A program made the position numbers and the translations under genes. Below, piece after piece: positions 1 to 64,000 of a stretch of 64,000 nucleotides of DNA. The notes below the pieces were generated by a model. It did not search any database. It had not been told where the DNA came from and worked only from the letters and a program-made list of their open reading frames with translations. Position 1 is the first letter of the stretch. Every line of letters begins with the position of its first letter. Origin of the DNA: Dehalococcoidia bacterium (GTDB lineage Bacteria > Chloroflexota > Dehalococcoidia > Bin125); contig OZ241982.1 of assembly GCA_965204335.1 (NCBI GenBank), forward strand, positions 775,462 to 839,461, in the 5' to 3' direction.

Positions 1-633
1 GGACCGTCCGTCTGTGTGTCGCTGCCACCCGGAGACCACACATTCACCGCGCCGTCGCAGGATCGGGAAGGTGAAGTCTCGTTCACGGTCACGGTTGGCG
101 AGGGCGGCGTCGTGACCGGATTCACCGAGCCCGGCGGCCAATCCATTCCGCCGGTCGCCATGCTGGAAATCTTCTCCGGCGAGGACGCCTACCCGCTGCC
201 CGAGGGCGTCTCCTTCATCGAATGTGAGGCCGCCGACGACAGCATGATGGAAGACGAGCAAGCGCCCGGATTGTGTCTCAACCTTGATCCCGGCACCTAC
301 GAAGAGTCCGTCAGCGCCAGCGGCCAGACCTACGACATCACGATCCACGTCGGCGAGGGCGGCCAGTTGATCAGCGTCGATGTGCTTGGAACGAGTTACG
401 CGCCCGCGGACGCGCTTGCGCTGCTGGAGCAGTTTGGCGCGGCCATGCCACCTCACATCTCGATCGTTCCCTGTGAGGCAACCAAGGCGTTCCCCTACAC
501 CGGTAGCGGAGGCCTCGCGGACTCCAACGGTCTCGCCGGTCTCTGGGCCGGACTCGCGTCCCTGGCCGTGGTCCTGATCTCGTTCGCGGCCGTCTCGCAG
601 CGTCGTCGGATCGCCGTCCGCAAGAAGGACTAA
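1..633 (+). CDS. Hypothetical protein, probably 5'-partial at the window edge, with an LPXTG-like C-terminal tail
   Basis: ORF 16..633 with strong GC3 bias and no N-terminal signal peptide, so the true start is probably upstream of the window. C-terminus reads ...FPYTGSGG, then a hydrophobic stretch LAGLWAGLASLAVVLISFAAV, then SQRRRIAVRKKD. Confidence 0.5.
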   Translation, partial: GPSVCVSLPPGDHTFTAPSQDREGEVSFTVTVGEGGVVTGFTEPGGQSIPPVAMLEIFSGEDAYPLPEGVSFIECEAADDSMMEDEQAPGLCLNLDPGTYEESVSASGQTYDITIHVGEGGQLISVDVLGTSYAPADALALLEQFGAAMPPHISIVPCEATKAFPYTGSGGLADSNGLAGLWAGLASLAVVLISFAAVSQRRRIAVRKKD

Positions 634-636
634 GCG

Positions 637-2067
637 CTAGAAGCGCAGCGCGCTCTCAACGAGCGAATCGGCGCCGGGCTCCTCCTCGACCGCCTCAGGT
701 TCGGGCTGGACCCGGCGCCATCGCGTTCCGTCCCGCGTATCCTCCAGCGCCACGCCCAGTTCCGTCAGACGGTCGCGCACCGAGTCCGCCAGCTCGTACT
801 GCCTGGCGCCGCGCAACTCCTGGCGAATCGAGACCAGGAGCTCGATGAACGGCCCCGCGTCCGACTCGCCGCCTGCCGACACACCCGCGAATCCGAGTCC
901 CAGCACGCCTCCCAGCTCGACCAGCGCGTCGCGAGCCAACCCGGCCGGCCGCTCCTCCGAACGTGCGCGATTGATCTCACGCGCGAGGTCGAACAACACG
1001 GCCAGCGCCTGAGGCGTGTTCAGGTCGTCCTCCAGTGCGGCAATGAACGTCTCCCGAGACGCGATCGCGTCAATCTCGCCGTCTCCGTCGACCAGGGGAA
1101 GCGTGGCCGCCGTGCGCAGCCGTTCGGCGCCGCGCGCCGCCGACGTCAGCGAGTCCTCCGAGTACGTCAGCGGCGAGCGGTAGTGCCCGCCCAGCACGAA
1201 CATCCGCAGACCGTCGGCGCCGTAGCGATCCAGACCCTCTCGGAGCGCGACAATCTTGCCGGTCGACTTGGACATCTTCTCGCCGCCGACCTGCATCATC
1301 GCGTTGTGCATCCAGTGGCGGACGAACGGGTCGAGCCCCGAGAAGCCCTCCGACTGCGCGATCTCGTTCTCGTGATGCGGGAAGATCAGGTCCATCCCGC
1401 CGCCGTGCAGATCGATCTGCTCGCCCAGGTACCGAATCGACATCGCCGAGCACTCGATGTGCCAACCCGGGCGTCCCGGGCCCCAGGGGCTCTCCCACTG
1501 CGGCTCGCCCGGCTTCGCGCCCTTCCAGAGCGTGAAGTCCATGGCATGCTCCTTCGCCACGCCGATGTCGGTCGGCTCGGCCGAGATCATGTCGTCCAGC
1601 GAGCGGCCCGACAGCTTTCCGTAGCCCGGCATCTCGCGAACCCGGAAGTACACGTCCCCGCCCGCCGGATAGGCCTTGCCCTGTTCGATCAGCGCGCTGA
1701 TCAGTTCCAGCATCTGCGGGATCTCCTCGGTCGCCCGAGGATGCACATCGGCCGGCGCGATCCCCAGCTCGCGCCATTCGCCCATGAACGACGAAATCTG
1801 CCGCTCGGCCAGCTCCGAGACCGTGATCCCCTCCTGCGCCGCCCGTGCGATCAGCTTGTCGTCGACATCGGTGAAGTTGTAAACCAGCCGAACCCGCCGC
1901 CCGCGCCACTCCAGGAACCGCCGCAGCGTGTCGAAAATGATGATCGACATGGCGTGACCCAGGTGCGCGTCGTCGTACGGCGTAATCCCGCAGACGTACA
2001 TCGAAATCGGATCGTCCAGCGGCTCAAACGCCTCTTTCCGACGAGTCAGCGTGTTGTACAGCTCCAC
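637..2067 (-). CDS. cysS: Cysteinyl-tRNA synthetase
   Basis: HIGH motif (CGITPYDDAHLGHA) and KMSKS motif. The N-terminus VELYNTLTRRKEAFEPL matches the class I CysRS start. Probable GTG start at 2067 (the track ORF extends to a TTG at 2088). Confidence 0.9.
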   Translation of the reverse strand: MELYNTLTRRKEAFEPLDDPISMYVCGITPYDDAHLGHAMSIIIFDTLRRFLEWRGRRVRLVYNFTDVDDKLIARAAQEGITVSELAERQISSFMGEWRELGIAPADVHPRATEEIPQMLELISALIEQGKAYPAGGDVYFRVREMPGYGKLSGRSLDDMISAEPTDIGVAKEHAMDFTLWKGAKPGEPQWESPWGPGRPGWHIECSAMSIRYLGEQIDLHGGGMDLIFPHHENEIAQSEGFSGLDPFVRHWMHNAMMQVGGEKMSKSTGKIVALREGLDRYGADGLRMFVLGGHYRSPLTYSEDSLTSAARGAERLRTAATLPLVDGDGEIDAIASRETFIAALEDDLNTPQALAVLFDLAREINRARSEERPAGLARDALVELGGVLGLGFAGVSAGGESDAGPFIELLVSIRQELRGARQYELADSVRDRLTELGVALEDTRDGTRWRRVQPEPEAVEEEPGADSLVESALRF

Positions 2068-2150
2068 GGACCAACCCCCAACGTCCAATCAAAGTGCGCT
2101 TGGTTCCTCAAGCAAAGCCTAAACAACCCCTCCGGCGTTCCCCACTCGTT

Positions 2151-2280
2151 CCCCATCGCAGGGGAGACGCCGTGTATCCGTTTCTGCTCTCCCCCCGCGT
2201 TGCGGGGGAGATGCCGCGTATCCGTTTCTGCTCTCCCCCCGCGTTGCGGGGGGAGATGCCGCAGGCAGAGGGGGGCTTCC
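2151..2280. repeat. Tandem array of three GC-rich hairpin units (module B family) between cysE and cysS
   Basis: ccccatcgcagggg..., then ccccccgcgttgcggggg-agatgccgcgtatccgtttctgctct, then ctccccccgcgttgcggggggagatgccgcaggcagaggggggcttcc. Period about 44 nt, each unit with a C6GC/GCG6 stem. Confidence 0.85.
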
Positions 2281-2297
2281 CAGGCTCCCAGCAATCC

Positions 2298-3008
2298 CTA
2301 CCCCGCCGCCGTCTCCCCCGGCCGATCACCCGCGTCGTCCAGCTGGTCGCGCAGCCGACGCAGGTCGAGCCGCAGCTCCGACACGGCCAGTTCCAGCGAC
2401 TCAATCCGATCATGCTCCGGGTCGGGCAGGCGCAAGATCGTGTCGTCGCCGGGATCGTAGTACGCCACCACATGCCCCGGCACGCCGACGACCGTCGAAT
2501 GAGGCGGCACGTTCGAGACCACCACGGCCCCTGCGCCGATCCGCGCGCCCGTGCCGATCGAGACCGCGCCGATGATCGACGCGCCCGCGCCGACCAGGAC
2601 GTCGTCCCCGAACATCGGGTGACGCTGCATGCGCATCGTCGAGGTGCCGCCCAGGGTGACGCCCTGGTGCAGGTGACAGCGCTTCCCCAGCCGTGCCGTC
2701 TCACCGATCACGACGCCCATTCCATGGTCGATCAGGCACGGCGACGCGATCTGTGCGCCGGGATGAATCTCAATCCCGGTCATGTTGCGACCCAGGTGCG
2801 AGAGGAACCTCGGCAGCACCGGCACGCCGAGGCGAAGCAAGGCTCCCGACACCCGGTGCAGCATCAGCGCGTGCACACCGGGATAGGCGAGCAGGACCTC
2901 GAGCCAGTTCGTCGCCGCCGGATCGCGCTGCATCGCGAACCGGATGTCCGACCACGTGTCGTCAACGAACGAGTTGTACCAGCGGATCAGCCGAAACAGG
3001 TACTCCAT
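2298..3008 (-). CDS. cysE: Serine O-acetyltransferase with a C-terminal coiled-coil-like tail
   Basis: Left-handed beta-helix hexapeptide repeats (GIEIHPGAQIASPCLIDHGMGVVIGETARLGKRCHLHQGVTLGG). Position between ispDF and cysS as in Firmicutes. Confidence 0.85.
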   Translation of the reverse strand: MEYLFRLIRWYNSFVDDTWSDIRFAMQRDPAATNWLEVLLAYPGVHALMLHRVSGALLRLGVPVLPRFLSHLGRNMTGIEIHPGAQIASPCLIDHGMGVVIGETARLGKRCHLHQGVTLGGTSTMRMQRHPMFGDDVLVGAGASIIGAVSIGTGARIGAGAVVVSNVPPHSTVVGVPGHVVAYYDPGDDTILRLPDPEHDRIESLELAVSELRLDLRRLRDQLDDAGDRPGETAAG

Positions 3009-3017
3009 AAGCGCAGC

Positions 3018-4199
3018 CTATACGTCCTGCGGCCCGCGACGACGTACGCGCAGCGTCGCGACGGCGTGGGCGGCGATTCCCTCGCCCCGTCCGAGCGCGC
3101 CCATGCCTTCAGCCGTCGTGGCGGCGACGTTGACCGCAGACACGTCGAGCCCCAACCCTGCCGCCAACACCCGTCGCATCGCCTCGATATGCGGCCTCAG
3201 CCGAGGCCGCTCGGCGATCACCGTGGCGTCGACCGACTGAGGACTCGCGCCGACCTCAGCCAACCGCTCCAGGACCAGCTTCAGCATTGCCATGGAGCTG
3301 GCGCCGGCCCATTTCGGGTCCGATGTCCCAAACTGCGCGCCGATGTCGCCCAGTCCCGCGCCGCCCAGCAACGCATCGATGATCGCGTGCGTCAGGACGT
3401 CGGCGTCCGAGTGTCCGGCCAGCCCCTCGTCAGAGGGAATCGTGACGCCCCCCAGAACCAGTTCGCGGCCGGGCGCAAAGCGATGCGAATCGATGCCGAT
3501 GCCGGTCCGCACCTCGAACGTCGCGCCCAGCAATGCCTCCGCGACCACCAGATCGGACGGCGACGTGATCTTCGGATTGGGCTCGCCCACGTCGTGCACC
3601 ACCACCGGCTCGCCCAACCGCTCGACCAGCGCGGCATCATCGGTGGCCAGCACCCCGTCGCGCCGTGCCGCTTCATGAGCACGGCGCAGGGTCGCCGCGC
3701 GAAACACCTGCGGCGTCGCCACGGCACGCAGCGTCGAGCGATCCGGCGTCGCCTGAATCCGTTCCCCGTCGTCCACGACCTTGATCGTGTCGACCGCTGG
3801 ACCGCCGGCGATCACGCTGACCCCGTCCCGCGCCCGTTCCACGCAACCGGCGATGCCTCGCGCGGAGATCAACGGCCGAGCTCCGTCGTGAACGGCGACG
3901 AGTCCGACCTCGGCCAGCGCGGACAGTCCGGCCCGGACTGAATCCTGACGTTCCTTGCCGCCCGTCAACAGCGCGCGGACCTTGTCATGGCCGCGACAGA
4001 GCTCGGCGGCGTCCGACCGGTTCGCCTCAGACGTCACCACCACGATGTCGTCGATCGATGCGCATTCCTGAAACGCTGCCAGGCTCCAACTCAGCACGGG
4101 TCGGCCGGCGAGATCAGCCAGCAACTTGTCGCCGCCGCCCATCCGGCGGCTGCTGCCGGCCGCCAGGATGATCGCCCCTACTCTCCCGTCCTGACTCAC
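3018..4199 (-). CDS. ispDF: Bifunctional IspD/IspF (2-C-methyl-D-erythritol 4-phosphate cytidylyltransferase / MEcPP synthase)
   Basis: N-terminus AIILAAGSSRRMGGGDKLL (IspD). C-terminus GIGIDSHRF...GHSDADVLTHAIIDALLGGAGLGDIG (IspF). Confidence 0.9.
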   Translation of the reverse strand: MSQDGRVGAIILAAGSSRRMGGGDKLLADLAGRPVLSWSLAAFQECASIDDIVVVTSEANRSDAAELCRGHDKVRALLTGGKERQDSVRAGLSALAEVGLVAVHDGARPLISARGIAGCVERARDGVSVIAGGPAVDTIKVVDDGERIQATPDRSTLRAVATPQVFRAATLRRAHEAARRDGVLATDDAALVERLGEPVVVHDVGEPNPKITSPSDLVVAEALLGATFEVRTGIGIDSHRFAPGRELVLGGVTIPSDEGLAGHSDADVLTHAIIDALLGGAGLGDIGAQFGTSDPKWAGASSMAMLKLVLERLAEVGASPQSVDATVIAERPRLRPHIEAMRRVLAAGLGLDVSAVNVAATTAEGMGALGRGEGIAAHAVATLRVRRRGPQDV

Positions 4200-4209
4200 G
4201 CCCCCATCC

Positions 4210-5187
4210 TCACGTCGGGTCCTCGTCCGCCGCCAACTGGGCGAAGACCATCCGCCCCGCCTGTGTCTGGATCACCCGCTTCACGACCAGTGAGCGCATC
4301 TGGCCGATCGACTCCGCTCCTTCCTCGACCACCACCATCGTCCCGTCCGCCAGATAGCCCACGCCCTGGTGTTCGCCGCGTCCGCGCTCGATCACCTCGA
4401 CCGTCAACGACTCGCCCGGCAGGACGTTGGTCTTCACCGCATTGGCCAGCACGTTGAGGTTGAGCGTTCTCACACCCTCCAGCTCGGCGACCCGTGCCAG
4501 GTTCGCGTCCGTCAGGGCCAGCGCTGCACCGCGCTCGACCGCCATGCGCACCAGCCGCGCATCCACATCGCCGTCGGTCTCCGACGATCCGTCGTCGACG
4601 ATCTCGGTCGTGACGGTCTCTTCTCCCTGCAGCCGTGACAGCAGCTCCAGTCCGGCTCGGCCCCGGCCCCGCCTCAGCGCGTCCGAACTGTCCGCCACCC
4701 GGCGCAACTCATCGAGTACGAAGCGGGGCACGACGATATTCGCAAGAATGAAGCCGCTGCTCGCCACCTCGGCGATACGCCCGTCGATGATTGCCGAGGT
4801 ATCGAGGATCACTTCCGAGGGCGCCGGCGGGCGGGTCAGCGCCACCGACTCGGCCCGACCTCGGACCGTGTTCACGAACCGCTCCACCTCGGCGCGCCGA
4901 CCCAGCGCCACGCCGACTCCGATCGGCGCCAGCAGAATCGCCACGCCGATTGGCGCAAAGTCGCCGGCCGCGCCGGGCAGGTTGTCGAGCACGGTCGACA
5001 GCAGCGACGCGGCGACCAGCGCGGCCACCAGCCCAAACCCGCCCAGCAGGATCTCCAGCGTCGACAGCGAACGCCAGATGCCCTGCCGAAACCACGTGAC
5101 CGGATAGAGCAACCGGTCCCAGAACCGAAACGCTGCCTCCAGCACGACAGTCCCCAACAAAGAAAATGGCGGCCATGCGGCCGCCAA
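4210..5187 (-). CDS. yacL: YacL-like membrane-anchored PIN plus TRAM domain protein
   Basis: N-terminal transmembrane helices, PIN core (VILDTSAIIDGRI...VVPRFVLDEL) and C-terminal TRAM (GESLTVEVIERGRGEHQGVGYLADGTMVVVEEG). Conserved synteny yacL-ispD-ispF-cysE-cysS. Confidence 0.8.
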   Translation of the reverse strand: MAAAWPPFSLLGTVVLEAAFRFWDRLLYPVTWFRQGIWRSLSTLEILLGGFGLVAALVAASLLSTVLDNLPGAAGDFAPIGVAILLAPIGVGVALGRRAEVERFVNTVRGRAESVALTRPPAPSEVILDTSAIIDGRIAEVASSGFILANIVVPRFVLDELRRVADSSDALRRGRGRAGLELLSRLQGEETVTTEIVDDGSSETDGDVDARLVRMAVERGAALALTDANLARVAELEGVRTLNLNVLANAVKTNVLPGESLTVEVIERGRGEHQGVGYLADGTMVVVEEGAESIGQMRSLVVKRVIQTQAGRMVFAQLAADEDPT

Positions 5188-5282
5188 TCAGTCCAGAGCG
5201 GTCAACCGCCCAATAAATCCGGGCGCATCCCTGCGCACTCCAATCATACAGGATCCCACCACCCCCGTCCCACCACCCTCCC

Positions 5283-5450
5283 TTCCGGTCCCCTCTCCCC
5301 GAGGGAGAAGTCTGCCCCGCACTTGATGCGGAGGGTGAGAGCCTGCCCCCGCGTAGGCGGGGGGCGAGGGCCCTCCGACCCACCGCACACTCCCTCCGAT
5401 GCCCCGCACTTGATGCGGGGACAACCGGGCCTCCCCGCCTGCGCCCCGAG
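5283..5450. repeat. Composite interspersed repeat cluster (degenerate module C, module A copies, a B-like hairpin)
   Basis: cccctctccccgagggagaag, ccccgcacttgatgcgg, cccccgcgtaggcggggg, ccccgcacttgatgcgggg. Each shares modules with ten or more other loci in the window. Confidence 0.85.
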
Positions 5451-5650
5451 GCCGTGTCGACAAGCACCATGTCGTATAGGGACGCCCTAGCGCGACTCCA
5501 CAGGTACGCGACCAGCGCCGGCGGCAAAGTAAGAAATCCGGTGAAGCCGGTGTCGATCACTGCATCGATCTCGCGCACCGCACCCGCCGGGCCCTGCACC
5601 GTCAGCCTGATTACTGCCTCATAGGCGGGGCTAACCGCGCCCTCGATCAC
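5445..5650 (-). pseudogene. Retropepsin-like (clan AA) aspartic protease fragment, 3' end replaced by the repeat cluster
   Basis: GTG start overlapping the upstream stop as GTGA. IRLTVQGPAGAVREIDAVIDTGFTGFLTLPPALVAYL carries the DTG catalytic motif typical of bacterial retropepsin-like domains. The frame then runs into repeat-derived low-complexity sequence after about 70 aa. Confidence 0.45.
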
Positions 5651-5916
5651 CCGGCGCGTCCCAGAGGGCGGCCACCCATGTGATGCAGCGTCCGATGCCC
5701 AACCCTCAGCAGCCAGACGTCGACGGCCTCTGGCCGCTGCGCGCGCAGACCCTTGGACGCCGCCCGCACGTCCTCAGCCAGCGCCCAGCAGGCGCTCTCC
5801 ACGTCGATCGCGACATATGCCCCGGCATGATCCGGCTCCACTTGCGCCCGCACAACGCGCTCGTAGATCTCGTCGCCCAGACGGGCGATCTCCTCGGCAG
5901 ACCGCGACTCCGACAT
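5647..5916 (-). CDS. Small acidic protein of unknown function (DUF5678-like pattern), translationally coupled to the aspartic-protease fragment
   Basis: 89 aa. The GAYVAIDVES...VWLLRVG pattern resembles small partner proteins of the DUF5678 type. 4-nt GTGA overlap with the downstream gene. Confidence 0.55.
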   Translation of the reverse strand: MSESRSAEEIARLGDEIYERVVRAQVEPDHAGAYVAIDVESACWALAEDVRAASKGLRAQRPEAVDVWLLRVGHRTLHHMGGRPLGRAG

Positions 5917-5967
5917 CGAAGGCTCCTCCGCTTCAGTATGTCAGACACACCATCTCGTCCCCAACGA

Positions 5968-6214
5968 CCCTCCCTCCGGTTCCCTCCCCCCGAGGGAGAA
6001 GCCTGCCCCGCACTTGATGCGGGGCCCAGACCTCCACCGTCGAACCCAAACCAAAGCTCTCCCCCAACTCCGCCATCCCCTCCGATCCCATCTCCCCCCG
6101 CCGCCAGGTGGGGGGAGATGCCGAAGGCAGAGGGGGGCTCCCTCCGCCCCAGACCCAACACCGAAGCCTGCCCCGCACTTGATGCGGGGATGTCACCAGG
6201 CGACAGAACGCCCC
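5968..6214. repeat. Composite interspersed repeat cluster (modules C-like, A, B, A plus an atgtcacNNNgacagaNNgcccc tail)
   Basis: ccccgcacttgatgcgggg occurs twice. The 60-nt cctccgatcccatctccccccgc...ggggggagatgccgaaggcagaggggggc block is nearly identical to 46657..46714. Confidence 0.85.
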
Positions 6215-6292
6215 ATCACACTCCCATACAGAACACCAGTTCACATATAATCGATCCCCTATCACGCGGCCGTCAGCGCAGGAGCCCGTCCC

Positions 6293-6703
6293 ATGTCCAA
6301 CAGCACCGCAAGCACCCAGGCCAAGCCACCCCTTGACTTCACCAGCGACGCCATCGTCAACCAGCTCCGACACCAGGCCACCAACGGCCCCGCCTACGTC
6401 CAGCACAGCGCGACCAAAGCACTCGCCCATATCAAGGGCCTCTACGCCGAAGCCCACTACGAGGCCAGGCTCGCGTTCGAGACCGCCCGCCAGAAGCTCC
6501 GCCACGCCGACGGCAACGTCGCCGAACAGACCGCAGACGCGGAGCCGTCCATCGCCCAGCAGATCGAAGACATCCGCACCGGCCGCACCATCGTGACGCC
6601 CGAAATGCTCGGCGAGTACGGCGTGCCGGTCGGCGCGGCATCGGAAGACAAAGAACCGGACGACGAAGACGGGAGTTCCCATGGCGAAGACGAACCTCCA
6701 TAA
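6293..6703 (+). CDS. Hypothetical protein (136 aa) with an acidic C-terminus
   Basis: Strong GC3 codon bias. No recognisable family. Confidence 0.55.
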   Translation: MSNSTASTQAKPPLDFTSDAIVNQLRHQATNGPAYVQHSATKALAHIKGLYAEAHYEARLAFETARQKLRHADGNVAEQTADAEPSIAQQIEDIRTGRTIVTPEMLGEYGVPVGAASEDKEPDDEDGSSHGEDEPP

Positions 6704-6872
6704 TCCGCACACCTCGCAGCAGCTCGGCCAGATCCGGCTGCTGCACGGCGATCGGCGTTTTTTCCCGACCGCCCGCCAACTCGAGCTCTACCAGGCGCTC
6801 CTCGACGCCCCCTGTCCGCCCGACGACTCCGAGCCCGGCGCGGACCGCCCGCCGTGTTCTCTGGTAGCGTGA
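6681..6872 (+). CDS. Small hypothetical ORF (63 aa) overlapping the previous gene by 23 nt
   Basis: GC3-biased codons. Could be a remnant or small gene. Confidence 0.3.
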   Translation: MAKTNLHNPHTSQQLGQIRLLHGDRRFFPTARQLELYQALLDAPCPPDDSEPGADRPPCSLVA

Positions 6873-6914
6873 AATCACCGTTCGCGATCGTGGAGAGCTC
6901 CTGCGAGTCCCGCA

Positions 6915-8792
6915 ATGCCCGCCATCGACATCGACCCACTGCTGCGCGGCGTCTCCAAGCCCGCCCGCTACATCGGCGGCGAGTGGAACGTGATCGAGCA
7001 CGACTGGAACGAGCGCAGCGTCCGCTGGGCCCTGATCTACCCCGATCTGTACGACATCGGCCAGTCCAACGGCGGACTCGCGATCCTCTACGACATCCTC
7101 AATCAGACCGAGGACACGCTCGCCGAGCGCTGCTACACCCCCTGGCCCGACATGGCCGACAGCTTGCGCAGCCGCGGCCAACCGCTCTTCTCGCTCGAGA
7201 ACCGGCGCGGTCTGCGCGACTTCGACGCGCTCGGCTTCTCACTCTCCTACGAACTGACCTACACGAACATCCTCGAGATGCTCGACCTCGCCGGCATCCC
7301 GAGCCGCAGCCTCGACCGCGCCGAGGACGACCCGATCATCCTCGCCGGCGGCTCCGGCGCACTCGTCCCCGAGCCGCTCGCCCCGTTCATCGACGCCTTC
7401 GTGCTGGGCGAGGCGGAGGACATCATCCTGGAGATCAACGAACTGCTGCACGAGCGGCGCACGCAGGGCGCATCACGATTCGACCTGCTCCGCGCCCTCG
7501 CCCGAACTCCCGGCGTCTACGTCCCGCGCTTCTACGAATGGCGCTACGAATCCGACGGCACGCCGGCCGAGGTCTTCGCCACCGACGACGCCGCTTCGGT
7601 CCCCGTCGTCAAGCGATTCATGCAGGGCCTCCCGCCCATTCTGACCAGGCCGATCGTCCCCTACCTGCAGACCGTCCACGACCGCGCAGGCATTGAGATT
7701 CAGCGCGGCTGCACACAGGGCTGCCGTTTCTGCCAGGCCGGCATGATCTACCGTCCCTTGCGCGAACGCACGCCCGAGGAGGTCGTCGCCGGCGCGAAGG
7801 AACTCTTCCGCAACACCGGCTTCGACGACCTCTCGCTCGTCTCCCTCTCCTCGACCGATCACTCGCAGATCAAGGGCATCGTCCGCGCCCTGCGTGCCGA
7901 GTTCGGGGACAACATCGGCATTTCGCTCCCGTCGACCCGCGTCGACAGCTTCAGCGTCGACGTCGCCCTGCTCTGCTCCCCGCGCAAGAAACACTCGATG
8001 ACCTTCGCCCCCGAGGCCGGCTCCCAGCGCCTCCGCAACGCGGTCAGTAAGGTCGTCGACGAGCAGGACCTGCTCGACGCCGCACGCAACGCCTTCGAAC
8101 AGGGTTGGACCTCGATCAAGCTCTACTTCATGGTCGGCCTGCCGACCGAAACCATGTCGGATGTCGAAGGCATCGTCGACTGGGCATCGCAGGTCAAGCA
8201 GATCGGACGGCAGATCGTGGGGAACCGCGCCCGCGTCCGGGTCTCCACCTCCAACCACGTACCCAAGGCGCACGCCCCGTTCCAGTGGGCGCGCCAGGAA
8301 ACGCCGGCCGAGCTCGAGCCCAAGCACCAGTTGCTCAAGCAGATGACGCGCAAGGCCCGGCTCGACCTCAGTTGGAACGACCCCCAAGAATCGATCCTCG
8401 AAGGCGTCCTCTCGCGCGGCGACCGGCGCCTCGCCCCGGTGATCGAGACCGCCTGGCGCAACGGCGCTCGATTCGACGCCTGGAGCGAGCACTTCCGCGA
8501 GGACCTCTGGTGGGACGCGATGGCTAAAGAAGGCCTCGACCCCGCCTTCTACTGCCACCGCGAGCGCGACCTCTGGGAACGCTTCCCCTGGATGCACATC
8601 GCCTCGGGCGTCTCCGAGGCCTTCCTGCGCAAGGAGTGGCAGCGCACCTGGAAGGAACTGACCACGGCCGACTGCCGCGACGGCTGCAACGTCTGCGGCA
8701 TGGAACACGCGGCCCAGCTCTGCGAACTCAAACTCGGCGATCTGATCGCCAGCCGACGGGCATCATCCGAGGAACTGATCAGCGTCCTCTAG
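6915..8792 (+). CDS. Radical SAM protein, TIGR03960-like family (B12-binding-like N-domain plus radical SAM core)
   Basis: CxxxCxxC motif (CTQGCRFC) at about residue 270 and a long conserved C-terminal domain. Confidence 0.85.
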   Translation: MPAIDIDPLLRGVSKPARYIGGEWNVIEHDWNERSVRWALIYPDLYDIGQSNGGLAILYDILNQTEDTLAERCYTPWPDMADSLRSRGQPLFSLENRRGLRDFDALGFSLSYELTYTNILEMLDLAGIPSRSLDRAEDDPIILAGGSGALVPEPLAPFIDAFVLGEAEDIILEINELLHERRTQGASRFDLLRALARTPGVYVPRFYEWRYESDGTPAEVFATDDAASVPVVKRFMQGLPPILTRPIVPYLQTVHDRAGIEIQRGCTQGCRFCQAGMIYRPLRERTPEEVVAGAKELFRNTGFDDLSLVSLSSTDHSQIKGIVRALRAEFGDNIGISLPSTRVDSFSVDVALLCSPRKKHSMTFAPEAGSQRLRNAVSKVVDEQDLLDAARNAFEQGWTSIKLYFMVGLPTETMSDVEGIVDWASQVKQIGRQIVGNRARVRVSTSNHVPKAHAPFQWARQETPAELEPKHQLLKQMTRKARLDLSWNDPQESILEGVLSRGDRRLAPVIETAWRNGARFDAWSEHFREDLWWDAMAKEGLDPAFYCHRERDLWERFPWMHIASGVSEAFLRKEWQRTWKELTTADCRDGCNVCGMEHAAQLCELKLGDLIASRRASSEELISVL

Positions 8793-8822
8793 ATCAATCG
8801 GCAGAAAGAGGCCCACGCCGCC

Positions 8823-9302
8823 ATGTCACGAGACGTCCTCGAACATCTCATCTGGAGCCTCGAACAGTCATTCCGCAAGAAGCCCGAACACTCATTGATC
8901 GCCAATCTCTCCTCGGTCACCACCAATGACCTCGACACCGTCGTGCCAGGCGGCGGCCGCACGATGCGCGACCTGATCATCCACTGCGGCGCCGTCAAGT
9001 CGATGCACGCCAACCACGCCTTCGGCGACGCCACCTTCACCTTCTGGACCACCTGGCCCCACGATGATCCGATCAGCGACGCCTCCTTCGAGGACCTGCT
9101 GGAATGGTTGGAACTCGCCCACCTGAACGTGATTGCAGCGGTCCTCAAACTCGATGGCGACCACGAACTCGTCGCCCCGCGTCCGACCTACTGGGGCGAG
9201 CAATGGGAGACCCGCAGGATCCTCGACGCGATCGCCGTCCACGACGTCTATCACGCCGGAGAGATCAACCACCTCCGCGCCCTCATCCACCAGGTCGACT
9301 GA
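8823..9302 (+). CDS. DinB/YfiT-like four-helix-bundle protein
   Basis: 159 aa DinB_2-type sequence with His-rich putative metal ligands (HCGAVKSMHANH...HDVYHAGEINH). Confidence 0.6.
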   Translation: MSRDVLEHLIWSLEQSFRKKPEHSLIANLSSVTTNDLDTVVPGGGRTMRDLIIHCGAVKSMHANHAFGDATFTFWTTWPHDDPISDASFEDLLEWLELAHLNVIAAVLKLDGDHELVAPRPTYWGEQWETRRILDAIAVHDVYHAGEINHLRALIHQVD

Positions 9303-9308
9303 CGCGCT

Positions 9309-10592
9309 CTAGAACCGAAGCATCTCCGCAAGCCGCTCCGCCTCGCCCGAGGGCCCGACGACAGCCAGCCGCAACTCGTCCTCACAGAGATACTCGTGGG
9401 CCAGACGCTCGATGTCTTCAGCCGTCACCGCCTGGTAACGCTCGTTGACCTCGTCGACCGACTTGACCTCCCCGTGCAGCAACGCCTGACTGCCATTCCA
9501 GGCCGAGACCGCACGCGTGTCCTCCATGCCCATCAGCATCCGACCGGCCGCCAGCCGTCGGGCGCGCTCCAGTTCCTCTTCGGGCACGCCGTCGCGCATA
9601 CGAGCGAGCTCGCCCAGCGTCGCCCGCAACGCTTCTTCGACGTTCTCCGGATCGACGCCCATCGACACCTGCAACACCCCGGAGTCGCGCATCAGCGCCA
9701 GCGATGCATGAACGTCGTACACGAGTCCCAACTCTTCCCGCACCTTGAGGAACAAGCGCGAACTCATCCCGTCGCCGAGCATCGCCGTCAACAGACCCAG
9801 CGCGTGACGGTCGGTGTGCGTCGATGTCAGCGCCGGCAGACCGATGCTGATTTGCGCCTGTTCCGTCTCCTTGATCCGCACCGCGACCCGCTCTGCGCTG
9901 CTGCTCAGTGGAGCCACCCGGCGCTCCGCCGCGTCGGCCGGCGACCACGTCGCCGTCAACTCGGTCACCCGCGCCAGCACGGCGTCCGGATCGATATCTC
10001 CGGCCACCGAGACCAGCGCGTTGCCCGGAGAGTATTGAGATCGCCAGTACGAGACCGCGTCCTCATATGGAATCGCATTGACCGACTCCGGCGTCCCGGC
10101 GATGTCGCGGCCCAGCGGCGTCCCGCGCCACATCACTTCCGACAGCAACTCGGCCACGAGCTGATAGGGCGAATCCTCGACCTGCGCCAACTCTTCAAGG
10201 ATGACCGAACGCTCCTTCTCCAGCTCCTCGCGCTGAAACCTCGGCCGCGACACCATGTCGACGATCACGTCGACCGCCGTGTCCCAATCCGGTCCAGGGA
10301 CTTTCGCGTAGTAGACCGTCAGCTCGCGGTCGGTGCCCGCGTTGATGTATCCGCCCACGCCTTCAATCGCCGTCGAGATGTCCGCAGCCGATGGATGCAA
10401 CTCCGAGCCCTTGAACACGCAGTGCTCGACCATGTGCGAGACGCCGGCCAGCTCGTCGCGCTCATATTGCGAGCCTGCTCCCACGTAGAGCGAGACCGAG
10501 GCCGACCGCGCCGACGCCATCGGCGCGCAGAGCACGCGTAGTCCGTTGTCCAGAATCGAAATGTGCGGGACGCCGTCCGCTGGCGGCGCCAC
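9309..10592 (-). CDS. M16 family zinc peptidase (insulinase-like, pitrilysin-type)
   Basis: Inverted zinc motif HMVEHCVFKGS (HxxEH) plus a C-terminal inactive M16 domain. Confidence 0.85.
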   Translation of the reverse strand: MAPPADGVPHISILDNGLRVLCAPMASARSASVSLYVGAGSQYERDELAGVSHMVEHCVFKGSELHPSAADISTAIEGVGGYINAGTDRELTVYYAKVPGPDWDTAVDVIVDMVSRPRFQREELEKERSVILEELAQVEDSPYQLVAELLSEVMWRGTPLGRDIAGTPESVNAIPYEDAVSYWRSQYSPGNALVSVAGDIDPDAVLARVTELTATWSPADAAERRVAPLSSSAERVAVRIKETEQAQISIGLPALTSTHTDRHALGLLTAMLGDGMSSRLFLKVREELGLVYDVHASLALMRDSGVLQVSMGVDPENVEEALRATLGELARMRDGVPEEELERARRLAAGRMLMGMEDTRAVSAWNGSQALLHGEVKSVDEVNERYQAVTAEDIERLAHEYLCEDELRLAVVGPSGEAERLAEMLRF

Positions 10593-11323
10593 TACTCAGC
10601 GCCCCAGGCCGTGTCGCCTGATGCGTCGTCGCGTACGATCGTGTGCTCCATCGCGCCGGCAACGAACTCGTCGATCGAGGCGCCGATCGTCGTGTCGTCT
10701 CCGTGACCGTTGAACGTCACGGTGTTCTCCGGCAGTGGGTACAGCCTGGTCACAATCGAGCGAACCTCCTGCGTCACCTGCGGAATCCCGCGCGTGTTGC
10801 CCGGACCGCCCGGGAAGAGCGTATCGCCGACCACGCAATAGGGGTCGTCCGGATCGGCGATGTAGTAGGAGACGGACCCGGTGGTGTGGCCGGGCGTGTG
10901 CAGTACTTCGAGCTCGTTCGATCCCAGCAGGATTGTCTCGCCGCCCTGGAGGTGGATGTCAATGTCGAGATCCGTTTCTAGCCAGGGATGCTGCTCATCG
11001 GCCACCGTGTCTGAGACGTGCATGTAGTAGGGCACGTTGGGACCCAGCCGCTCGCGCAACTCGTGGTACGACTTGATGTGGTCGGGATGCGAGTGCGTGA
11101 ACAGGACCATTTTCGGCTTCGCCCCGGATTGCTCCACACCCGCCATGACCAGTTCATTCTGGGCCACCGCGTCGATGATCGCCGCGTCACCCGTGCCTTT
11201 GTCAACCAGCACAAACGCGTTGTTCTCGAACGGCCCCCAGGACATCTGCATCACCACCACCCGCGAATACACTCGCAGTAGACGCGATTCCGCGTGCAGT
11301 TCCATGCTCATGACGCACTCCAA
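10592..11323 (-). CDS. Metallo-beta-lactamase fold hydrolase (glyoxalase II-like)
   Basis: HxHxDH motif (FTHSHPDHI). Real start may be the internal Met at about 11251. Confidence 0.8.
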   Translation of the reverse strand: MECVMSMELHAESRLLRVYSRVVVMQMSWGPFENNAFVLVDKGTGDAAIIDAVAQNELVMAGVEQSGAKPKMVLFTHSHPDHIKSYHELRERLGPNVPYYMHVSDTVADEQHPWLETDLDIDIHLQGGETILLGSNELEVLHTPGHTTGSVSYYIADPDDPYCVVGDTLFPGGPGNTRGIPQVTQEVRSIVTRLYPLPENTVTFNGHGDDTTIGASIDEFVAGAMEHTIVRDDASGDTAWGAE

Positions 11324-11370
11324 TCAGTCGACCCTCTCTCCCGCAGTCTAGCCAGCAAACGGGTTCATCC

Positions 11371-12714
11371 ATGACCAACTCCAATGCCCACCGGGCGCCA
11401 ATCGACGCCCTCGCCGAGGTCCTGCCGCTGACCGCGCAGGCCAACTCCGCCGGCGTGCTGCAGATCGGCGGCTGCAATGTCCGCGATCTGGCCGGCGCCT
11501 TCGGGACGCCGCTGTACGTCTACGACGAGCACACGATTCGACAGACCTGCCGCGACTACCTGCGCGACTTCCGCAGCCATCTGGAGGGCGCACGCGCGCA
11601 CTACGCCGGCAAGGCCTGGCTCAACCCGGCCCTGACCGAACTGCTCGTTGAGGAAGGCTTCGGTCTCGACGTCGTCTCCGCCGGCGAACTGCACGTCGCG
11701 CTCGCCGGCGGCATGGACCCCGAGCACATCGCCTTTCACGGCAACGGCAAGACGCCGGACGAACTCGAATACGCGCTCAAATCGGGCGTCGGACGAATCA
11801 TCGTCGACAACGACGACGAACTGAACGTCCTCGACCGGCTGACGCGCGAACGAGCCAGCGAGCAGCGGATCATGCTGCGCATCACGCCCGGCGTCGACGC
11901 GCAGACCCACGCCAAGACCACGACCGGCCTGCGCGACAGCAAGTTCGGCTTCCCGCTGCCCTCCGGACAGGCCGAGGCGGCGCTCGTCCGAGCGCTCGAA
12001 GCGCCCTTCCTCGACGTCACCGGATTCCACATCCACCTCGGCTCGCCGCTGTTCAACATCGAGCCCTACTCCGACGGGATCGCCACGATCGGCGAATTCG
12101 CCGCAGAAATGAAGCAGCGTCACGGCTACGAATGGCGCGAGTTCTCGCCCGGCGGTGGCATGGCGCTGACGTACACGGCCGAACAGGTGGCGCCCGCGCC
12201 CGAGCGCTACGCAGTACGGATCGCCGAAGCCATCCATACGGCCTGCGACACCCACGGTCTGCCGATGCCCGCCGTCCACATCGAGCCGGGCCGATCCGTT
12301 GTCGGCCGAGCGGGCGTGGCGCTCTATTCGGTCGTCAGCCGCAAGCACATTCCCGAGACGCGTGACTACGTCACGGTCGACGGCGGCATGTCCGACAACA
12401 TCCGTCCCGCCATGTACGACTCGAAGTACGAGGCCGCCGCCGCCGAGCAGATGAACACCGTCCCTGGCCTGGTGGCCACGGTCGCGGGGAAATTCTGCGA
12501 ATCGGGCGACGTGCTCGTCCGCGACGCGCATCTGCCCTCGTTGCAACTGGGCGAACTGATCGCCATTCCCGCCAGCGGCGCCTACCAGATCGCCATGGAG
12601 AGCAACTACAACCTCTCGCTCCGGCCGGCGATCGTGATGGTCAACGACGGCGACGCCCGTCTCGTCCGCCGACGCCAGACGCTCGACGATCTGCTACATC
12701 TTGAACTCCGATGA
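11371..12714 (+). CDS. lysA: Diaminopimelate decarboxylase
   Basis: PLP-dependent fold III decarboxylase with C-terminal EPGR and CESGD motifs. Confidence 0.9.
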   Translation: MTNSNAHRAPIDALAEVLPLTAQANSAGVLQIGGCNVRDLAGAFGTPLYVYDEHTIRQTCRDYLRDFRSHLEGARAHYAGKAWLNPALTELLVEEGFGLDVVSAGELHVALAGGMDPEHIAFHGNGKTPDELEYALKSGVGRIIVDNDDELNVLDRLTRERASEQRIMLRITPGVDAQTHAKTTTGLRDSKFGFPLPSGQAEAALVRALEAPFLDVTGFHIHLGSPLFNIEPYSDGIATIGEFAAEMKQRHGYEWREFSPGGGMALTYTAEQVAPAPERYAVRIAEAIHTACDTHGLPMPAVHIEPGRSVVGRAGVALYSVVSRKHIPETRDYVTVDGGMSDNIRPAMYDSKYEAAAAEQMNTVPGLVATVAGKFCESGDVLVRDAHLPSLQLGELIAIPASGAYQIAMESNYNLSLRPAIVMVNDGDARLVRRRQTLDDLLHLELR

Positions 12715-13826
12715 CCGCTTCCGCGCAATCCGCCGGTGACTGGGGGCCGCACGCCGACTCCCTCGCCGGCCGGACCCTGACCGCCATGCTTGAGTCGGAT
12801 CGACTCCCTCATGCCCTGCTGTTCGCGGGTCCGGTTGGAGTCGGCAAGCTCGATCTCGCCATCCGCACCGCGCAGGCGATGCTCTGTGAGTCCGTTGAGC
12901 CGTCATCGGGCGGACCGTGCCGCACCTGCCGCAACTGCCGGCGGCTCCACGATCCGGCCCAACCGACGCGGGACCCACAGCACACCGATGTCGAAGTGAT
13001 CACGCCCGGCGCGCTCTGCGCCGAGACGGACCACGACCACCGCAACTCGCGCACGATCGGGATCTGCATCATTCGTCGGATCGAGCATGCCGCCAGCCTC
13101 GCGCCGTTTGAGGCCGACCGCCGCATCATCATCATCAATCCAGCCGACGCCCTGACGCCCGAAGCGGCCGACGCCTTTCTCAAGACACTCGAAGAGCCGC
13201 CGGATCGCGTGCACTTCGTCCTCCTGACCTCACGCGAAGCCGAACTCTCCGAGACGATCCGCTCAAGGTGCAGGACACTGACGCTCTCGCCGCTGCCCAC
13301 GCAGCAGCTCGACAGGTGGGTTGACCAGTGGGCGGAACGCGAGCGCATCGAGCTACCCGGCGAGCCGGAGCGCCGCGCCGAACTGGGTCGCCTCGCACGC
13401 GGTCGGCCGGGCTGGCTGCAAGCCAACCTCCGGGAAGGCGATCCGATCACACTGCGCGCCGCCCAGATCGACGATGCGGTACGCATCGCCGAATCCGATC
13501 GAGCCGAGCGGCTGAACTGGTCGGAGCAACTCGTCGGCCGCGCGGCGACCCCGCAGAGCGTCGCCAATGTCGAGCTCATCCTTGACGCGTGGACCGACTG
13601 GTGGCGGGACGTCTGGTTGCAGCAGACCGATCAACATGACGCCCTGATTCACATATCGCAACGTGAACGGATCGAGCGGATCGCGGCCCTGTACGATCAA
13701 CGTGAGGTCAGCCAGTTTGTGGAGATGATTCAACGCACTCGCGCGCTCATTCAGAGAGGCGTCAACGCCAGACTCGCGCTTGATGTGCTGCTGCTCAACA
13801 TCCCGGTCCCCATGGAGTCCCCATGA
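12711..13826 (+). CDS. holB: DNA polymerase III delta' subunit
   Basis: AAA+ clamp-loader fold with zinc module CRTCRNCRRL. ATGA overlap with lysA. Followed by the yaaT/ricT homologue as in Bacillus. Confidence 0.8.
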   Translation: MTASAQSAGDWGPHADSLAGRTLTAMLESDRLPHALLFAGPVGVGKLDLAIRTAQAMLCESVEPSSGGPCRTCRNCRRLHDPAQPTRDPQHTDVEVITPGALCAETDHDHRNSRTIGICIIRRIEHAASLAPFEADRRIIIINPADALTPEAADAFLKTLEEPPDRVHFVLLTSREAELSETIRSRCRTLTLSPLPTQQLDRWVDQWAERERIELPGEPERRAELGRLARGRPGWLQANLREGDPITLRAAQIDDAVRIAESDRAERLNWSEQLVGRAATPQSVANVELILDAWTDWWRDVWLQQTDQHDALIHISQRERIERIAALYDQREVSQFVEMIQRTRALIQRGVNARLALDVLLLNIPVPMESP

Positions 13827-15181
13827 ATCATGAGACAGACGACGGCGCAACCAGTCAGACCAACGCTGAAGCGCCGTCGGACGAACCAGCCTGTACGCCC
13901 GATTCGGAGCCGGCCGAGAACGAACACGTCGTCATCGGCATTCGCATCCGCGAGGCCTCCCGGATCTACCACTTCTCGGCGCCGCGCGGCCGCGTCCTGA
14001 CCGGCGACTACGTCGTGGTCAACCGCGCTCGCGGCGACCAGCTCGCGAGGGTCGTGACCGTCCCCGACGACGATGCTCCCGCGCGCGAGATTCCCCGAGA
14101 TGTGAGGCCGATCGTCAGGATCGCCGACGGCGACGACCGCGAGCGCGCCTCGCGCCAGGCTGAACGCGCGGATCAGATTTTGCAGGACATGCGCACCACC
14201 TCGGTGCGAGACGACCTCGGCCTGTATCCGGTGGCCGTTGAACTGAATCTCGACGGCGATCGCGGCACGGCCTGGTTCCAGGCTCCCGATCATGTCGACT
14301 TCCGCCAGATGCTGGACGACGTGCAGGACAAGTACGACGTTCGCCTGAACATGCAGCAGGCCAACCAGCGCGAGCGCGCCAGCCTGGTCGACGGCTATGA
14401 CATCTGCGGGCTGCGCCTCTGCTGCTCAAGCTGGATGACCGATTTTCCCCATGTCGGCATTCGAGTGGCCAAGGACCAGGACCTCTCGCTCAATCCAGAC
14501 AGCATCTCCGGCGTCTGCGGCCGTCTGCTCTGCTGCCTCACCTTCGAGCACGAGGTCTACCGCGAGATGCGCGGCTCGCTGCCCCGCGTCGGCAAGCGTG
14601 TCAGCACGCCTGCCGGCATGGGCAAGGTGATCAAGCTCAACGTGCTCCAGCAGAAAGTGACGATCGCCCTCGACGATCATCCCCAGCGCGTCGACGTCCC
14701 GGCCGACGAGATCGGCCTCGCCGTGCGCACCGAGGACGCGCCCAACCAGGCCCTGCTCGATGCCGAGCGCGACCGCGACGAAGAACAGGAGCGCGCCGCC
14801 GCGCTGCGCGAGGCCGCCGCACCGGCGCCGGGAACGGAACCGAGCGAACCGGACGGCAAACGCTCGCAGCGTCGCAAACGCCGACGTTCGCGCAAGTCAA
14901 CGGCGGAGTCGCAACCCGACGGACGACGCGACGCACCGACGGCAACAGAGTCCGCAGAACCGCAGGACGAGGCCGGGGACACGTCGGCCCGGCGCCCCTC
15001 GCGCCGCCGACGCCGACGCAAGGCCCAGGTCGTCAATCAGCAGCAGGCTGACTCGGCGCCGGATGACACCGCAGCGCCTCTGCAGCGACCCGAAGGTGAG
15101 GGTCGGCGTCCTCGCCGCCGTCGACGCCGCTCCAGGCGAGCCGTCAACCAGCCCGACCGCGACTCGACGCCGTCCGAGTAA
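13823..15181 (+). CDS. ricT: PSP1 C-terminal domain protein (RicT/YaaT-like) with an Arg-rich disordered tail
   Basis: Cys clusters (CGLRLCCSSW, CGRLLCCLTFEHE) typical of RicT/YaaT. Conserved holB-yaaT synteny. Confidence 0.75.
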   Translation: MNHETDDGATSQTNAEAPSDEPACTPDSEPAENEHVVIGIRIREASRIYHFSAPRGRVLTGDYVVVNRARGDQLARVVTVPDDDAPAREIPRDVRPIVRIADGDDRERASRQAERADQILQDMRTTSVRDDLGLYPVAVELNLDGDRGTAWFQAPDHVDFRQMLDDVQDKYDVRLNMQQANQRERASLVDGYDICGLRLCCSSWMTDFPHVGIRVAKDQDLSLNPDSISGVCGRLLCCLTFEHEVYREMRGSLPRVGKRVSTPAGMGKVIKLNVLQQKVTIALDDHPQRVDVPADEIGLAVRTEDAPNQALLDAERDRDEEQERAAALREAAAPAPGTEPSEPDGKRSQRRKRRRSRKSTAESQPDGRRDAPTATESAEPQDEAGDTSARRPSRRRRRRKAQVVNQQQADSAPDDTAAPLQRPEGEGRRPRRRRRRSRRAVNQPDRDSTPSE

Positions 15182-15186
15182 GCGCC

Positions 15187-16140
15187 CTAGATGCCGAATG
15201 CCTCGGCGTCGTCCTCGTCCTCGGCGGGGGCCTCGCCAATCTGCGCTGCGAGCGCGTCGAGTTGTTCCTCGTCGTACCAGTGCACCACGATCCGCCCGCC
15301 GCTGCTCGGTCCGTCGCGACCGACGCGAACCTCGACTTTCGTGCCCAGCGCCGCCTCGAGTCGCCGCACCGCGCCCTCGATGAGCGGGGATGATTCAGTG
15401 GCCCGGGAAACCGGCTCACCCGCCGGCTGCGTCAGTTTGCCGACGGCTTCCTCGAGCTGGCGCACCGACCACCCGAGTTCCGACGCGCGCTCGGCCAACG
15501 ACGGGCGCTCCGACATCGGCGCGGGCAGCAGGGCGCGGCCGTGACCCTCGCTCAGCGAGCCCGACTTGATCATCGCCTGCACCGACCCGGGCAGTTGCCG
15601 CAGCCGCAGCAGATTGGCCACCGCGGCCCGACTCTTTCCCACCTGCGCGGCAATCCGTTGCTGCGTCCATCCGGCCTCGCTGAGTTGTTCGAAGGCGTTG
15701 GCCAGTTCGATCGGATTCAGGTCCGATCGCTGCAGGTTCTCGACCAGCGCAAGCGTCAGCGTCTCCTGCTCGTCGTCGCCGGCATCTTCCTGGATCACGA
15801 TGGGGACCGTGTCGACGCCCGCGAGACCCGCGGCGCGCCAACGCCGCTCACCGGCGATCAACTCATAGCCACCCGACTCATCGGGCCGCACCAGCAGCGG
15901 CTGCAGGATCCCGTGCTCGCGGATGCTGGACGCCAGTTCCTCCAGTTGTTCCTGGTCGAAATCTTGCCGGGGCTGCGACGGATTCCGCGAGATCGCGCCA
16001 ATCGGCGCGCGCGTCTGTCCGTCTCCCGTGTCGGAAGAGCCCGGAATCAGCGCGTCAAGCCCTCGGCCCAGGCCTCGACGCGCCGGCGGCGCGCCGTCGT
16101 CAGACCGCAACGGTCCGAGTTTCGGCTTCGACGTCGTCAT
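15187..16140 (-). CDS. parB: Chromosome partitioning protein ParB/Spo0J
   Basis: ParB N-domain (GILQPLLVRP...YELIAGERRWRAA) and HTH. 4-nt overlap with parA. Confidence 0.9.
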   Translation of the reverse strand: MTTSKPKLGPLRSDDGAPPARRGLGRGLDALIPGSSDTGDGQTRAPIGAISRNPSQPRQDFDQEQLEELASSIREHGILQPLLVRPDESGGYELIAGERRWRAAGLAGVDTVPIVIQEDAGDDEQETLTLALVENLQRSDLNPIELANAFEQLSEAGWTQQRIAAQVGKSRAAVANLLRLRQLPGSVQAMIKSGSLSEGHGRALLPAPMSERPSLAERASELGWSVRQLEEAVGKLTQPAGEPVSRATESSPLIEGAVRRLEAALGTKVEVRVGRDGPSSGGRIVVHWYDEEQLDALAAQIGEAPAEDEDDAEAFGI

Positions 16141-16943
16141 GTCAGGACTCCATCCCCTACAGGGTTCGCATACAACTGCGACGCCGGCAGCGCCGAGAGA
16201 CGAACCAGCAACTCTCCGGCCAATTGCCGATACGCCTCGGCGCCCCGCGATCGGGGCGCGTAGTCGATGATCGGTCGCTGATGGCTCGGCGCCTCGGAGA
16301 GACGAATCGAGCGTGGGATGATCGTGTCAAACGTGGAACCGATATGCGACCTCAACTGAGCCGCAACGTCCTGCGACAGCCGCGTCCGTCCGTCGTACAT
16401 GGTGGCGACGACGCCCAAGAGCTGCAGTCCCGGATGCAGGTGCGTCTGCACGCGCCGGATCGTCTCCAGCAGCGCCGACAGGCCCTCGAGCGCCAGGTAT
16501 TCGCACTGCACCGGTGCGACCGCGGCGTCCGAGGCGACCAGCGCATTGAGCGTCATCAATCCCAGTGACGGACCGCAGTCAATCAGGACCAGGTCGTACG
16601 ACCCGGCCACCTCCGACAGTGCGCCGCGTAGGACGTACTCGCGCTGCGGCCTCGCGGCCAGCTCCAGCTCCGCTGCGACCAGGTCCATCGAGGACGGTGC
16701 GACGTCGAGGTCCGGCCAGACCGTCGAGACGATGCACTGACTGAGCGGAATCTCCGCCAGGAGCGCGTCATAGACATGGGCGCCCGAGGCCGCCACGCCC
16801 AGCGCAGACGTTGCATTGGCTTGCGCGTCGGCGTCGATGACCAGGGTGCGCCGGCCCATCTCCGCTGCGGCCGCCGCCAGGTTGACCGTCGTCGTCGTCT
16901 TGCCGACGCCGCCCTTCTGGTTCGCGACTGCGACCACGCTCAC
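16137..16943 (-). CDS. parA: Chromosome partitioning ATPase ParA/Soj
   Basis: Deviant Walker A motif AVANQKGGVGKTTT. Confidence 0.9.
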   Translation of the reverse strand: MSVVAVANQKGGVGKTTTTVNLAAAAAEMGRRTLVIDADAQANATSALGVAASGAHVYDALLAEIPLSQCIVSTVWPDLDVAPSSMDLVAAELELAARPQREYVLRGALSEVAGSYDLVLIDCGPSLGLMTLNALVASDAAVAPVQCEYLALEGLSALLETIRRVQTHLHPGLQLLGVVATMYDGRTRLSQDVAAQLRSHIGSTFDTIIPRSIRLSEAPSHQRPIIDYAPRSRGAEAYRQLAGELLVRLSALPASQLYANPVGDGVLT

Positions 16944-17020
16944 GTCACATCCACGTCAATGCGCCTCCATCGGCTATACGCCGAGGATAATGGTCAACCC
17001 GTTACGTCGCCTGTTGGCGG

Positions 17021-18097
17021 CTAGTCGTCACGGTACAGAATTCGCACGCGGCGCGACGAGCCTTCGCCCTGCGACTCCGTCATCAACTCCGGGTCATCCT
17101 GCAATTGCAAATGGATGATTCGGCGCTCGGCCGCCGGCATCACCCCCAGCGTGACCGGCTCGCCGCCCTCCCTCACCTCGGTCGCCGCCCGTTGCGCCAT
17201 CTCGACGAGCGCCGTCTCGCGGCGACGGCGGTAGCCGTCGACATCCACCGTGACCGGATTGTTGCCGTCGAGCGCCCGGCTGACGATCACATTGACGACG
17301 TACTGGAGCGCCGCAACGTGCGCGCCGTGACGGCCGATCAGCAGACCCAGATCCTCGTCGCCGACCGGTTGCACATCAAGCACCGCCACCGCGTGCCCGA
17401 GGCCGTCCATCGGGGTCTCAGGGTCGCGCGCCGTCACCTGCACATCGAACCCGAGCTGATGGGCGATGTCGGTCAGCACCTCGACGGCGAACTCGCGCGG
17501 TTGCTCATTGGGCTCGAAGTCCGGATCGGCGAGCAGCTCGAACGGCCCGATCGGTTGCCGGGCCGGTTGCCGCTCGCGCGCATCATCGCGGCTTCGACCC
17601 CGCCGACGGTTGCCCTGACGTCCACGCCCACGCTCGCGGCGCGGCGCGGAGGCCGGCGTCGCCGCGCGCGGTCGTGATCGTGACCGGTGATCGGGCTGGA
17701 CGGTCTCCTGGCTGTCCGAGTCCGAAGCGGACTCCCCCGCCGTCGGTTGGACCGTGGCCCGCCGACCGCCGGAGCGCCTGCCCCCGCCGGATCGGCCGCT
17801 GCGCGGCGCAGGGTCGGACGGCGATTCGCTCTCGACCTCGGTCAGATCCGAATAGTCGTCGATTCTCGGCAACGCGGGCGCGCCCGAACTGCGGCTGCCG
17901 CGCGTGCCGCCGGAACGCGGCGTGACGCGGACCAGCGACTGCGCGTGTCCGATCCCGAAAATTCCGGTCCGACCCTCCTCGAGGACCTCGACATCGACCT
18001 GCGCACGGCTCATTCCCAGCCGCCGCAGGGCCGCCTGGACGGCATCGTCGACGGTCCGTCCTGCCTGCTCGATTGCATCCCTGTTCGCCATGGCCAC
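17021..18097 (-). CDS. jag: Jag/KhpB-like RNA-binding protein (Jag_N, KH, R3H) with a long Arg/Gly/Ser-rich linker
   Basis: N-terminal Jag_N domain and C-terminal KH plus R3H (LLIGRHGAHVAALQYV...). Immediately downstream of yidC. Confidence 0.8.
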   Translation of the reverse strand: MAMANRDAIEQAGRTVDDAVQAALRRLGMSRAQVDVEVLEEGRTGIFGIGHAQSLVRVTPRSGGTRGSRSSGAPALPRIDDYSDLTEVESESPSDPAPRSGRSGGGRRSGGRRATVQPTAGESASDSDSQETVQPDHRSRSRPRAATPASAPRRERGRGRQGNRRRGRSRDDARERQPARQPIGPFELLADPDFEPNEQPREFAVEVLTDIAHQLGFDVQVTARDPETPMDGLGHAVAVLDVQPVGDEDLGLLIGRHGAHVAALQYVVNVIVSRALDGNNPVTVDVDGYRRRRETALVEMAQRAATEVREGGEPVTLGVMPAAERRIIHLQLQDDPELMTESQGEGSSRRVRILYRDD

Positions 18098-18170
18098 TTC
18101 TCCAACTGTGTCCTGTCCCGGGCGGCGCCGACGGCTCGCTCAGCGTGCCGGTGCGCCCGCTCTATTCATG

Positions 18171-19121
18171 TCATCGCGACCTGTTCGCCCGCCGGCGCCG
18201 CTGCCGACGGCGACGCGCCGCGCTGGTCTGGCGTCGCTGTGGACGCTCCTGTTCCTCCGCCGGCGGCGACTCGGCGTCCTCGGCCGCCTCGGCGCTCACT
18301 TCGACGGCTACGCTGCCGCCGCCCGCTGCGGCGGCAGCCGCGGCCGGAGCCGGCAGCGGCTCGGACGAGAGCAGCCACTTCCACGACCACTTCAGACCCT
18401 GGCGGTAGAAGTAGTAGTAGTAGGAGGTCAGGATCGTAAAGATCGAGGTCACCAACCAGTACAGACCCAGTCCGGCCGGCACCTGCAGCGTGAAGAAGCC
18501 GAACATGAACGGCATCATCCACAGCATCGTGCGGTTCATCGACTCGGACCGCTCATCCCGCGGACCCATCCGCGCGGTCGAGACCTTCTGCTGGATGTAG
18601 GCCGTCGCCCCGACCATGATCGCCAGCGGCAGCGACTGTTCCAACGACGAGGAACCGAGATCCCAGAAGAGGAAGTCGCGGTTGATCGGAATCGCGGACG
18701 TGATGTACGACCAGTCGTACAGGTCGCTCGAGAGCCGCAACAGCTGCTCCGGCGTATCGCCCAGCGTCCGCCGCAGCACCTGGTACAGCGCGATCCAGAT
18801 CGGCATCTGGACCAGCAACGGCCAGAGGCAGCCGAGTGGATTGAAGCCCGCCTCGCGGTAGACCTTCATCAACTCTTCCTGGCGGCGCTTGGGATCCTTG
18901 TACTTCTTCTGGATCTCCTGCATGCGCGGCTGCATCTCCTGCATGCCGCGCGTCGCCCGAAGCTGGCGCAGGGTCAGCGGATACGTCACCACCCGCACGA
19001 TCAGCGTGAACAGGATGATCGCCACCCCGTAGTTGTCGTCCACCGCGTGAGCGATCACGATCAGCCCGTTCATGATCGGGCCGATCAGAATGTCGTTCCA
19101 GATGAAGTCGAGGATGTCCAT
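18171..19121 (-). CDS. yidC: Membrane protein insertase YidC (short Gram-positive type)
   Basis: 316 aa with conserved YidC transmembrane core (RLLPVFEV-type regions) and C-terminal Ala/Arg-rich tail. Confidence 0.85.
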   Translation of the reverse strand: MDILDFIWNDILIGPIMNGLIVIAHAVDDNYGVAIILFTLIVRVVTYPLTLRQLRATRGMQEMQPRMQEIQKKYKDPKRRQEELMKVYREAGFNPLGCLWPLLVQMPIWIALYQVLRRTLGDTPEQLLRLSSDLYDWSYITSAIPINRDFLFWDLGSSSLEQSLPLAIMVGATAYIQQKVSTARMGPRDERSESMNRTMLWMMPFMFGFFTLQVPAGLGLYWLVTSIFTILTSYYYYFYRQGLKWSWKWLLSSEPLPAPAAAAAAAGGGSVAVEVSAEAAEDAESPPAEEQERPQRRQTSAARRRRQRRRRANRSR

Positions 19122-19137
19122 CGTCGGTGGGTATCAA

Positions 19138-20346
19138 TCAGTTCTGCGGATACAGCTTCACGGCCTGGTTGGCGCCGAGCAACACGGCGTAGAGCGCGCC
19201 GTCCTCGTCGCTGACCAGGATGCGGTCGTCACGCAGGACCGCGTTGGCCATCAGGTCCTTCGCCCCTTCGAGGCGAAATTGCCTGAGCAACGAGCCGTCC
19301 GCTGCGTTGAGTTGATGAATCGTGCCGCCCCGAGCCACGAGCACGAGGATCCCGGCGCCGCTACCGTCCTCTCGCTCGACGAACAGCGGTTGGGCGCGAA
19401 TCCGATCGTCGGCCGGATAGGGCGCCAGCCAGCGCGGTGCTCCGGTGCGGGTATCGAACGCGTAGACGTTCCCGCGCAGATCGGTGACATACATCACGCC
19501 GTCGTGGATCAGCGGAGTGCCCCAGAGCCAGTGCGACGCCTCGGCCACCCAGACCTGGCCGCCCGTCGCCGCGTCGAGACCGTACAGCGACCGGTCCAAA
19601 CCGCCGACGTAGACCAGGCCGTCGGAGGCGCTGACGGCGCCGGCGACGCCGCCGTCAAGCTCCACCTGCCACGCTTCCGTTCCGGCCTGGGGATCGTCCA
19701 CGTTGATCGCCGTGATCCGGCCGTCCAGTCCGGCCACGATCAGGAGTCGTCCCCGGTCCGTGTCGACCAATGCCGGACCGCCCCAGATTTGCAGCTCGGA
19801 GTCGCCGTTCCAGGTCCAAACCGGCTCGCCCGGCTGTTCAACATCCACCGCGTAGACCCGGTACGAGGTATCGGCCAGGTAGACCCTGGAGCCGTCAACG
19901 ACGAGGTCCGCGACCAGGCGCGCGTCGCTTTCGAACACGACCCGCGCCGACTCGCCGTCGCGCCGCACGGCGTAGAGCACGCCGTCCGAATAGCCGGCCA
20001 GCAGCCATTCGTCGGTCGATTCAACCCAGACCGGGTCGGCGTAAAAGGCCTCCGGCTCGATCTCGGCGTCCAGGCCCGGGAAGTTGCCGTCATCGTCGGG
20101 GAACTGCCAGGCTTCCGCCCCGAAATTGCCGTCGAGCAGGCGAAGCGCAACCACCATCTTGTCGCCGGTCGGCGCCAGCAACTGCGTCTCCGGTTCGATC
20201 GGATCAGGCGTCGGCGCGGCCCAGCCGTCGGGCTGGTCGGCGACATCGCAGGCCACGAGCACGGGAATCACGAGCAGGAGCGCCGGCAGCAGCCAACGTC
20301 GCCGGCCGAGCCGATCAAATTGTTTCACGTGAAACATCCTGATCAT
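19138..20346 (-). CDS. PQQ-repeat beta-propeller lipoprotein (BamB-like fold)
   Basis: Lipobox LVAC after a signal peptide, and repeated PQQ-like blades. Start probably at MIRMFHV (20346); the track ORF extends to 20466. Confidence 0.7.
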   Translation of the reverse strand: MIRMFHVKQFDRLGRRRWLLPALLLVIPVLVACDVADQPDGWAAPTPDPIEPETQLLAPTGDKMVVALRLLDGNFGAEAWQFPDDDGNFPGLDAEIEPEAFYADPVWVESTDEWLLAGYSDGVLYAVRRDGESARVVFESDARLVADLVVDGSRVYLADTSYRVYAVDVEQPGEPVWTWNGDSELQIWGGPALVDTDRGRLLIVAGLDGRITAINVDDPQAGTEAWQVELDGGVAGAVSASDGLVYVGGLDRSLYGLDAATGGQVWVAEASHWLWGTPLIHDGVMYVTDLRGNVYAFDTRTGAPRWLAPYPADDRIRAQPLFVEREDGSGAGILVLVARGGTIHQLNAADGSLLRQFRLEGAKDLMANAVLRDDRILVSDEDGALYAVLLGANQAVKLYPQN

Positions 20347-20641
20347 GAGGCGCCGTGCGGCTCGGCGGCGCCGGATCGTATCCGCCGGGGTTGAACGGAT
20401 TGCAGCGCAGCAGCCGCCAGACTCCCAGTCCCATGCCCACAACCGCGCCGCGCGATTGAACCGCATCGATCATGTATTGCGAACAGGACGGCTCGAATCG
20501 GCACTGCGATCCGAGTCCGGCGAACAGCGGCGACAGCACCGCCTGATATCCGCGCAGCAGGACAATCGTTAGCCGATCAGCCAGTCCGCTCGCCGCATGT
20601 CGCGGGCCGGATGGCGCGGCTGCAGGTCCCGCTCGCTTCAA
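20315..20641 (-). CDS. yidD: Membrane protein insertion efficiency factor YidD
   Basis: YQ..LSP....CRFEPSCSQY...RCNPFNPGGYDP signature. ATGA coupling to rnpA. Confidence 0.8.
   Translation of the reverse strand: MKRAGPAAAPSGPRHAASGLADRLTIVLLRGYQAVLSPLFAGLGSQCRFEPSCSQYMIDAVQSRGAVVGMGLGVWRLLRCNPFNPGGYDPAPPSRTAPHDQDVSRETI
20321..20336. promoter_or_regulatory. parS: parS centromere site (ParB binding site)
   Basis: Perfect 16-bp palindrome TGTTTCACGTGAAACA, matching the parS consensus TGTTNCACGTGAAACA. About 5 kb from parAB. Confidence 0.8.
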
Positions 20642-21045
20642 GACGCACCTCTTGCCGCGGCGCCCGAGTGACCGTCTGCCGGCCGACCAGGGTCGGACAA
20701 CCGAGCGACAACGCCGCGGAGTAGCCGCTCAAGCGTGCCGTCCAGGCGAGCGAAGTCGGCCTCCGCCGCGCCCTGGCGGGCGATCACCACGATGTCCAGA
20801 CCGCGACAGGCGCCTTCGGTATTCAGCCGCCGGGCCGACTCGCGCAGTCGGCGGCGAATCCTGTTTCTGACCACGGCCCCGCCGATTCGTTTGCTCACGG
20901 CGAACCCGAACCGGCAGGGAAGCTCGACCGACTCGGCCTCCCGCCGCCGCGCGCGCAGCGCCAGCACGCCGCTGGAGCGCGAGATGCCATCTCGAAACAC
21001 GGCATCGAAGTCCGACTTGCGTCGTAGTCGCTGATCACCACGCAT
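20638..21045 (-). CDS. rnpA: RNase P protein component
   Basis: Basic RnpA signature (FGFAVSKRIGGAVVRNRIRRRLRE). Downstream of rpmH. Confidence 0.85.
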   Translation of the reverse strand: MRGDQRLRRKSDFDAVFRDGISRSSGVLALRARRREAESVELPCRFGFAVSKRIGGAVVRNRIRRRLRESARRLNTEGACRGLDIVVIARQGAAEADFARLDGTLERLLRGVVARLSDPGRPADGHSGAAARGAS

Positions 21046-21108
21046 CGTTCGTTGGTGCTTCACGCGGCCTGAGCGCGCGGTCCAACATGAATTCGGATCG
21101 AAACGTAT

Positions 21109-21249
21109 TCAGACGACGGTTAACCGCCGTCGGCCGCGGGCTCGGCGACGCTTGAGCACGGCGCGTCCCCCTCGGGTTGACATTCGCTTGAGGAATCCAT
21201 GTTCCCGCTTGCGCGGAATCCGTTTCGGTTGGTAGGTGCGTTTCGGCAT
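21109..21249 (-). CDS. rpmH: 50S ribosomal protein L34
   Basis: Hand translation gives [52 protein letters not shown] Shine-Dalgarno 7 nt upstream. Below the 60-aa cut-off of the ORF track. Confidence 0.9.
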
Positions 21250-21386
21250 CATCTCCCTCGGCACATCACGGGACACACGGGCCCGCTCGACGCGGAGCAG
21301 TAGGACAAGTACGTGTCAGTATACGCCAGCCCCTGGTTCGAACGCGTTGCCTGGACTGCGAACCTCTGCGACCGGGTGAGCGTCCA

Positions 21387-23753
21387 TCACTCGGCGATCT
21401 GCGCCAGTGCGCGATAGACGGCCCGGGTCTCGATCACGTACTGAACATACGTTCTTGTCGAGTTGAAGTCCAGGGCGGCCAGAAATCCATCCGGCCCGGC
21501 CAATGCCGCCGCATCCTCCCAGCGCGCGGCGTTGCCCGGACCGGCGTTGTAAGCCGCCAGCGCCATCACCGGCTCGTTCGAGAAGCCCTCGAGCTGCCGT
21601 GTCAGATACCAGGCGCCGAAGCGAATCGCCAGTTCCGGTCGGGCCAGGTCGTCGTGCTGATACTCAATCCCCAATCCGGCCGCAATATCCGACCCGGTCA
21701 GCGGAATCACCTGCGTCAGCCCGACCTCGCCGGCCAGACCGCTTGCATCCGGGTCGTAGAAGCTCTCACGCCGAATCAGCGACCAGAGCAGGAGCGGATC
21801 GACGCCTTCGGTCGTCGCGTGCAGTGTCATCACATCGGGCCAGGGCTGTGGATACGCCAGCAGCAGCAACGCCGGCGGCGCCTCCGTCCAGTTCAGCCCA
21901 AACAGGCCCAGGACGCGCTCCGCTGCCCGCGCCGAGGCGGAGAACTCCCCGCGCTCGGCCAGAAACTCGGCCGCGTCCGTGAGCGCCCAGGGGTCTCCCG
22001 CGACCCCTTCGATCATCGCGAGCAGCATCCGGTCGGCTGCGTCGTCAAAGCCTCCGAGACGCAGATCCCGCGCAGCCTGCCACTCGCGCAGGTTCGCAAC
22101 GTCGAGCGAGGAGGGATCCGCCTCACCGGTCAGACGCATCAGCCATTCCTCGGTCGAGAGGTCCATCAGTTCGAACCCGCCGAGCTCGAACAGCTCCGCC
22201 GCGCGCAGTCCGTAGTAGCCGACCGGATTGACCTCCACGACTTTCGCCGCCAGGTCGGCCGCCGTGTCCTGGTCTCCCGCTTCCCGATGCATCAGCGCGG
22301 ACCAGAGCAACAGCTCCTGCCGCACCCGCTCTCCCCAGAAGTCGGCGCCGTCGTTGGCCGCGTCCCGGAAGCGCTGCGCTGCCTCCGCCCATTGCCCCCG
22401 CGCCGAAGCCGACGACGCCCAGCGCCGCGCCGCCTCCGGTGCGCGTTCGTGCTCCGGATGCTCAAGCATCACCCGCCGCCAGTGCTCCTCGGCCGTCAGC
22501 TGATCTCCGTCAGCGATGGCGAACTCGGCCAGACGCATGGCCGACTCCGCCGCCAGCGGATCCGACGCGTCACGTCCGATCACCGCCGCATATCCCAACG
22601 CCGCGCTGGCCAGATCGCCGTTCCGCTGATGGATGGCGGCGATGTAAAACTCTCCGGCGACCTGCTCATCAGGTTCGCCCGACGATCCGAGCACATTCAG
22701 CATCGCGTGACGGGCGTCCGCGTCGCGCCCTTCCTTGAATCGGATCATGCCGATCGTGAGTTGATCGACCGCTTCGCCGGAGTCGAGCAACAGGCCCAGC
22801 GCCTCCCGGCTCTCCGCGTATTCCTGGTAGTCGCTGACCAGGGTGAACCAGGCCTCCTGGGCTGCGCCCAGATTGCCGCGATCGCGCTCCAGTGCGCCCG
22901 TGCGGCTCAGCGCCGCCGCCTGATCGTCGCGCCAGGGCGACTGCTGGAGCAGTTCGTCATAGCGAGCCAGCGCCCGCTCGGTCTCACCGGCGATATCCAG
23001 CTCCGTCGCGGCGACGTGGAGGGCGCGCAGCCGATCCTGCGCCGGCAGCGAACCGCCCAGCGCCCGCTCCGCCCACTCAATCGCCTCGCCGCCGCGACCG
23101 GCGCGTTGCAGCGTCCTCGCAATCTCCAGCGCCACCACGGCCCAGGCCGGACTGTCCGAGTTGACGTACTCGCTCATCGCCGCAACGGCGACGTCCGTCT
23201 GCGTGAGCATCAGCGCCGCCCGCGCCCGCAACAGGGCGTGACGGCGGGTCGCGTCGGCGCTCAGCGACCCGCCGATTTCGGCGAGCGCCACCTGCGCGTC
23301 CGACGGCCGCTCGAGGCGCAGCAACAGTTGCACGCGATCCAGTCGCAACCAGGTCAGCGCGTTAGCGCTCAGAGCGCCGCCCGCTGCGATCGCCGACTCC
23401 CGCACAGCCAGCGCCTGTTCCCAGTACCCGTTGTGCTCCAGCGCCGCCGCCTCCGATACCAGCAGCGCCACGGGATCCGTCCGCGTCCGTTCCGCCGGAC
23501 TCGGCTCGACCGGTTCCTGCTCTTGTACCGCGGTCTGCTCTGTCGGAGGCGGGGGACGGCTCGAAGTCTGCGACGCCGGCGCTTCCTGTTCGACTTGCTC
23601 CTCGTCGCCGCCGGAACACGCAATCGCGAGCACCGAGGCGCAGAGGACCAGCACAATCGGTCCGAGGAAGCTGCGGCGCAACAGTCGGGCAGCGTCGGCC
23701 GCTACGGCTAGTATCACAACGATCCCGGAATCCCCGCCGACGCCTGACCACAC
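21387..23753 (-). CDS. TPR-repeat lytic transglycosylase (SLT domain) lipoprotein
   Basis: N-terminal lipoprotein signal, long TPR-like helical region, and C-terminal SLT catalytic domain (GLTQVIP...AAYNAGPGNAARW). Confidence 0.8.
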   Translation of the reverse strand: MWSGVGGDSGIVVILAVAADAARLLRRSFLGPIVLVLCASVLAIACSGGDEEQVEQEAPASQTSSRPPPPTEQTAVQEQEPVEPSPAERTRTDPVALLVSEAAALEHNGYWEQALAVRESAIAAGGALSANALTWLRLDRVQLLLRLERPSDAQVALAEIGGSLSADATRRHALLRARAALMLTQTDVAVAAMSEYVNSDSPAWAVVALEIARTLQRAGRGGEAIEWAERALGGSLPAQDRLRALHVAATELDIAGETERALARYDELLQQSPWRDDQAAALSRTGALERDRGNLGAAQEAWFTLVSDYQEYAESREALGLLLDSGEAVDQLTIGMIRFKEGRDADARHAMLNVLGSSGEPDEQVAGEFYIAAIHQRNGDLASAALGYAAVIGRDASDPLAAESAMRLAEFAIADGDQLTAEEHWRRVMLEHPEHERAPEAARRWASSASARGQWAEAAQRFRDAANDGADFWGERVRQELLLWSALMHREAGDQDTAADLAAKVVEVNPVGYYGLRAAELFELGGFELMDLSTEEWLMRLTGEADPSSLDVANLREWQAARDLRLGGFDDAADRMLLAMIEGVAGDPWALTDAAEFLAERGEFSASARAAERVLGLFGLNWTEAPPALLLLAYPQPWPDVMTLHATTEGVDPLLLWSLIRRESFYDPDASGLAGEVGLTQVIPLTGSDIAAGLGIEYQHDDLARPELAIRFGAWYLTRQLEGFSNEPVMALAAYNAGPGNAARWEDAAALAGPDGFLAALDFNSTRTYVQYVIETRAVYRALAQIAE

Positions 23754-23762
23754 TGTACCCCC

Positions 23763-24908
23763 ATGTCACGGACATCGGACGCCCCTATGCCTGCGACCTC
23801 ATCCACGAGCTGGGCCGAGATCGACCTCGCGGCGCTGCAGCACAACGTCAACCTCCTCAGGCGCCAGGCGTCGCCGGCCGACGTGGCCGCAGTCGTCAAG
23901 GCCGACGCGTACGGCCACGGAGCAGCCGCGGTCGCGCGTGCCGCGATCGAAGCCGGCGCATCCCGGCTCTGCGTCTTCACGGTCAACGAGGCCGTCGAGC
24001 TCCGCGAGGCTGGCATTGACGCCGATATCGTCTGCCTGGGACCCGTACTCGATGGCGATCCGCCCGCGGTCGCCAGGTTCGACATCGCCGCCGTCGTCGA
24101 CTCGGACGAGACGGCCGCCCGCCTGTCCGCCGCCGCAGCGGGCGCGAACGCCCGCGTTCGGGTTCACCTCAATCTCGACGCGGGGATGCAGCGCTACGGC
24201 CAACCCATCGATGCGGCGGAAACGCTGGCCGCGTCCGTGCGCGGCCGCGAGCGCCTCACGCTCGAAGCAGTCTTCACCCACTTCCCCGACGCCGGTAACC
24301 CCGACTCCTCCGAGACCCTGGACGCCTTCCGCCGATTTCAGCAGGCAGCCGACCGGATCGGCGCGTCGCTGCGTCACGCCGCCGCATCCGCCGCGACGTT
24401 CAACCTGCCTGAGACCGCGCTGGACTTCGTCCGCGCCGGGATCGCGCTGTACGGCATCGATCCGGCGCCGGAACTCGCGCATCCACAGGCCAAACGCCTG
24501 CGGCCGGTGCTGTCCTGGCGCACGCGGCTGCTCTCGATTCGCAGTGTCAGCCGAGGAGAACCGGTGTCCTATGGCGGCCTCTGGACGGCCGCGCGGGACT
24601 CGCGGATCGGCGTCATCGGGGCCGGCTACGCCGACGGCCTGCGCCGCGCGCTGTCGCCCGGCGGGGACGTGCTCATCGCCGGCCAACGAGCGCCGATCCG
24701 CGGCACGATCTGCATGGACAGCTCGATGATCGACCTGACCGACATCCCGGCCGCCAGCGTCGGTGATGTCGTGACGATCATCGGGCAGGACGCCGGCGAT
24801 TCGATCAGTGCGTGGGACCTGGCGCGCCGCCTGGACACGATCCCGTACGAGATCTTCACCGGCATCACCGCTCGTGTGCCCAGAATGCCGCTCGATCCGC
24901 AAGCCTGA
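23763..24908 (+). CDS. alr: Alanine racemase
   Basis: PLP lysine motif VVKADAYGHG and C-terminal beta domain. Confidence 0.9.
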   Translation: MSRTSDAPMPATSSTSWAEIDLAALQHNVNLLRRQASPADVAAVVKADAYGHGAAAVARAAIEAGASRLCVFTVNEAVELREAGIDADIVCLGPVLDGDPPAVARFDIAAVVDSDETAARLSAAAAGANARVRVHLNLDAGMQRYGQPIDAAETLAASVRGRERLTLEAVFTHFPDAGNPDSSETLDAFRRFQQAADRIGASLRHAAASAATFNLPETALDFVRAGIALYGIDPAPELAHPQAKRLRPVLSWRTRLLSIRSVSRGEPVSYGGLWTAARDSRIGVIGAGYADGLRRALSPGGDVLIAGQRAPIRGTICMDSSMIDLTDIPAASVGDVVTIIGQDAGDSISAWDLARRLDTIPYEIFTGITARVPRMPLDPQA

Positions 24909-24952
24909 CCTTGTCGCCAACGCGATCCGTTCGTAGGATCAGGGTCGGAGAG

Positions 24953-25558
24953 ATGCTCATGACCGCTCGCGCACGCACCTTCGGAGCCTTGTTGGCGTTA
25001 GTCGGCGCCCTCGTCACGGCGACGGCCCTGGCTATGCTCAGTCCGACCGGCGCGAGCGAGTACCTGATTCAGGAAGAGCCGGAGCGAGGCACGACCGTCG
25101 CCGAAGCGCCGCACCAACTCATCCTCACCTTCGATCGACCGCTGGCGCAGATCAAGGGCGTTCATCACGTCGAAGTCACCGACAGCGCCGGTCACCGCGT
25201 CGACGATGGCCACCCCAGCATCTCCACCTACAGCCGGCGCACGCTGGTCGTCCCGATCCACGCCGAAGGCGACGGCACGCTCGACGTGCACTACCGCGTG
25301 CGATTGCTCGGCGATGGCGAGAGCATCGACGTGATCTCGTCCTACAACTTCAGCGTCGACCACACCCTGGGCCCAATCGAAGGCGACCAGCTCGAAGCGG
25401 CTGCCGAGGCCAAGTCCAGCCAGGCGCTGGTTCTCTGGACGATCGCGATCCTGATCGGCATCGCCGTCGCCGGTGGACTGATCTACTTCCTGCGCATGGC
25501 GACCGGTAACTCCCGCAGCTCGCTCGAACCGACCAACCGCAGCGTCTTCAGAGACTGA
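24953..25558 (+). CDS. CopC-like (copper resistance protein C domain) secreted protein with C-terminal transmembrane anchor
   Basis: Signal peptide, beta-sandwich CopC-like region with His residues, and C-terminal transmembrane helix LWTIAILIGIAVAGGLIYF. ATG at 24953 after the alr stop. Confidence 0.6.
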   Translation: MLMTARARTFGALLALVGALVTATALAMLSPTGASEYLIQEEPERGTTVAEAPHQLILTFDRPLAQIKGVHHVEVTDSAGHRVDDGHPSISTYSRRTLVVPIHAEGDGTLDVHYRVRLLGDGESIDVISSYNFSVDHTLGPIEGDQLEAAAEAKSSQALVLWTIAILIGIAVAGGLIYFLRMATGNSRSSLEPTNRSVFRD

Positions 25559-25566
25559 CCGACCCG

Positions 25567-26268
25567 CTAGTCGTCGCCGCTGCCGTCGTCGCCGCCCGGA
25601 CGCATCGCCGGGATCAGCGGCTGCGCGTCCTCGTTCCGCTTCGACTTGCGCTCCGGCAGCTCGGCGATCCGCTGCTTGACCGCCGCCACGTCATCCGGCG
25701 ACACGTCCCGATCCAGCACAAACACCGCCACGCCGGAATCCCGCAGCGCCTCGATATCCCCGGCCGAGACATCCGTGGGACACTTCACGCCCAGCGGCAC
25801 GGAGGTCAGCAGGGCCAGCCGACGCAGTTGCAGGATCGCGCTCAGGACGACCGGGAACTCGACCTCCACCGCGAGCTCCGCCGGTCGCAGGCTGCCCAAC
25901 GCGCGCGCATCCGCCTCGTCAATCCGCAGGTCGCTCAACCGGACGACGTAGTCCACGTCCTCGTCGAGCAGCGCGTCGGCGCGGGCGCCCTCGAGTTCGA
26001 AGGACACGAAGGACGCTCCGCTCTCTTTGGCGGCGCCGACGTTGTCGGACGTCAGCGCATCGAGCCGCGTACCCCAGACCGCCATGCCGGACGATTCCGC
26101 CGCGGAGCGGTCCTCGTCGTCGAGCGCCAGGCAGAAATCTGCGCCCTCAACGACGCCGATCGTCCCGACCAGCAGCGTCGGCTGGCGCTCGTCGGACGCG
26201 GCGCCGAATCCCAGACGCCGCTGTCCACCCTTACGCCGGTCACGGATCGCGTCCGCGAACTTGCCCAT
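25567..26268 (-). CDS. Hypothetical acidic protein
   Basis: 233 aa GC3-biased ORF with no recognisable motif. Confidence 0.55.
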   Translation of the reverse strand: MGKFADAIRDRRKGGQRRLGFGAASDERQPTLLVGTIGVVEGADFCLALDDEDRSAAESSGMAVWGTRLDALTSDNVGAAKESGASFVSFELEGARADALLDEDVDYVVRLSDLRIDEADARALGSLRPAELAVEVEFPVVLSAILQLRRLALLTSVPLGVKCPTDVSAGDIEALRDSGVAVFVLDRDVSPDDVAAVKQRIAELPERKSKRNEDAQPLIPAMRPGGDDGSGDD

Positions 26269-26366
26269 GGCTGCACTCCTTCGTTCATTCGCCTCGAATT
26301 GATTGTCGACTCAACTAGAATCCAGCTTAATTCAGGCTTGGGCTTGGCCAATCGGAATCGATTGAT

Positions 26367-26813
26367 GTGGAGGGGATCATGGACGCAGGCGAATGGCTGA
26401 CTGAACCCTTTCACGCCGCCCTAGATTGGGCTCCGATTCCGCTGCGCATCGTGCTCGGCGTCATCTTCATCGATGCCGGGTTGGGCAAGTTCCGGCGTGG
26501 GATCGGCGGATTCTCCGGTTGGCTGGAATCGCTCGGTGTGCCCTTCCCGAAACTCGCCGGTCCCGGCGTTGCGACGGTCGAGTTGGTCGGCGGCGTCCTG
26601 CTCCTGGCCGGACTGCTGGTCCCCTGGATCGCCATTCCACTCGCGATCAACATGATGGTCGCCACCTACGTCAACAAGTTCAAAGAGGGACTCCCATTCC
26701 AGGGCTCGTCCGACAAACAGGGTTACGAACTTGATGTACTGATGGTCTTCGCGTGTATAAGCTTGATCCTCATGGGCGCCGGACCCGCTTCTATTGATTC
26801 CATTCTTTCGTAG
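26367..26813 (+). CDS. DoxX family membrane protein
   Basis: 148 aa, four predicted transmembrane helices, DoxX-like. GGAGGGG Shine-Dalgarno. Confidence 0.75.
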   Translation: MEGIMDAGEWLTEPFHAALDWAPIPLRIVLGVIFIDAGLGKFRRGIGGFSGWLESLGVPFPKLAGPGVATVELVGGVLLLAGLLVPWIAIPLAINMMVATYVNKFKEGLPFQGSSDKQGYELDVLMVFACISLILMGAGPASIDSILS

Positions 26814-26887
26814 GCGCCGACTCACCACCGAAGTGGCTTCCCAGAAACGCTTGCCGGCGGCAAGCGAACAGCACGGGGGTCTGCTGG

Positions 26888-29107
26888 ATGGAACGCTGGT
26901 CGGCATTCGTCGCGGAGCATCCGTGGCGCATCATCCTCCTCTGGGTCCTCCTGGTCGTTGTGTCCGTCATTGCCGTGCGCAGTTTCGGCGGCACCCTGAC
27001 CGACTCGTTCACGGTTCCCGGCACCGAGTCCCAGGCCGCGTTTGACCTGCTCGCCGAGCGCTACCCGGCCCGATCCGGCTCCGAGCTCCTGGCCGTCTTC
27101 CACACGCCCGACGGCCGGATTGACAGCGACCAGGCCGGGGCAGCGATGGAGGCGTTCGCGCGCCACGCGATCACCGTCGACGAGGTGGCCCGCGTCGACC
27201 TGCCGCATCAACGACCGGGCAACGTCTCGCCCGACGGCCAGACCGCCATCGTCCGCGTGGCATTCGACAAGCTCGCCAACAACCTCGACGTAGACAACGT
27301 TGGCGCCGTCATCGAACATGGCGAGACCCTGCGTTCGGATGCCCTCCAGATCGATTTCGGCGGCGAACCGGTTCGCGAATACGAGACCGAGCCGCCCGGC
27401 GCGGCGGAGCTGGTGGGCCTCGCCGCGGCGATGATCATCCTGATCATCGGCTTCGGTTCGATCTTCGCCGCCGGGATGCCGATCGTCTCCGCCCTTGTCG
27501 GCCTCGCGATCGGCACCGTCGGCATCGTCATTGCGGCCGCATCGCTCGACATCACGACCGTCGCCCCCACATTCGGCGCGATGCTCGGCATCGGCGTCGG
27601 GATCGACTACGCCCTGTTCGTGATCGCCCGCTTCCGCGAGCAGCTCGCAGCCGGCCTCGATCCGCGCGAGGCGGCCCGAGCCTCCGTCACGACGGCCGGA
27701 CGCGCCGTGGCCTTTGCCGGATCGATTGTCGTCGTGTCGCTGCTCGGTCTGTTTGCCATCGGCATTCCCCTGATCGCCAACCTGGGGATCGCCGCCGCGA
27801 TGGTCGTCCTGCTCGAAATGCTGGTCGCGATTTCGCTCTTGCCGGCAATGCTCGTGATCATCGGACGGCGGATCGACAGATTCTCGATTCCCGGCTTGCA
27901 CTACACCGCCGGTGGCGAGCACGGACGCTGGTACCGCTTCTCGCGCCGGATCGAACGCCGTGCCCTGCTCTACCTGTTCCTGGCCTCCGCCATCCTGATT
28001 GCGCTCACGATTCCCGCCTTCACGATGGAACTCGGCGTCTCGGACGACGGCAACCGTCCGGACTCCTACACCTCGCGCCGCGCCTATGACCTGATCGCCG
28101 ACGCCTTCGGACCGGGCTCCAACGGCGCGCTGTTTGCGGTCGTCGACAACTCGGACCAGCGGCTCACTCCCGGCGACCTGCAAGCCGTCGCGCGAGCGGT
28201 CGCCGCCACCGACGGCGTCGCCGCCGTGTTGCCTCCCGATATCTCTGCCAACGGCGAAACCGCGCTGATTCCGATCATTCCGGCCTTCGCGCCCCAGGAG
28301 GCGGAGTCGCGCCAACTGGTGGGCCGGCTCCGCGACAGCGCCGTGCCGCTCGCCCTCGCCGATGCCGTACCCCGCACGACGGTCTACATCGCCGGCACCG
28401 TCGCGGCCTACGAAGACGTCACCGCCAAGATGATCTCGCGGCTTCCCTACTTCTTCGTGCTCGTGATCGGCGTCTCGATCCTGCTCCTGATGATGGCCTT
28501 CCGATCGATCGTCGTACCGCTCAAAGCGGCCGTCCTGAACATGCTCGCCATCGGAGCGGCGCTGGGCTTCACCGTCGCCATCTTCCAGTGGGGATGGGGG
28601 CTCTCGCTGATCGGACTCGACCGCACCGGCCCCATCGAGTCGTTCATCCCGATGATCATGTTCGCGATCCTCTTCGGGCTCTCGATGGACTACGAGATCT
28701 TCCTGCTCTCACGCATTCGCGAACACTGGCTGGAGACCAAGGATTCCGGCGAGTCGGTCGCGTTCGGCATCGGCGCGTCGGCCCGCGTGATCACGGCGGC
28801 GGCTGCGATCCTGATCGCCGTCTTCGGCAGCTTCGCCTTCTTCGGCGACGAGCGGGCCGTCAAGGAGTTCGGCATGGGCATGGCCTTCGCCATCTTCATC
28901 GACGCCACGCTCGTGCGACTCGTGCTCGTGCCGGCCTTCATGCAGGTCGCCGGCCCGATCAACTGGTACATGCCGAAGTGGCTCGACTCGATCCTGCCGG
29001 ACCTCACGATCGACCCGCCGATCCCGGTACGCACCCGCGTCCGGCGCATGCTCGGCGTCGCGCTGCACATGGTCCTGGCCCGGCCGCAGAAGTCCGCCCT
29101 GCGCTGA
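26888..29107 (+). CDS. MMPL family RND-type transporter
   Basis: 739 aa with two six-helix transmembrane bundles and two periplasmic porter-like loops. N-terminus MERWSAFVAEHPWRIILLWVLLVV. Confidence 0.85.
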   Translation: MERWSAFVAEHPWRIILLWVLLVVVSVIAVRSFGGTLTDSFTVPGTESQAAFDLLAERYPARSGSELLAVFHTPDGRIDSDQAGAAMEAFARHAITVDEVARVDLPHQRPGNVSPDGQTAIVRVAFDKLANNLDVDNVGAVIEHGETLRSDALQIDFGGEPVREYETEPPGAAELVGLAAAMIILIIGFGSIFAAGMPIVSALVGLAIGTVGIVIAAASLDITTVAPTFGAMLGIGVGIDYALFVIARFREQLAAGLDPREAARASVTTAGRAVAFAGSIVVVSLLGLFAIGIPLIANLGIAAAMVVLLEMLVAISLLPAMLVIIGRRIDRFSIPGLHYTAGGEHGRWYRFSRRIERRALLYLFLASAILIALTIPAFTMELGVSDDGNRPDSYTSRRAYDLIADAFGPGSNGALFAVVDNSDQRLTPGDLQAVARAVAATDGVAAVLPPDISANGETALIPIIPAFAPQEAESRQLVGRLRDSAVPLALADAVPRTTVYIAGTVAAYEDVTAKMISRLPYFFVLVIGVSILLLMMAFRSIVVPLKAAVLNMLAIGAALGFTVAIFQWGWGLSLIGLDRTGPIESFIPMIMFAILFGLSMDYEIFLLSRIREHWLETKDSGESVAFGIGASARVITAAAAILIAVFGSFAFFGDERAVKEFGMGMAFAIFIDATLVRLVLVPAFMQVAGPINWYMPKWLDSILPDLTIDPPIPVRTRVRRMLGVALHMVLARPQKSALR

Positions 29108-29180
29108 GCAATCTCAGCGCTCAACCTAGTCGGCGCTGAGCAATCTCAGCGCTCAACCCAACTTGCGCTGAGCCTCTCGC
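29108..29180. terminator. Tandem duplicated hairpin terminator between convergent mmpL and protease genes
   Basis: gcgctgagcaatctcagcgctcaacc repeated twice plus a third partial copy. Each unit forms GCGCTGAG-caatc-TCAGCGC. Confidence 0.7.
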
Positions 29181-29193
29181 GTTCGCGCCGCGT

Positions 29194-31251
29194 CTAGCCT
29201 TCCTCGGCCTCTTCCTCGGCCGGCTCGCCCATGCCCTCGTAGAGGTGGACCTCAATCTGCCAGGCGGTGATGCCCGAGGCCGCGCCTTCCGGCTGGAGCA
29301 ACACTCGCCACCGACCCGGCGGACTGGGCGAGTCCTCAGGCGTGATGAACACCGCGCTGGCGAGACAGCTGTCCGTGTCGCCGCAATTTGCGACCAACCG
29401 GCCCGACACCACGATCTGGCCGTCCTCGTCGAAGACGAACAGCCGCGCCGTGCTTTGATCCGTGCCGATCACCGTGGCAATGACCTCGAAGATGCCGTCC
29501 TGATCGGGGATGATCAGCGCGTTGTCCTCGTCCAGCTCGCTGCCGATGCCGATCAGCGTCGGCACCAGGCCATCCTCCGTGATTTCACCGCGCAGGCTCA
29601 GGTCCGCCATCGGACTCGGCAGGCTGACCCCGACGGTCAACTCCGCCTCTTCCTCCATCGCGGATGCTTCCGCCGGCGGCTCGCCTGCGATCTGCATGAC
29701 TGTCAACACATACGCCCCGGTGCCCGCATCGGCGTAGTCCTTCACGGTCAGTCGCACGACGCCGTCCTCCTGCGGGGCGAGCGTCAGCGCCGAGTCGCTG
29801 CCGAACGGTCCGCCGCCCGTGTCGTCGTCGATGCCGTCAACGCCGACACCCTCGGCGAACAGCACCGTGTCGAACAGCAGGCTCTGCACACGGACCTCGT
29901 AGACCCCATCAGCGCGCACGGCCAGGTCGTAGCTGTCCTGGTCCCCGGCGATGTCGATGCTCCCGACGAACGGCGTATTGATCACCAACGGCGTCATCTC
30001 ATCGACTTCCGAGATCGACATCAACTCGGCGCTGGACATGATCCGATACTCGGCGTCCGCCGGCATCGCCTCGGACGACTCCTCGCCCTCCCGCGCATCC
30101 GCCTGACCCGCATCCATCGCCCGCACCGGAATGATCGCCAGTCGGTACGGACCGACCGTGTCGGGAGCCACGCTGATGATCGTCGCGCCCGCGATCAGAT
30201 TCGAGTCCTGCAACACCTCGCCGTTGGCGTCGATCAGTTGCAGGAGCGCCGGCTCAGTGGCCGAAACCGACAGGGAAATCGTCTCGCCCGTCGCTTCATC
30301 CGCGATGTAGAGCGAGGTCGAGTGCTGCAACGGCCCGATGCTCAGCGTGTGCTCCATCGATGCCGTACCCGGATCCAGCGAGCGAGCCGGAGCGATCGCC
30401 GCCGGCGGCAGGCTGCGCGCGAGATCGCCGGTCGAGACGTACCAGCCAAGGCCGACCAGCGCCGCCGGAGCAATGCCGATCACCGTCCCCGCGCCGTCCA
30501 CCATCACCATCCCGGCCGTCGCGCCCGGCGGTCGAGCGTCGGTGCGCAGGAACGTGCGCTGGCCGGCTTCCCATTCGTCGACCCCGCTCAGCACGCCCGA
30601 GTACACCGACGGCAGGGACTCGGGCCCGTCGCCCATCGCATAACCGATGGCGAACACCGATGACCCGGGACGAATGCCCTCGCCGTCGCCCATGCGCGCG
30701 CCGGGCAGCCGTCGCACGAAATTCGGATCCAGCGGCCCCAGATAGGCGAGCCCGGTGAACTGATCCCGGCCGACGATCGCCAGATCGGTCAACGTGTCAC
30801 CGTTGGAGAGCAGCACATCGGCGGCGATTGCGCCGGCCAGCGTTCGCTCATCGACGATCACGTAACCCTCGGCGATCACGAGGCCCGTCGCCATGCCGTT
30901 CGGCGTCATCACGTAGGCCAGGCTGGGGAAGACGATGCTGTACGCGTTGGCGCCCTCGCCGCCCCCTTCGGCCTCCGGCGGCGGCTTCGGGCCTTCCGCT
31001 TCCGCCGGCGGTTGAGCGGCGGGCCTCGCCGCCGGCGCCGCCGTCGTCGACGCTTCCTGCTGAACCTGCTCCTCTTGCGCCTGCTGTTGTTCTTCCTCGT
31101 CGTCGGAGTCGTCGCCGACCAGATCACACGCGCTGAGCAGCAGTGCCGTGCCGATCAGCAGCGTCAACAGCCAGATTCCGCGATGGCGCAGACGGTTGGT
31201 CAGCATGGATAGGGTCATCTCGGCTCCCGTCGCTGTCACGACACGGCTCAT
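29194..31251 (-). CDS. Trypsin-like (S1) serine protease lipoprotein with C-terminal beta-rich, pre-peptidase-like domains
   Basis: Lipobox LLSAC, then a low-complexity linker, then a chymotrypsin-fold region with GDSGGP-like GATAGMVMV context, then repeated Gly/Asp-rich beta domains. Confidence 0.7.
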   Translation of the reverse strand: MSRVVTATGAEMTLSMLTNRLRHRGIWLLTLLIGTALLLSACDLVGDDSDDEEEQQQAQEEQVQQEASTTAAPAARPAAQPPAEAEGPKPPPEAEGGGEGANAYSIVFPSLAYVMTPNGMATGLVIAEGYVIVDERTLAGAIAADVLLSNGDTLTDLAIVGRDQFTGLAYLGPLDPNFVRRLPGARMGDGEGIRPGSSVFAIGYAMGDGPESLPSVYSGVLSGVDEWEAGQRTFLRTDARPPGATAGMVMVDGAGTVIGIAPAALVGLGWYVSTGDLARSLPPAAIAPARSLDPGTASMEHTLSIGPLQHSTSLYIADEATGETISLSVSATEPALLQLIDANGEVLQDSNLIAGATIISVAPDTVGPYRLAIIPVRAMDAGQADAREGEESSEAMPADAEYRIMSSAELMSISEVDEMTPLVINTPFVGSIDIAGDQDSYDLAVRADGVYEVRVQSLLFDTVLFAEGVGVDGIDDDTGGGPFGSDSALTLAPQEDGVVRLTVKDYADAGTGAYVLTVMQIAGEPPAEASAMEEEAELTVGVSLPSPMADLSLRGEITEDGLVPTLIGIGSELDEDNALIIPDQDGIFEVIATVIGTDQSTARLFVFDEDGQIVVSGRLVANCGDTDSCLASAVFITPEDSPSPPGRWRVLLQPEGAASGITAWQIEVHLYEGMGEPAEEEAEEG

Positions 31252-31437
31252 CCGCGTTCGGCCTGCGTCTCAGCCCTCACATTGCGTAGGGGATTGTGAT
31301 CGGAGTGTATCCCACGATCAGGGATCAACCGCCGACCGAACGCGGCCCGGCAGCCCGCAAACGACACTCCTCCGGAGGCGCGATACTGGCCGTATCGAAG
31401 AGCCGATTGACATCAGAACAGGGAATCGAGGGGCTCC

Positions 31438-31770
31438 ATGCAATACATCCTGCTGGTGCGGCTGTCGACCGAAGGAATCGACCAGACCCTGGAGAATCCG
31501 CGCGCGCCGCTCGATGCGGAGCGCAGCGTGATGGTGCCCGGCGTCAGCGCCCTCGGCATCTACGCGGTGCTCGGTCCCTACGACTTCACCTGCATCATCG
31601 ACGCGCCCGACAACGACGCCGCGGCGCGCTGGTCGATCGCTTTCGCCGCCCGCATCCGCGGCGAGATCACGACCATGCCCGCCGTACCCATCTCCCACCT
31701 GCAGGAACGCGGCGGGACCGAAGAATTCGAAGTGACATCGGAGCCGCTCCCCGGTCAGACCAGCGGATAG
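31438..31770 (+). CDS. GYD domain protein
   Basis: 110 aa with the GPYDF motif and ferredoxin-like fold typical of the GYD family. Confidence 0.6.
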   Translation: MQYILLVRLSTEGIDQTLENPRAPLDAERSVMVPGVSALGIYAVLGPYDFTCIIDAPDNDAAARWSIAFAARIRGEITTMPAVPISHLQERGGTEEFEVTSEPLPGQTSG

Positions 31771-31812
31771 CCGATCAGTCCCCTCTCTCTCTGGAGACTT
31801 GGGCACAGACCC

Positions 31813-31858
31813 GTTTCCGGTCCCCTCTCCCCGAGGGAGAGGGTTAGGGTGAGGGCCC
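31813..31858. repeat. Module C interspersed repeat abutting the tRNA 3' end
   Basis: gtttccggtcccctctccccgagggagagggttagggtgagggccc. Confidence 0.85.
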
Positions 31859-31875
31859 GGCCGCATCTGGAGCGC

Positions 31876-31950
31876 TGGAGCCGGCGGGGGGATTCGAACC
31901 CTCGGCCTACGGTTTACGAAACCGTTGCTCTACCTCTGAGCTACGCCGGC
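31876..31950 (-). tRNA. tRNA-Thr (anticodon CGU)
   Basis: Hand-folded 75-nt cloverleaf: acceptor GCCGGCG/CGCCGGC, D-arm GCTC-AGAGGTA-GAGC, anticodon arm ACGGT-TTCGTAA-ACCGT, T-loop TTCGAAT, discriminator U and encoded CCA. Confidence 0.85.
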
Positions 31951-32089
31951 AGCGACCTGAATCAGAGCGTATCGCAATCCCGGCAGACCGCCGCGTCTCC
32001 CGCCGGGCAGGCTCTCCGAGCACAAGCAGTCCCCGTTCTCCATTGAAAACGCCTCAACCTATCGACGTCTTCTCTGCATCAGATGCGGA

Positions 32090-32779
32090 GTGTTGCGTCT
32101 GCTCTATGGTCTACACATGTTCCGATTGACCGTCTCAACCATGGACGACGAGTTCGTCGCCCCCCTCCAACCCGGCCTGGAGCGCGAAGGCTTGCAGGTC
32201 GTCCGATACGCCCCGGCCGAAGGCAATGAGCCCGATCCCGCCGCGGCGCCGGATGTGCTCTTGCTCGACTGGCGTCACGCCGTGCCGGCCTCGAAGCCGT
32301 CCGAGGTGCAGGCCTGGCCCGACGCCATGCGCCTCGCCGTCCTGCGCCCCGCCGACACCCACCTGTTGGGGCCAACCCAGGAACTCGACGATTTCATGCT
32401 GGCGCCCGTGCATGAGGCGGAGCTGATCGCCAGGGTCCAGCTCGTGCTCTGGCGTCACGGACGGGCATTAACCCGGAACACCCTGGAGGCCGGCGACCTC
32501 GTCGTCGACACGTCCAACTACCAGGTCTTCGAAGGCGGCCGCTCGGTCTCGCTGACGTTCAAGGAGTTCGAGCTCCTGCGCTTCCTCATGACCCACAACC
32601 AGCAGGTCTTCACCAGGGAGACCTTGCTCAACCGGGTCTGGGGCTACAACTACTACGGAGGCTCGCGCACGGTCGACGTGCACATCCGCCGCCTGCGCTC
32701 GAAGCTCGAAGCCGGCGGCCAGCGCTACGTCGAGACCGTCCGAAACGTCGGCTACCGCTTCGCCCTCCCCCTCCGCTAA
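32090..32779 (+). CDS. Orphan OmpR-family winged-helix regulator with an atypical receiver domain (GlnR-like)
   Basis: C-terminal OmpR/PhoB wHTH (LTFKEFELLRFLMTHNQQVFTRETLLNRVWG...RTVDVHIRRLRSKL). Divergent N-terminal receiver-like domain. No histidine kinase adjacent. Upstream of glnA. Confidence 0.7.
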   Translation: MLRLLYGLHMFRLTVSTMDDEFVAPLQPGLEREGLQVVRYAPAEGNEPDPAAAPDVLLLDWRHAVPASKPSEVQAWPDAMRLAVLRPADTHLLGPTQELDDFMLAPVHEAELIARVQLVLWRHGRALTRNTLEAGDLVVDTSNYQVFEGGRSVSLTFKEFELLRFLMTHNQQVFTRETLLNRVWGYNYYGGSRTVDVHIRRLRSKLEAGGQRYVETVRNVGYRFALPLR

Positions 32780-32784
32780 CCCCC

Positions 32785-32846
32785 TCCGGTCCCCTCTCCC
32801 CCCGCTCCGCGGGGGGAGATGCCGCAGGCAGAGGGGGCTCCCCAGA
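32785..32846. repeat. Module C-start / module B hybrid repeat
   Basis: ccggtcccctctccccccgctccgcggggggagatgccgcaggcagagggggctcccc. Confidence 0.85.
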
Positions 32847-33144
32847 ACCCGAACAAGAGGCCCCGAACTCATCGCACGGGAAGCCCGGCTCGCCCAGGCC
32901 GCATCAGACCCGAACTGGCGCCGGCGGCATGCGCCTTTACAGACAAGCCGGATACACAACGTCGCGCCTTCGAAGCGCGGCGGCGGGCGTAACTCAGGTG
33001 TAACCCAGAACCGTCTGGTACGGCTTGCGCTGCCCATACGATGATGCGCAGCAAGCATTGATCCTGCGTGGTCGGCGGCAGTGCGCGTGTGCGACTCCAA
33101 CCGGCCCCCACTTTGACCGCGCAGAGCAAAGAGAGGCACAGCCC

Positions 33145-34563
33145 ATGGCAACCCTTGGCGACATTCAGAACCTGATCCAGGATCAGGGCATTCGTCGCGT
33201 CGACCTGCTGGTCACCGACCTGATCGGCCGCTGGCAGCACTTCAGCATTCCTGCCTCAAAGGTCGACGAAGACCTCGTCGAGCGCGGCCAGGGCTTCGAC
33301 GGCTCCTCGTTGCGCGGATTCCAGAGCATCGACGAATCCGACATGCTGCTCCGCCCCGACCTCGACAGCGCCCGGATCGATCCAACCATCGACACGCCCA
33401 CGCTCACCTTCATCTGCGATGTGCACGATCCGATCACCGGCGAACGCTACAGCCGCGACCCGCGCTACGTCGCGACGAAGGCCGAGCAGCATTTGATCGA
33501 CTCCGGCATCGCCGACCAGGTCTTCTTCGGCCCCGAGCTCGAGTTCTTTTTGTTCGACCACGTCCAGTTCCAGCTCTCGATCAACCAGGCCTTCTACGTC
33601 GTCGAGTCGGACGAGGCCGACTGGAACAGCGGCCGAGACGAGGACGACCACAACCTCGGCTACAAGATCCCGCCCAAGCAGGGCTACTCGCCCACCGCCC
33701 CCTTCGACACGCTCAGCGACATCCGCTGGGAGATGGCCGACGCGATGGGCAAGGTCGGGATGGAACTCGAAGTCCATCACCACGAGGTCGCGACCGGCGG
33801 CCAGGGCGAGATCGCCACGCGCTTCAACACCCTGCGCACCAAGGCCGACGAGACCCAGTGGTACAAGCACATCGTCCGCAACGTCGCCAGGGCCCACGGC
33901 AAGAGCGCGACCTTCATGCCCAAACCGCTCTTCGGCGACAACGGCACCGGCATGCACTGCCACCAGTCGTTGTGGAAGGACGGCTCCCCCCTCTTCTACG
34001 AAGGCGGCAAATACGCCGACCTCTCCGACACGGCCCGCCACTACATCGGCGGCCTGCTCAAGCACGGCTCCGCCCTGCTCGCCTTCTGCGCGCCGACCAC
34101 CAACTCGTACAAGCGACTCGTGCCCGGCTTCGAAGCGCCGATCTACCTCGCCTACTCGCAACGCAACCGCTCCGCCGCGGTCCGCATCCCCACCTACGAG
34201 TCCTCGCCCAACAGCAAGCGTCTCGAGTTCCGACCCCCCGACGCCTCGGCCAACACCTACCTCGCCTTCTCGGCGATGCTGATGGCCGGCCTCGACGGCA
34301 TCCGGAACCAGATCGAGCCGGGCGAGCCGGTCGACACCGACATCTACGAGCTCTCCGTCGAGGAGGCGGCCGGCATCCCCTCGGTGCCCCACTCGCTCGA
34401 AGGCTCGCTCGAAGCGCTGGCGGCCGATCACGACTTCCTGATGACAGGCGGCGTCTTCACCCAGGACCTGATCGACGAGTACCAGGACTTCAAGCTGACC
34501 GAGGCCCGCGACGTCTTCCAGCACCCCGTCCCGGCCGAGTTCTTCCACTACTACCACATCTAG
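33145..34563 (+). CDS. glnA: Glutamine synthetase type I (GlnA1-like, adenylylation-site type)
   Basis: GS-I beta-grasp and catalytic domains. Tyr in DIYELSVEE matches the adenylylation loop. AGAGAGG Shine-Dalgarno. Confidence 0.9.
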   Translation: MATLGDIQNLIQDQGIRRVDLLVTDLIGRWQHFSIPASKVDEDLVERGQGFDGSSLRGFQSIDESDMLLRPDLDSARIDPTIDTPTLTFICDVHDPITGERYSRDPRYVATKAEQHLIDSGIADQVFFGPELEFFLFDHVQFQLSINQAFYVVESDEADWNSGRDEDDHNLGYKIPPKQGYSPTAPFDTLSDIRWEMADAMGKVGMELEVHHHEVATGGQGEIATRFNTLRTKADETQWYKHIVRNVARAHGKSATFMPKPLFGDNGTGMHCHQSLWKDGSPLFYEGGKYADLSDTARHYIGGLLKHGSALLAFCAPTTNSYKRLVPGFEAPIYLAYSQRNRSAAVRIPTYESSPNSKRLEFRPPDASANTYLAFSAMLMAGLDGIRNQIEPGEPVDTDIYELSVEEAAGIPSVPHSLEGSLEALAADHDFLMTGGVFTQDLIDEYQDFKLTEARDVFQHPVPAEFFHYYHI

Positions 34564-34565
34564 CA

Positions 34566-34716
34566 TCCGGTCCCCTCTCCCTGAGGGAGAGGGCTAGGGT
34601 GAGGGCCCCGCTCCATGGGTGAAGATGCCGCGACTCTTCCCCTCTCCCCCCGCTTCGCGGGGGGAGCCTGCCCCGCACTTGATGCGGGGATGTCACGTAG
34701 TGACAGAGGGGGGCAA
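34566..34716. repeat. Composite repeat C plus B plus A plus tail between the two glnA genes
   Basis: ggtcccctctccctgagggagagggctagggtgagggcc, ...ctccccccgcttcgcggggggag, cctgccccgcacttgatgcgggg, atgtcacgtagtgacagaggggggc. Confidence 0.85.
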
Positions 34717-34735
34717 CCGCTGAACCCCAAATGAC

Positions 34736-36085
34736 ATGACCACCCTCGACCCGGACCCCAACGCGCCACCCAGCGAGCATCAGCACGTCCTCAACGCCTG
34801 CCGCGAGCACGACGTGCGCTTCGTGCGGCTCTGGTTCACCGACCTCCTGGGCCAGCTCAAGTCGGTCGCGATCACGATCGACGAGTTGCCCGCCGCCCTC
34901 GAAAAGGGCGTTGAGTTCGACGGCGCCTCGATCGAGGGCTTCGCCAGGCACGACGAGTCGGACATGGTCGCCCTGCCCGATCCGGACACCTTCGTCGTCC
35001 TGCCCTGGCGTCCCCAGCAACACCGGGTCGCCCGGATGATCTGCGACATTCACCGCCGCAACGGCGACCCGTTCGAAGGCGACCCGCGCCGCGTCCTGCG
35101 TCGCCAGCTCGAATCGGCCCAGCAGCGCGGTTACACCTTCTACGTCGCGCCGCAGATCGAGTACTTCTACTTCCGCGCGCCCGATGATCCCTCACCGCTC
35201 GATTCCGGTGGCTACTTCGACCTCTCGCCCCTCGACACGGCGACCGACCTCCGCCGCGAGACCGTGCTGACGCTGGAGGAGATGGGCATCGGCGTCGAGT
35301 CCTCTCACCACGAGGCGGCGCCCTCGCAGCATGAGATCGACCTGCGCTACACCGACGCCCTGACCATGGCCGACCAGGTTATGACCACGCGGCTCGTGGT
35401 CAAGGAAGTCGCAATCAAGCAGGGCGTCCACGCGACCTTCATGCCGAAGCCGCTCAACGGCGTCAACGGGTCGGGGATGCACGTCTACCTGTCGCTCTGG
35501 GACCACGAACAAAACCTGTTCTACGAAGAGGGCGGCGGTCTCTCGGTGATCGCGCGCTCGTTCCTCGCCGGCCTGCTCAAGTACACGCCGCAGTTCACGC
35601 TGATCACCAACCAGTGGTCGAACAGCTACAAGCGCCTCGCCCCCGGCACCGAGGCGCCGGTTTACCTGACCTGGTCGCACGCCAACCAGTCCGACCTCGT
35701 GCGCATCCCCGAGTACGAGCCGGGCGACTCCGAATCGACGCGGCTCGAGTACCGGGGCGCGGATTCGGCCACCAACCCTTACCTCGCGTTCTCAGCCTTC
35801 CTCGCCGCCGGCCTGCGAGGCATCGACGAGGGTCTGACGCCGCCGCCGGCCGCCGAAGACAACGTCTTCGAGCTGACGCCGACCCAGCGCTCCGCACGCG
35901 ACATCGTCGAGATGCCCACCACGCAGGGCCGGGCGATCGAGGCCTTCTCCAAATCGGATCTGATGAGGAACGTGTTGGGCGAGTACGTCTGGTCAACGGT
36001 GCTGCAGAACAAGCGCCTCGAGTGGGACGAATACCGCTCGCAGGTGACCGACTACGAACTGCGCCGTTACCTGGCCGTGCTGTAG
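34736..36085 (+). CDS. glnA2: Glutamine synthetase type I, GlnA2-like paralogue
   Basis: N-terminus VRFVRLWFTDLLGQLKSVAI...GVEFDGASIEGFAR is highly similar to actinobacterial GlnA2. No adenylylation Tyr motif. Confidence 0.85.
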   Translation: MTTLDPDPNAPPSEHQHVLNACREHDVRFVRLWFTDLLGQLKSVAITIDELPAALEKGVEFDGASIEGFARHDESDMVALPDPDTFVVLPWRPQQHRVARMICDIHRRNGDPFEGDPRRVLRRQLESAQQRGYTFYVAPQIEYFYFRAPDDPSPLDSGGYFDLSPLDTATDLRRETVLTLEEMGIGVESSHHEAAPSQHEIDLRYTDALTMADQVMTTRLVVKEVAIKQGVHATFMPKPLNGVNGSGMHVYLSLWDHEQNLFYEEGGGLSVIARSFLAGLLKYTPQFTLITNQWSNSYKRLAPGTEAPVYLTWSHANQSDLVRIPEYEPGDSESTRLEYRGADSATNPYLAFSAFLAAGLRGIDEGLTPPPAAEDNVFELTPTQRSARDIVEMPTTQGRAIEAFSKSDLMRNVLGEYVWSTVLQNKRLEWDEYRSQVTDYELRRYLAVL

Positions 36086-36093
36086 CGCTCTCG

Positions 36094-37659
36094 CTAGCCG
36101 CCCACGACCGACGCCGACAGCGCCGCCGCCTGCTCGAACAGACCCTCGGTCGAGCTGTGGATCACGTCGAACAGCGGCGTCGGGTAGAGCCCGATGAAGA
36201 GCACGCCGGCGACCAGCACGATCAGCGCCCCGGCCAGTGGTCTCGAGACGTGGAAGCGGGCGCGATCCGAGCCCTCCGGCTCGTACAGGTACATCTGCTT
36301 GATCACCATCAGGTAGTAGTAGAGCGAGACGAACGAGACCGTCACACCGATCGCGCCCAACCAGAGGAAGCCGTTGTTGAAGGCCGCCTGGAAGATGATG
36401 AACTTGGTCGCGAAGCCGGCAAACAACGGCATCCCCGCCAACGAGAACAACGCGGCCGCAATCGAGAACGCAAGGAACGGCTGACGCTCGGCCAGCCCGC
36501 GCAGATCGATGATGTCGTCCCGGCCGGTGCGGTTATAGAACGCGATGATCGCGGCAAAGACGGCGATGTTGGTGGTCACGTAGCCGATCAGGTGCAGCAC
36601 CAGCGCCGAGGCCGCATCCTGCGACTGGGCGATATCGGCGGCGTTGAGCGCCACGATCCCGACAAGCAGGTATCCAACCTGAGAGATCGACGAATAGGCC
36701 ATCAGCCGCTTGAAGTTGGTCTGCTGCAACGCCATCAGGTTGCCGACGATCATCGTCACGGCGGCCAGGATGCCGACGAACCAGACCCACTCGGCCGCGG
36801 CGGGCAGGAATGCCTCGGAGAACAGGCGCAGGAAGAATGCGAAGGCTGCGGCCTTGCCGCCCGCGCTGAGGAACGCGGTGATCGGCAGCGGCGCGCCCTG
36901 GTAGGCGTCCGGCGTCCACTGGTGGAACGGCACGGCCGAGACTTTGAACCCCAGACCCGCGGTGATCAACACGAGCCCGATCAGCAGGCCCGGCCGGGTC
37001 GCATCGGGATCAACCCCGCCGCTGCCGCCGGCGAACGATGCGAGCTGGTCGGCGATGTTGCGCGTGCCTTCGACGACATCCGGTCCAATCGCCGAATAGG
37101 TCGTCGTTCCGGTGACGCCGTAGATCAGCGAGATGCCGTAGAGCATCAGCGCCGAGGAAAAGGCGCCGAGCAGCATGTACTTGAGCGAACCCTCGTTGGA
37201 GAACGGATTCAGCTTGTTGAATCCGACCAGGATGTAGAAGCTGAACGACAGCAGCTCGAGCGAGAGGTAGGCCGTGAGCAACTCGCGCGAAGCGGCAAGC
37301 AGCATCATTCCCAGCGTGGCGAAGACGATCAGGCCGTAGAACTCGGCGTGGTTCTTGAGCCGGTCGCCGGCGAACTGGACCGCCGCCATGACCGTGAAGA
37401 ACGCGATCCCGAGGAAGAAGACGCGGAACAGCACCGTGAAGTGGTCGACCGCGAGAACCGTGCCGAAGTCGTCGTTGGTGTTCCAATAGGCAACCGCCGT
37501 GACGATGGCGATCACGGCCAGCCCGGCGGCGGTGAAGTAACCGAACCACTTCTGGTCGACCTGACGGAACATCAACGCGGCCGCAATCACGACCACGGCC
37601 AGACCGGCCATGACGAATTCGGGGATGATCAGCTGATATTCGAGGTCCATCAGTGTCAC
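36094..37659 (-). CDS. nuoN: NADH-quinone oxidoreductase subunit N
   Basis: 14 transmembrane-helix antiporter-like subunit, last gene of the nuo operon. Confidence 0.85.
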   Translation of the reverse strand: MTLMDLEYQLIIPEFVMAGLAVVVIAAALMFRQVDQKWFGYFTAAGLAVIAIVTAVAYWNTNDDFGTVLAVDHFTVLFRVFFLGIAFFTVMAAVQFAGDRLKNHAEFYGLIVFATLGMMLLAASRELLTAYLSLELLSFSFYILVGFNKLNPFSNEGSLKYMLLGAFSSALMLYGISLIYGVTGTTTYSAIGPDVVEGTRNIADQLASFAGGSGGVDPDATRPGLLIGLVLITAGLGFKVSAVPFHQWTPDAYQGAPLPITAFLSAGGKAAAFAFFLRLFSEAFLPAAAEWVWFVGILAAVTMIVGNLMALQQTNFKRLMAYSSISQVGYLLVGIVALNAADIAQSQDAASALVLHLIGYVTTNIAVFAAIIAFYNRTGRDDIIDLRGLAERQPFLAFSIAAALFSLAGMPLFAGFATKFIIFQAAFNNGFLWLGAIGVTVSFVSLYYYLMVIKQMYLYEPEGSDRARFHVSRPLAGALIVLVAGVLFIGLYPTPLFDVIHSSTEGLFEQAAALSASVVGG

Positions 37660-39176
37660 CGTCCGGTCAGCGAACTGAGTGTGAACAGTCCGCCAATCTG
37701 GTCAACTCCGGGCAGTTCCGCAACCGTCGGCGCGATTCGGTCGACGAACGGGTCGGGCCAGACGCCCATCGCGATGATCGGCGCGATGAGCACGATCGCC
37801 GCGGCGATCTCCCAGCGAGTCAGTTCCTTCAGGTTCTCCCAGCGCGGGTTGAACGGCCCCAGCGCGGCTCGGCCCATCAGACGCAGCACGTAGATGGCGG
37901 TCAGCGCGGCTGAGAGGATGCCCAACGCGGCAAACAGCGGGAACGTGTCGATCGCGCCGACGAAGATGTGGAACTCGGCCACGAATCCCGACAGACCGGG
38001 TAAGCCGAGCGAGGTCAGGCCGGCAATACCGAAGAAGATCACGAACAGCGGCATCTTGCGCACCAGTCCGCCGAACACGCGGATGTCCCTCGTGTGCGCC
38101 TGGTCGTAGAGTCCGCCGACCATGGCGAAGAAGAGCGCGGTCATCACGCCGTGCGAGAACATCTGCAGCACGGCTCCGTTCACTCCGATGTTGTTCATCG
38201 TCCCCAGTCCCATCAGCACGAAGCCCATGTGAGAGACGGACGAGTAACCGATCACGAACTTGAGGTCGGTCTGATGGATCGCCGAGATCGCGCCGTAAAC
38301 CGCGGCGACGCCGCCCAACACGAGCAGAACGGGCATCCAGAAGTCGGTGCCGGCCGGCAGGATCTCCATGCCGAGGCGAATCACGCCGAATGCCCCGAGC
38401 TTCATCAGCACGCCGGCGTGAAGCATCGAGACGGCCGTCGGCGCGGCCACGTGGCCGTCGGGCGACCAGGTATGGAAGGGGAACAGACCGGCCAGGACCC
38501 CACAGCCGATCATGAAGAAGGGGAAGAACGTATTGGCGAAGCCGCGGCCGAACTCGATATCTCGCAGCACCGCCATGTCGAATGTGCCCGCGCCGGCCTC
38601 GGCGAAGACCGCGAAAATGCCGACGAAGATCAGCACCGAGCCGCCGACCAGGACCATGGTCAGCTTCATCGCGCCGTATTCCTTGTTGGTCGAGCCCCAG
38701 ATCACGATCAGCAGGTACATCGGCAGCACGGCGAGCTCGTAGGCGAAGAACCAGAAGAACAGGTCCTGGCCGATGTAGACGCCGTAGACGCCGGTGAACA
38801 GCGCCATGAAGAGGATGAAGAAGTCTTTCACCCGATGCGTGATCTTCCAGGAGACCAGTACGCCGGCGAAGCCGACCAGGCCGTTGAGCAGGACCATCGG
38901 CGCAGCGATACCGTCGACCGCGAGGTGCAGCGAAATGCCGTTCTCACCAAGGAAGCCGATGTTCTCAATCCACGGGTACTGCAGATCGAACTGGTAGCCG
39001 CCCTCGGCGAAGTCGTAGACGGCGAAGATCCAGATCGAGTCGATCAGCGTGGCGGTCGTGGCGATCAGTGCGATCCAGCGCACGACGTTGGCGTGCCGCG
39101 AGGGCACGAAGACCGTGAGCAGCATCGCCGCCCCGGGGATCAGCAAGAGCAGGAGGAGAGCTTCACCTGCGTCCAC
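37656..39176 (-). CDS. nuoM: NADH-quinone oxidoreductase subunit M
   Basis: Antiporter-like subunit. ATGA overlap with nuoN. Confidence 0.85.
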   Translation of the reverse strand: MDAGEALLLLLLIPGAAMLLTVFVPSRHANVVRWIALIATTATLIDSIWIFAVYDFAEGGYQFDLQYPWIENIGFLGENGISLHLAVDGIAAPMVLLNGLVGFAGVLVSWKITHRVKDFFILFMALFTGVYGVYIGQDLFFWFFAYELAVLPMYLLIVIWGSTNKEYGAMKLTMVLVGGSVLIFVGIFAVFAEAGAGTFDMAVLRDIEFGRGFANTFFPFFMIGCGVLAGLFPFHTWSPDGHVAAPTAVSMLHAGVLMKLGAFGVIRLGMEILPAGTDFWMPVLLVLGGVAAVYGAISAIHQTDLKFVIGYSSVSHMGFVLMGLGTMNNIGVNGAVLQMFSHGVMTALFFAMVGGLYDQAHTRDIRVFGGLVRKMPLFVIFFGIAGLTSLGLPGLSGFVAEFHIFVGAIDTFPLFAALGILSAALTAIYVLRLMGRAALGPFNPRWENLKELTRWEIAAAIVLIAPIIAMGVWPDPFVDRIAPTVAELPGVDQIGGLFTLSSLTGR

Positions 39177-39207
39177 GCTGTGCGCCTCTCTCTATCTCGT
39201 TCGCTTG

Positions 39208-41142
39208 CTATCCGCGCAGCAGGAAGGCGAGGCCGCCCGCGAGGGCGACGCCGACAACCATCAGCAGCGCGTAATCGGGAATCCGTCCGGTGACGTGGTA
39301 GCGCAGCCAGTATGCGGCGTAGCGCGTCGCGTCGGCCGGAGCATTGATCCCCGTGTCGTTGACAATCATGCGGTCGAACCAGGCCACGATGCGCGCCAGC
39401 GGCAGCATCGCGCGGTCGATGCCCCACTGGTAGGCCTCGTCGAAGTAGAACTTGTTCTCGATCACGGCGGCCAGTCGTGGCTGGAATTCGCGCACCGCCT
39501 GAGCGCGATGCGAGTTGCGGCCCCAGAAGAACCACCAGGCGGTCAGGAACCCGAGCAGCGAGACCGTGCCCGTCACCGCGGCGATCGAATTGGAGAAGTG
39601 GAAGTCATGCGGCTCGGGGAAGTAGACGTAGTTGTTGATGCCGCCGGGGAATCCGAGCGCGTCGCCGACCTGGTCGAAGGCCACAAAGCCGATCAGGAAG
39701 GTGAGGATGGTGAGAAAGACGAGCGGGATCAGGATCGTCGGAGCCGCCTCGCGAGCGCGGCGGATTACGGCGATGTCCTTGGGCGGTCCGAAGAAGGTGA
39801 TGATCACCAGCCGAGCCATGTAGAGCGCCGACAGGAACGCGGCCACCCCCAGCAGGATCGCGACGGCAGTGTTTGCCCCGCCGAGTGTGGCCACGAAGAT
39901 CTCGTCCTTGGAGAAGAATCCGGAGAGCGGCGGGATACCGGCCAGCGCGACCGACGAAATGATGAACGTTGACGCCGTCACCGGCATCCGCCACCAGAGT
40001 CCGCCCAGCTTGCGTGCGTCCTGTTCCTCAGTCATGTGGATCACGGATCCCGAGCCCAGGAAGAGACAGGCTTTGAAGAAGGCGTGCGTCAGCAGATGGA
40101 ACATGGCAATGCCGACGGCGCCGACCCCCAGGGCGACGAACATGAATCCCAGCTGCGACACAGTGGAGTATGCGAGCACTCGCTTGATGTCGTTCTGGGC
40201 GAGAGCCATCATCCCGGCCAACAGCGCGGTCGTCAGCCCGACGGCGAGTACCACGTTGGACGCGCCCGGCGTGACCTCGAAGACCGGCAGCAGTCGAGCG
40301 ACCAGGTAGACGCCGGCCACGACCATCGTGGCGGCGTGGATCAGCGCGGAGACCGGCGTGGGACCTTCCATCGCATCGGGCAGCCAGACGTGGAACGGCA
40401 CCTGGGCCGACTTGCCTGCCGCGCCGAGGAAGAGCATCAACGTCGACAGCGTCAGATAGCCATCGCCCATGACCTGGGGCAGGTCGTTGACGCGGCCAGC
40501 CTCGGCGGCGGCGATGATGTCGGAGATCTGGAAGGAGCCGGTCGCGCGCCAGAACAGGATGATGCCGATGAACAGGCCGACATCCCCGAGTCGCGTCGTG
40601 ACGAAGGCCTTCTTCGCCGCCTCGACGGCCGAGCGGCGCTCGTAGTAGAAGCCGATCAACAGGAATGAGCAGAGGCCCACGCCTTCCCAGGCGACGAACA
40701 TGAGCAGCAGGTTGTCGGCCAGGACCAGGGTCAGCATCATCGCCACGAACAGCGAAAGCACCGCGAAGTACCACCAGTAGCGCGGCTCCGGCTTGCCGTG
40801 ATGGCGCAGATAGTTGGTCGAATAGATGTTGACCATCAGCGCCACGGTCGCGACGACGAAGACCATCACCATCGCGATCGAGTCGACCGTGAAGCCGAGG
40901 CGGACGACGAAGCTGTCGAAGTTGATCCAGTCGGTGCCGACGTTGCGGATCCCACCGAGACCGGCGCCCAGCCAGTCGAGATGCGATTCGAGCACGAAGA
41001 AGAAGAGCACGAACACGGCCAGCGCCGCGCCGACCGAGATGAAGTCGCCGCCGCGCGGCAGCTTGCGGCCGAAGAGGAACAGGACAACGAATGAGATGGC
41101 CGGGATCGCCGGCAATATCCATGCGTGGTCAGCCCAGATCAT
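39208..41142 (-). CDS. nuoL: NADH-quinone oxidoreductase subunit L
   Basis: 644 aa antiporter-like subunit with a long C-terminal helix region. Confidence 0.85.
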   Translation of the reverse strand: MIWADHAWILPAIPAISFVVLFLFGRKLPRGGDFISVGAALAVFVLFFFVLESHLDWLGAGLGGIRNVGTDWINFDSFVVRLGFTVDSIAMVMVFVVATVALMVNIYSTNYLRHHGKPEPRYWWYFAVLSLFVAMMLTLVLADNLLLMFVAWEGVGLCSFLLIGFYYERRSAVEAAKKAFVTTRLGDVGLFIGIILFWRATGSFQISDIIAAAEAGRVNDLPQVMGDGYLTLSTLMLFLGAAGKSAQVPFHVWLPDAMEGPTPVSALIHAATMVVAGVYLVARLLPVFEVTPGASNVVLAVGLTTALLAGMMALAQNDIKRVLAYSTVSQLGFMFVALGVGAVGIAMFHLLTHAFFKACLFLGSGSVIHMTEEQDARKLGGLWWRMPVTASTFIISSVALAGIPPLSGFFSKDEIFVATLGGANTAVAILLGVAAFLSALYMARLVIITFFGPPKDIAVIRRAREAAPTILIPLVFLTILTFLIGFVAFDQVGDALGFPGGINNYVYFPEPHDFHFSNSIAAVTGTVSLLGFLTAWWFFWGRNSHRAQAVREFQPRLAAVIENKFYFDEAYQWGIDRAMLPLARIVAWFDRMIVNDTGINAPADATRYAAYWLRYHVTGRIPDYALLMVVGVALAGGLAFLLRG

Positions 41143-41170
41143 CAGCGCGTGCTCCCAATCACCGTTCGAG

Positions 41171-41485
41171 CTACCACTTGAGGAGATTCACTTCATCGAC
41201 GTTGGCCGTGGCTCGGTTGCGGAAGGTCCGCACGACGATGCCCAACGCCAGCGCCACCTCGGCGGCGGCGATGACGATGATGAAGAAGGCGAAGACGACG
41301 CCCGTGATGTTGCCGAAGTCGACGCGTCCGTAGACCGCGAACGCGACCATGTTCAGCGACACGGCGTTGAGCATCAACTCGACTGAGAGCAGGATCAGCA
41401 CGGCGTTGCGGCGGGTCAGGACGCCCATCGCGCCGATGGCGAAGAGGATCGCGTTGACCACGAGGATGTGCTCGAGGGCCGGCAT
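41171..41485 (-). CDS. nuoK: NADH-quinone oxidoreductase subunit K
   Basis: 104 aa, three transmembrane helices, conserved Glu residues. Confidence 0.85.
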   Translation of the reverse strand: MPALEHILVVNAILFAIGAMGVLTRRNAVLILLSVELMLNAVSLNMVAFAVYGRVDFGNITGVVFAFFIIVIAAAEVALALGIVVRTFRNRATANVDEVNLLKW

Positions 41486-42003
41486 CAGTTGTCGTCCTCA
41501 TCAGGTGAGGCGAGCATGATCGCGCCGTCCAGCGCAATCGAGAGCAGCACGCCGACGATGATGAAGGGCACGATCCAGACCGTGAAGATGGCGTCGCCGA
41601 TCTCTTGCAGACCGACGGGCTCCATGGCCGATGTGCTTTCCGGCGTGACCCAGGTCGTGGCGACGATCCCGCCGATCAGGGCGGCCATCAGGCCGAGTGA
41701 AGCGGCAATGCCCAACGGTCGGGAACGCCCGAACAACGCTTGCGGGCGTTCTCTCGCTCTGGTCAGCATGAGCGCGAACAGGATCAGGATGACCACCGCG
41801 GAGCCGTAGATCAGGAGCTGGACCAGGGCGATGAACTCGACGGTGAGGATCAGGTAGATGCCGGCCACGCCGGCCAGCGCAGCGATGAAGAACAGCGCGG
41901 CGTAGACGATATTGCCCGCTGTGATCACGCCGATCGCGGAGACCAGCATGACCACGGCCAGGATCCAGAACACCACCTGAGTCGCGGTGACGCCGTCCTC
42001 CAC
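41485..42003 (-). CDS. nuoJ: NADH-quinone oxidoreductase subunit J
   Basis: 172 aa membrane subunit. Follows nuoH directly, with no nuoI between. Confidence 0.8.
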   Translation of the reverse strand: MEDGVTATQVVFWILAVVMLVSAIGVITAGNIVYAALFFIAALAGVAGIYLILTVEFIALVQLLIYGSAVVILILFALMLTRARERPQALFGRSRPLGIAASLGLMAALIGGIVATTWVTPESTSAMEPVGLQEIGDAIFTVWIVPFIIVGVLLSIALDGAIMLASPDEDDN

Positions 42004-42030
42004 GCGCTTGCTCCTCTTCTCGTCTGTCCG

Positions 42031-43239
42031 TTAGTCGCCGCCGGCCTCGACCGGGGTGACCTCGGGAGCGGTAATCACGCGCGGCGTCGCCGGCGTGGTC
42101 TGAACGGTTCGAGTGCCCGCGCCCTGCTTGCGACGCATGATGTAGAAGACCAATCCACCCAGCGCGACCAGCAGGCCGAACGAGACCAGACCCACCACCC
42201 AGTCGGCGCCGCCGTAGGCGAGGATGATCCCGTTGGCGATCACCTGGACGATCGCGAAGGGCAGCAGCACCTTCCAGGAGAACGCCATCAACTGATCGAT
42301 GCGCAGGCGCGGGAACAGCGCCCGCGAGCCGATCACGAGCACGATCATCACAGATGTCTTGACGAACGTCAGCACGATCTGCAGGCCCAGCCCGACATCC
42401 GCGCCGAAGGGCCAATTCCAGCCGCCGAGGAAGAGCGACGAGGCGAGCACCACGAGCAGGAAGAGCGCCGTGTACTCGGCCAGGAAGAACATCCCCCAGC
42501 GCATCCCGGAATATTCGACGAAGTAGCCGCCCACGACTTCCGACTCGGCAATCGGCATGTCGAATGGCGGGCGATGCAGTTCGGCCAGCATGCCGACGAT
42601 GAAGATGAAGAAGCCCAGCGGCTGCAGGAGGATGTACGGCGTCGTCGTCTGATCGCCGACGATCGCGTTGATCGAACCGGCGGCCGAGGCGTCGCCGTCG
42701 ACGGCGATTCGTCCGGCGGCGACCATCACGACGGCAACGATGATCAGCAGCATCGGGATCTCATAGGAAATCGCCTGCGCTGCGGCCCGCACGCCGCCGA
42801 GCAGGGCGTACTTGTTGTCCGAGCCCCAGGCAGCCATCACCACGCCGACGATGTTCAGTCCCAGGACGCCGAAGACGAAGAGCAATCCGAGATTGAGGTC
42901 GCGGATGAACCACGTCTCCGTAAACGGCATCGGCACAAAGACGAGGAAGACCGGCACAAAGGCCATGTACGGCGCGAGCTCGAACGCCCAGCGATCGGCG
43001 GTGATTGGCCGGACATCTTCCTTGGTGACGAGCTTGAGCGCATCGGCGATCGATTGCAGCGTGCCAATCGGACCGGTGCGGGTTGGACCAACGCGGGCCT
43101 GGAAGCGGGCCAGGATCTTGCGCTCGAGGTAGATCAGCGCGAACGCCATGATCGTCATCAAGGCGACGATGAAGATGACGCGCAACAGCGCGTCGATCCA
43201 ATCGGGCATGCTGACGCCGGCGAACTCGCTCAGGACCAT
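42031..43239 (-). CDS. nuoH: NADH-quinone oxidoreductase subunit H, with a C-terminal extension of about 40 aa
   Basis: Conserved ND1 core (ERKILARFQ.R.GP). Extra Thr/Pro-rich C-terminal tail. Confidence 0.85.
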   Translation of the reverse strand: MVLSEFAGVSMPDWIDALLRVIFIVALMTIMAFALIYLERKILARFQARVGPTRTGPIGTLQSIADALKLVTKEDVRPITADRWAFELAPYMAFVPVFLVFVPMPFTETWFIRDLNLGLLFVFGVLGLNIVGVVMAAWGSDNKYALLGGVRAAAQAISYEIPMLLIIVAVVMVAAGRIAVDGDASAAGSINAIVGDQTTTPYILLQPLGFFIFIVGMLAELHRPPFDMPIAESEVVGGYFVEYSGMRWGMFFLAEYTALFLLVVLASSLFLGGWNWPFGADVGLGLQIVLTFVKTSVMIVLVIGSRALFPRLRIDQLMAFSWKVLLPFAIVQVIANGIILAYGGADWVVGLVSFGLLVALGGLVFYIMRRKQGAGTRTVQTTPATPRVITAPEVTPVEAGGD

Positions 43240-43304
43240 CTAGGCCATCCCCACGGGCTGCTCTGGCTGCCCACGCAGGTTACACGCGATTCCGCTTACG
43301 ACCA

Positions 43305-44483
43305 TTAGCGGTCAACCTCGCAGAGCACGATGTCGATCGAACCGAGCGCCACCACGGCGTCGGCGAGGTAGGTGTTGATCACCTGCGGCTTCAGCGAGGA
43401 GAGGTTGTGGAAGCATGGTGAGCGCATCTTCACGCGCCACGGCTTGTCGGTCCCGTCGGAGACCATGTAGATGCCGTACTCGCCGCGCGGATTCTCCTGG
43501 CGCATGTAGATCTCGCCGGGCGGAGGACGCAGACGGGCCGGCATTCGCTCCGGCTCGATCGCACCCGAGGTTGGCATCTGGTCGAGCGCCTGGCGCAGGA
43601 TCGTGACCGACTGGCGCATCTCTTCGAGCCGCACGAGATAACGGTCGTAGACGTCGCCGCGCTCGCCGACCGGAATCTCCCAGTGGAAGCGGTCGTAAAT
43701 CGAGTAGGGCTCGTCGACCCGCAGATCGAACGGCACGCCTGAGGCTCTCAGCATCGGGCCGGTGACGCCGAACGAGATTGCTTCTTCGGCCGTCATCGCA
43801 CCGACATCGCGGCAACGGGCGACAAAGACCTCGTTGTTGGTCATCAGGTCGTCCACGTCTGAGATCCCGATTTCAACCTGGTCGAGCACCCAGTGCGAGT
43901 CCTCGATGAAGGTCTCATGCGGCTCCCAGGCGAGCCCGCCGACGCGGAAGTAGTTGTACATGATCCGGTCGCCGCAGACCGCTTCGAACAGGTCCTGGAT
44001 GCGTTCGCGCTCCTTGAACGTCCAGGTGAACGCGGTACCGAAGTAGCCCACGTCGGTGCCGAATGCGCCCATGAACATGAAGTGCGAGAGCAGCCGGTTG
44101 AACTCGGCCAGGATCAGGCGGACGTACTCGGCCCGCTCTGGAATCTCGATCCCGGCCAGGCGCTCGACGGCGTTGACGTAGACCCACTCGGAGTTAAACG
44201 CGGCGAGATAGTCGGTGCGGTCCTGGTAGCCCAAGGCGCCGCGATAGTCGAGATTCTCGGACAGCTTCTCTCCGCCGCGGTGCATGTAGCCGATGTACGG
44301 GATCGCGTCCTTGACGATCTCGCCGTCCACGGTCAGCACCATGCGGAAGACGCCGTGCGTCGCCGGGTGCTGCGGCCCGATGTTGATGTTCATGTCGACG
44401 GTTTCGAACTCGCGCTCGACGACGACGGGTTCGGTGAGTACTTCACCTTCAACGGTTCGCTGGACCATGGGGGCTACTCCCAA
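43305..44483 (-). CDS. nuoD: NADH-quinone oxidoreductase subunit D
   Basis: 49-kDa subunit, NiFe-hydrogenase large-subunit fold (MNINIGPQHPATHG). Confidence 0.9.
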   Translation of the reverse strand: MGVAPMVQRTVEGEVLTEPVVVEREFETVDMNINIGPQHPATHGVFRMVLTVDGEIVKDAIPYIGYMHRGGEKLSENLDYRGALGYQDRTDYLAAFNSEWVYVNAVERLAGIEIPERAEYVRLILAEFNRLLSHFMFMGAFGTDVGYFGTAFTWTFKERERIQDLFEAVCGDRIMYNYFRVGGLAWEPHETFIEDSHWVLDQVEIGISDVDDLMTNNEVFVARCRDVGAMTAEEAISFGVTGPMLRASGVPFDLRVDEPYSIYDRFHWEIPVGERGDVYDRYLVRLEEMRQSVTILRQALDQMPTSGAIEPERMPARLRPPPGEIYMRQENPRGEYGIYMVSDGTDKPWRVKMRSPCFHNLSSLKPQVINTYLADAVVALGSIDIVLCEVDR

Positions 44484-44543
44484 ATCCTCGTCGTGTTCAT
44501 CGTCATGTCGCGACCGTCAACCCCTCTGGCAATCGAGTGCCGA

Positions 44544-45548
44544 CTACTCGCCGCGCAACTGGGCGCGTCGGGCGGCGGCAAGCTCGCGGCCGAGTCTGAC
44601 CCGTTCTGATTGCGCGGCAGCGCGGCCTTCGGGATCTTCTTCGGCGTCGGGGATCGTCGGCAGTTCGGGCGGCGGCGGCGCCGGCGGACGGTCGTCCTGG
44701 GCAGGAGCCGCCGACGGCGCAGCCTCGGCCGCCGCGGGAGCGGCGGCCGGAGCCGCGGCCGGGCGCGGCGGCGGCGCGGCGCCCTCGGGTCGCGGACCGC
44801 CGGCAGGCGGCGCGCCGGCCAGGCGCTCGGCCCGGCGCACAGCGGCGAGCTCTCGGGCGCGGCGGACGCGCTCGGCCTGCTCGGCCCGGCGCTCCTCGCG
44901 CTCCTCTTCGGTCATGTCCTCGACCCGCTTGCGTTCGGGCGCGGCGGCGGCGGCCGCTTCCGGAGCCGCCTCTTCCTCCTCCGCCGGCTCCGGCGGTGGG
45001 TACTCCTTGGTGAAAAACTCGACATCGACGCCCTGCTCCATCTCGATCGGCGCGAGCGGATGGCTCTTGCGCAACGGATGGATGTCGAGGTCTTCGTCGA
45101 GCAGCAGGTTGCGCGGATCGGGATGGCCGATGAACTCGATCCCGAACATCTCGCGGCATTCGCGCTCGGCCCAGTCGGCCATCTCGTAGATGTCGGTCAC
45201 CGACTCGACGACCGCGCCGTCGGATGGAAGCCAGGCCTTGATCGTGACGGCCTGGCGCAGCGGAATCGAGTAGAGGTGATAGACGATCTCGAGGCCGCGA
45301 TCTTCCCAGTCGACCGCGGTTTGATTGCGCAGCAGGTTCATCTGCAGACGCTCGTCCTCGCGGCCGCGCTCGAGCACCTCGTGGATCGAGTCGGGAGGAA
45401 TCGTCAGCGCGACGTCGTCGCCCTTGGTCAGCGCCGCGTCGAAACTGACGAGCGGCATGACCTCGCGATAGGTGTCGGCGATCGAACCGGGAGGCGGCTC
45501 GTGACTCGGCGGTTCCTCGGGTGCGGCCGGCGTACGACGTGACGTCAT
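44544..45548 (-). CDS. nuoC: NADH-quinone oxidoreductase subunit C, with a low-complexity C-terminal extension of about 150 aa
   Basis: 30-kDa subunit core, then an Ala/Pro/Glu/Arg-rich tail containing two copies of an ER.RRA.ELAA.RRA.L motif. Confidence 0.8.
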   Translation of the reverse strand: MTSRRTPAAPEEPPSHEPPPGSIADTYREVMPLVSFDAALTKGDDVALTIPPDSIHEVLERGREDERLQMNLLRNQTAVDWEDRGLEIVYHLYSIPLRQAVTIKAWLPSDGAVVESVTDIYEMADWAERECREMFGIEFIGHPDPRNLLLDEDLDIHPLRKSHPLAPIEMEQGVDVEFFTKEYPPPEPAEEEEAAPEAAAAAAPERKRVEDMTEEEREERRAEQAERVRRARELAAVRRAERLAGAPPAGGPRPEGAAPPPRPAAAPAAAPAAAEAAPSAAPAQDDRPPAPPPPELPTIPDAEEDPEGRAAAQSERVRLGRELAAARRAQLRGE

Positions 45549-45554
45549 GGTTGG

Positions 45555-46127
45555 TTAGTAACCCCGCGCGCGTTCTTCGACGATCTTCTCCTGCAGGGCA
45601 AGCAAGCCGTCGATCAGAGCTTCGGGACGGGGCGGGCAACCGGGCACGTAGACATCGACCGGGACAATATTGTCGACGCCCTGCACGACGCGGTCGTACT
45701 GGGTGTAGGGGCCGCCGTTGGTCGCGCAGGCGCCCATCGAGATCACCCATTTGGGGTGCGGCATCTGCTCGTAGAGCAGCTTGACCGCCGGGGCCATCTT
45801 CTTGGTCACCGTGCCCGCCACGATCATCACATCGGACTGGCGCGGAGACGGCCAGGGCACGATTCCGAAGCGGTCGAGGTCGTGATTGGCCATGTAGGTG
45901 GCGATCATCTCGATCGCGCAGCAGGCGAGTCCGAAGGTCATCGGCCAGAGCGATGACTTGCGCGCCGCCGAGATCAGCGCCTCCGCCGGCGCCTGCATCA
46001 CCCCGGGCAGCACGACCTTGTACGGGACCGTCGGAGGCTGGTCGTCGATCGCCTGCAAGCGCAGCGATTCCGGCGAGATGATCACAGGCGTGGGATCGCC
46101 CATATGTGGTGGCTGGGAGGTCGTCAT
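45555..46127 (-). CDS. nuoB: NADH-quinone oxidoreductase subunit B
   Basis: N2 cluster Cys ligands (GLACCAIEM...). 20-kDa subunit. Confidence 0.9.
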
Positions 46128-46152
46128 ACGCCGCGTCTCGCTGTCTGTTCCA

Positions 46153-46542
46153 TCAGTTTCGTTGCCAGTCGAACACGCCCTTGCGCCAGGCGTAGGCCAG
46201 CGCGATCAGCAGCGTGCCGATGAAGAGAACCATCTGCCAGAGAATCACCTTGCCGAACTCGGGCTCGTCCATCAGGCCGAGGAAAGACACGGCCCAGGGC
46301 AAGAGGAAGACGACCTCCACATCGAACACGAGAAACAGCAACGCATAGGTGTAGTAGCGGACGTGGACCTGGGCCCAGTTGCGGCCGATCGGCAGCATGC
46401 CGCATTCGTAGACTTGGCCCTTGAGCGCCGTGCGCCGCTGCGGAGCGAGCAGCTTGGTCGCCAGCAGCGCCGTCAGGACGAGCATGATCCCCACGGGGAT
46501 CGCGACCAGGACCGCGCCATAGTTCTCGAACAGCTCAGACAC
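46153..46542 (-). CDS. nuoA: NADH-quinone oxidoreductase subunit A
   Basis: 129 aa, three transmembrane helices. First gene of the operon. Confidence 0.85.
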
Positions 46543-46656
46543 GTCTACCTGCCGTCACCCGCTCTGAAAATGCGCACCAGATTCCCCAGTGCGAACAGAT
46601 CGTACCCGCGCGGCATAATCAGGGTCAATGTTTGGCCGACGAAACAGGCGAGCCCA

Positions 46657-46714
46657 TCCTCCGATCCCATCTCCCCCCGCTGTGCGGGGGGAGATGCCGA
46701 AGGCAGAGGGGGGC
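46657..46714. repeat. Module B interspersed repeat upstream of the nuo operon
   Basis: cctccgatcccatctccccccgctgtgcggggggagatgccgaaggcagaggggggc. Near-identical to 6078..6137 apart from the loop. Confidence 0.85.
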
Positions 46715-46766
46715 AGCGGCTTTGCCCACAGGTCGGCAGTGGAGTTGCTTGCAAAGGATGTCGAAG

Positions 46767-47258
46767 TCAGGGCGTAAGTCCAAGATCACTTTCATACTTG
46801 AACTCGATCGTCTCATTCACATCCTCGAGCTCCCGCGAGCCGGTCTTCACGTAGCCCAGACGCTCGTACAGCCGATGCGCATCCTCAAACCGCGTGTCCG
46901 ACCATAACTCGATCCGCCACGCCCCATGCTCGCGAGCCCACGCGACCCCGGTCTCAAACAACCGCCGGCCCAGTCCTCGCCCGCGCAGATGCGCGTCCAG
47001 ATAGAGCCGGTGCAACTCCACGGTCGGCCCATCGACCCGCTCCGCCGCAATCGAGCCCACCACAGCGCCGTCCCCGTCGCGCATGACCCACATCGCGCCG
47101 ATCGGCGAGCGGTACGGAAACGCCTGCTCCTCGGCCAGCAGATCCCAGAACTCATCCTCGGGATCCCAGATGAACCCGTACTCGTCGAAGACCCGGTGGA
47201 TCAGCTCGATCACCTCAGGCGCGGCTTCGTAGCCAGCCGGCTCTATCTGGAAGCTCAT
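46767..47258 (-). CDS. GNAT family N-acetyltransferase
   Basis: 163 aa with acetyl-CoA binding motif (RGRGLGRRLFE). Confidence 0.75.
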   Translation of the reverse strand: MSFQIEPAGYEAAPEVIELIHRVFDEYGFIWDPEDEFWDLLAEEQAFPYRSPIGAMWVMRDGDGAVVGSIAAERVDGPTVELHRLYLDAHLRGRGLGRRLFETGVAWAREHGAWRIELWSDTRFEDAHRLYERLGYVKTGSRELEDVNETIEFKYESDLGLTP

Positions 47259-47327
47259 GGCGCGTTACTCTGCTGCTGTAGACGACCACGTTCAGATCAA
47301 GTGCATTGCGCACGTGAGGAGCACGAT

Positions 47328-48470
47328 ATGGGACCGCTCAGCGGCATTCGCATCATTGAATTCCAGGGCATCGGACCGGGCCCCTTCTGCGGCATGATCC
47401 TGTCCGACATGGGCGCCGACATCGTCCGCATCGACCGCGCCTCGAACGCTCCGGGTGAAGCGCCGGCCAATCCGCCCGGTGACCTGCTCGCCCGCGGCCG
47501 GCGCTCGATCGCGCTCGACCTCAAGAACCCCGAGGGCGTCGAGGTCGCGCTCAAGCTGATCGAAGGCGCCGACGCGCTCTTCGAGGGCTTCCGTCCGGGC
47601 GTGATGGAACGTCTGGGTCTGGGCCCGGACGTCTGCCTCGAGCGCAATCCCAAGATCGTCTACGGACGCATGACCGGCTGGGGTCAGGAAGGTCCGTACG
47701 CGCAGATGGCCGGCCACGACATCAACTACATCTCGCTGGCCGGTGCGCTGGCCCCGATCGCGCGCAAGGGACAGGTTCCGGTGCCGCCGCTCAACCTGGT
47801 CGGCGACTTCGGCGGCGGCGGCATGTACCTCGCCGTCGGCATGCTCGGCGCCCTGATCGAAGCGCAGCGCTCGGGCAAGGGCCAGGTCGTCGACGCAGCC
47901 ATGGTCGACGGCGCATCCTCGCTGATCACCTCCGTCCACGCCGGACTCGCGACCGGCAGCTGGCGGCGCGGACGCGCGGCCAACGTGCTCGACACCGGCG
48001 CGCACTTCTACGACGCCTACGAGACGCTGGACGGAAAGTTCGTCTCGATCGGCTCGATCGAGCCGCAGTTCTACGCCGAGCTGCTGCACCTGCTCGGCCT
48101 CGAGAACGAGGAGCTCCCGCACCAGATGGACAACACCCGCTGGCCCGAGCTCAAGGATCGCGTGACCGCCATCTTCCGCACCAAGACCCGCGCCGAGTGG
48201 GAAACCATCTTCGAGGGCTCCGACGTCTGCTTCGGCCCCGTCCTCGAACCGTGGGAAGCCCCCAACCACCCGCACGCCAAGGCCCGTGGAGCATTCGAAG
48301 AGGTCGCCGGCGTCGTCCAACCCGCCCCAGCCCCGCGCTTTAGCCGCACCGAATCGAAGATCCAGGGCCCGCCCGCCTACCCGGGCGAGCACACCGACGA
48401 GATCCTCGCCGAAATCGGCCTCAACGGCTCCCAGGGGGAACAACTCAAAACCGCCGGCGCCGTCGCCTGA
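47328..48470 (+). CDS. CoA-transferase family III protein (CaiB/BaiF / alpha-methylacyl-CoA racemase-like)
   Basis: N-terminus GIRIIEFQGIGPGPFCGMILSDMGADIVRIDR and catalytic Asp region. GAGGAG Shine-Dalgarno upstream of the ATG at 47328. Confidence 0.85.
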   Translation: MGPLSGIRIIEFQGIGPGPFCGMILSDMGADIVRIDRASNAPGEAPANPPGDLLARGRRSIALDLKNPEGVEVALKLIEGADALFEGFRPGVMERLGLGPDVCLERNPKIVYGRMTGWGQEGPYAQMAGHDINYISLAGALAPIARKGQVPVPPLNLVGDFGGGGMYLAVGMLGALIEAQRSGKGQVVDAAMVDGASSLITSVHAGLATGSWRRGRAANVLDTGAHFYDAYETLDGKFVSIGSIEPQFYAELLHLLGLENEELPHQMDNTRWPELKDRVTAIFRTKTRAEWETIFEGSDVCFGPVLEPWEAPNHPHAKARGAFEEVAGVVQPAPAPRFSRTESKIQGPPAYPGEHTDEILAEIGLNGSQGEQLKTAGAVA

Positions 48471-48506
48471 CGCATTGATTCGCACGGACGACTACGACCT
48501 GACGAC

Positions 48507-48676
48507 TCCCTCTCTCCCCCCGCTCCGCGGGGGGAGATGCCGAAAGCCCGCCCCCGGCCTGAACGGGGGGCAGAGGGGGCTCCCGCCAGGCAACCAACAG
48601 CCACCTCCCTCTCCCTCCGGGAGCGAGAAACCGAACCTCCCTCTCCCCCTGGGAGAGGGCCGGGGTGAGGGCTCCG
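48507..48676. repeat. Composite repeat cluster (module B, a cccccggcctgaacgggggg hairpin, ctccctccgggag, module C)
   Basis: tccctctctccccccgctccgcggggggagatgccgaaagcc ... cctctccccctgggagagggccggggtgagggctcc. Confidence 0.85.
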
Positions 48677-48690
48677 GAAAGCAACACCCA

Positions 48691-49737
48691 ATGGCCTCAA
48701 TCACCGACTACCGCCTCTACCCCGCCATCCAGGCCCAACCATCCGAGTGCGCCAAGCTCCTCAGCAGCGCCCAACCCTTCGACCGCGCGGCCCAAACCCT
48801 CTCGGACGCCTCCCGCGTCTGGACCGTCGGCATCGGCACCTCGTTCAACGCCGCCAACGCCGCCAGTTGGATGCTGCGCGCCGCCGGACTCGAAGCGCGC
48901 CCGCTCACGAGCTTCGAGTTCGCCACCTGGCCGACGGTCACCGACGGCGACGCCGTTCTCCTCTTCGCCCACACCGGCCGCAAGACCTACAGCGGCAACT
49001 CGCTGGCGCTCTGCATTGAGCGCGGCATCCCCGTCGTGCTGATCACCAGGGTCGAGACCGAATTCGACCTCGACTCCTTGCCCGACAGCGTGACCGTGCT
49101 GCACACGACCACGCAGGACCCGTCCTCGATGTACACGATCTCCCACACCACGGCGATGTCCGCGGCGGCGAAGATCGCCGACCTCGTCTCACCCGGCGCG
49201 ATAGGCGATATCTCGGAGATTCCATCGGCGCTCGCCTCGGCACTCGCACTGGAGGACGAAATTGCGGAGTTGGCGTCCGAGTGGTCGTCGGGGGCAATAG
49301 TCGCCCTGGGCGCAGGACCGATGTTGACCGCCGCCGAGGAGGCGCACATCAAGATCGCCGAAGCCGCGCGCCGCGCCGTCCGTCACCAGGAGCCGGAGTC
49401 CTTCCTCCACGGCCCCGTCGTCCAGATCACCGACTCCGACCGTATCCTCACCTTCGCCGCCAACGACGACTCGGCCGACCGGACCCGCGCGATCACGCAG
49501 TTGACGATGGACAACGGCTGCTCAGCCGCCTGGGTCGCGCCCGAGAGCGTGTCCGCCCCCGAATCCGCGCGTCACCTCACGCTGGCCGACCTAACACCTG
49601 AGTTGCTCGCGATCCCCGCCGTCGTCCCCGCGCAGCTGCTCGCCGGCCACCTCGCCGCCAACGACGGCGTCAACGCCGACGACTTCCGCACCGACGTCCC
49701 CGAGTTCCGCCAGGCGCTCTCAAAGCTGTCGCTCTAG
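48691..49737 (+). CDS. SIS (sugar isomerase) domain protein, AgaS/GlmS-isomerase-like
   Basis: Two SIS-like halves (VWTVGIGTSFNAANAASW; IVALGAGPMLTAAEEAHIK). ATG at 48691 just after the repeat cluster. Confidence 0.75.
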   Translation: MASITDYRLYPAIQAQPSECAKLLSSAQPFDRAAQTLSDASRVWTVGIGTSFNAANAASWMLRAAGLEARPLTSFEFATWPTVTDGDAVLLFAHTGRKTYSGNSLALCIERGIPVVLITRVETEFDLDSLPDSVTVLHTTTQDPSSMYTISHTTAMSAAAKIADLVSPGAIGDISEIPSALASALALEDEIAELASEWSSGAIVALGAGPMLTAAEEAHIKIAEAARRAVRHQEPESFLHGPVVQITDSDRILTFAANDDSADRTRAITQLTMDNGCSAAWVAPESVSAPESARHLTLADLTPELLAIPAVVPAQLLAGHLAANDGVNADDFRTDVPEFRQALSKLSL

Positions 49738-49748
49738 CGACCAGCCGT

Positions 49749-49791
49749 TTCAGTCCCCTCTCCTTCCGGGAGAGGGCTAGGGTGAGGGTCC
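49749..49791. repeat. Module C repeat in the 40-nt convergent gap. It overlaps the valS stop codon and last four codons.
   Basis: tttcagtcccctctccttccgggagagggctagggtgagggtccc. The valS C-terminal GPSP plus TAG stop are read from ggtgagggtccc on the minus strand. Confidence 0.85.
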
Positions 49792-52566
49792 CAACGCGCC
49801 GATACGCGATTCGATGTCGGCCTGCTGACGCTGGAGGTCGGCGGCGAGTTCTTCCGCCTGCTTGACGACCTCGGCCGGCGCCTTCGAGCGGAAGCCTTCG
49901 TTGGCCAGCTTCGCCTCCGCACCCCTCAGCCGCTTGAGGATGCCTTCGAGGTCCTTGTTCAGCCGGGCTCGCTCCTGCTCCAGATCGATCAGGCCGCCCA
50001 ACGGCAGGATGACTTCTGCGGCGGGCAGCACGGCAGACGCGATCTGGTCGGTGGGAGCCTGGGCTCGCTCAGCAACGATGGTCAGCGGTCGCGCACGGGA
50101 CAACACCTCGACGATCGGAGCCGACGCGCTCACGGCCTGAGCCACGTCCGCCTGCGGCAACACAAACGCTTCCGCCCACTGACCAGCCTGCACGCGGTAG
50201 TCGGCCCGAACCTGGCGGACTGCGGTAACGATCCCCTGCACAGCCGCGAACGCCTCCTCGGCCTCCAAGTCGCGTGAGGCGTCGCCAGGTTGCGGGAAGC
50301 GAGCTCCGATCAGCGCAGTGGCGTCGGCCGCCTCGCCGAGGTGAGGCCGAAGCTGCTGCCAGATCGCCTCGGTCACGAACGGCATCCACGGGTGCAGCAG
50401 ACGCAGCCCATCGTCGAGCACCTTGGTCAACACCGGCAGCGGCGTGAGATCTCCGTTGCGCAGGCGAACCTTGCTCGCCTCGACGTACCAGTCGAAGAAC
50501 TCGCCCCAGAGGAAGTCCTGGATCTGCCGGCCGGCCTCGCCGAGTTGGAACTGCCGCAGCAGTTCATCGACCGAGTCGGTCACCGCCTGCAGCCGCGAGA
50601 GGATCCAGCGATCCTCCAGCGCGGAGCCCCCCTCTGCCTGCGGCATCTCCCCCCGCGAAGCGGGGGGAGCAGGAGCCTGGGCATCGGCAATCTCGCCCAG
50701 CACGAACTTGGCGCCGTTCCAGAGCTTGTTGGCGAAGTTGCGCGAGCCTTCCAGCCGCTCGTCCGTCAGCCGCATGTCGTTGCCTGGCGTCGACCCCGTC
50801 GCCAACGTGAAGCGCAGGGCGTCCATCCCGTACTGGTCGGCCTTTTCCAGTGGGTCGATCACGTTGTCGAGCGACTTCGACATCTTGCGGCCCTGCGCGT
50901 CTCGGACCAGACCGTGCAGGTAGACCGTGTGGAACGGGGCCGAACCCATGTTGTAGCAGCCCAGCATGATCATCCGCGCGACCCAGAAGAAGAGGATGTC
51001 GTAGCCGGTTTCCATCACCGACGACGGGTAGAACCGCGCCAGGTCCTCCGAGTCGGCGTCGGGCCAGCCCAGCGTCGAGTGCGTCCACAGGCCCGACGAG
51101 AACCACGTGTCCAGCACATCCGGGTCCCGGACGAAGTCGGCGTCGTCGCACCACGGGCACTCGGTCGGGTCGGTCATCGCAACAATCGGGCGGGCGCCTT
51201 CGTCGATCGTGATCTGGCCGTCGTCCCCGGTGATGATCGCGTCCCCGTCGCAGCAGCGGCAGTACCAGGCCGGAATCCGGTGTCCCCACCAGAGCTGCCG
51301 CGAGATGCACCATGGCCGGATGTTGTCCATCCACTGCAAGTAGACGTTCTTCGAGCGTTCGGGAACGATCCGGACCTCGTCCTCGCGCACGACCCGCGCC
51401 GCTTCGGCCGCCATCTCGTCGGTGTCGACGAACCACTGGTTCGACACCAGCGGCTCGACCACTACGCCGGAGCGCTGCGAGTGCCCGACGTTGTGGATGT
51501 GCGTCTCGGTCTCGACCAGGTAGCCGTCCTCCTCCAGGTGCTGAGCGACCAGTTCCCGCGCCTCGTCCCGATCCATGCCCGCGTAGAGACCCGCCTCCGC
51601 CGTCAGCGTGCCGTCCCAGTCGACCACGCGGATCGGCTCCAGCCCGTGCCGTTCGCCGATCTCGAAGTCGAGCTGGTCGTGACCGGGCGTGATCTTCAGC
51701 GCGCCGGTGCCGAACTCCAGGTCGACGCCCGAGTCGGCGATCAGCGGAATCAGCCGGTCGAAGCCCCGCAGCGGCAGCCGAACCCGACGGCCCAGGTGCG
51801 GCTGCCAGCGTTCGTCGTCGGGATGGACGGCGATAGCGACATCTGCCGGAATCGTTTCGGGCCGCGTCGTGGCGATCACCACCCCGTCGTCCAGCTCGTT
51901 GCCGCGCTCGTCGACGAACGGGTAGCGCACATGCCAGAGCTTGCCTTCTTCCTCCTCGTACTCGACTTCCACGTCGGACAGCGCGGTCAGCATCTGCGGG
52001 TCCCAGTTGATGATCCGAGCACCGCGGTAAATCTTGCCGTCCTGGAACAGGTCGACGAACGTCTTGCGGACAGCGTCGCGCGGCGTCGGATCGAGCGTGA
52101 ACGCCGTGCGCTCCCAGTCGCAGGACGCACCCATCCGCCGCGCCTGCGAGGTGATCCGAGGTCGGGTCACCCCGACCCACTCCCAGACACGCTCCTCGAA
52201 CGCCTCGCGGCCAAGGTCGTGACGGGTCATCCCTTCGCGCGCGAGCTGCTGCTCGACCACGCTCTGCGTCGCAATCCCGGCGTGGTCCAGGCCAGGCAGC
52301 CACAGCGTCGGCTCACCGAGCATTCGGTGCCAGCGGATCAGGGCGTCCTCGATCGTCAGCGTGACCGCATGGCCCAGGTGCAGCACGCCGGTGACGTTGG
52401 GCGGCGGCATGATCACCGTGAACGGTTCCCGGTCCCCGTCCGACTCGGCCGGACGGAACCAGCCGTTGTCCTCCCAGAACGCATAGATCGGATCCTCGAC
52501 GATCGAGGCGTCGTACGCGCCGGTCAGATCGCTCAGGATTGAGAGGTCGAACGCTGTGCTGGTCAC
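49777..52566 (-). CDS. valS: Valyl-tRNA synthetase, containing an in-frame copy of the module B repeat
   Basis: HIGH motif (PPPNVTGVLHLGHA), KMSKS motif, editing domain, anticodon-binding DRWILSRL. Residues ...APPASRGEMPQAEGGSALE are encoded by the repeat at 50620..50666. Confidence 0.9.
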   Translation of the reverse strand: MTSTAFDLSILSDLTGAYDASIVEDPIYAFWEDNGWFRPAESDGDREPFTVIMPPPNVTGVLHLGHAVTLTIEDALIRWHRMLGEPTLWLPGLDHAGIATQSVVEQQLAREGMTRHDLGREAFEERVWEWVGVTRPRITSQARRMGASCDWERTAFTLDPTPRDAVRKTFVDLFQDGKIYRGARIINWDPQMLTALSDVEVEYEEEEGKLWHVRYPFVDERGNELDDGVVIATTRPETIPADVAIAVHPDDERWQPHLGRRVRLPLRGFDRLIPLIADSGVDLEFGTGALKITPGHDQLDFEIGERHGLEPIRVVDWDGTLTAEAGLYAGMDRDEARELVAQHLEEDGYLVETETHIHNVGHSQRSGVVVEPLVSNQWFVDTDEMAAEAARVVREDEVRIVPERSKNVYLQWMDNIRPWCISRQLWWGHRIPAWYCRCCDGDAIITGDDGQITIDEGARPIVAMTDPTECPWCDDADFVRDPDVLDTWFSSGLWTHSTLGWPDADSEDLARFYPSSVMETGYDILFFWVARMIMLGCYNMGSAPFHTVYLHGLVRDAQGRKMSKSLDNVIDPLEKADQYGMDALRFTLATGSTPGNDMRLTDERLEGSRNFANKLWNGAKFVLGEIADAQAPAPPASRGEMPQAEGGSALEDRWILSRLQAVTDSVDELLRQFQLGEAGRQIQDFLWGEFFDWYVEASKVRLRNGDLTPLPVLTKVLDDGLRLLHPWMPFVTEAIWQQLRPHLGEAADATALIGARFPQPGDASRDLEAEEAFAAVQGIVTAVRQVRADYRVQAGQWAEAFVLPQADVAQAVSASAPIVEVLSRARPLTIVAERAQAPTDQIASAVLPAAEVILPLGGLIDLEQERARLNKDLEGILKRLRGAEAKLANEGFRSKAPAEVVKQAEELAADLQRQQADIESRIGALGPSP

Positions 52567-52654
52567 AGTTGAACTCCGCTTGATGCTCTGAAGGTCGTGT
52601 GGCTCGGGTGAACTGATTTCGGGTCCGGCGCGTTCGCTCCACGGCGCGCCGAAC

Positions 52655-53551
52655 CTAACCTACAGCGACCAGTACGCCGTCTATCACGTCTGCGTCGTCT
52701 GCCTGCCGCTCGGACTCCGCACCGCGGCGCCGCCGCCGACGTTGCTTGGCCGCTTCGAGCTCGTACAGCATTTCCAGACCTTGCCGCGTGTCCGACGCGA
52801 CCCGCGCCGGATCCTGGCGCTCGATGCGGCGGCGGAAGAGCCAGTAGGTGAAGGCCTGCCACTCGGCGTGCTCGATCCGCTCCGGATCAGCGTCGTGGCG
52901 CTGGCTGGCCGCCCGGAACTCGCGCAGCAGGTCCGGCTGCCGGGCCCCGTAGATGCGGCCGAAGACGTCGCCGTCCAGTTCGTCGCGAGCGTGAGAGAAG
53001 GAGAGGCCGTTGCGCTCCTTCAGCAGGATGCGCTCCATCGCCAGGTGCAGCGCCTGCTCAACCCGCACCCCGTAGAGGAAGTTGAGGTGAGCCCAGTACT
53101 TCGCCGTACCCAACCGCTCCTGGAACTCCGCCTCGCTCAACACGACCGGCGGCAATTCGTCGACCAGCAGCGCTTCAACCTCTCGCAGCGGTAGCAGACC
53201 CGGAGGGGCTGAGTCGCAGATTCGTTCCGCCAGCAGCAGCCAGTCGAACGCTTCATGCTCAATCAGGTAGACGTACTCGCGGCCGTCGATGGTCTCGCGA
53301 GGAGTTTCCCAGTCGCGGATGCAGTCGAGCAGGGCATCGAACCAGGCCGTGCCCGCCTGCAGTTGGGCGTAGAAGGCGGCCAGCAGAGCGTCGGGACCCA
53401 GTTCCATCAACTCGCCGTTGATGATGTGCTCGTCCGGTCCGTGGTCGGGCGCGAAGCCGGTCTCGACGGGGCCGTCCCGATCGGCCCCGCTAGCACCGAC
53501 GAAGTGCGGAAAGGGAATGTCGCCAGCCTGCTCGGCCGTTGCATCCGCCAT
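52655..53551 (-). CDS. Hypothetical acidic protein immediately downstream of secA
   Basis: About 298 aa. Starts MADATAEQ 2 nt after the secA stop. No recognised family. Confidence 0.55.
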   Translation of the reverse strand: MADATAEQAGDIPFPHFVGASGADRDGPVETGFAPDHGPDEHIINGELMELGPDALLAAFYAQLQAGTAWFDALLDCIRDWETPRETIDGREYVYLIEHEAFDWLLLAERICDSAPPGLLPLREVEALLVDELPPVVLSEAEFQERLGTAKYWAHLNFLYGVRVEQALHLAMERILLKERNGLSFSHARDELDGDVFGRIYGARQPDLLREFRAASQRHDADPERIEHAEWQAFTYWLFRRRIERQDPARVASDTRQGLEMLYELEAAKQRRRRRRGAESERQADDADVIDGVLVAVG

Positions 53552-53553
53552 GC

Positions 53554-56280
<2,727 letters not shown>

Positions 56281-56421
56281 CCAGCCGTCCCCAATCCAAT
56301 CAGCCCCGCATCAGGGCATACATATCCAGTGTAGCCGCGACAGAGATGCCCGTGAATCGCCTCAGCCGCAAGCCACCCGGTTGCGCTGCCCAGTTCCGCT
56401 TCACAGCCCCGCCAGGTTCCC

Positions 56422-57369
56422 CTACGTAAACAGCGCCCCCACCGAATCCCCCTCGTGGATCCGACGAATCGCCTCACCCAGCAGCGGCGCGATCGACACC
56501 ACCTCCAGCCCGCAGCTCGACCCGTTCGACTTCGGCGGCAGCGTGTCCGTCACCGCCACCTTGCTGATCGGGCTCGCGTCCAGCCGCTCCAACGCCGGAT
56601 CCGACAGCACGCCGTGCGTCGCGGCCCCGAAGACCCGCTGCGCGCCCTCCCGCCGCAGCAACTCCGCCACCTGCACCAGCGTTCCGGCTGTGTCGATCTC
56701 GTCATCAATGATCAATACGTCGCGGCCTGCGACCTCGCCGATCAATTGCATCACCTCGGACTGATCCTCGTTGCCGCTGCGGCGTTTCTCCGAGATCGCC
56801 AACGGCATGTGCAGCCGGTCCGCCGCCGCCCGCGCCCGCTTGGCCGAGCCCAGGTCCGGCGCCACCACCACGCCGTTGAACTCCTGCTCGGCGAAGTGGT
56901 CGATCAGCAGCATCTGACCGGTCAGCTCATCGGTCGGAATGTGGAAGAAGCCCTGGATCTGCCCCGCGTGCAGGTCCATCGTCAGCATCCGGTCGGCGCC
57001 CGCCGTCTGAATCAGGTCGGCAAACAATCGCGCCGTGATCGGCACGCGCGGCTGATCCTTCTTGTCCGAGCGTCCGTAGGCGAAGTACGGCACCACCGCC
57101 GTGATCCGTCCGGCCGAGGCGCGCCGTGCGGCGTCGATCATGATCAGCAGTTCGACCAGGTGGTGGTTGACCGGCTTCGCCCCCGGCTGGATCAGGAAGA
57201 CGTCGCGTTCGCGGATGTTCTCCAGGAACTGGACGAACGTGTTGCCGTTGGCGAAGTCGAAGACGTTGGCGCAGCCCAGCTCCACATCCAGCGCCGAGCA
57301 CACATCCTGCGCCAACTGAGGATGCGCATTACCCGTGAACACCGCCGGATCGCCGACATACCGACTCAT
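56422..57369 (-). CDS. prs: Ribose-phosphate pyrophosphokinase
   Basis: PRPP synthase signature (...DLHAGQIQGFF...; PRTase motif VLIIDDEIDTAGT). Confidence 0.9.
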   Translation of the reverse strand: MSRYVGDPAVFTGNAHPQLAQDVCSALDVELGCANVFDFANGNTFVQFLENIRERDVFLIQPGAKPVNHHLVELLIMIDAARRASAGRITAVVPYFAYGRSDKKDQPRVPITARLFADLIQTAGADRMLTMDLHAGQIQGFFHIPTDELTGQMLLIDHFAEQEFNGVVVAPDLGSAKRARAAADRLHMPLAISEKRRSGNEDQSEVMQLIGEVAGRDVLIIDDEIDTAGTLVQVAELLRREGAQRVFGAATHGVLSDPALERLDASPISKVAVTDTLPPKSNGSSCGLEVVSIAPLLGEAIRRIHEGDSVGALFT

Positions 57370-57490
57370 CGCAATGCACTCCCCGCCGGCGGCGTAACTT
57401 GGCTCACGCCGTCAAGTTATCTCACGCCTCCAAAACGCACAGCCCTCGTCGCCGGTTGTCAAGGCTATACACCAACACCCGGTGGACACA

Positions 57491-57565
57491 CCCTCTCTCC
57501 CCTCCCTTCCCCTCTCCCCCCGCTTCCAGCGGGGGGAGATGCCGCAGGCAGAGGGGGGCTCCCAA
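57491..57565. repeat. Module B interspersed repeat between prs and a small hypothetical gene
   Basis: ccctctctcccctcccttcccctctccccccgcttccagcggggggagatgccgcaggcagaggggggctccc. Confidence 0.85.
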
Positions 57566-57643
57566 ACCTCCGCATGTCCCTATTCAACATCAGAACCTGA
57601 TAAATTCAGAACATACATACTCCACGAGACAAGGAACACCCCG

Positions 57644-57964
57644 ATGCCCAATCCCTACCATTTCCGCGCCAGGATCGACCGACTCTGGCGGCGCGCCAAC
57701 GCCCCCGGCCCCGGCTACAAGCAACTCAACGCCCTCGACGCCGTCGTCCGGGAACTGTTCGCCCCGAACGAGCGAGCCCGCCGCAACTATCAGCTCTACC
57801 TCGCCACCGACCCCTACGACGTCGCCCGCCACCTCCTCCGAGACCTCTACGACCGCACCTCCCCTTCCCCCTCTCCCCCCGCGCCTATTCAAGTCGCCCC
57901 CGCGCAGGCGGGGGCCGCACCGACTGAGGATGACCCGCTCGACGAAGACGACGACCCCTGGTAA
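57644..57964 (+). CDS. Small hypothetical protein with a repeat-derived Pro/Ala-rich acidic C-terminus
   Basis: 106 aa. AT-richer promoter-like region upstream. Residues SPSPSPPAPIQVAPAQAGAAP are encoded by module B-like sequence ccccttccccctctccccccgcgcc...cccccgcgcaggcggggg. Confidence 0.5.
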   Translation: MPNPYHFRARIDRLWRRANAPGPGYKQLNALDAVVRELFAPNERARRNYQLYLATDPYDVARHLLRDLYDRTSPSPSPPAPIQVAPAQAGAAPTEDDPLDEDDDPW

Positions 57965-58035
57965 CCGCCAACCTCCTCCCAGGTCCCCGCTCGTTTTTTC
58001 TCTCAGCGGATCACCCGCCTCCGGCCCCGCCGTGC

Positions 58036-58120
58036 CTGCCCCGCACGACAATGCGCCTCCCCCTTCCCCTCTCCCCCCGCCTGCGGCGGGGGGAGAGGTC
58101 ACGTAGAGACAGAGGGGGGC
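58036..58120. repeat. Degenerate module A plus module B plus tail repeat upstream of groES
   Basis: cctgccccgcacgacaatgcg...ctccccccgcctgcggcggggggagaggtcacgtagagacagaggggggc. Confidence 0.8.
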
Positions 58121-58239
58121 ACGCCGAGAGGCAGCTCCCCCCAACCTGATAGCGCGGCTCCCTCAGTTCAGTGGATTACGCAACGACGGCATGGCAGCGT
58201 CATCGCGACGTAATGACCGCTTCGGTTACTCCCGCTTGC

Positions 58240-58268
58240 TTGCGACACTGGTGATCGTTGCTTACGAT
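58240..58268 (+). promoter_or_regulatory. Sigma-70-like promoter of groESL
   Basis: -35 TTGCGA, 17-nt spacer, -10 TACGAT. Located 8 nt upstream of the CIRCE element. Confidence 0.6.
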
Positions 58269-58275
58269 GCAGTCG

Positions 58276-58302
58276 TTAGCACTCGCAGGCTGCGAGTGCC
58301 AA
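58276..58302 (+). promoter_or_regulatory. CIRCE operator (HrcA binding site)
   Basis: TTAGCACTC-gcaggctgc-GAGTGCCAA. One mismatch to the consensus TTAGCACTC-N9-GAGTGCTAA. Confidence 0.85.
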
Positions 58303-58360
58303 CGCCCAACTGCGAGCAACCAGCGAGACAGCATCACAGCAGAGATTGGAACTCAGCACT

Positions 58361-60372
<2,012 letters not shown>

Positions 60373-60399
60373 GTCCGACCGCTCTCAAGAGCAAACAAC

Positions 60400-60426
60400 G
60401 GCCCCCGACGCTGAGCGTCGGGGGCC
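60400..60426. terminator. Bidirectional hairpin terminator between convergent groEL and rpoC
   Basis: ggcccccgacg-ctgag-cgtcgggggcc, a perfect 11-bp stem. Confidence 0.7.
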
Positions 60427-60454
60427 TCTGTTGATCTCCTCGAGCGGGTGAATC

Positions 60455-64000
<3,546 letters not shown>

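Follow-up and report, generated by a model that had tools for sequence, protein, structure and literature searches.

How does a repeat that otherwise lies between genes come to be read, in frame, as part of an essential enzyme of translation? The question is raised by the valS gene in a 64-kb stretch of DNA from a Dehalococcoidia bacterium, hereafter the window. This gene (49,777–52,566, minus strand) is an intact open reading frame of 929 residues, identified from the list of open reading frames, Pfam, a match to 1GAX and a structure model. Its protein contains tRNA-synt_1 (PF00133, residues 27–600), Anticodon_1 (PF08264, 652–799) and Val_tRNA-synt_C (PF10458, 861–925), and it matches the Thermus thermophilus ValRS (1GAX) over residues 13–916 with E = 1e-215. 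The model and 1GAX agree structurally (Foldseek TM-scores 0.80/0.86), and both KMSKS and the PPPNVTG..HLGH motif are invariant across the ValRS alignment. From its domains and its full-length similarity to a solved ValRS, the window protein is a valyl-tRNA synthetase, a class Ia aminoacyl-tRNA synthetase.

A copy of the repeat that we call family B lies inside this gene at 50,623–50,669 on the minus strand, sense to valS, where it reads PPASRGEMPQAEGGS (residues 634–648). It is found by direct reading and by pattern searches, for which 100 dinucleotide-preserving shuffles give an expectation of 0 chance matches per search. The original prediction, made from the sequence alone, had the right letters and the right strand but placed them 3 nt away, at 50,620–50,666. 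Its claims of a match to intergenic copies and of an in-frame translation within an intact ValRS both hold: the valS copy is identical to the intergenic copy at 2,233–2,279 in 44 of 47 positions, with 3 mismatches. The 24-nt core of the valS copy, GGGGAGATGCCGCAGGCAGAGGGG, recurs unchanged at 2,250, 32,813 and 57,533, and with 1 nt different at 6,112 and 46,688. Family B is stop-free in all six frames and, judging by the sequence, the insert would supply 15 of the 28 residues of the linker in which it lies, open and in frame.

The architecture of family B consists of a C-run, a short loop, a G-run, a GNA mini-hairpin and a second G-run. In the valS copy, the C-run, loop and first G-run form hairpin 1, CTCCCCCCGC-TTC-GCGGGGGGAG (50,647–50,669, minus strand), directly read and with a predicted 10-bp stem. 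The inner mini-hairpin, TGCC-GCA-GGCA (50,635–50,645, minus strand), is likewise directly read and has a GNA triloop closed by C-G. The second G-run, GAGGGGGG (50,627–50,634, minus strand), is, together with the preceding A, the mirror image of the tail of the first G-run, as seen by direct reading and in the co-variation table. The insert had been expected to place a strong C6GC/GCG6 hairpin in the mRNA. Such a hairpin is indeed predicted, but the 101-nt mRNA region around the insert has no excess stability compared to shuffles (z = -1.15), and with a folding energy that is ordinary for its composition we do not regard strong mRNA structure as a special feature.

Another repeat overlaps the 3' end of the same gene. 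Module A/D4, CCCTCACCCTAGCCCTCTCCC-GGAA-GGAGAGGGGAC (49,749–49,799, minus strand; found by the repeat search as family D4), provides the valS codons PSP (49,780–49,788) and the TAG stop (49,777–49,779). The C-terminus is ...GALGPSP* in the window versus ...GALG* in almost all full-length relatives. Noted with this module is a VanZ-like gene that is present in L170 and L171 and missing from the window.

Structurally, the linker connects the first and the second helix of the anticodon-binding bundle. Its codons (50,614–50,697, minus strand; residues 624–651, GEIADAQAPAPPASRGEMPQAEGGSALE) lie between the helix ...NKLWNGAKFVL and the helix DRWILSRL..., as placed by alignments of 120 and 43 ValRS and by the model. 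Anticodon_1 begins at residue 652, in agreement with the predicted site just before DRWIL. In the model, a low-confidence coil (629–649, pLDDT about 55–60) separates two confident helices (602–628 and 650–671, pLDDT 95–97) at the start of the bundle. T. thermophilus ValRS has a 12-residue gap at APPASRGEMPQA in the 1GAX alignment, so that the loop falls between its residues 597 and 598, and the linker column is length-variable among the 120 ValRS. The alignment and the model thus both uphold the earlier placement in a variable linker, and the coil, the gap and the length variation together put the insert at what would be a structurally permissive, putatively surface-exposed site. Since ValRS varies here in both length and sequence, the enzyme would tolerate the insert.

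Relatives reveal the direction of the transfer. In all deeper-branching Dehalococcoidia ValRS (74–84% identity), as well as in the crown-clade species L035, the linker is 19–26 residues long and without repeat-like DNA, and relatives with about 80% identity or less have this short form. These linkers are mutually alignable and of the type GEI[AS]QAE.[SA]I.D.S.A.ALE, and the 20-kb flanks of these genomes hold essentially no repeat copies. The segment is confined to repeat-bearing relatives, and the linker of 28 residues in the window is 20 in ancestral-type relatives, i.e., 8 shorter. Because the repeat-free relatives lack both the segment and the repeats, the direction is from repeat into gene, as the original prediction of a repeat-derived insertion had it; the same peptide in repeat-free orthologues, which would have spoken against it, is not there. 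The opposite course, in which a piece of an ancestral valS peptide was copied into intergenic DNA, has the sequence match itself in its favor and nothing more, and these orthologues with their different short linker make it extremely improbable. Moreover, the element turns up in other genes and on unrelated metagenome contigs, more than 120 in number, and the intergenic copies bear flanking element sequence that is missing in valS. We consider it just as improbable that assembly or consensus building put the repeat into valS by collapse or mis-joining. Repeats are a classic source of mis-assembly, but the reading frame is continuous and the same insert is present at the same codon in at least seven independent assemblies (L170, with a 2.9-Mb contig, L171, L002, L005, L006, L008 and L042). 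These come from different projects, include megabase contigs and complete chromosomes and carry lineage-specific substitutions, so that the possibility of an artefact, raised together with the prediction, can be set aside.

In sister species, the linker is occupied by family B, family C, family D, nested modules or tandem expansions. Family C is the B scaffold on the opposite strand, while family D is a GTAG-tagged inverted REP pair, GTAGGGGCAGCC...GGTCGCCCCTAC, seen in the valS linker of L015, L021, L037 and L039. Families C, D and N have intergenic copies too. Even sister pairs differ in their linker family, as in L001 (B) and L004 (C), with 100% bootstrap, and in the window (B) and L003 (C with N), with 86%. 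With different elements in the same linker of sister species, it is clear that the linker has been repeatedly turned over. Between L001 and L004 the entire linker of about 80 nt differs, and part of the pattern is therefore allele replacement by recombination, which undermines any counting of independent insertions off the interleaved tree. There are at least three independent origins of linker elements (B, C and D), in addition to nesting and tandem events, and the valS linker is a hot spot, a recurrent target of several repeat families. The original prediction included neither this turnover nor the second repeat with the stop codon, nor the precedents from other bacteria. At the valS site, neither a target-site duplication nor a clean empty/filled pair was found. 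As the filled linker is only 8 residues longer although the element encodes 15, the insertion was accompanied by a deletion or the whole linker was replaced. The reading frame is kept in all insert-bearing linkers seen, at least 25 of varied length and family. Family D has stops in four of six frames, and an open frame is the one used in the linker.

The intergenic family B copies of the window lie on the plus strand at 2,189–2,279 (two copies in tandem, the first a half copy and the second full), 6,090–6,141, 32,794–32,840, 46,669–46,716, 48,512–48,590 and 57,512–57,561. The copy at 48,512–48,590 has a 23-nt hairpin (module N, 48,551–48,570) nested in its inner hairpin. On the same strand, the B scaffold also occurs at 34,642–34,715, with two other hairpin modules in place of the inner hairpin (families D1, D6 and D17), and at 58,069–58,121, with a different inner hairpin (D2 and D17). 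C-run/G-run hairpins are concentrated between the genes: of 14, 13 fall within intergenic DNA totalling about 7 kb and one within coding DNA of about 57 kb. As a short imperfect palindrome in high copy number and mostly extragenic, family B is REP-like in these respects. The nested module N part of the 48,512–48,590 copy is absent from strain L170, and module content differs between the window and a strain that is about 97% identical in DNA. From these differences, gain and loss of repeat modules is recent. In the strain comparison the nested module was gained with no obvious duplication, and direct repeats were not found beside the family B copies of the window. No transposase or RAYT (Y1 transposase) gene is present in the 64-kb window (of a genome of about 3 Mb) or in the flanks of L170 and L171, and we therefore infer mobility of the element from its distribution and the strain polymorphism.

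We suggest that the segment stems, in all likelihood, from family B, a small mobile palindromic repeat of REP/MITE-like kind, one copy of which was absorbed into the valS reading frame. Copies landing in genes would normally be purged by selection, and only in-frame, stop-free copies in permissive loops would survive. The linker could then have been turned over by new insertions, including nested hairpin modules, by tandem duplication, and by replacement of the whole allele through recombination, while the peptide itself would have no specific function. The 45-nt insert is 76–98% identical between species, compared with 50–67% at valS four-fold sites, save for two close pairs (78% and 85%), and much of the change within the insert is in the 3-nt loop. 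Most likely, this conservation would arise because sequence from the repeats of the same genome was copied into the site recently or more than once, by insertion or gene conversion.

The same excess of conservation over synonymous sites could also be a sign that the insert is not carried neutrally but selected as nucleic acid, and it might then have been retained for a function. As a hairpin, or a hairpin with a third strand, in mRNA or single-stranded DNA it might act on translation, pausing and the stability of the mRNA, or on replication. In the protein, it might offer an additional surface for contacts, or the in-frame ATG after the purine tract GGGGGGAG might serve as an internal start. 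A core that is invariant across widely different base compositions and the co-variation of its three runs, both described below, also fit such a role. We nevertheless find it unlikely, as sister species have in this place unrelated peptides, the opposite orientation, another family or no insert, so that no given peptide or structure is required for ValRS. Further, the mRNA region folds no better than shuffles, the intergenic copies have no orientation bias towards genes, and recent copying from the repeat pool explains the conservation equally well. A quite different course would be that the gene contains the segment and the protein does not, because it is cut out of the mRNA or the ribosome bypasses it. 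In some yeast mitochondria GC-rich byp inserts are bypassed in this way, and a GC-rich hairpin insert in a coding region is formally like them. This is very doubtful, because the at least 25 insert-bearing linkers hold the frame and avoid stop-containing frames, which is expected only if they are translated, and no take-off/landing codon pair is evident. Absorption of a mobile repeat thus remains our preferred explanation.

The distribution of family B reaches far beyond the relatives of the window. Its 26-nt core is unchanged on contigs of 33–72% GC and is also found in frame in a Patescibacteria ArgRS. The loop of the inner hairpin is G-N-A in 161 of 162 copies, a count that is partly fixed by the search pattern. 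The C-run, the first G-run and the second G-run co-vary as T/A/A, C/G/G and G/C/T, which we take to correspond to the triplets found in antiparallel triple helices of the purine motif; read in this way, a single strand could form a hairpin to which a third strand is added. A conserved scaffold of a pyrimidine run TCTC5, its Watson-Crick purine partner G5AGA, an exchangeable mini-hairpin turn and a mirror run AGAG5 may be common to families B and C. It can be speculated, with rather low confidence, that the two families, rather than being ordinary REPs private to a lineage, form one undescribed cross-phylum class of mini-elements with a hairpin and third-strand fold that is recognised or copied, stop-free and colonising protein loops. 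The triple-helix-like fold itself could be what is recognised or copied, and small hairpin modules would nest into the loops of resident elements. Being free of stops in six frames, the scaffold would be able to settle in loops of proteins that are essential in distant phyla, such as ValRS and ArgRS.

Several other origins and folds of the element were considered. With Rfam 15 at the gathering score, no family falls on the element (elsewhere only tRNAs and one ribosomal-protein leader are found), and a permissive scan gave only sub-threshold chance matches. A plasmid or phage origin was rejected, since blastn gave one chance-level match among 72,556 plasmids and none among 50,697 phages. A literature search for the core sequence string returned nothing relevant. 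On AT-rich metagenome contigs the core is often found 5–20 nt ahead of an ATG, and the high-GC copies have no bias in their orientation to genes (22 vs 16). A riboswitch or 5'-UTR element was rejected as a general explanation, given the unrelated downstream genes, the absence of orientation bias and the lack of an Rfam match. In the window copies, the second G-run could instead form Watson-Crick pairs with a C-run that lies upstream (CCCCTCT), giving a three-way junction, but this C-run is absent in most other lineages and the junction thus fails to explain the mirror symmetry.

The locus documents well how, in nature, selfish repeat DNA has turned into coding sequence in an essential translation enzyme: in a dense series of relatives, one loop can be seen in its ancestral form, in several filled forms and in the course of turnover. 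This loop, which connects helices one and two of the class Ia anticodon-binding bundle, is a natural permissive site, useful for engineering, and the Patescibacteria ArgRS, from another phylum, uses an analogous loop. Annotators and phylogeneticists should be aware that these symbionts have proteins in which linker segments derive from repeats and are exchanged by recombination. Should the mirror-repeat scaffold that family B shows across phyla turn out to be a genuine structural unit, it would represent a new type of small nucleic-acid element, mobile or structural, and would merit biochemical study.

Among known systems, the GC clusters and hairpin elements of fungal mitochondria are similarly very short and GC-rich; they spread within the genome, nest, and are sometimes found in coding regions. 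However, they belong to organellar AT-rich genomes, some are bypassed and not translated, and there is no sign of a common origin with family B. Bacterial MITEs in genes (Correia, ERIC, BOX; PMC10969869) are also small and non-autonomous and can make in-frame fusions. They have terminal inverted repeats that match a parent IS, as well as target-site duplications, while neither was found for family B. The REPINs of REPIN/RAYT systems (Bertels & Rainey 2011, PMC3116915; PMC3337134) are likewise non-autonomous palindromes, often inverted pairs, vertically persistent and multi-copy, and family D resembles a REPIN. No RAYT is seen here in the 64-kb window or the 20-kb flanks examined, and the literature describes REPINs as specific to a lineage, in contrast to family B, the core of which stays the same on contigs of 33–72% GC.

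In-frame palindromic repeats are already known, as Rickettsia RPEs and as intragenic REPs, including cases in GlyRS and IleRS, and the ValRS case joins them. With a multi-copy intergenic family, an open reading frame and repeat-free orthologues that lack the segment, the valS insert would, from its sequence, fit an in-frame intragenic palindromic repeat. RPEs are translated in frame in many housekeeping genes and are judged not to disturb how the host protein folds and works (Ogata et al. 2000, 2002, via PMC10969869). Like family B, they are short palindromes both between and inside genes, selfish DNA filtered by selection. However, RPEs are about 100–150 bp long and limited to Rickettsia, while family B is about 45–50 bp, has another architecture and a core found across phyla, and no relationship in sequence is expected. 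The GTAG/CGTC REPs are 20–40 bp and mostly intergenic, and units or dimers within ORFs encode 7–30 residues (Di Nocera et al. 2013, PMC3733652). The proteins listed there include IleRS of E. litoralis and the GlyRS-beta of X. oryzae and of E. litoralis, but not ValRS. Family D in the valS linkers is a GTAG-tagged inverted pair of this type. Families B and C carry neither tag; their inner hairpin is exchangeable, and they have a second purine tract that mirrors the first. A single loop with several families in sister species is not described in that paper, and it is the presence of different repeat families in one loop across sister species that sets the ValRS case apart from known in-frame repeats.

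The valyl-tRNA synthetase gene valS (49777–52566, minus strand) encodes 929 residues, as seen from its ORF, its Pfam domains (tRNA-synt_1 27–600, Anticodon_1 652–799, Val_tRNA-synt_C 861–925) and its match to the T. thermophilus ValRS 1GAX (E = 1e-215, residues 13–916). Direct reading and a pattern search place a copy of family B, a small palindromic repeat, inside this gene. The copy, the 47-mer CTCCCCCCGCTTCGCGGGGGGAGATGCCGCAGGCAGAGGGGGGCTCC, lies at 50623–50669 on the minus strand; the original prediction had the right sequence but put it 3 nt away, at 50620–50666. It agrees with the intergenic copy at 2233–2279 in 44 of 47 positions, and its 24-nt core recurs unchanged at 2250, 32813 and 57533 and with one nucleotide changed at 6112 and 46688. 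The window is 66.6% GC, and searches with either the 47-mer or the core gave no match in 100 dinucleotide-preserving shuffles. Thus, the claim of a repeat copy in valS holds.

All other family B copies or derivatives in the window, about nine, are located between coding-like ORFs. Of 14 C-run/loop/G-run hairpins, 13 fall in the ~7 kb of intergenic DNA, and the only one in the ~57 kb of coding DNA is the valS copy. Among high-GC copies at large, intergenic repeats show no orientation bias towards their flanking genes: the downstream gene shares the strand of the repeat in 22 cases and lies on the other one in 16. In the window, the intergenic family B copies on either side of the clustered parA-type ATPase, jag and yidC genes (16137–19133), a gene set often found near the replication origin, are all on the plus strand. 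Elsewhere, a tRNA-Thr(CGU) gene (31876–31950, minus strand) directly adjoins a copy of the A/D4 repeat module (31816–31866), and the 160-nt spacer between two tandem glutamine synthetase paralogues (33004–34563 and 34724–36085) consists almost wholly of repeat modules (34566–34715).

The copy is read in frame as PPASRGEMPQAEGGS (residues 634–648) within an intact ORF, so that the repeat would be translated, as predicted. It belongs to the linker GEIADAQAPAPPASRGEMPQAEGGSALE, flanked by the helices ...NKLWNGAKFVL and DRWILSRL.... The alignment to 1GAX contains a 12-residue gap opposite APPASRGEMPQA, between 1GAX residues 597 and 598. In an AlphaFold2 model (64 homologues, mean pLDDT 85, pTM 0.79), which superposes on 1GAX with TM 0.80/0.86, residues 602–628 and 650–671 are helices (pLDDT 95–97), while 629–649 are modelled as coil (pLDDT ~55–60, below 50 at 643–646). 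The gap, the predicted coil and the start of Anticodon_1 at residue 652 bear out the proposed location in a variable linker just before DRWIL. ValRS enzymes vary by insertions in the helix-bundle domain (PMC11571807). The element also brings an in-frame ATG right after the purine tract GGGGGGAG (50644–50652, minus strand); judged by its spacing, this ATG looks too close to the tract for a Shine-Dalgarno-driven internal start.

If the repeat had instead been derived from the gene, repeat-free relatives would carry the same peptide. A protein search gave Chloroflexota/Dehalococcoidia ValRS whose identity falls off gradually between 98% and 55%, and a genome scan gave 49 loci from MAGs, many of them complete chromosomes. 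The isolate names of these MAGs (IRC, RHO, SB, 'bin125') suggest that they come from sponge metagenomes. Relatives at or below ~84% identity have a different linker, 19–26 aa long, mutually alignable and of the type GEI[AS]QAE.[SA]I.D.S.A.ALE; this short type is also found in one crown-clade locus, L035 (91% identity). No repeat-like DNA was found in these short linkers. Moreover, the 20-kb flanks of the short-linker relatives are essentially without the repeat families, while crown-clade flanks have them. The segment is therefore lineage-specific and the direction is from repeat into gene. An assembly artefact is excluded, as a family B insert at the same codon is present in seven other loci (L170, with 98% protein identity on a 2.9-Mb contig, L171, L002, L005, L006, L008 and L042). 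Consequently, the insert is either older than the splits between these species or recurrent.

At the DNA level, the linker is a hot spot, carrying several different elements across crown-clade species. Family B variants, some in tandem, occur in L001, L010, L011, L013, L032 and L047, and family C, GGCCCCCTCAGTCGCTCCGCGACAGCTCCCCCAGAGGGGGAGC, in L003, L004, L009, L018, L024, L030 and L040. Read on the other strand, family C is the family B scaffold with a different inner hairpin, so it forms one super-family with B and is inserted in antisense. The inverted pair GTAGGGGCAGCCCTTGTGGCTGCCC...GGGCGACCACAAGGGTCGCCCCTAC, family D, bears the GTAG tag of classical REPs and occurs in L015, L021, L037 and L039, with halves in L007 and L022. 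In L003, the family C copy has a further 19-nt hairpin, module N, nested inside it. C, D and N are found intergenically too. In a bootstrapped neighbour-joining tree, made with the linker columns removed, L001 (B) pairs with L004 (C) at 100% support and the window valS (B) with L003 (C and N) at 86%, and one clade with 100% support mixes B and C (L010) with D. In L001 and L004 the entire ~80-nt linker differs, so recombinational allele replacement contributes beside insertion; we therefore count at least three independent origins rather than one for each tip. The N-terminal region of related ValRS holds a second in-frame hot spot, between WF.PAE... and EPFTVIMPPPNVTG, with a family B insert SPFQGEMPQAEGV in L005 (about 10145), a family C insert SRSATAPPARG in L008 (about 10129) and a longer one in L015. 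The window ValRS has no insert at this site.

Family B is free of stop codons in all six frames; five of the six are open in C and two in D, and valS reads an open frame of each. The frame is kept in all insert-bearing linkers, which argues that these linkers would be translated. Together with the direction of insertion, the kept frame supports the proposed repeat-derived, frame-preserving insertion in an essential aminoacyl-tRNA synthetase. The 45-nt insert is 76–96% identical between species whose valS four-fold-degenerate sites are only 50–67% identical, and much of its change sits in the 3-nt loop. Protein-level selection is not the reason, as unrelated peptides are tolerated in sister species; the high identity comes either from re-insertion or gene conversion, by which the repeat pool was copied recently, or from nucleic-acid selection. 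The anticipated mRNA hairpin is indeed predicted; however, the 101-nt region folds no better than shuffled sequences (z = -1.15). An intrinsic terminator is ruled out by direct reading, as no U-run follows the hairpin.

Comparison with L170, ~97% identical to the window in DNA, reveals recent changes. In the window, the family B copy at 48512–48590 has a 23-nt hairpin (module N, CCCCCGGCCTGAACGGGGGG, 48551–48570) in its inner-hairpin loop that is absent in L170, and an extra ~26-nt module adjoins this copy. A module related to N is nested in the L003 family C copy. It seems that small hairpins insert into loops of hairpins already in place. Relative to L170, the window also has a repeat-rich expansion of ~500 nt (57559–58056) between the PRPP-synthetase and GroES genes. 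Conversely, a gene of 1.9 kb (609 aa, without a Pfam hit) that lies upstream of secA in L170 is missing from the window (56336–56415). Between valS and the SIS-domain gene, the window is without a VanZ-like gene (~550 bp) present in L170 and L171. At this deletion junction, a module of another family, CCCTCACCCTAGCCCTCTCCC-GGAA-GGAGAGGGGAC (49749–49799), covers the 3' end of valS, where it supplies three codons (PSP) and a new TAG stop (49777–49779) in place of the original one. Nearly all full-length relatives end in ...ESRIGALG*, the window protein in ...GALGPSP*. With the linker insert, the window ValRS carries two repeat-derived pieces.

The anatomy of the element was read from 162 distinct copies at 134 loci, part of it being fixed by the metagenome scan pattern. 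In order, its parts are TCT-C(4-8) as the pyrimidine run, a loop that is mostly 2–8 nt long and sometimes holds a nested hairpin, G(4-8)-AGA as the first purine run, the mini-hairpin T-GCC-GNA-GGC and a second run A-GA-G(4-8); 161 of the 162 copies have G-N-A as the mini-hairpin loop, which the pattern also fixed in part. In B and C copies (e.g. 32794–32840) the first purine tract, GGGGGAGA, is mirrored rather than complemented by the second, AGAGGGGG. At Chloroflexota loci and in a viral-contig scan, where these positions were left unconstrained, the scaffold comes in three types, TCT/AGA/AGA, CCT/AGG/GGA and GCT/AGC/TGA, which are seen again in copies with the family C inner hairpin. Within each set, the first two members pair by Watson-Crick rules, and the third presumably follows antiparallel purine-motif triple-helix triplets. 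The mirror tracts, the co-variation and the G-N-A loop suggest that a single strand may fold into a hairpin plus third strand (triplex), but the co-variation comprises few independent events and could be a lineage effect.

The 26-nt core GGGGGAGATGCCGMAGGCAGAGGGGG has exact matches on at least 120 metagenome stretches (L050–L169) and on viral contigs L172–L179. Among the matches listed, the contigs span 33–72% GC, most copies are preceded by a C-run hairpin, and in AT-rich contigs the core is often 5–20 nt upstream of an ATG. The core also occurs in frame within other genes. In a Patescibacteria arginyl-tRNA synthetase (P0121; L065 684–2291, minus strand), the core and a second hairpin module are in frame (...YLQYAHARACSVLGKSSSPAKGEMPKAEGVKPLPTLPLAGEGG...) after the YLQYAHAR helix; as in ValRS, this is the loop after the first helix leading into the anticodon-binding domain. 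The segment is absent from all 119 relatives; in most of them the linker is 15 aa shorter, and a few carry other short inserts at the same loop. An NPPF-motif methyltransferase (L088, about 3104) carries the element antisense, SPPLPSASPPKGE, and two orthologous ~1850-aa proteins carry it at the same place (L074, about 3557; L099, about 2112) but read it in different frames, GGDAAGRGG versus GEMPQAEG. No Rfam family reaches its gathering score on the element, neither the plasmid nor the phage collection searched contains it, and the core is quoted by no paper in the literature library searched.

We suggest, with good confidence, that the valS copy is best explained as a REP/MITE-like element which the enzyme tolerates and carries as a translated passenger, in a repeatedly remodelled, permissive loop. 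Neither the 64-kb window nor the flanks examined encode a RAYT or transposase. Compared with REP/REPIN systems, family D fits the GTAG-tagged type, whereas families B and C are without a GTAG or CGTC tag. A defining trait of the Rickettsia RPEs is that these palindromic repeats sit in frame in housekeeping genes and are translated (PMC10969869). PMC3733652, with its supplementary file 4, documents intragenic GTAG- and CGTC-tagged REPs that encode 7–30 aa in several phyla, GlyRS-beta and IleRS being among the host proteins. The phenomenon is thus already known and ValRS is a new example; notable here are the hot spot for multiple families, the further repeat-derived piece at the valS stop and a scaffold conserved across phyla.
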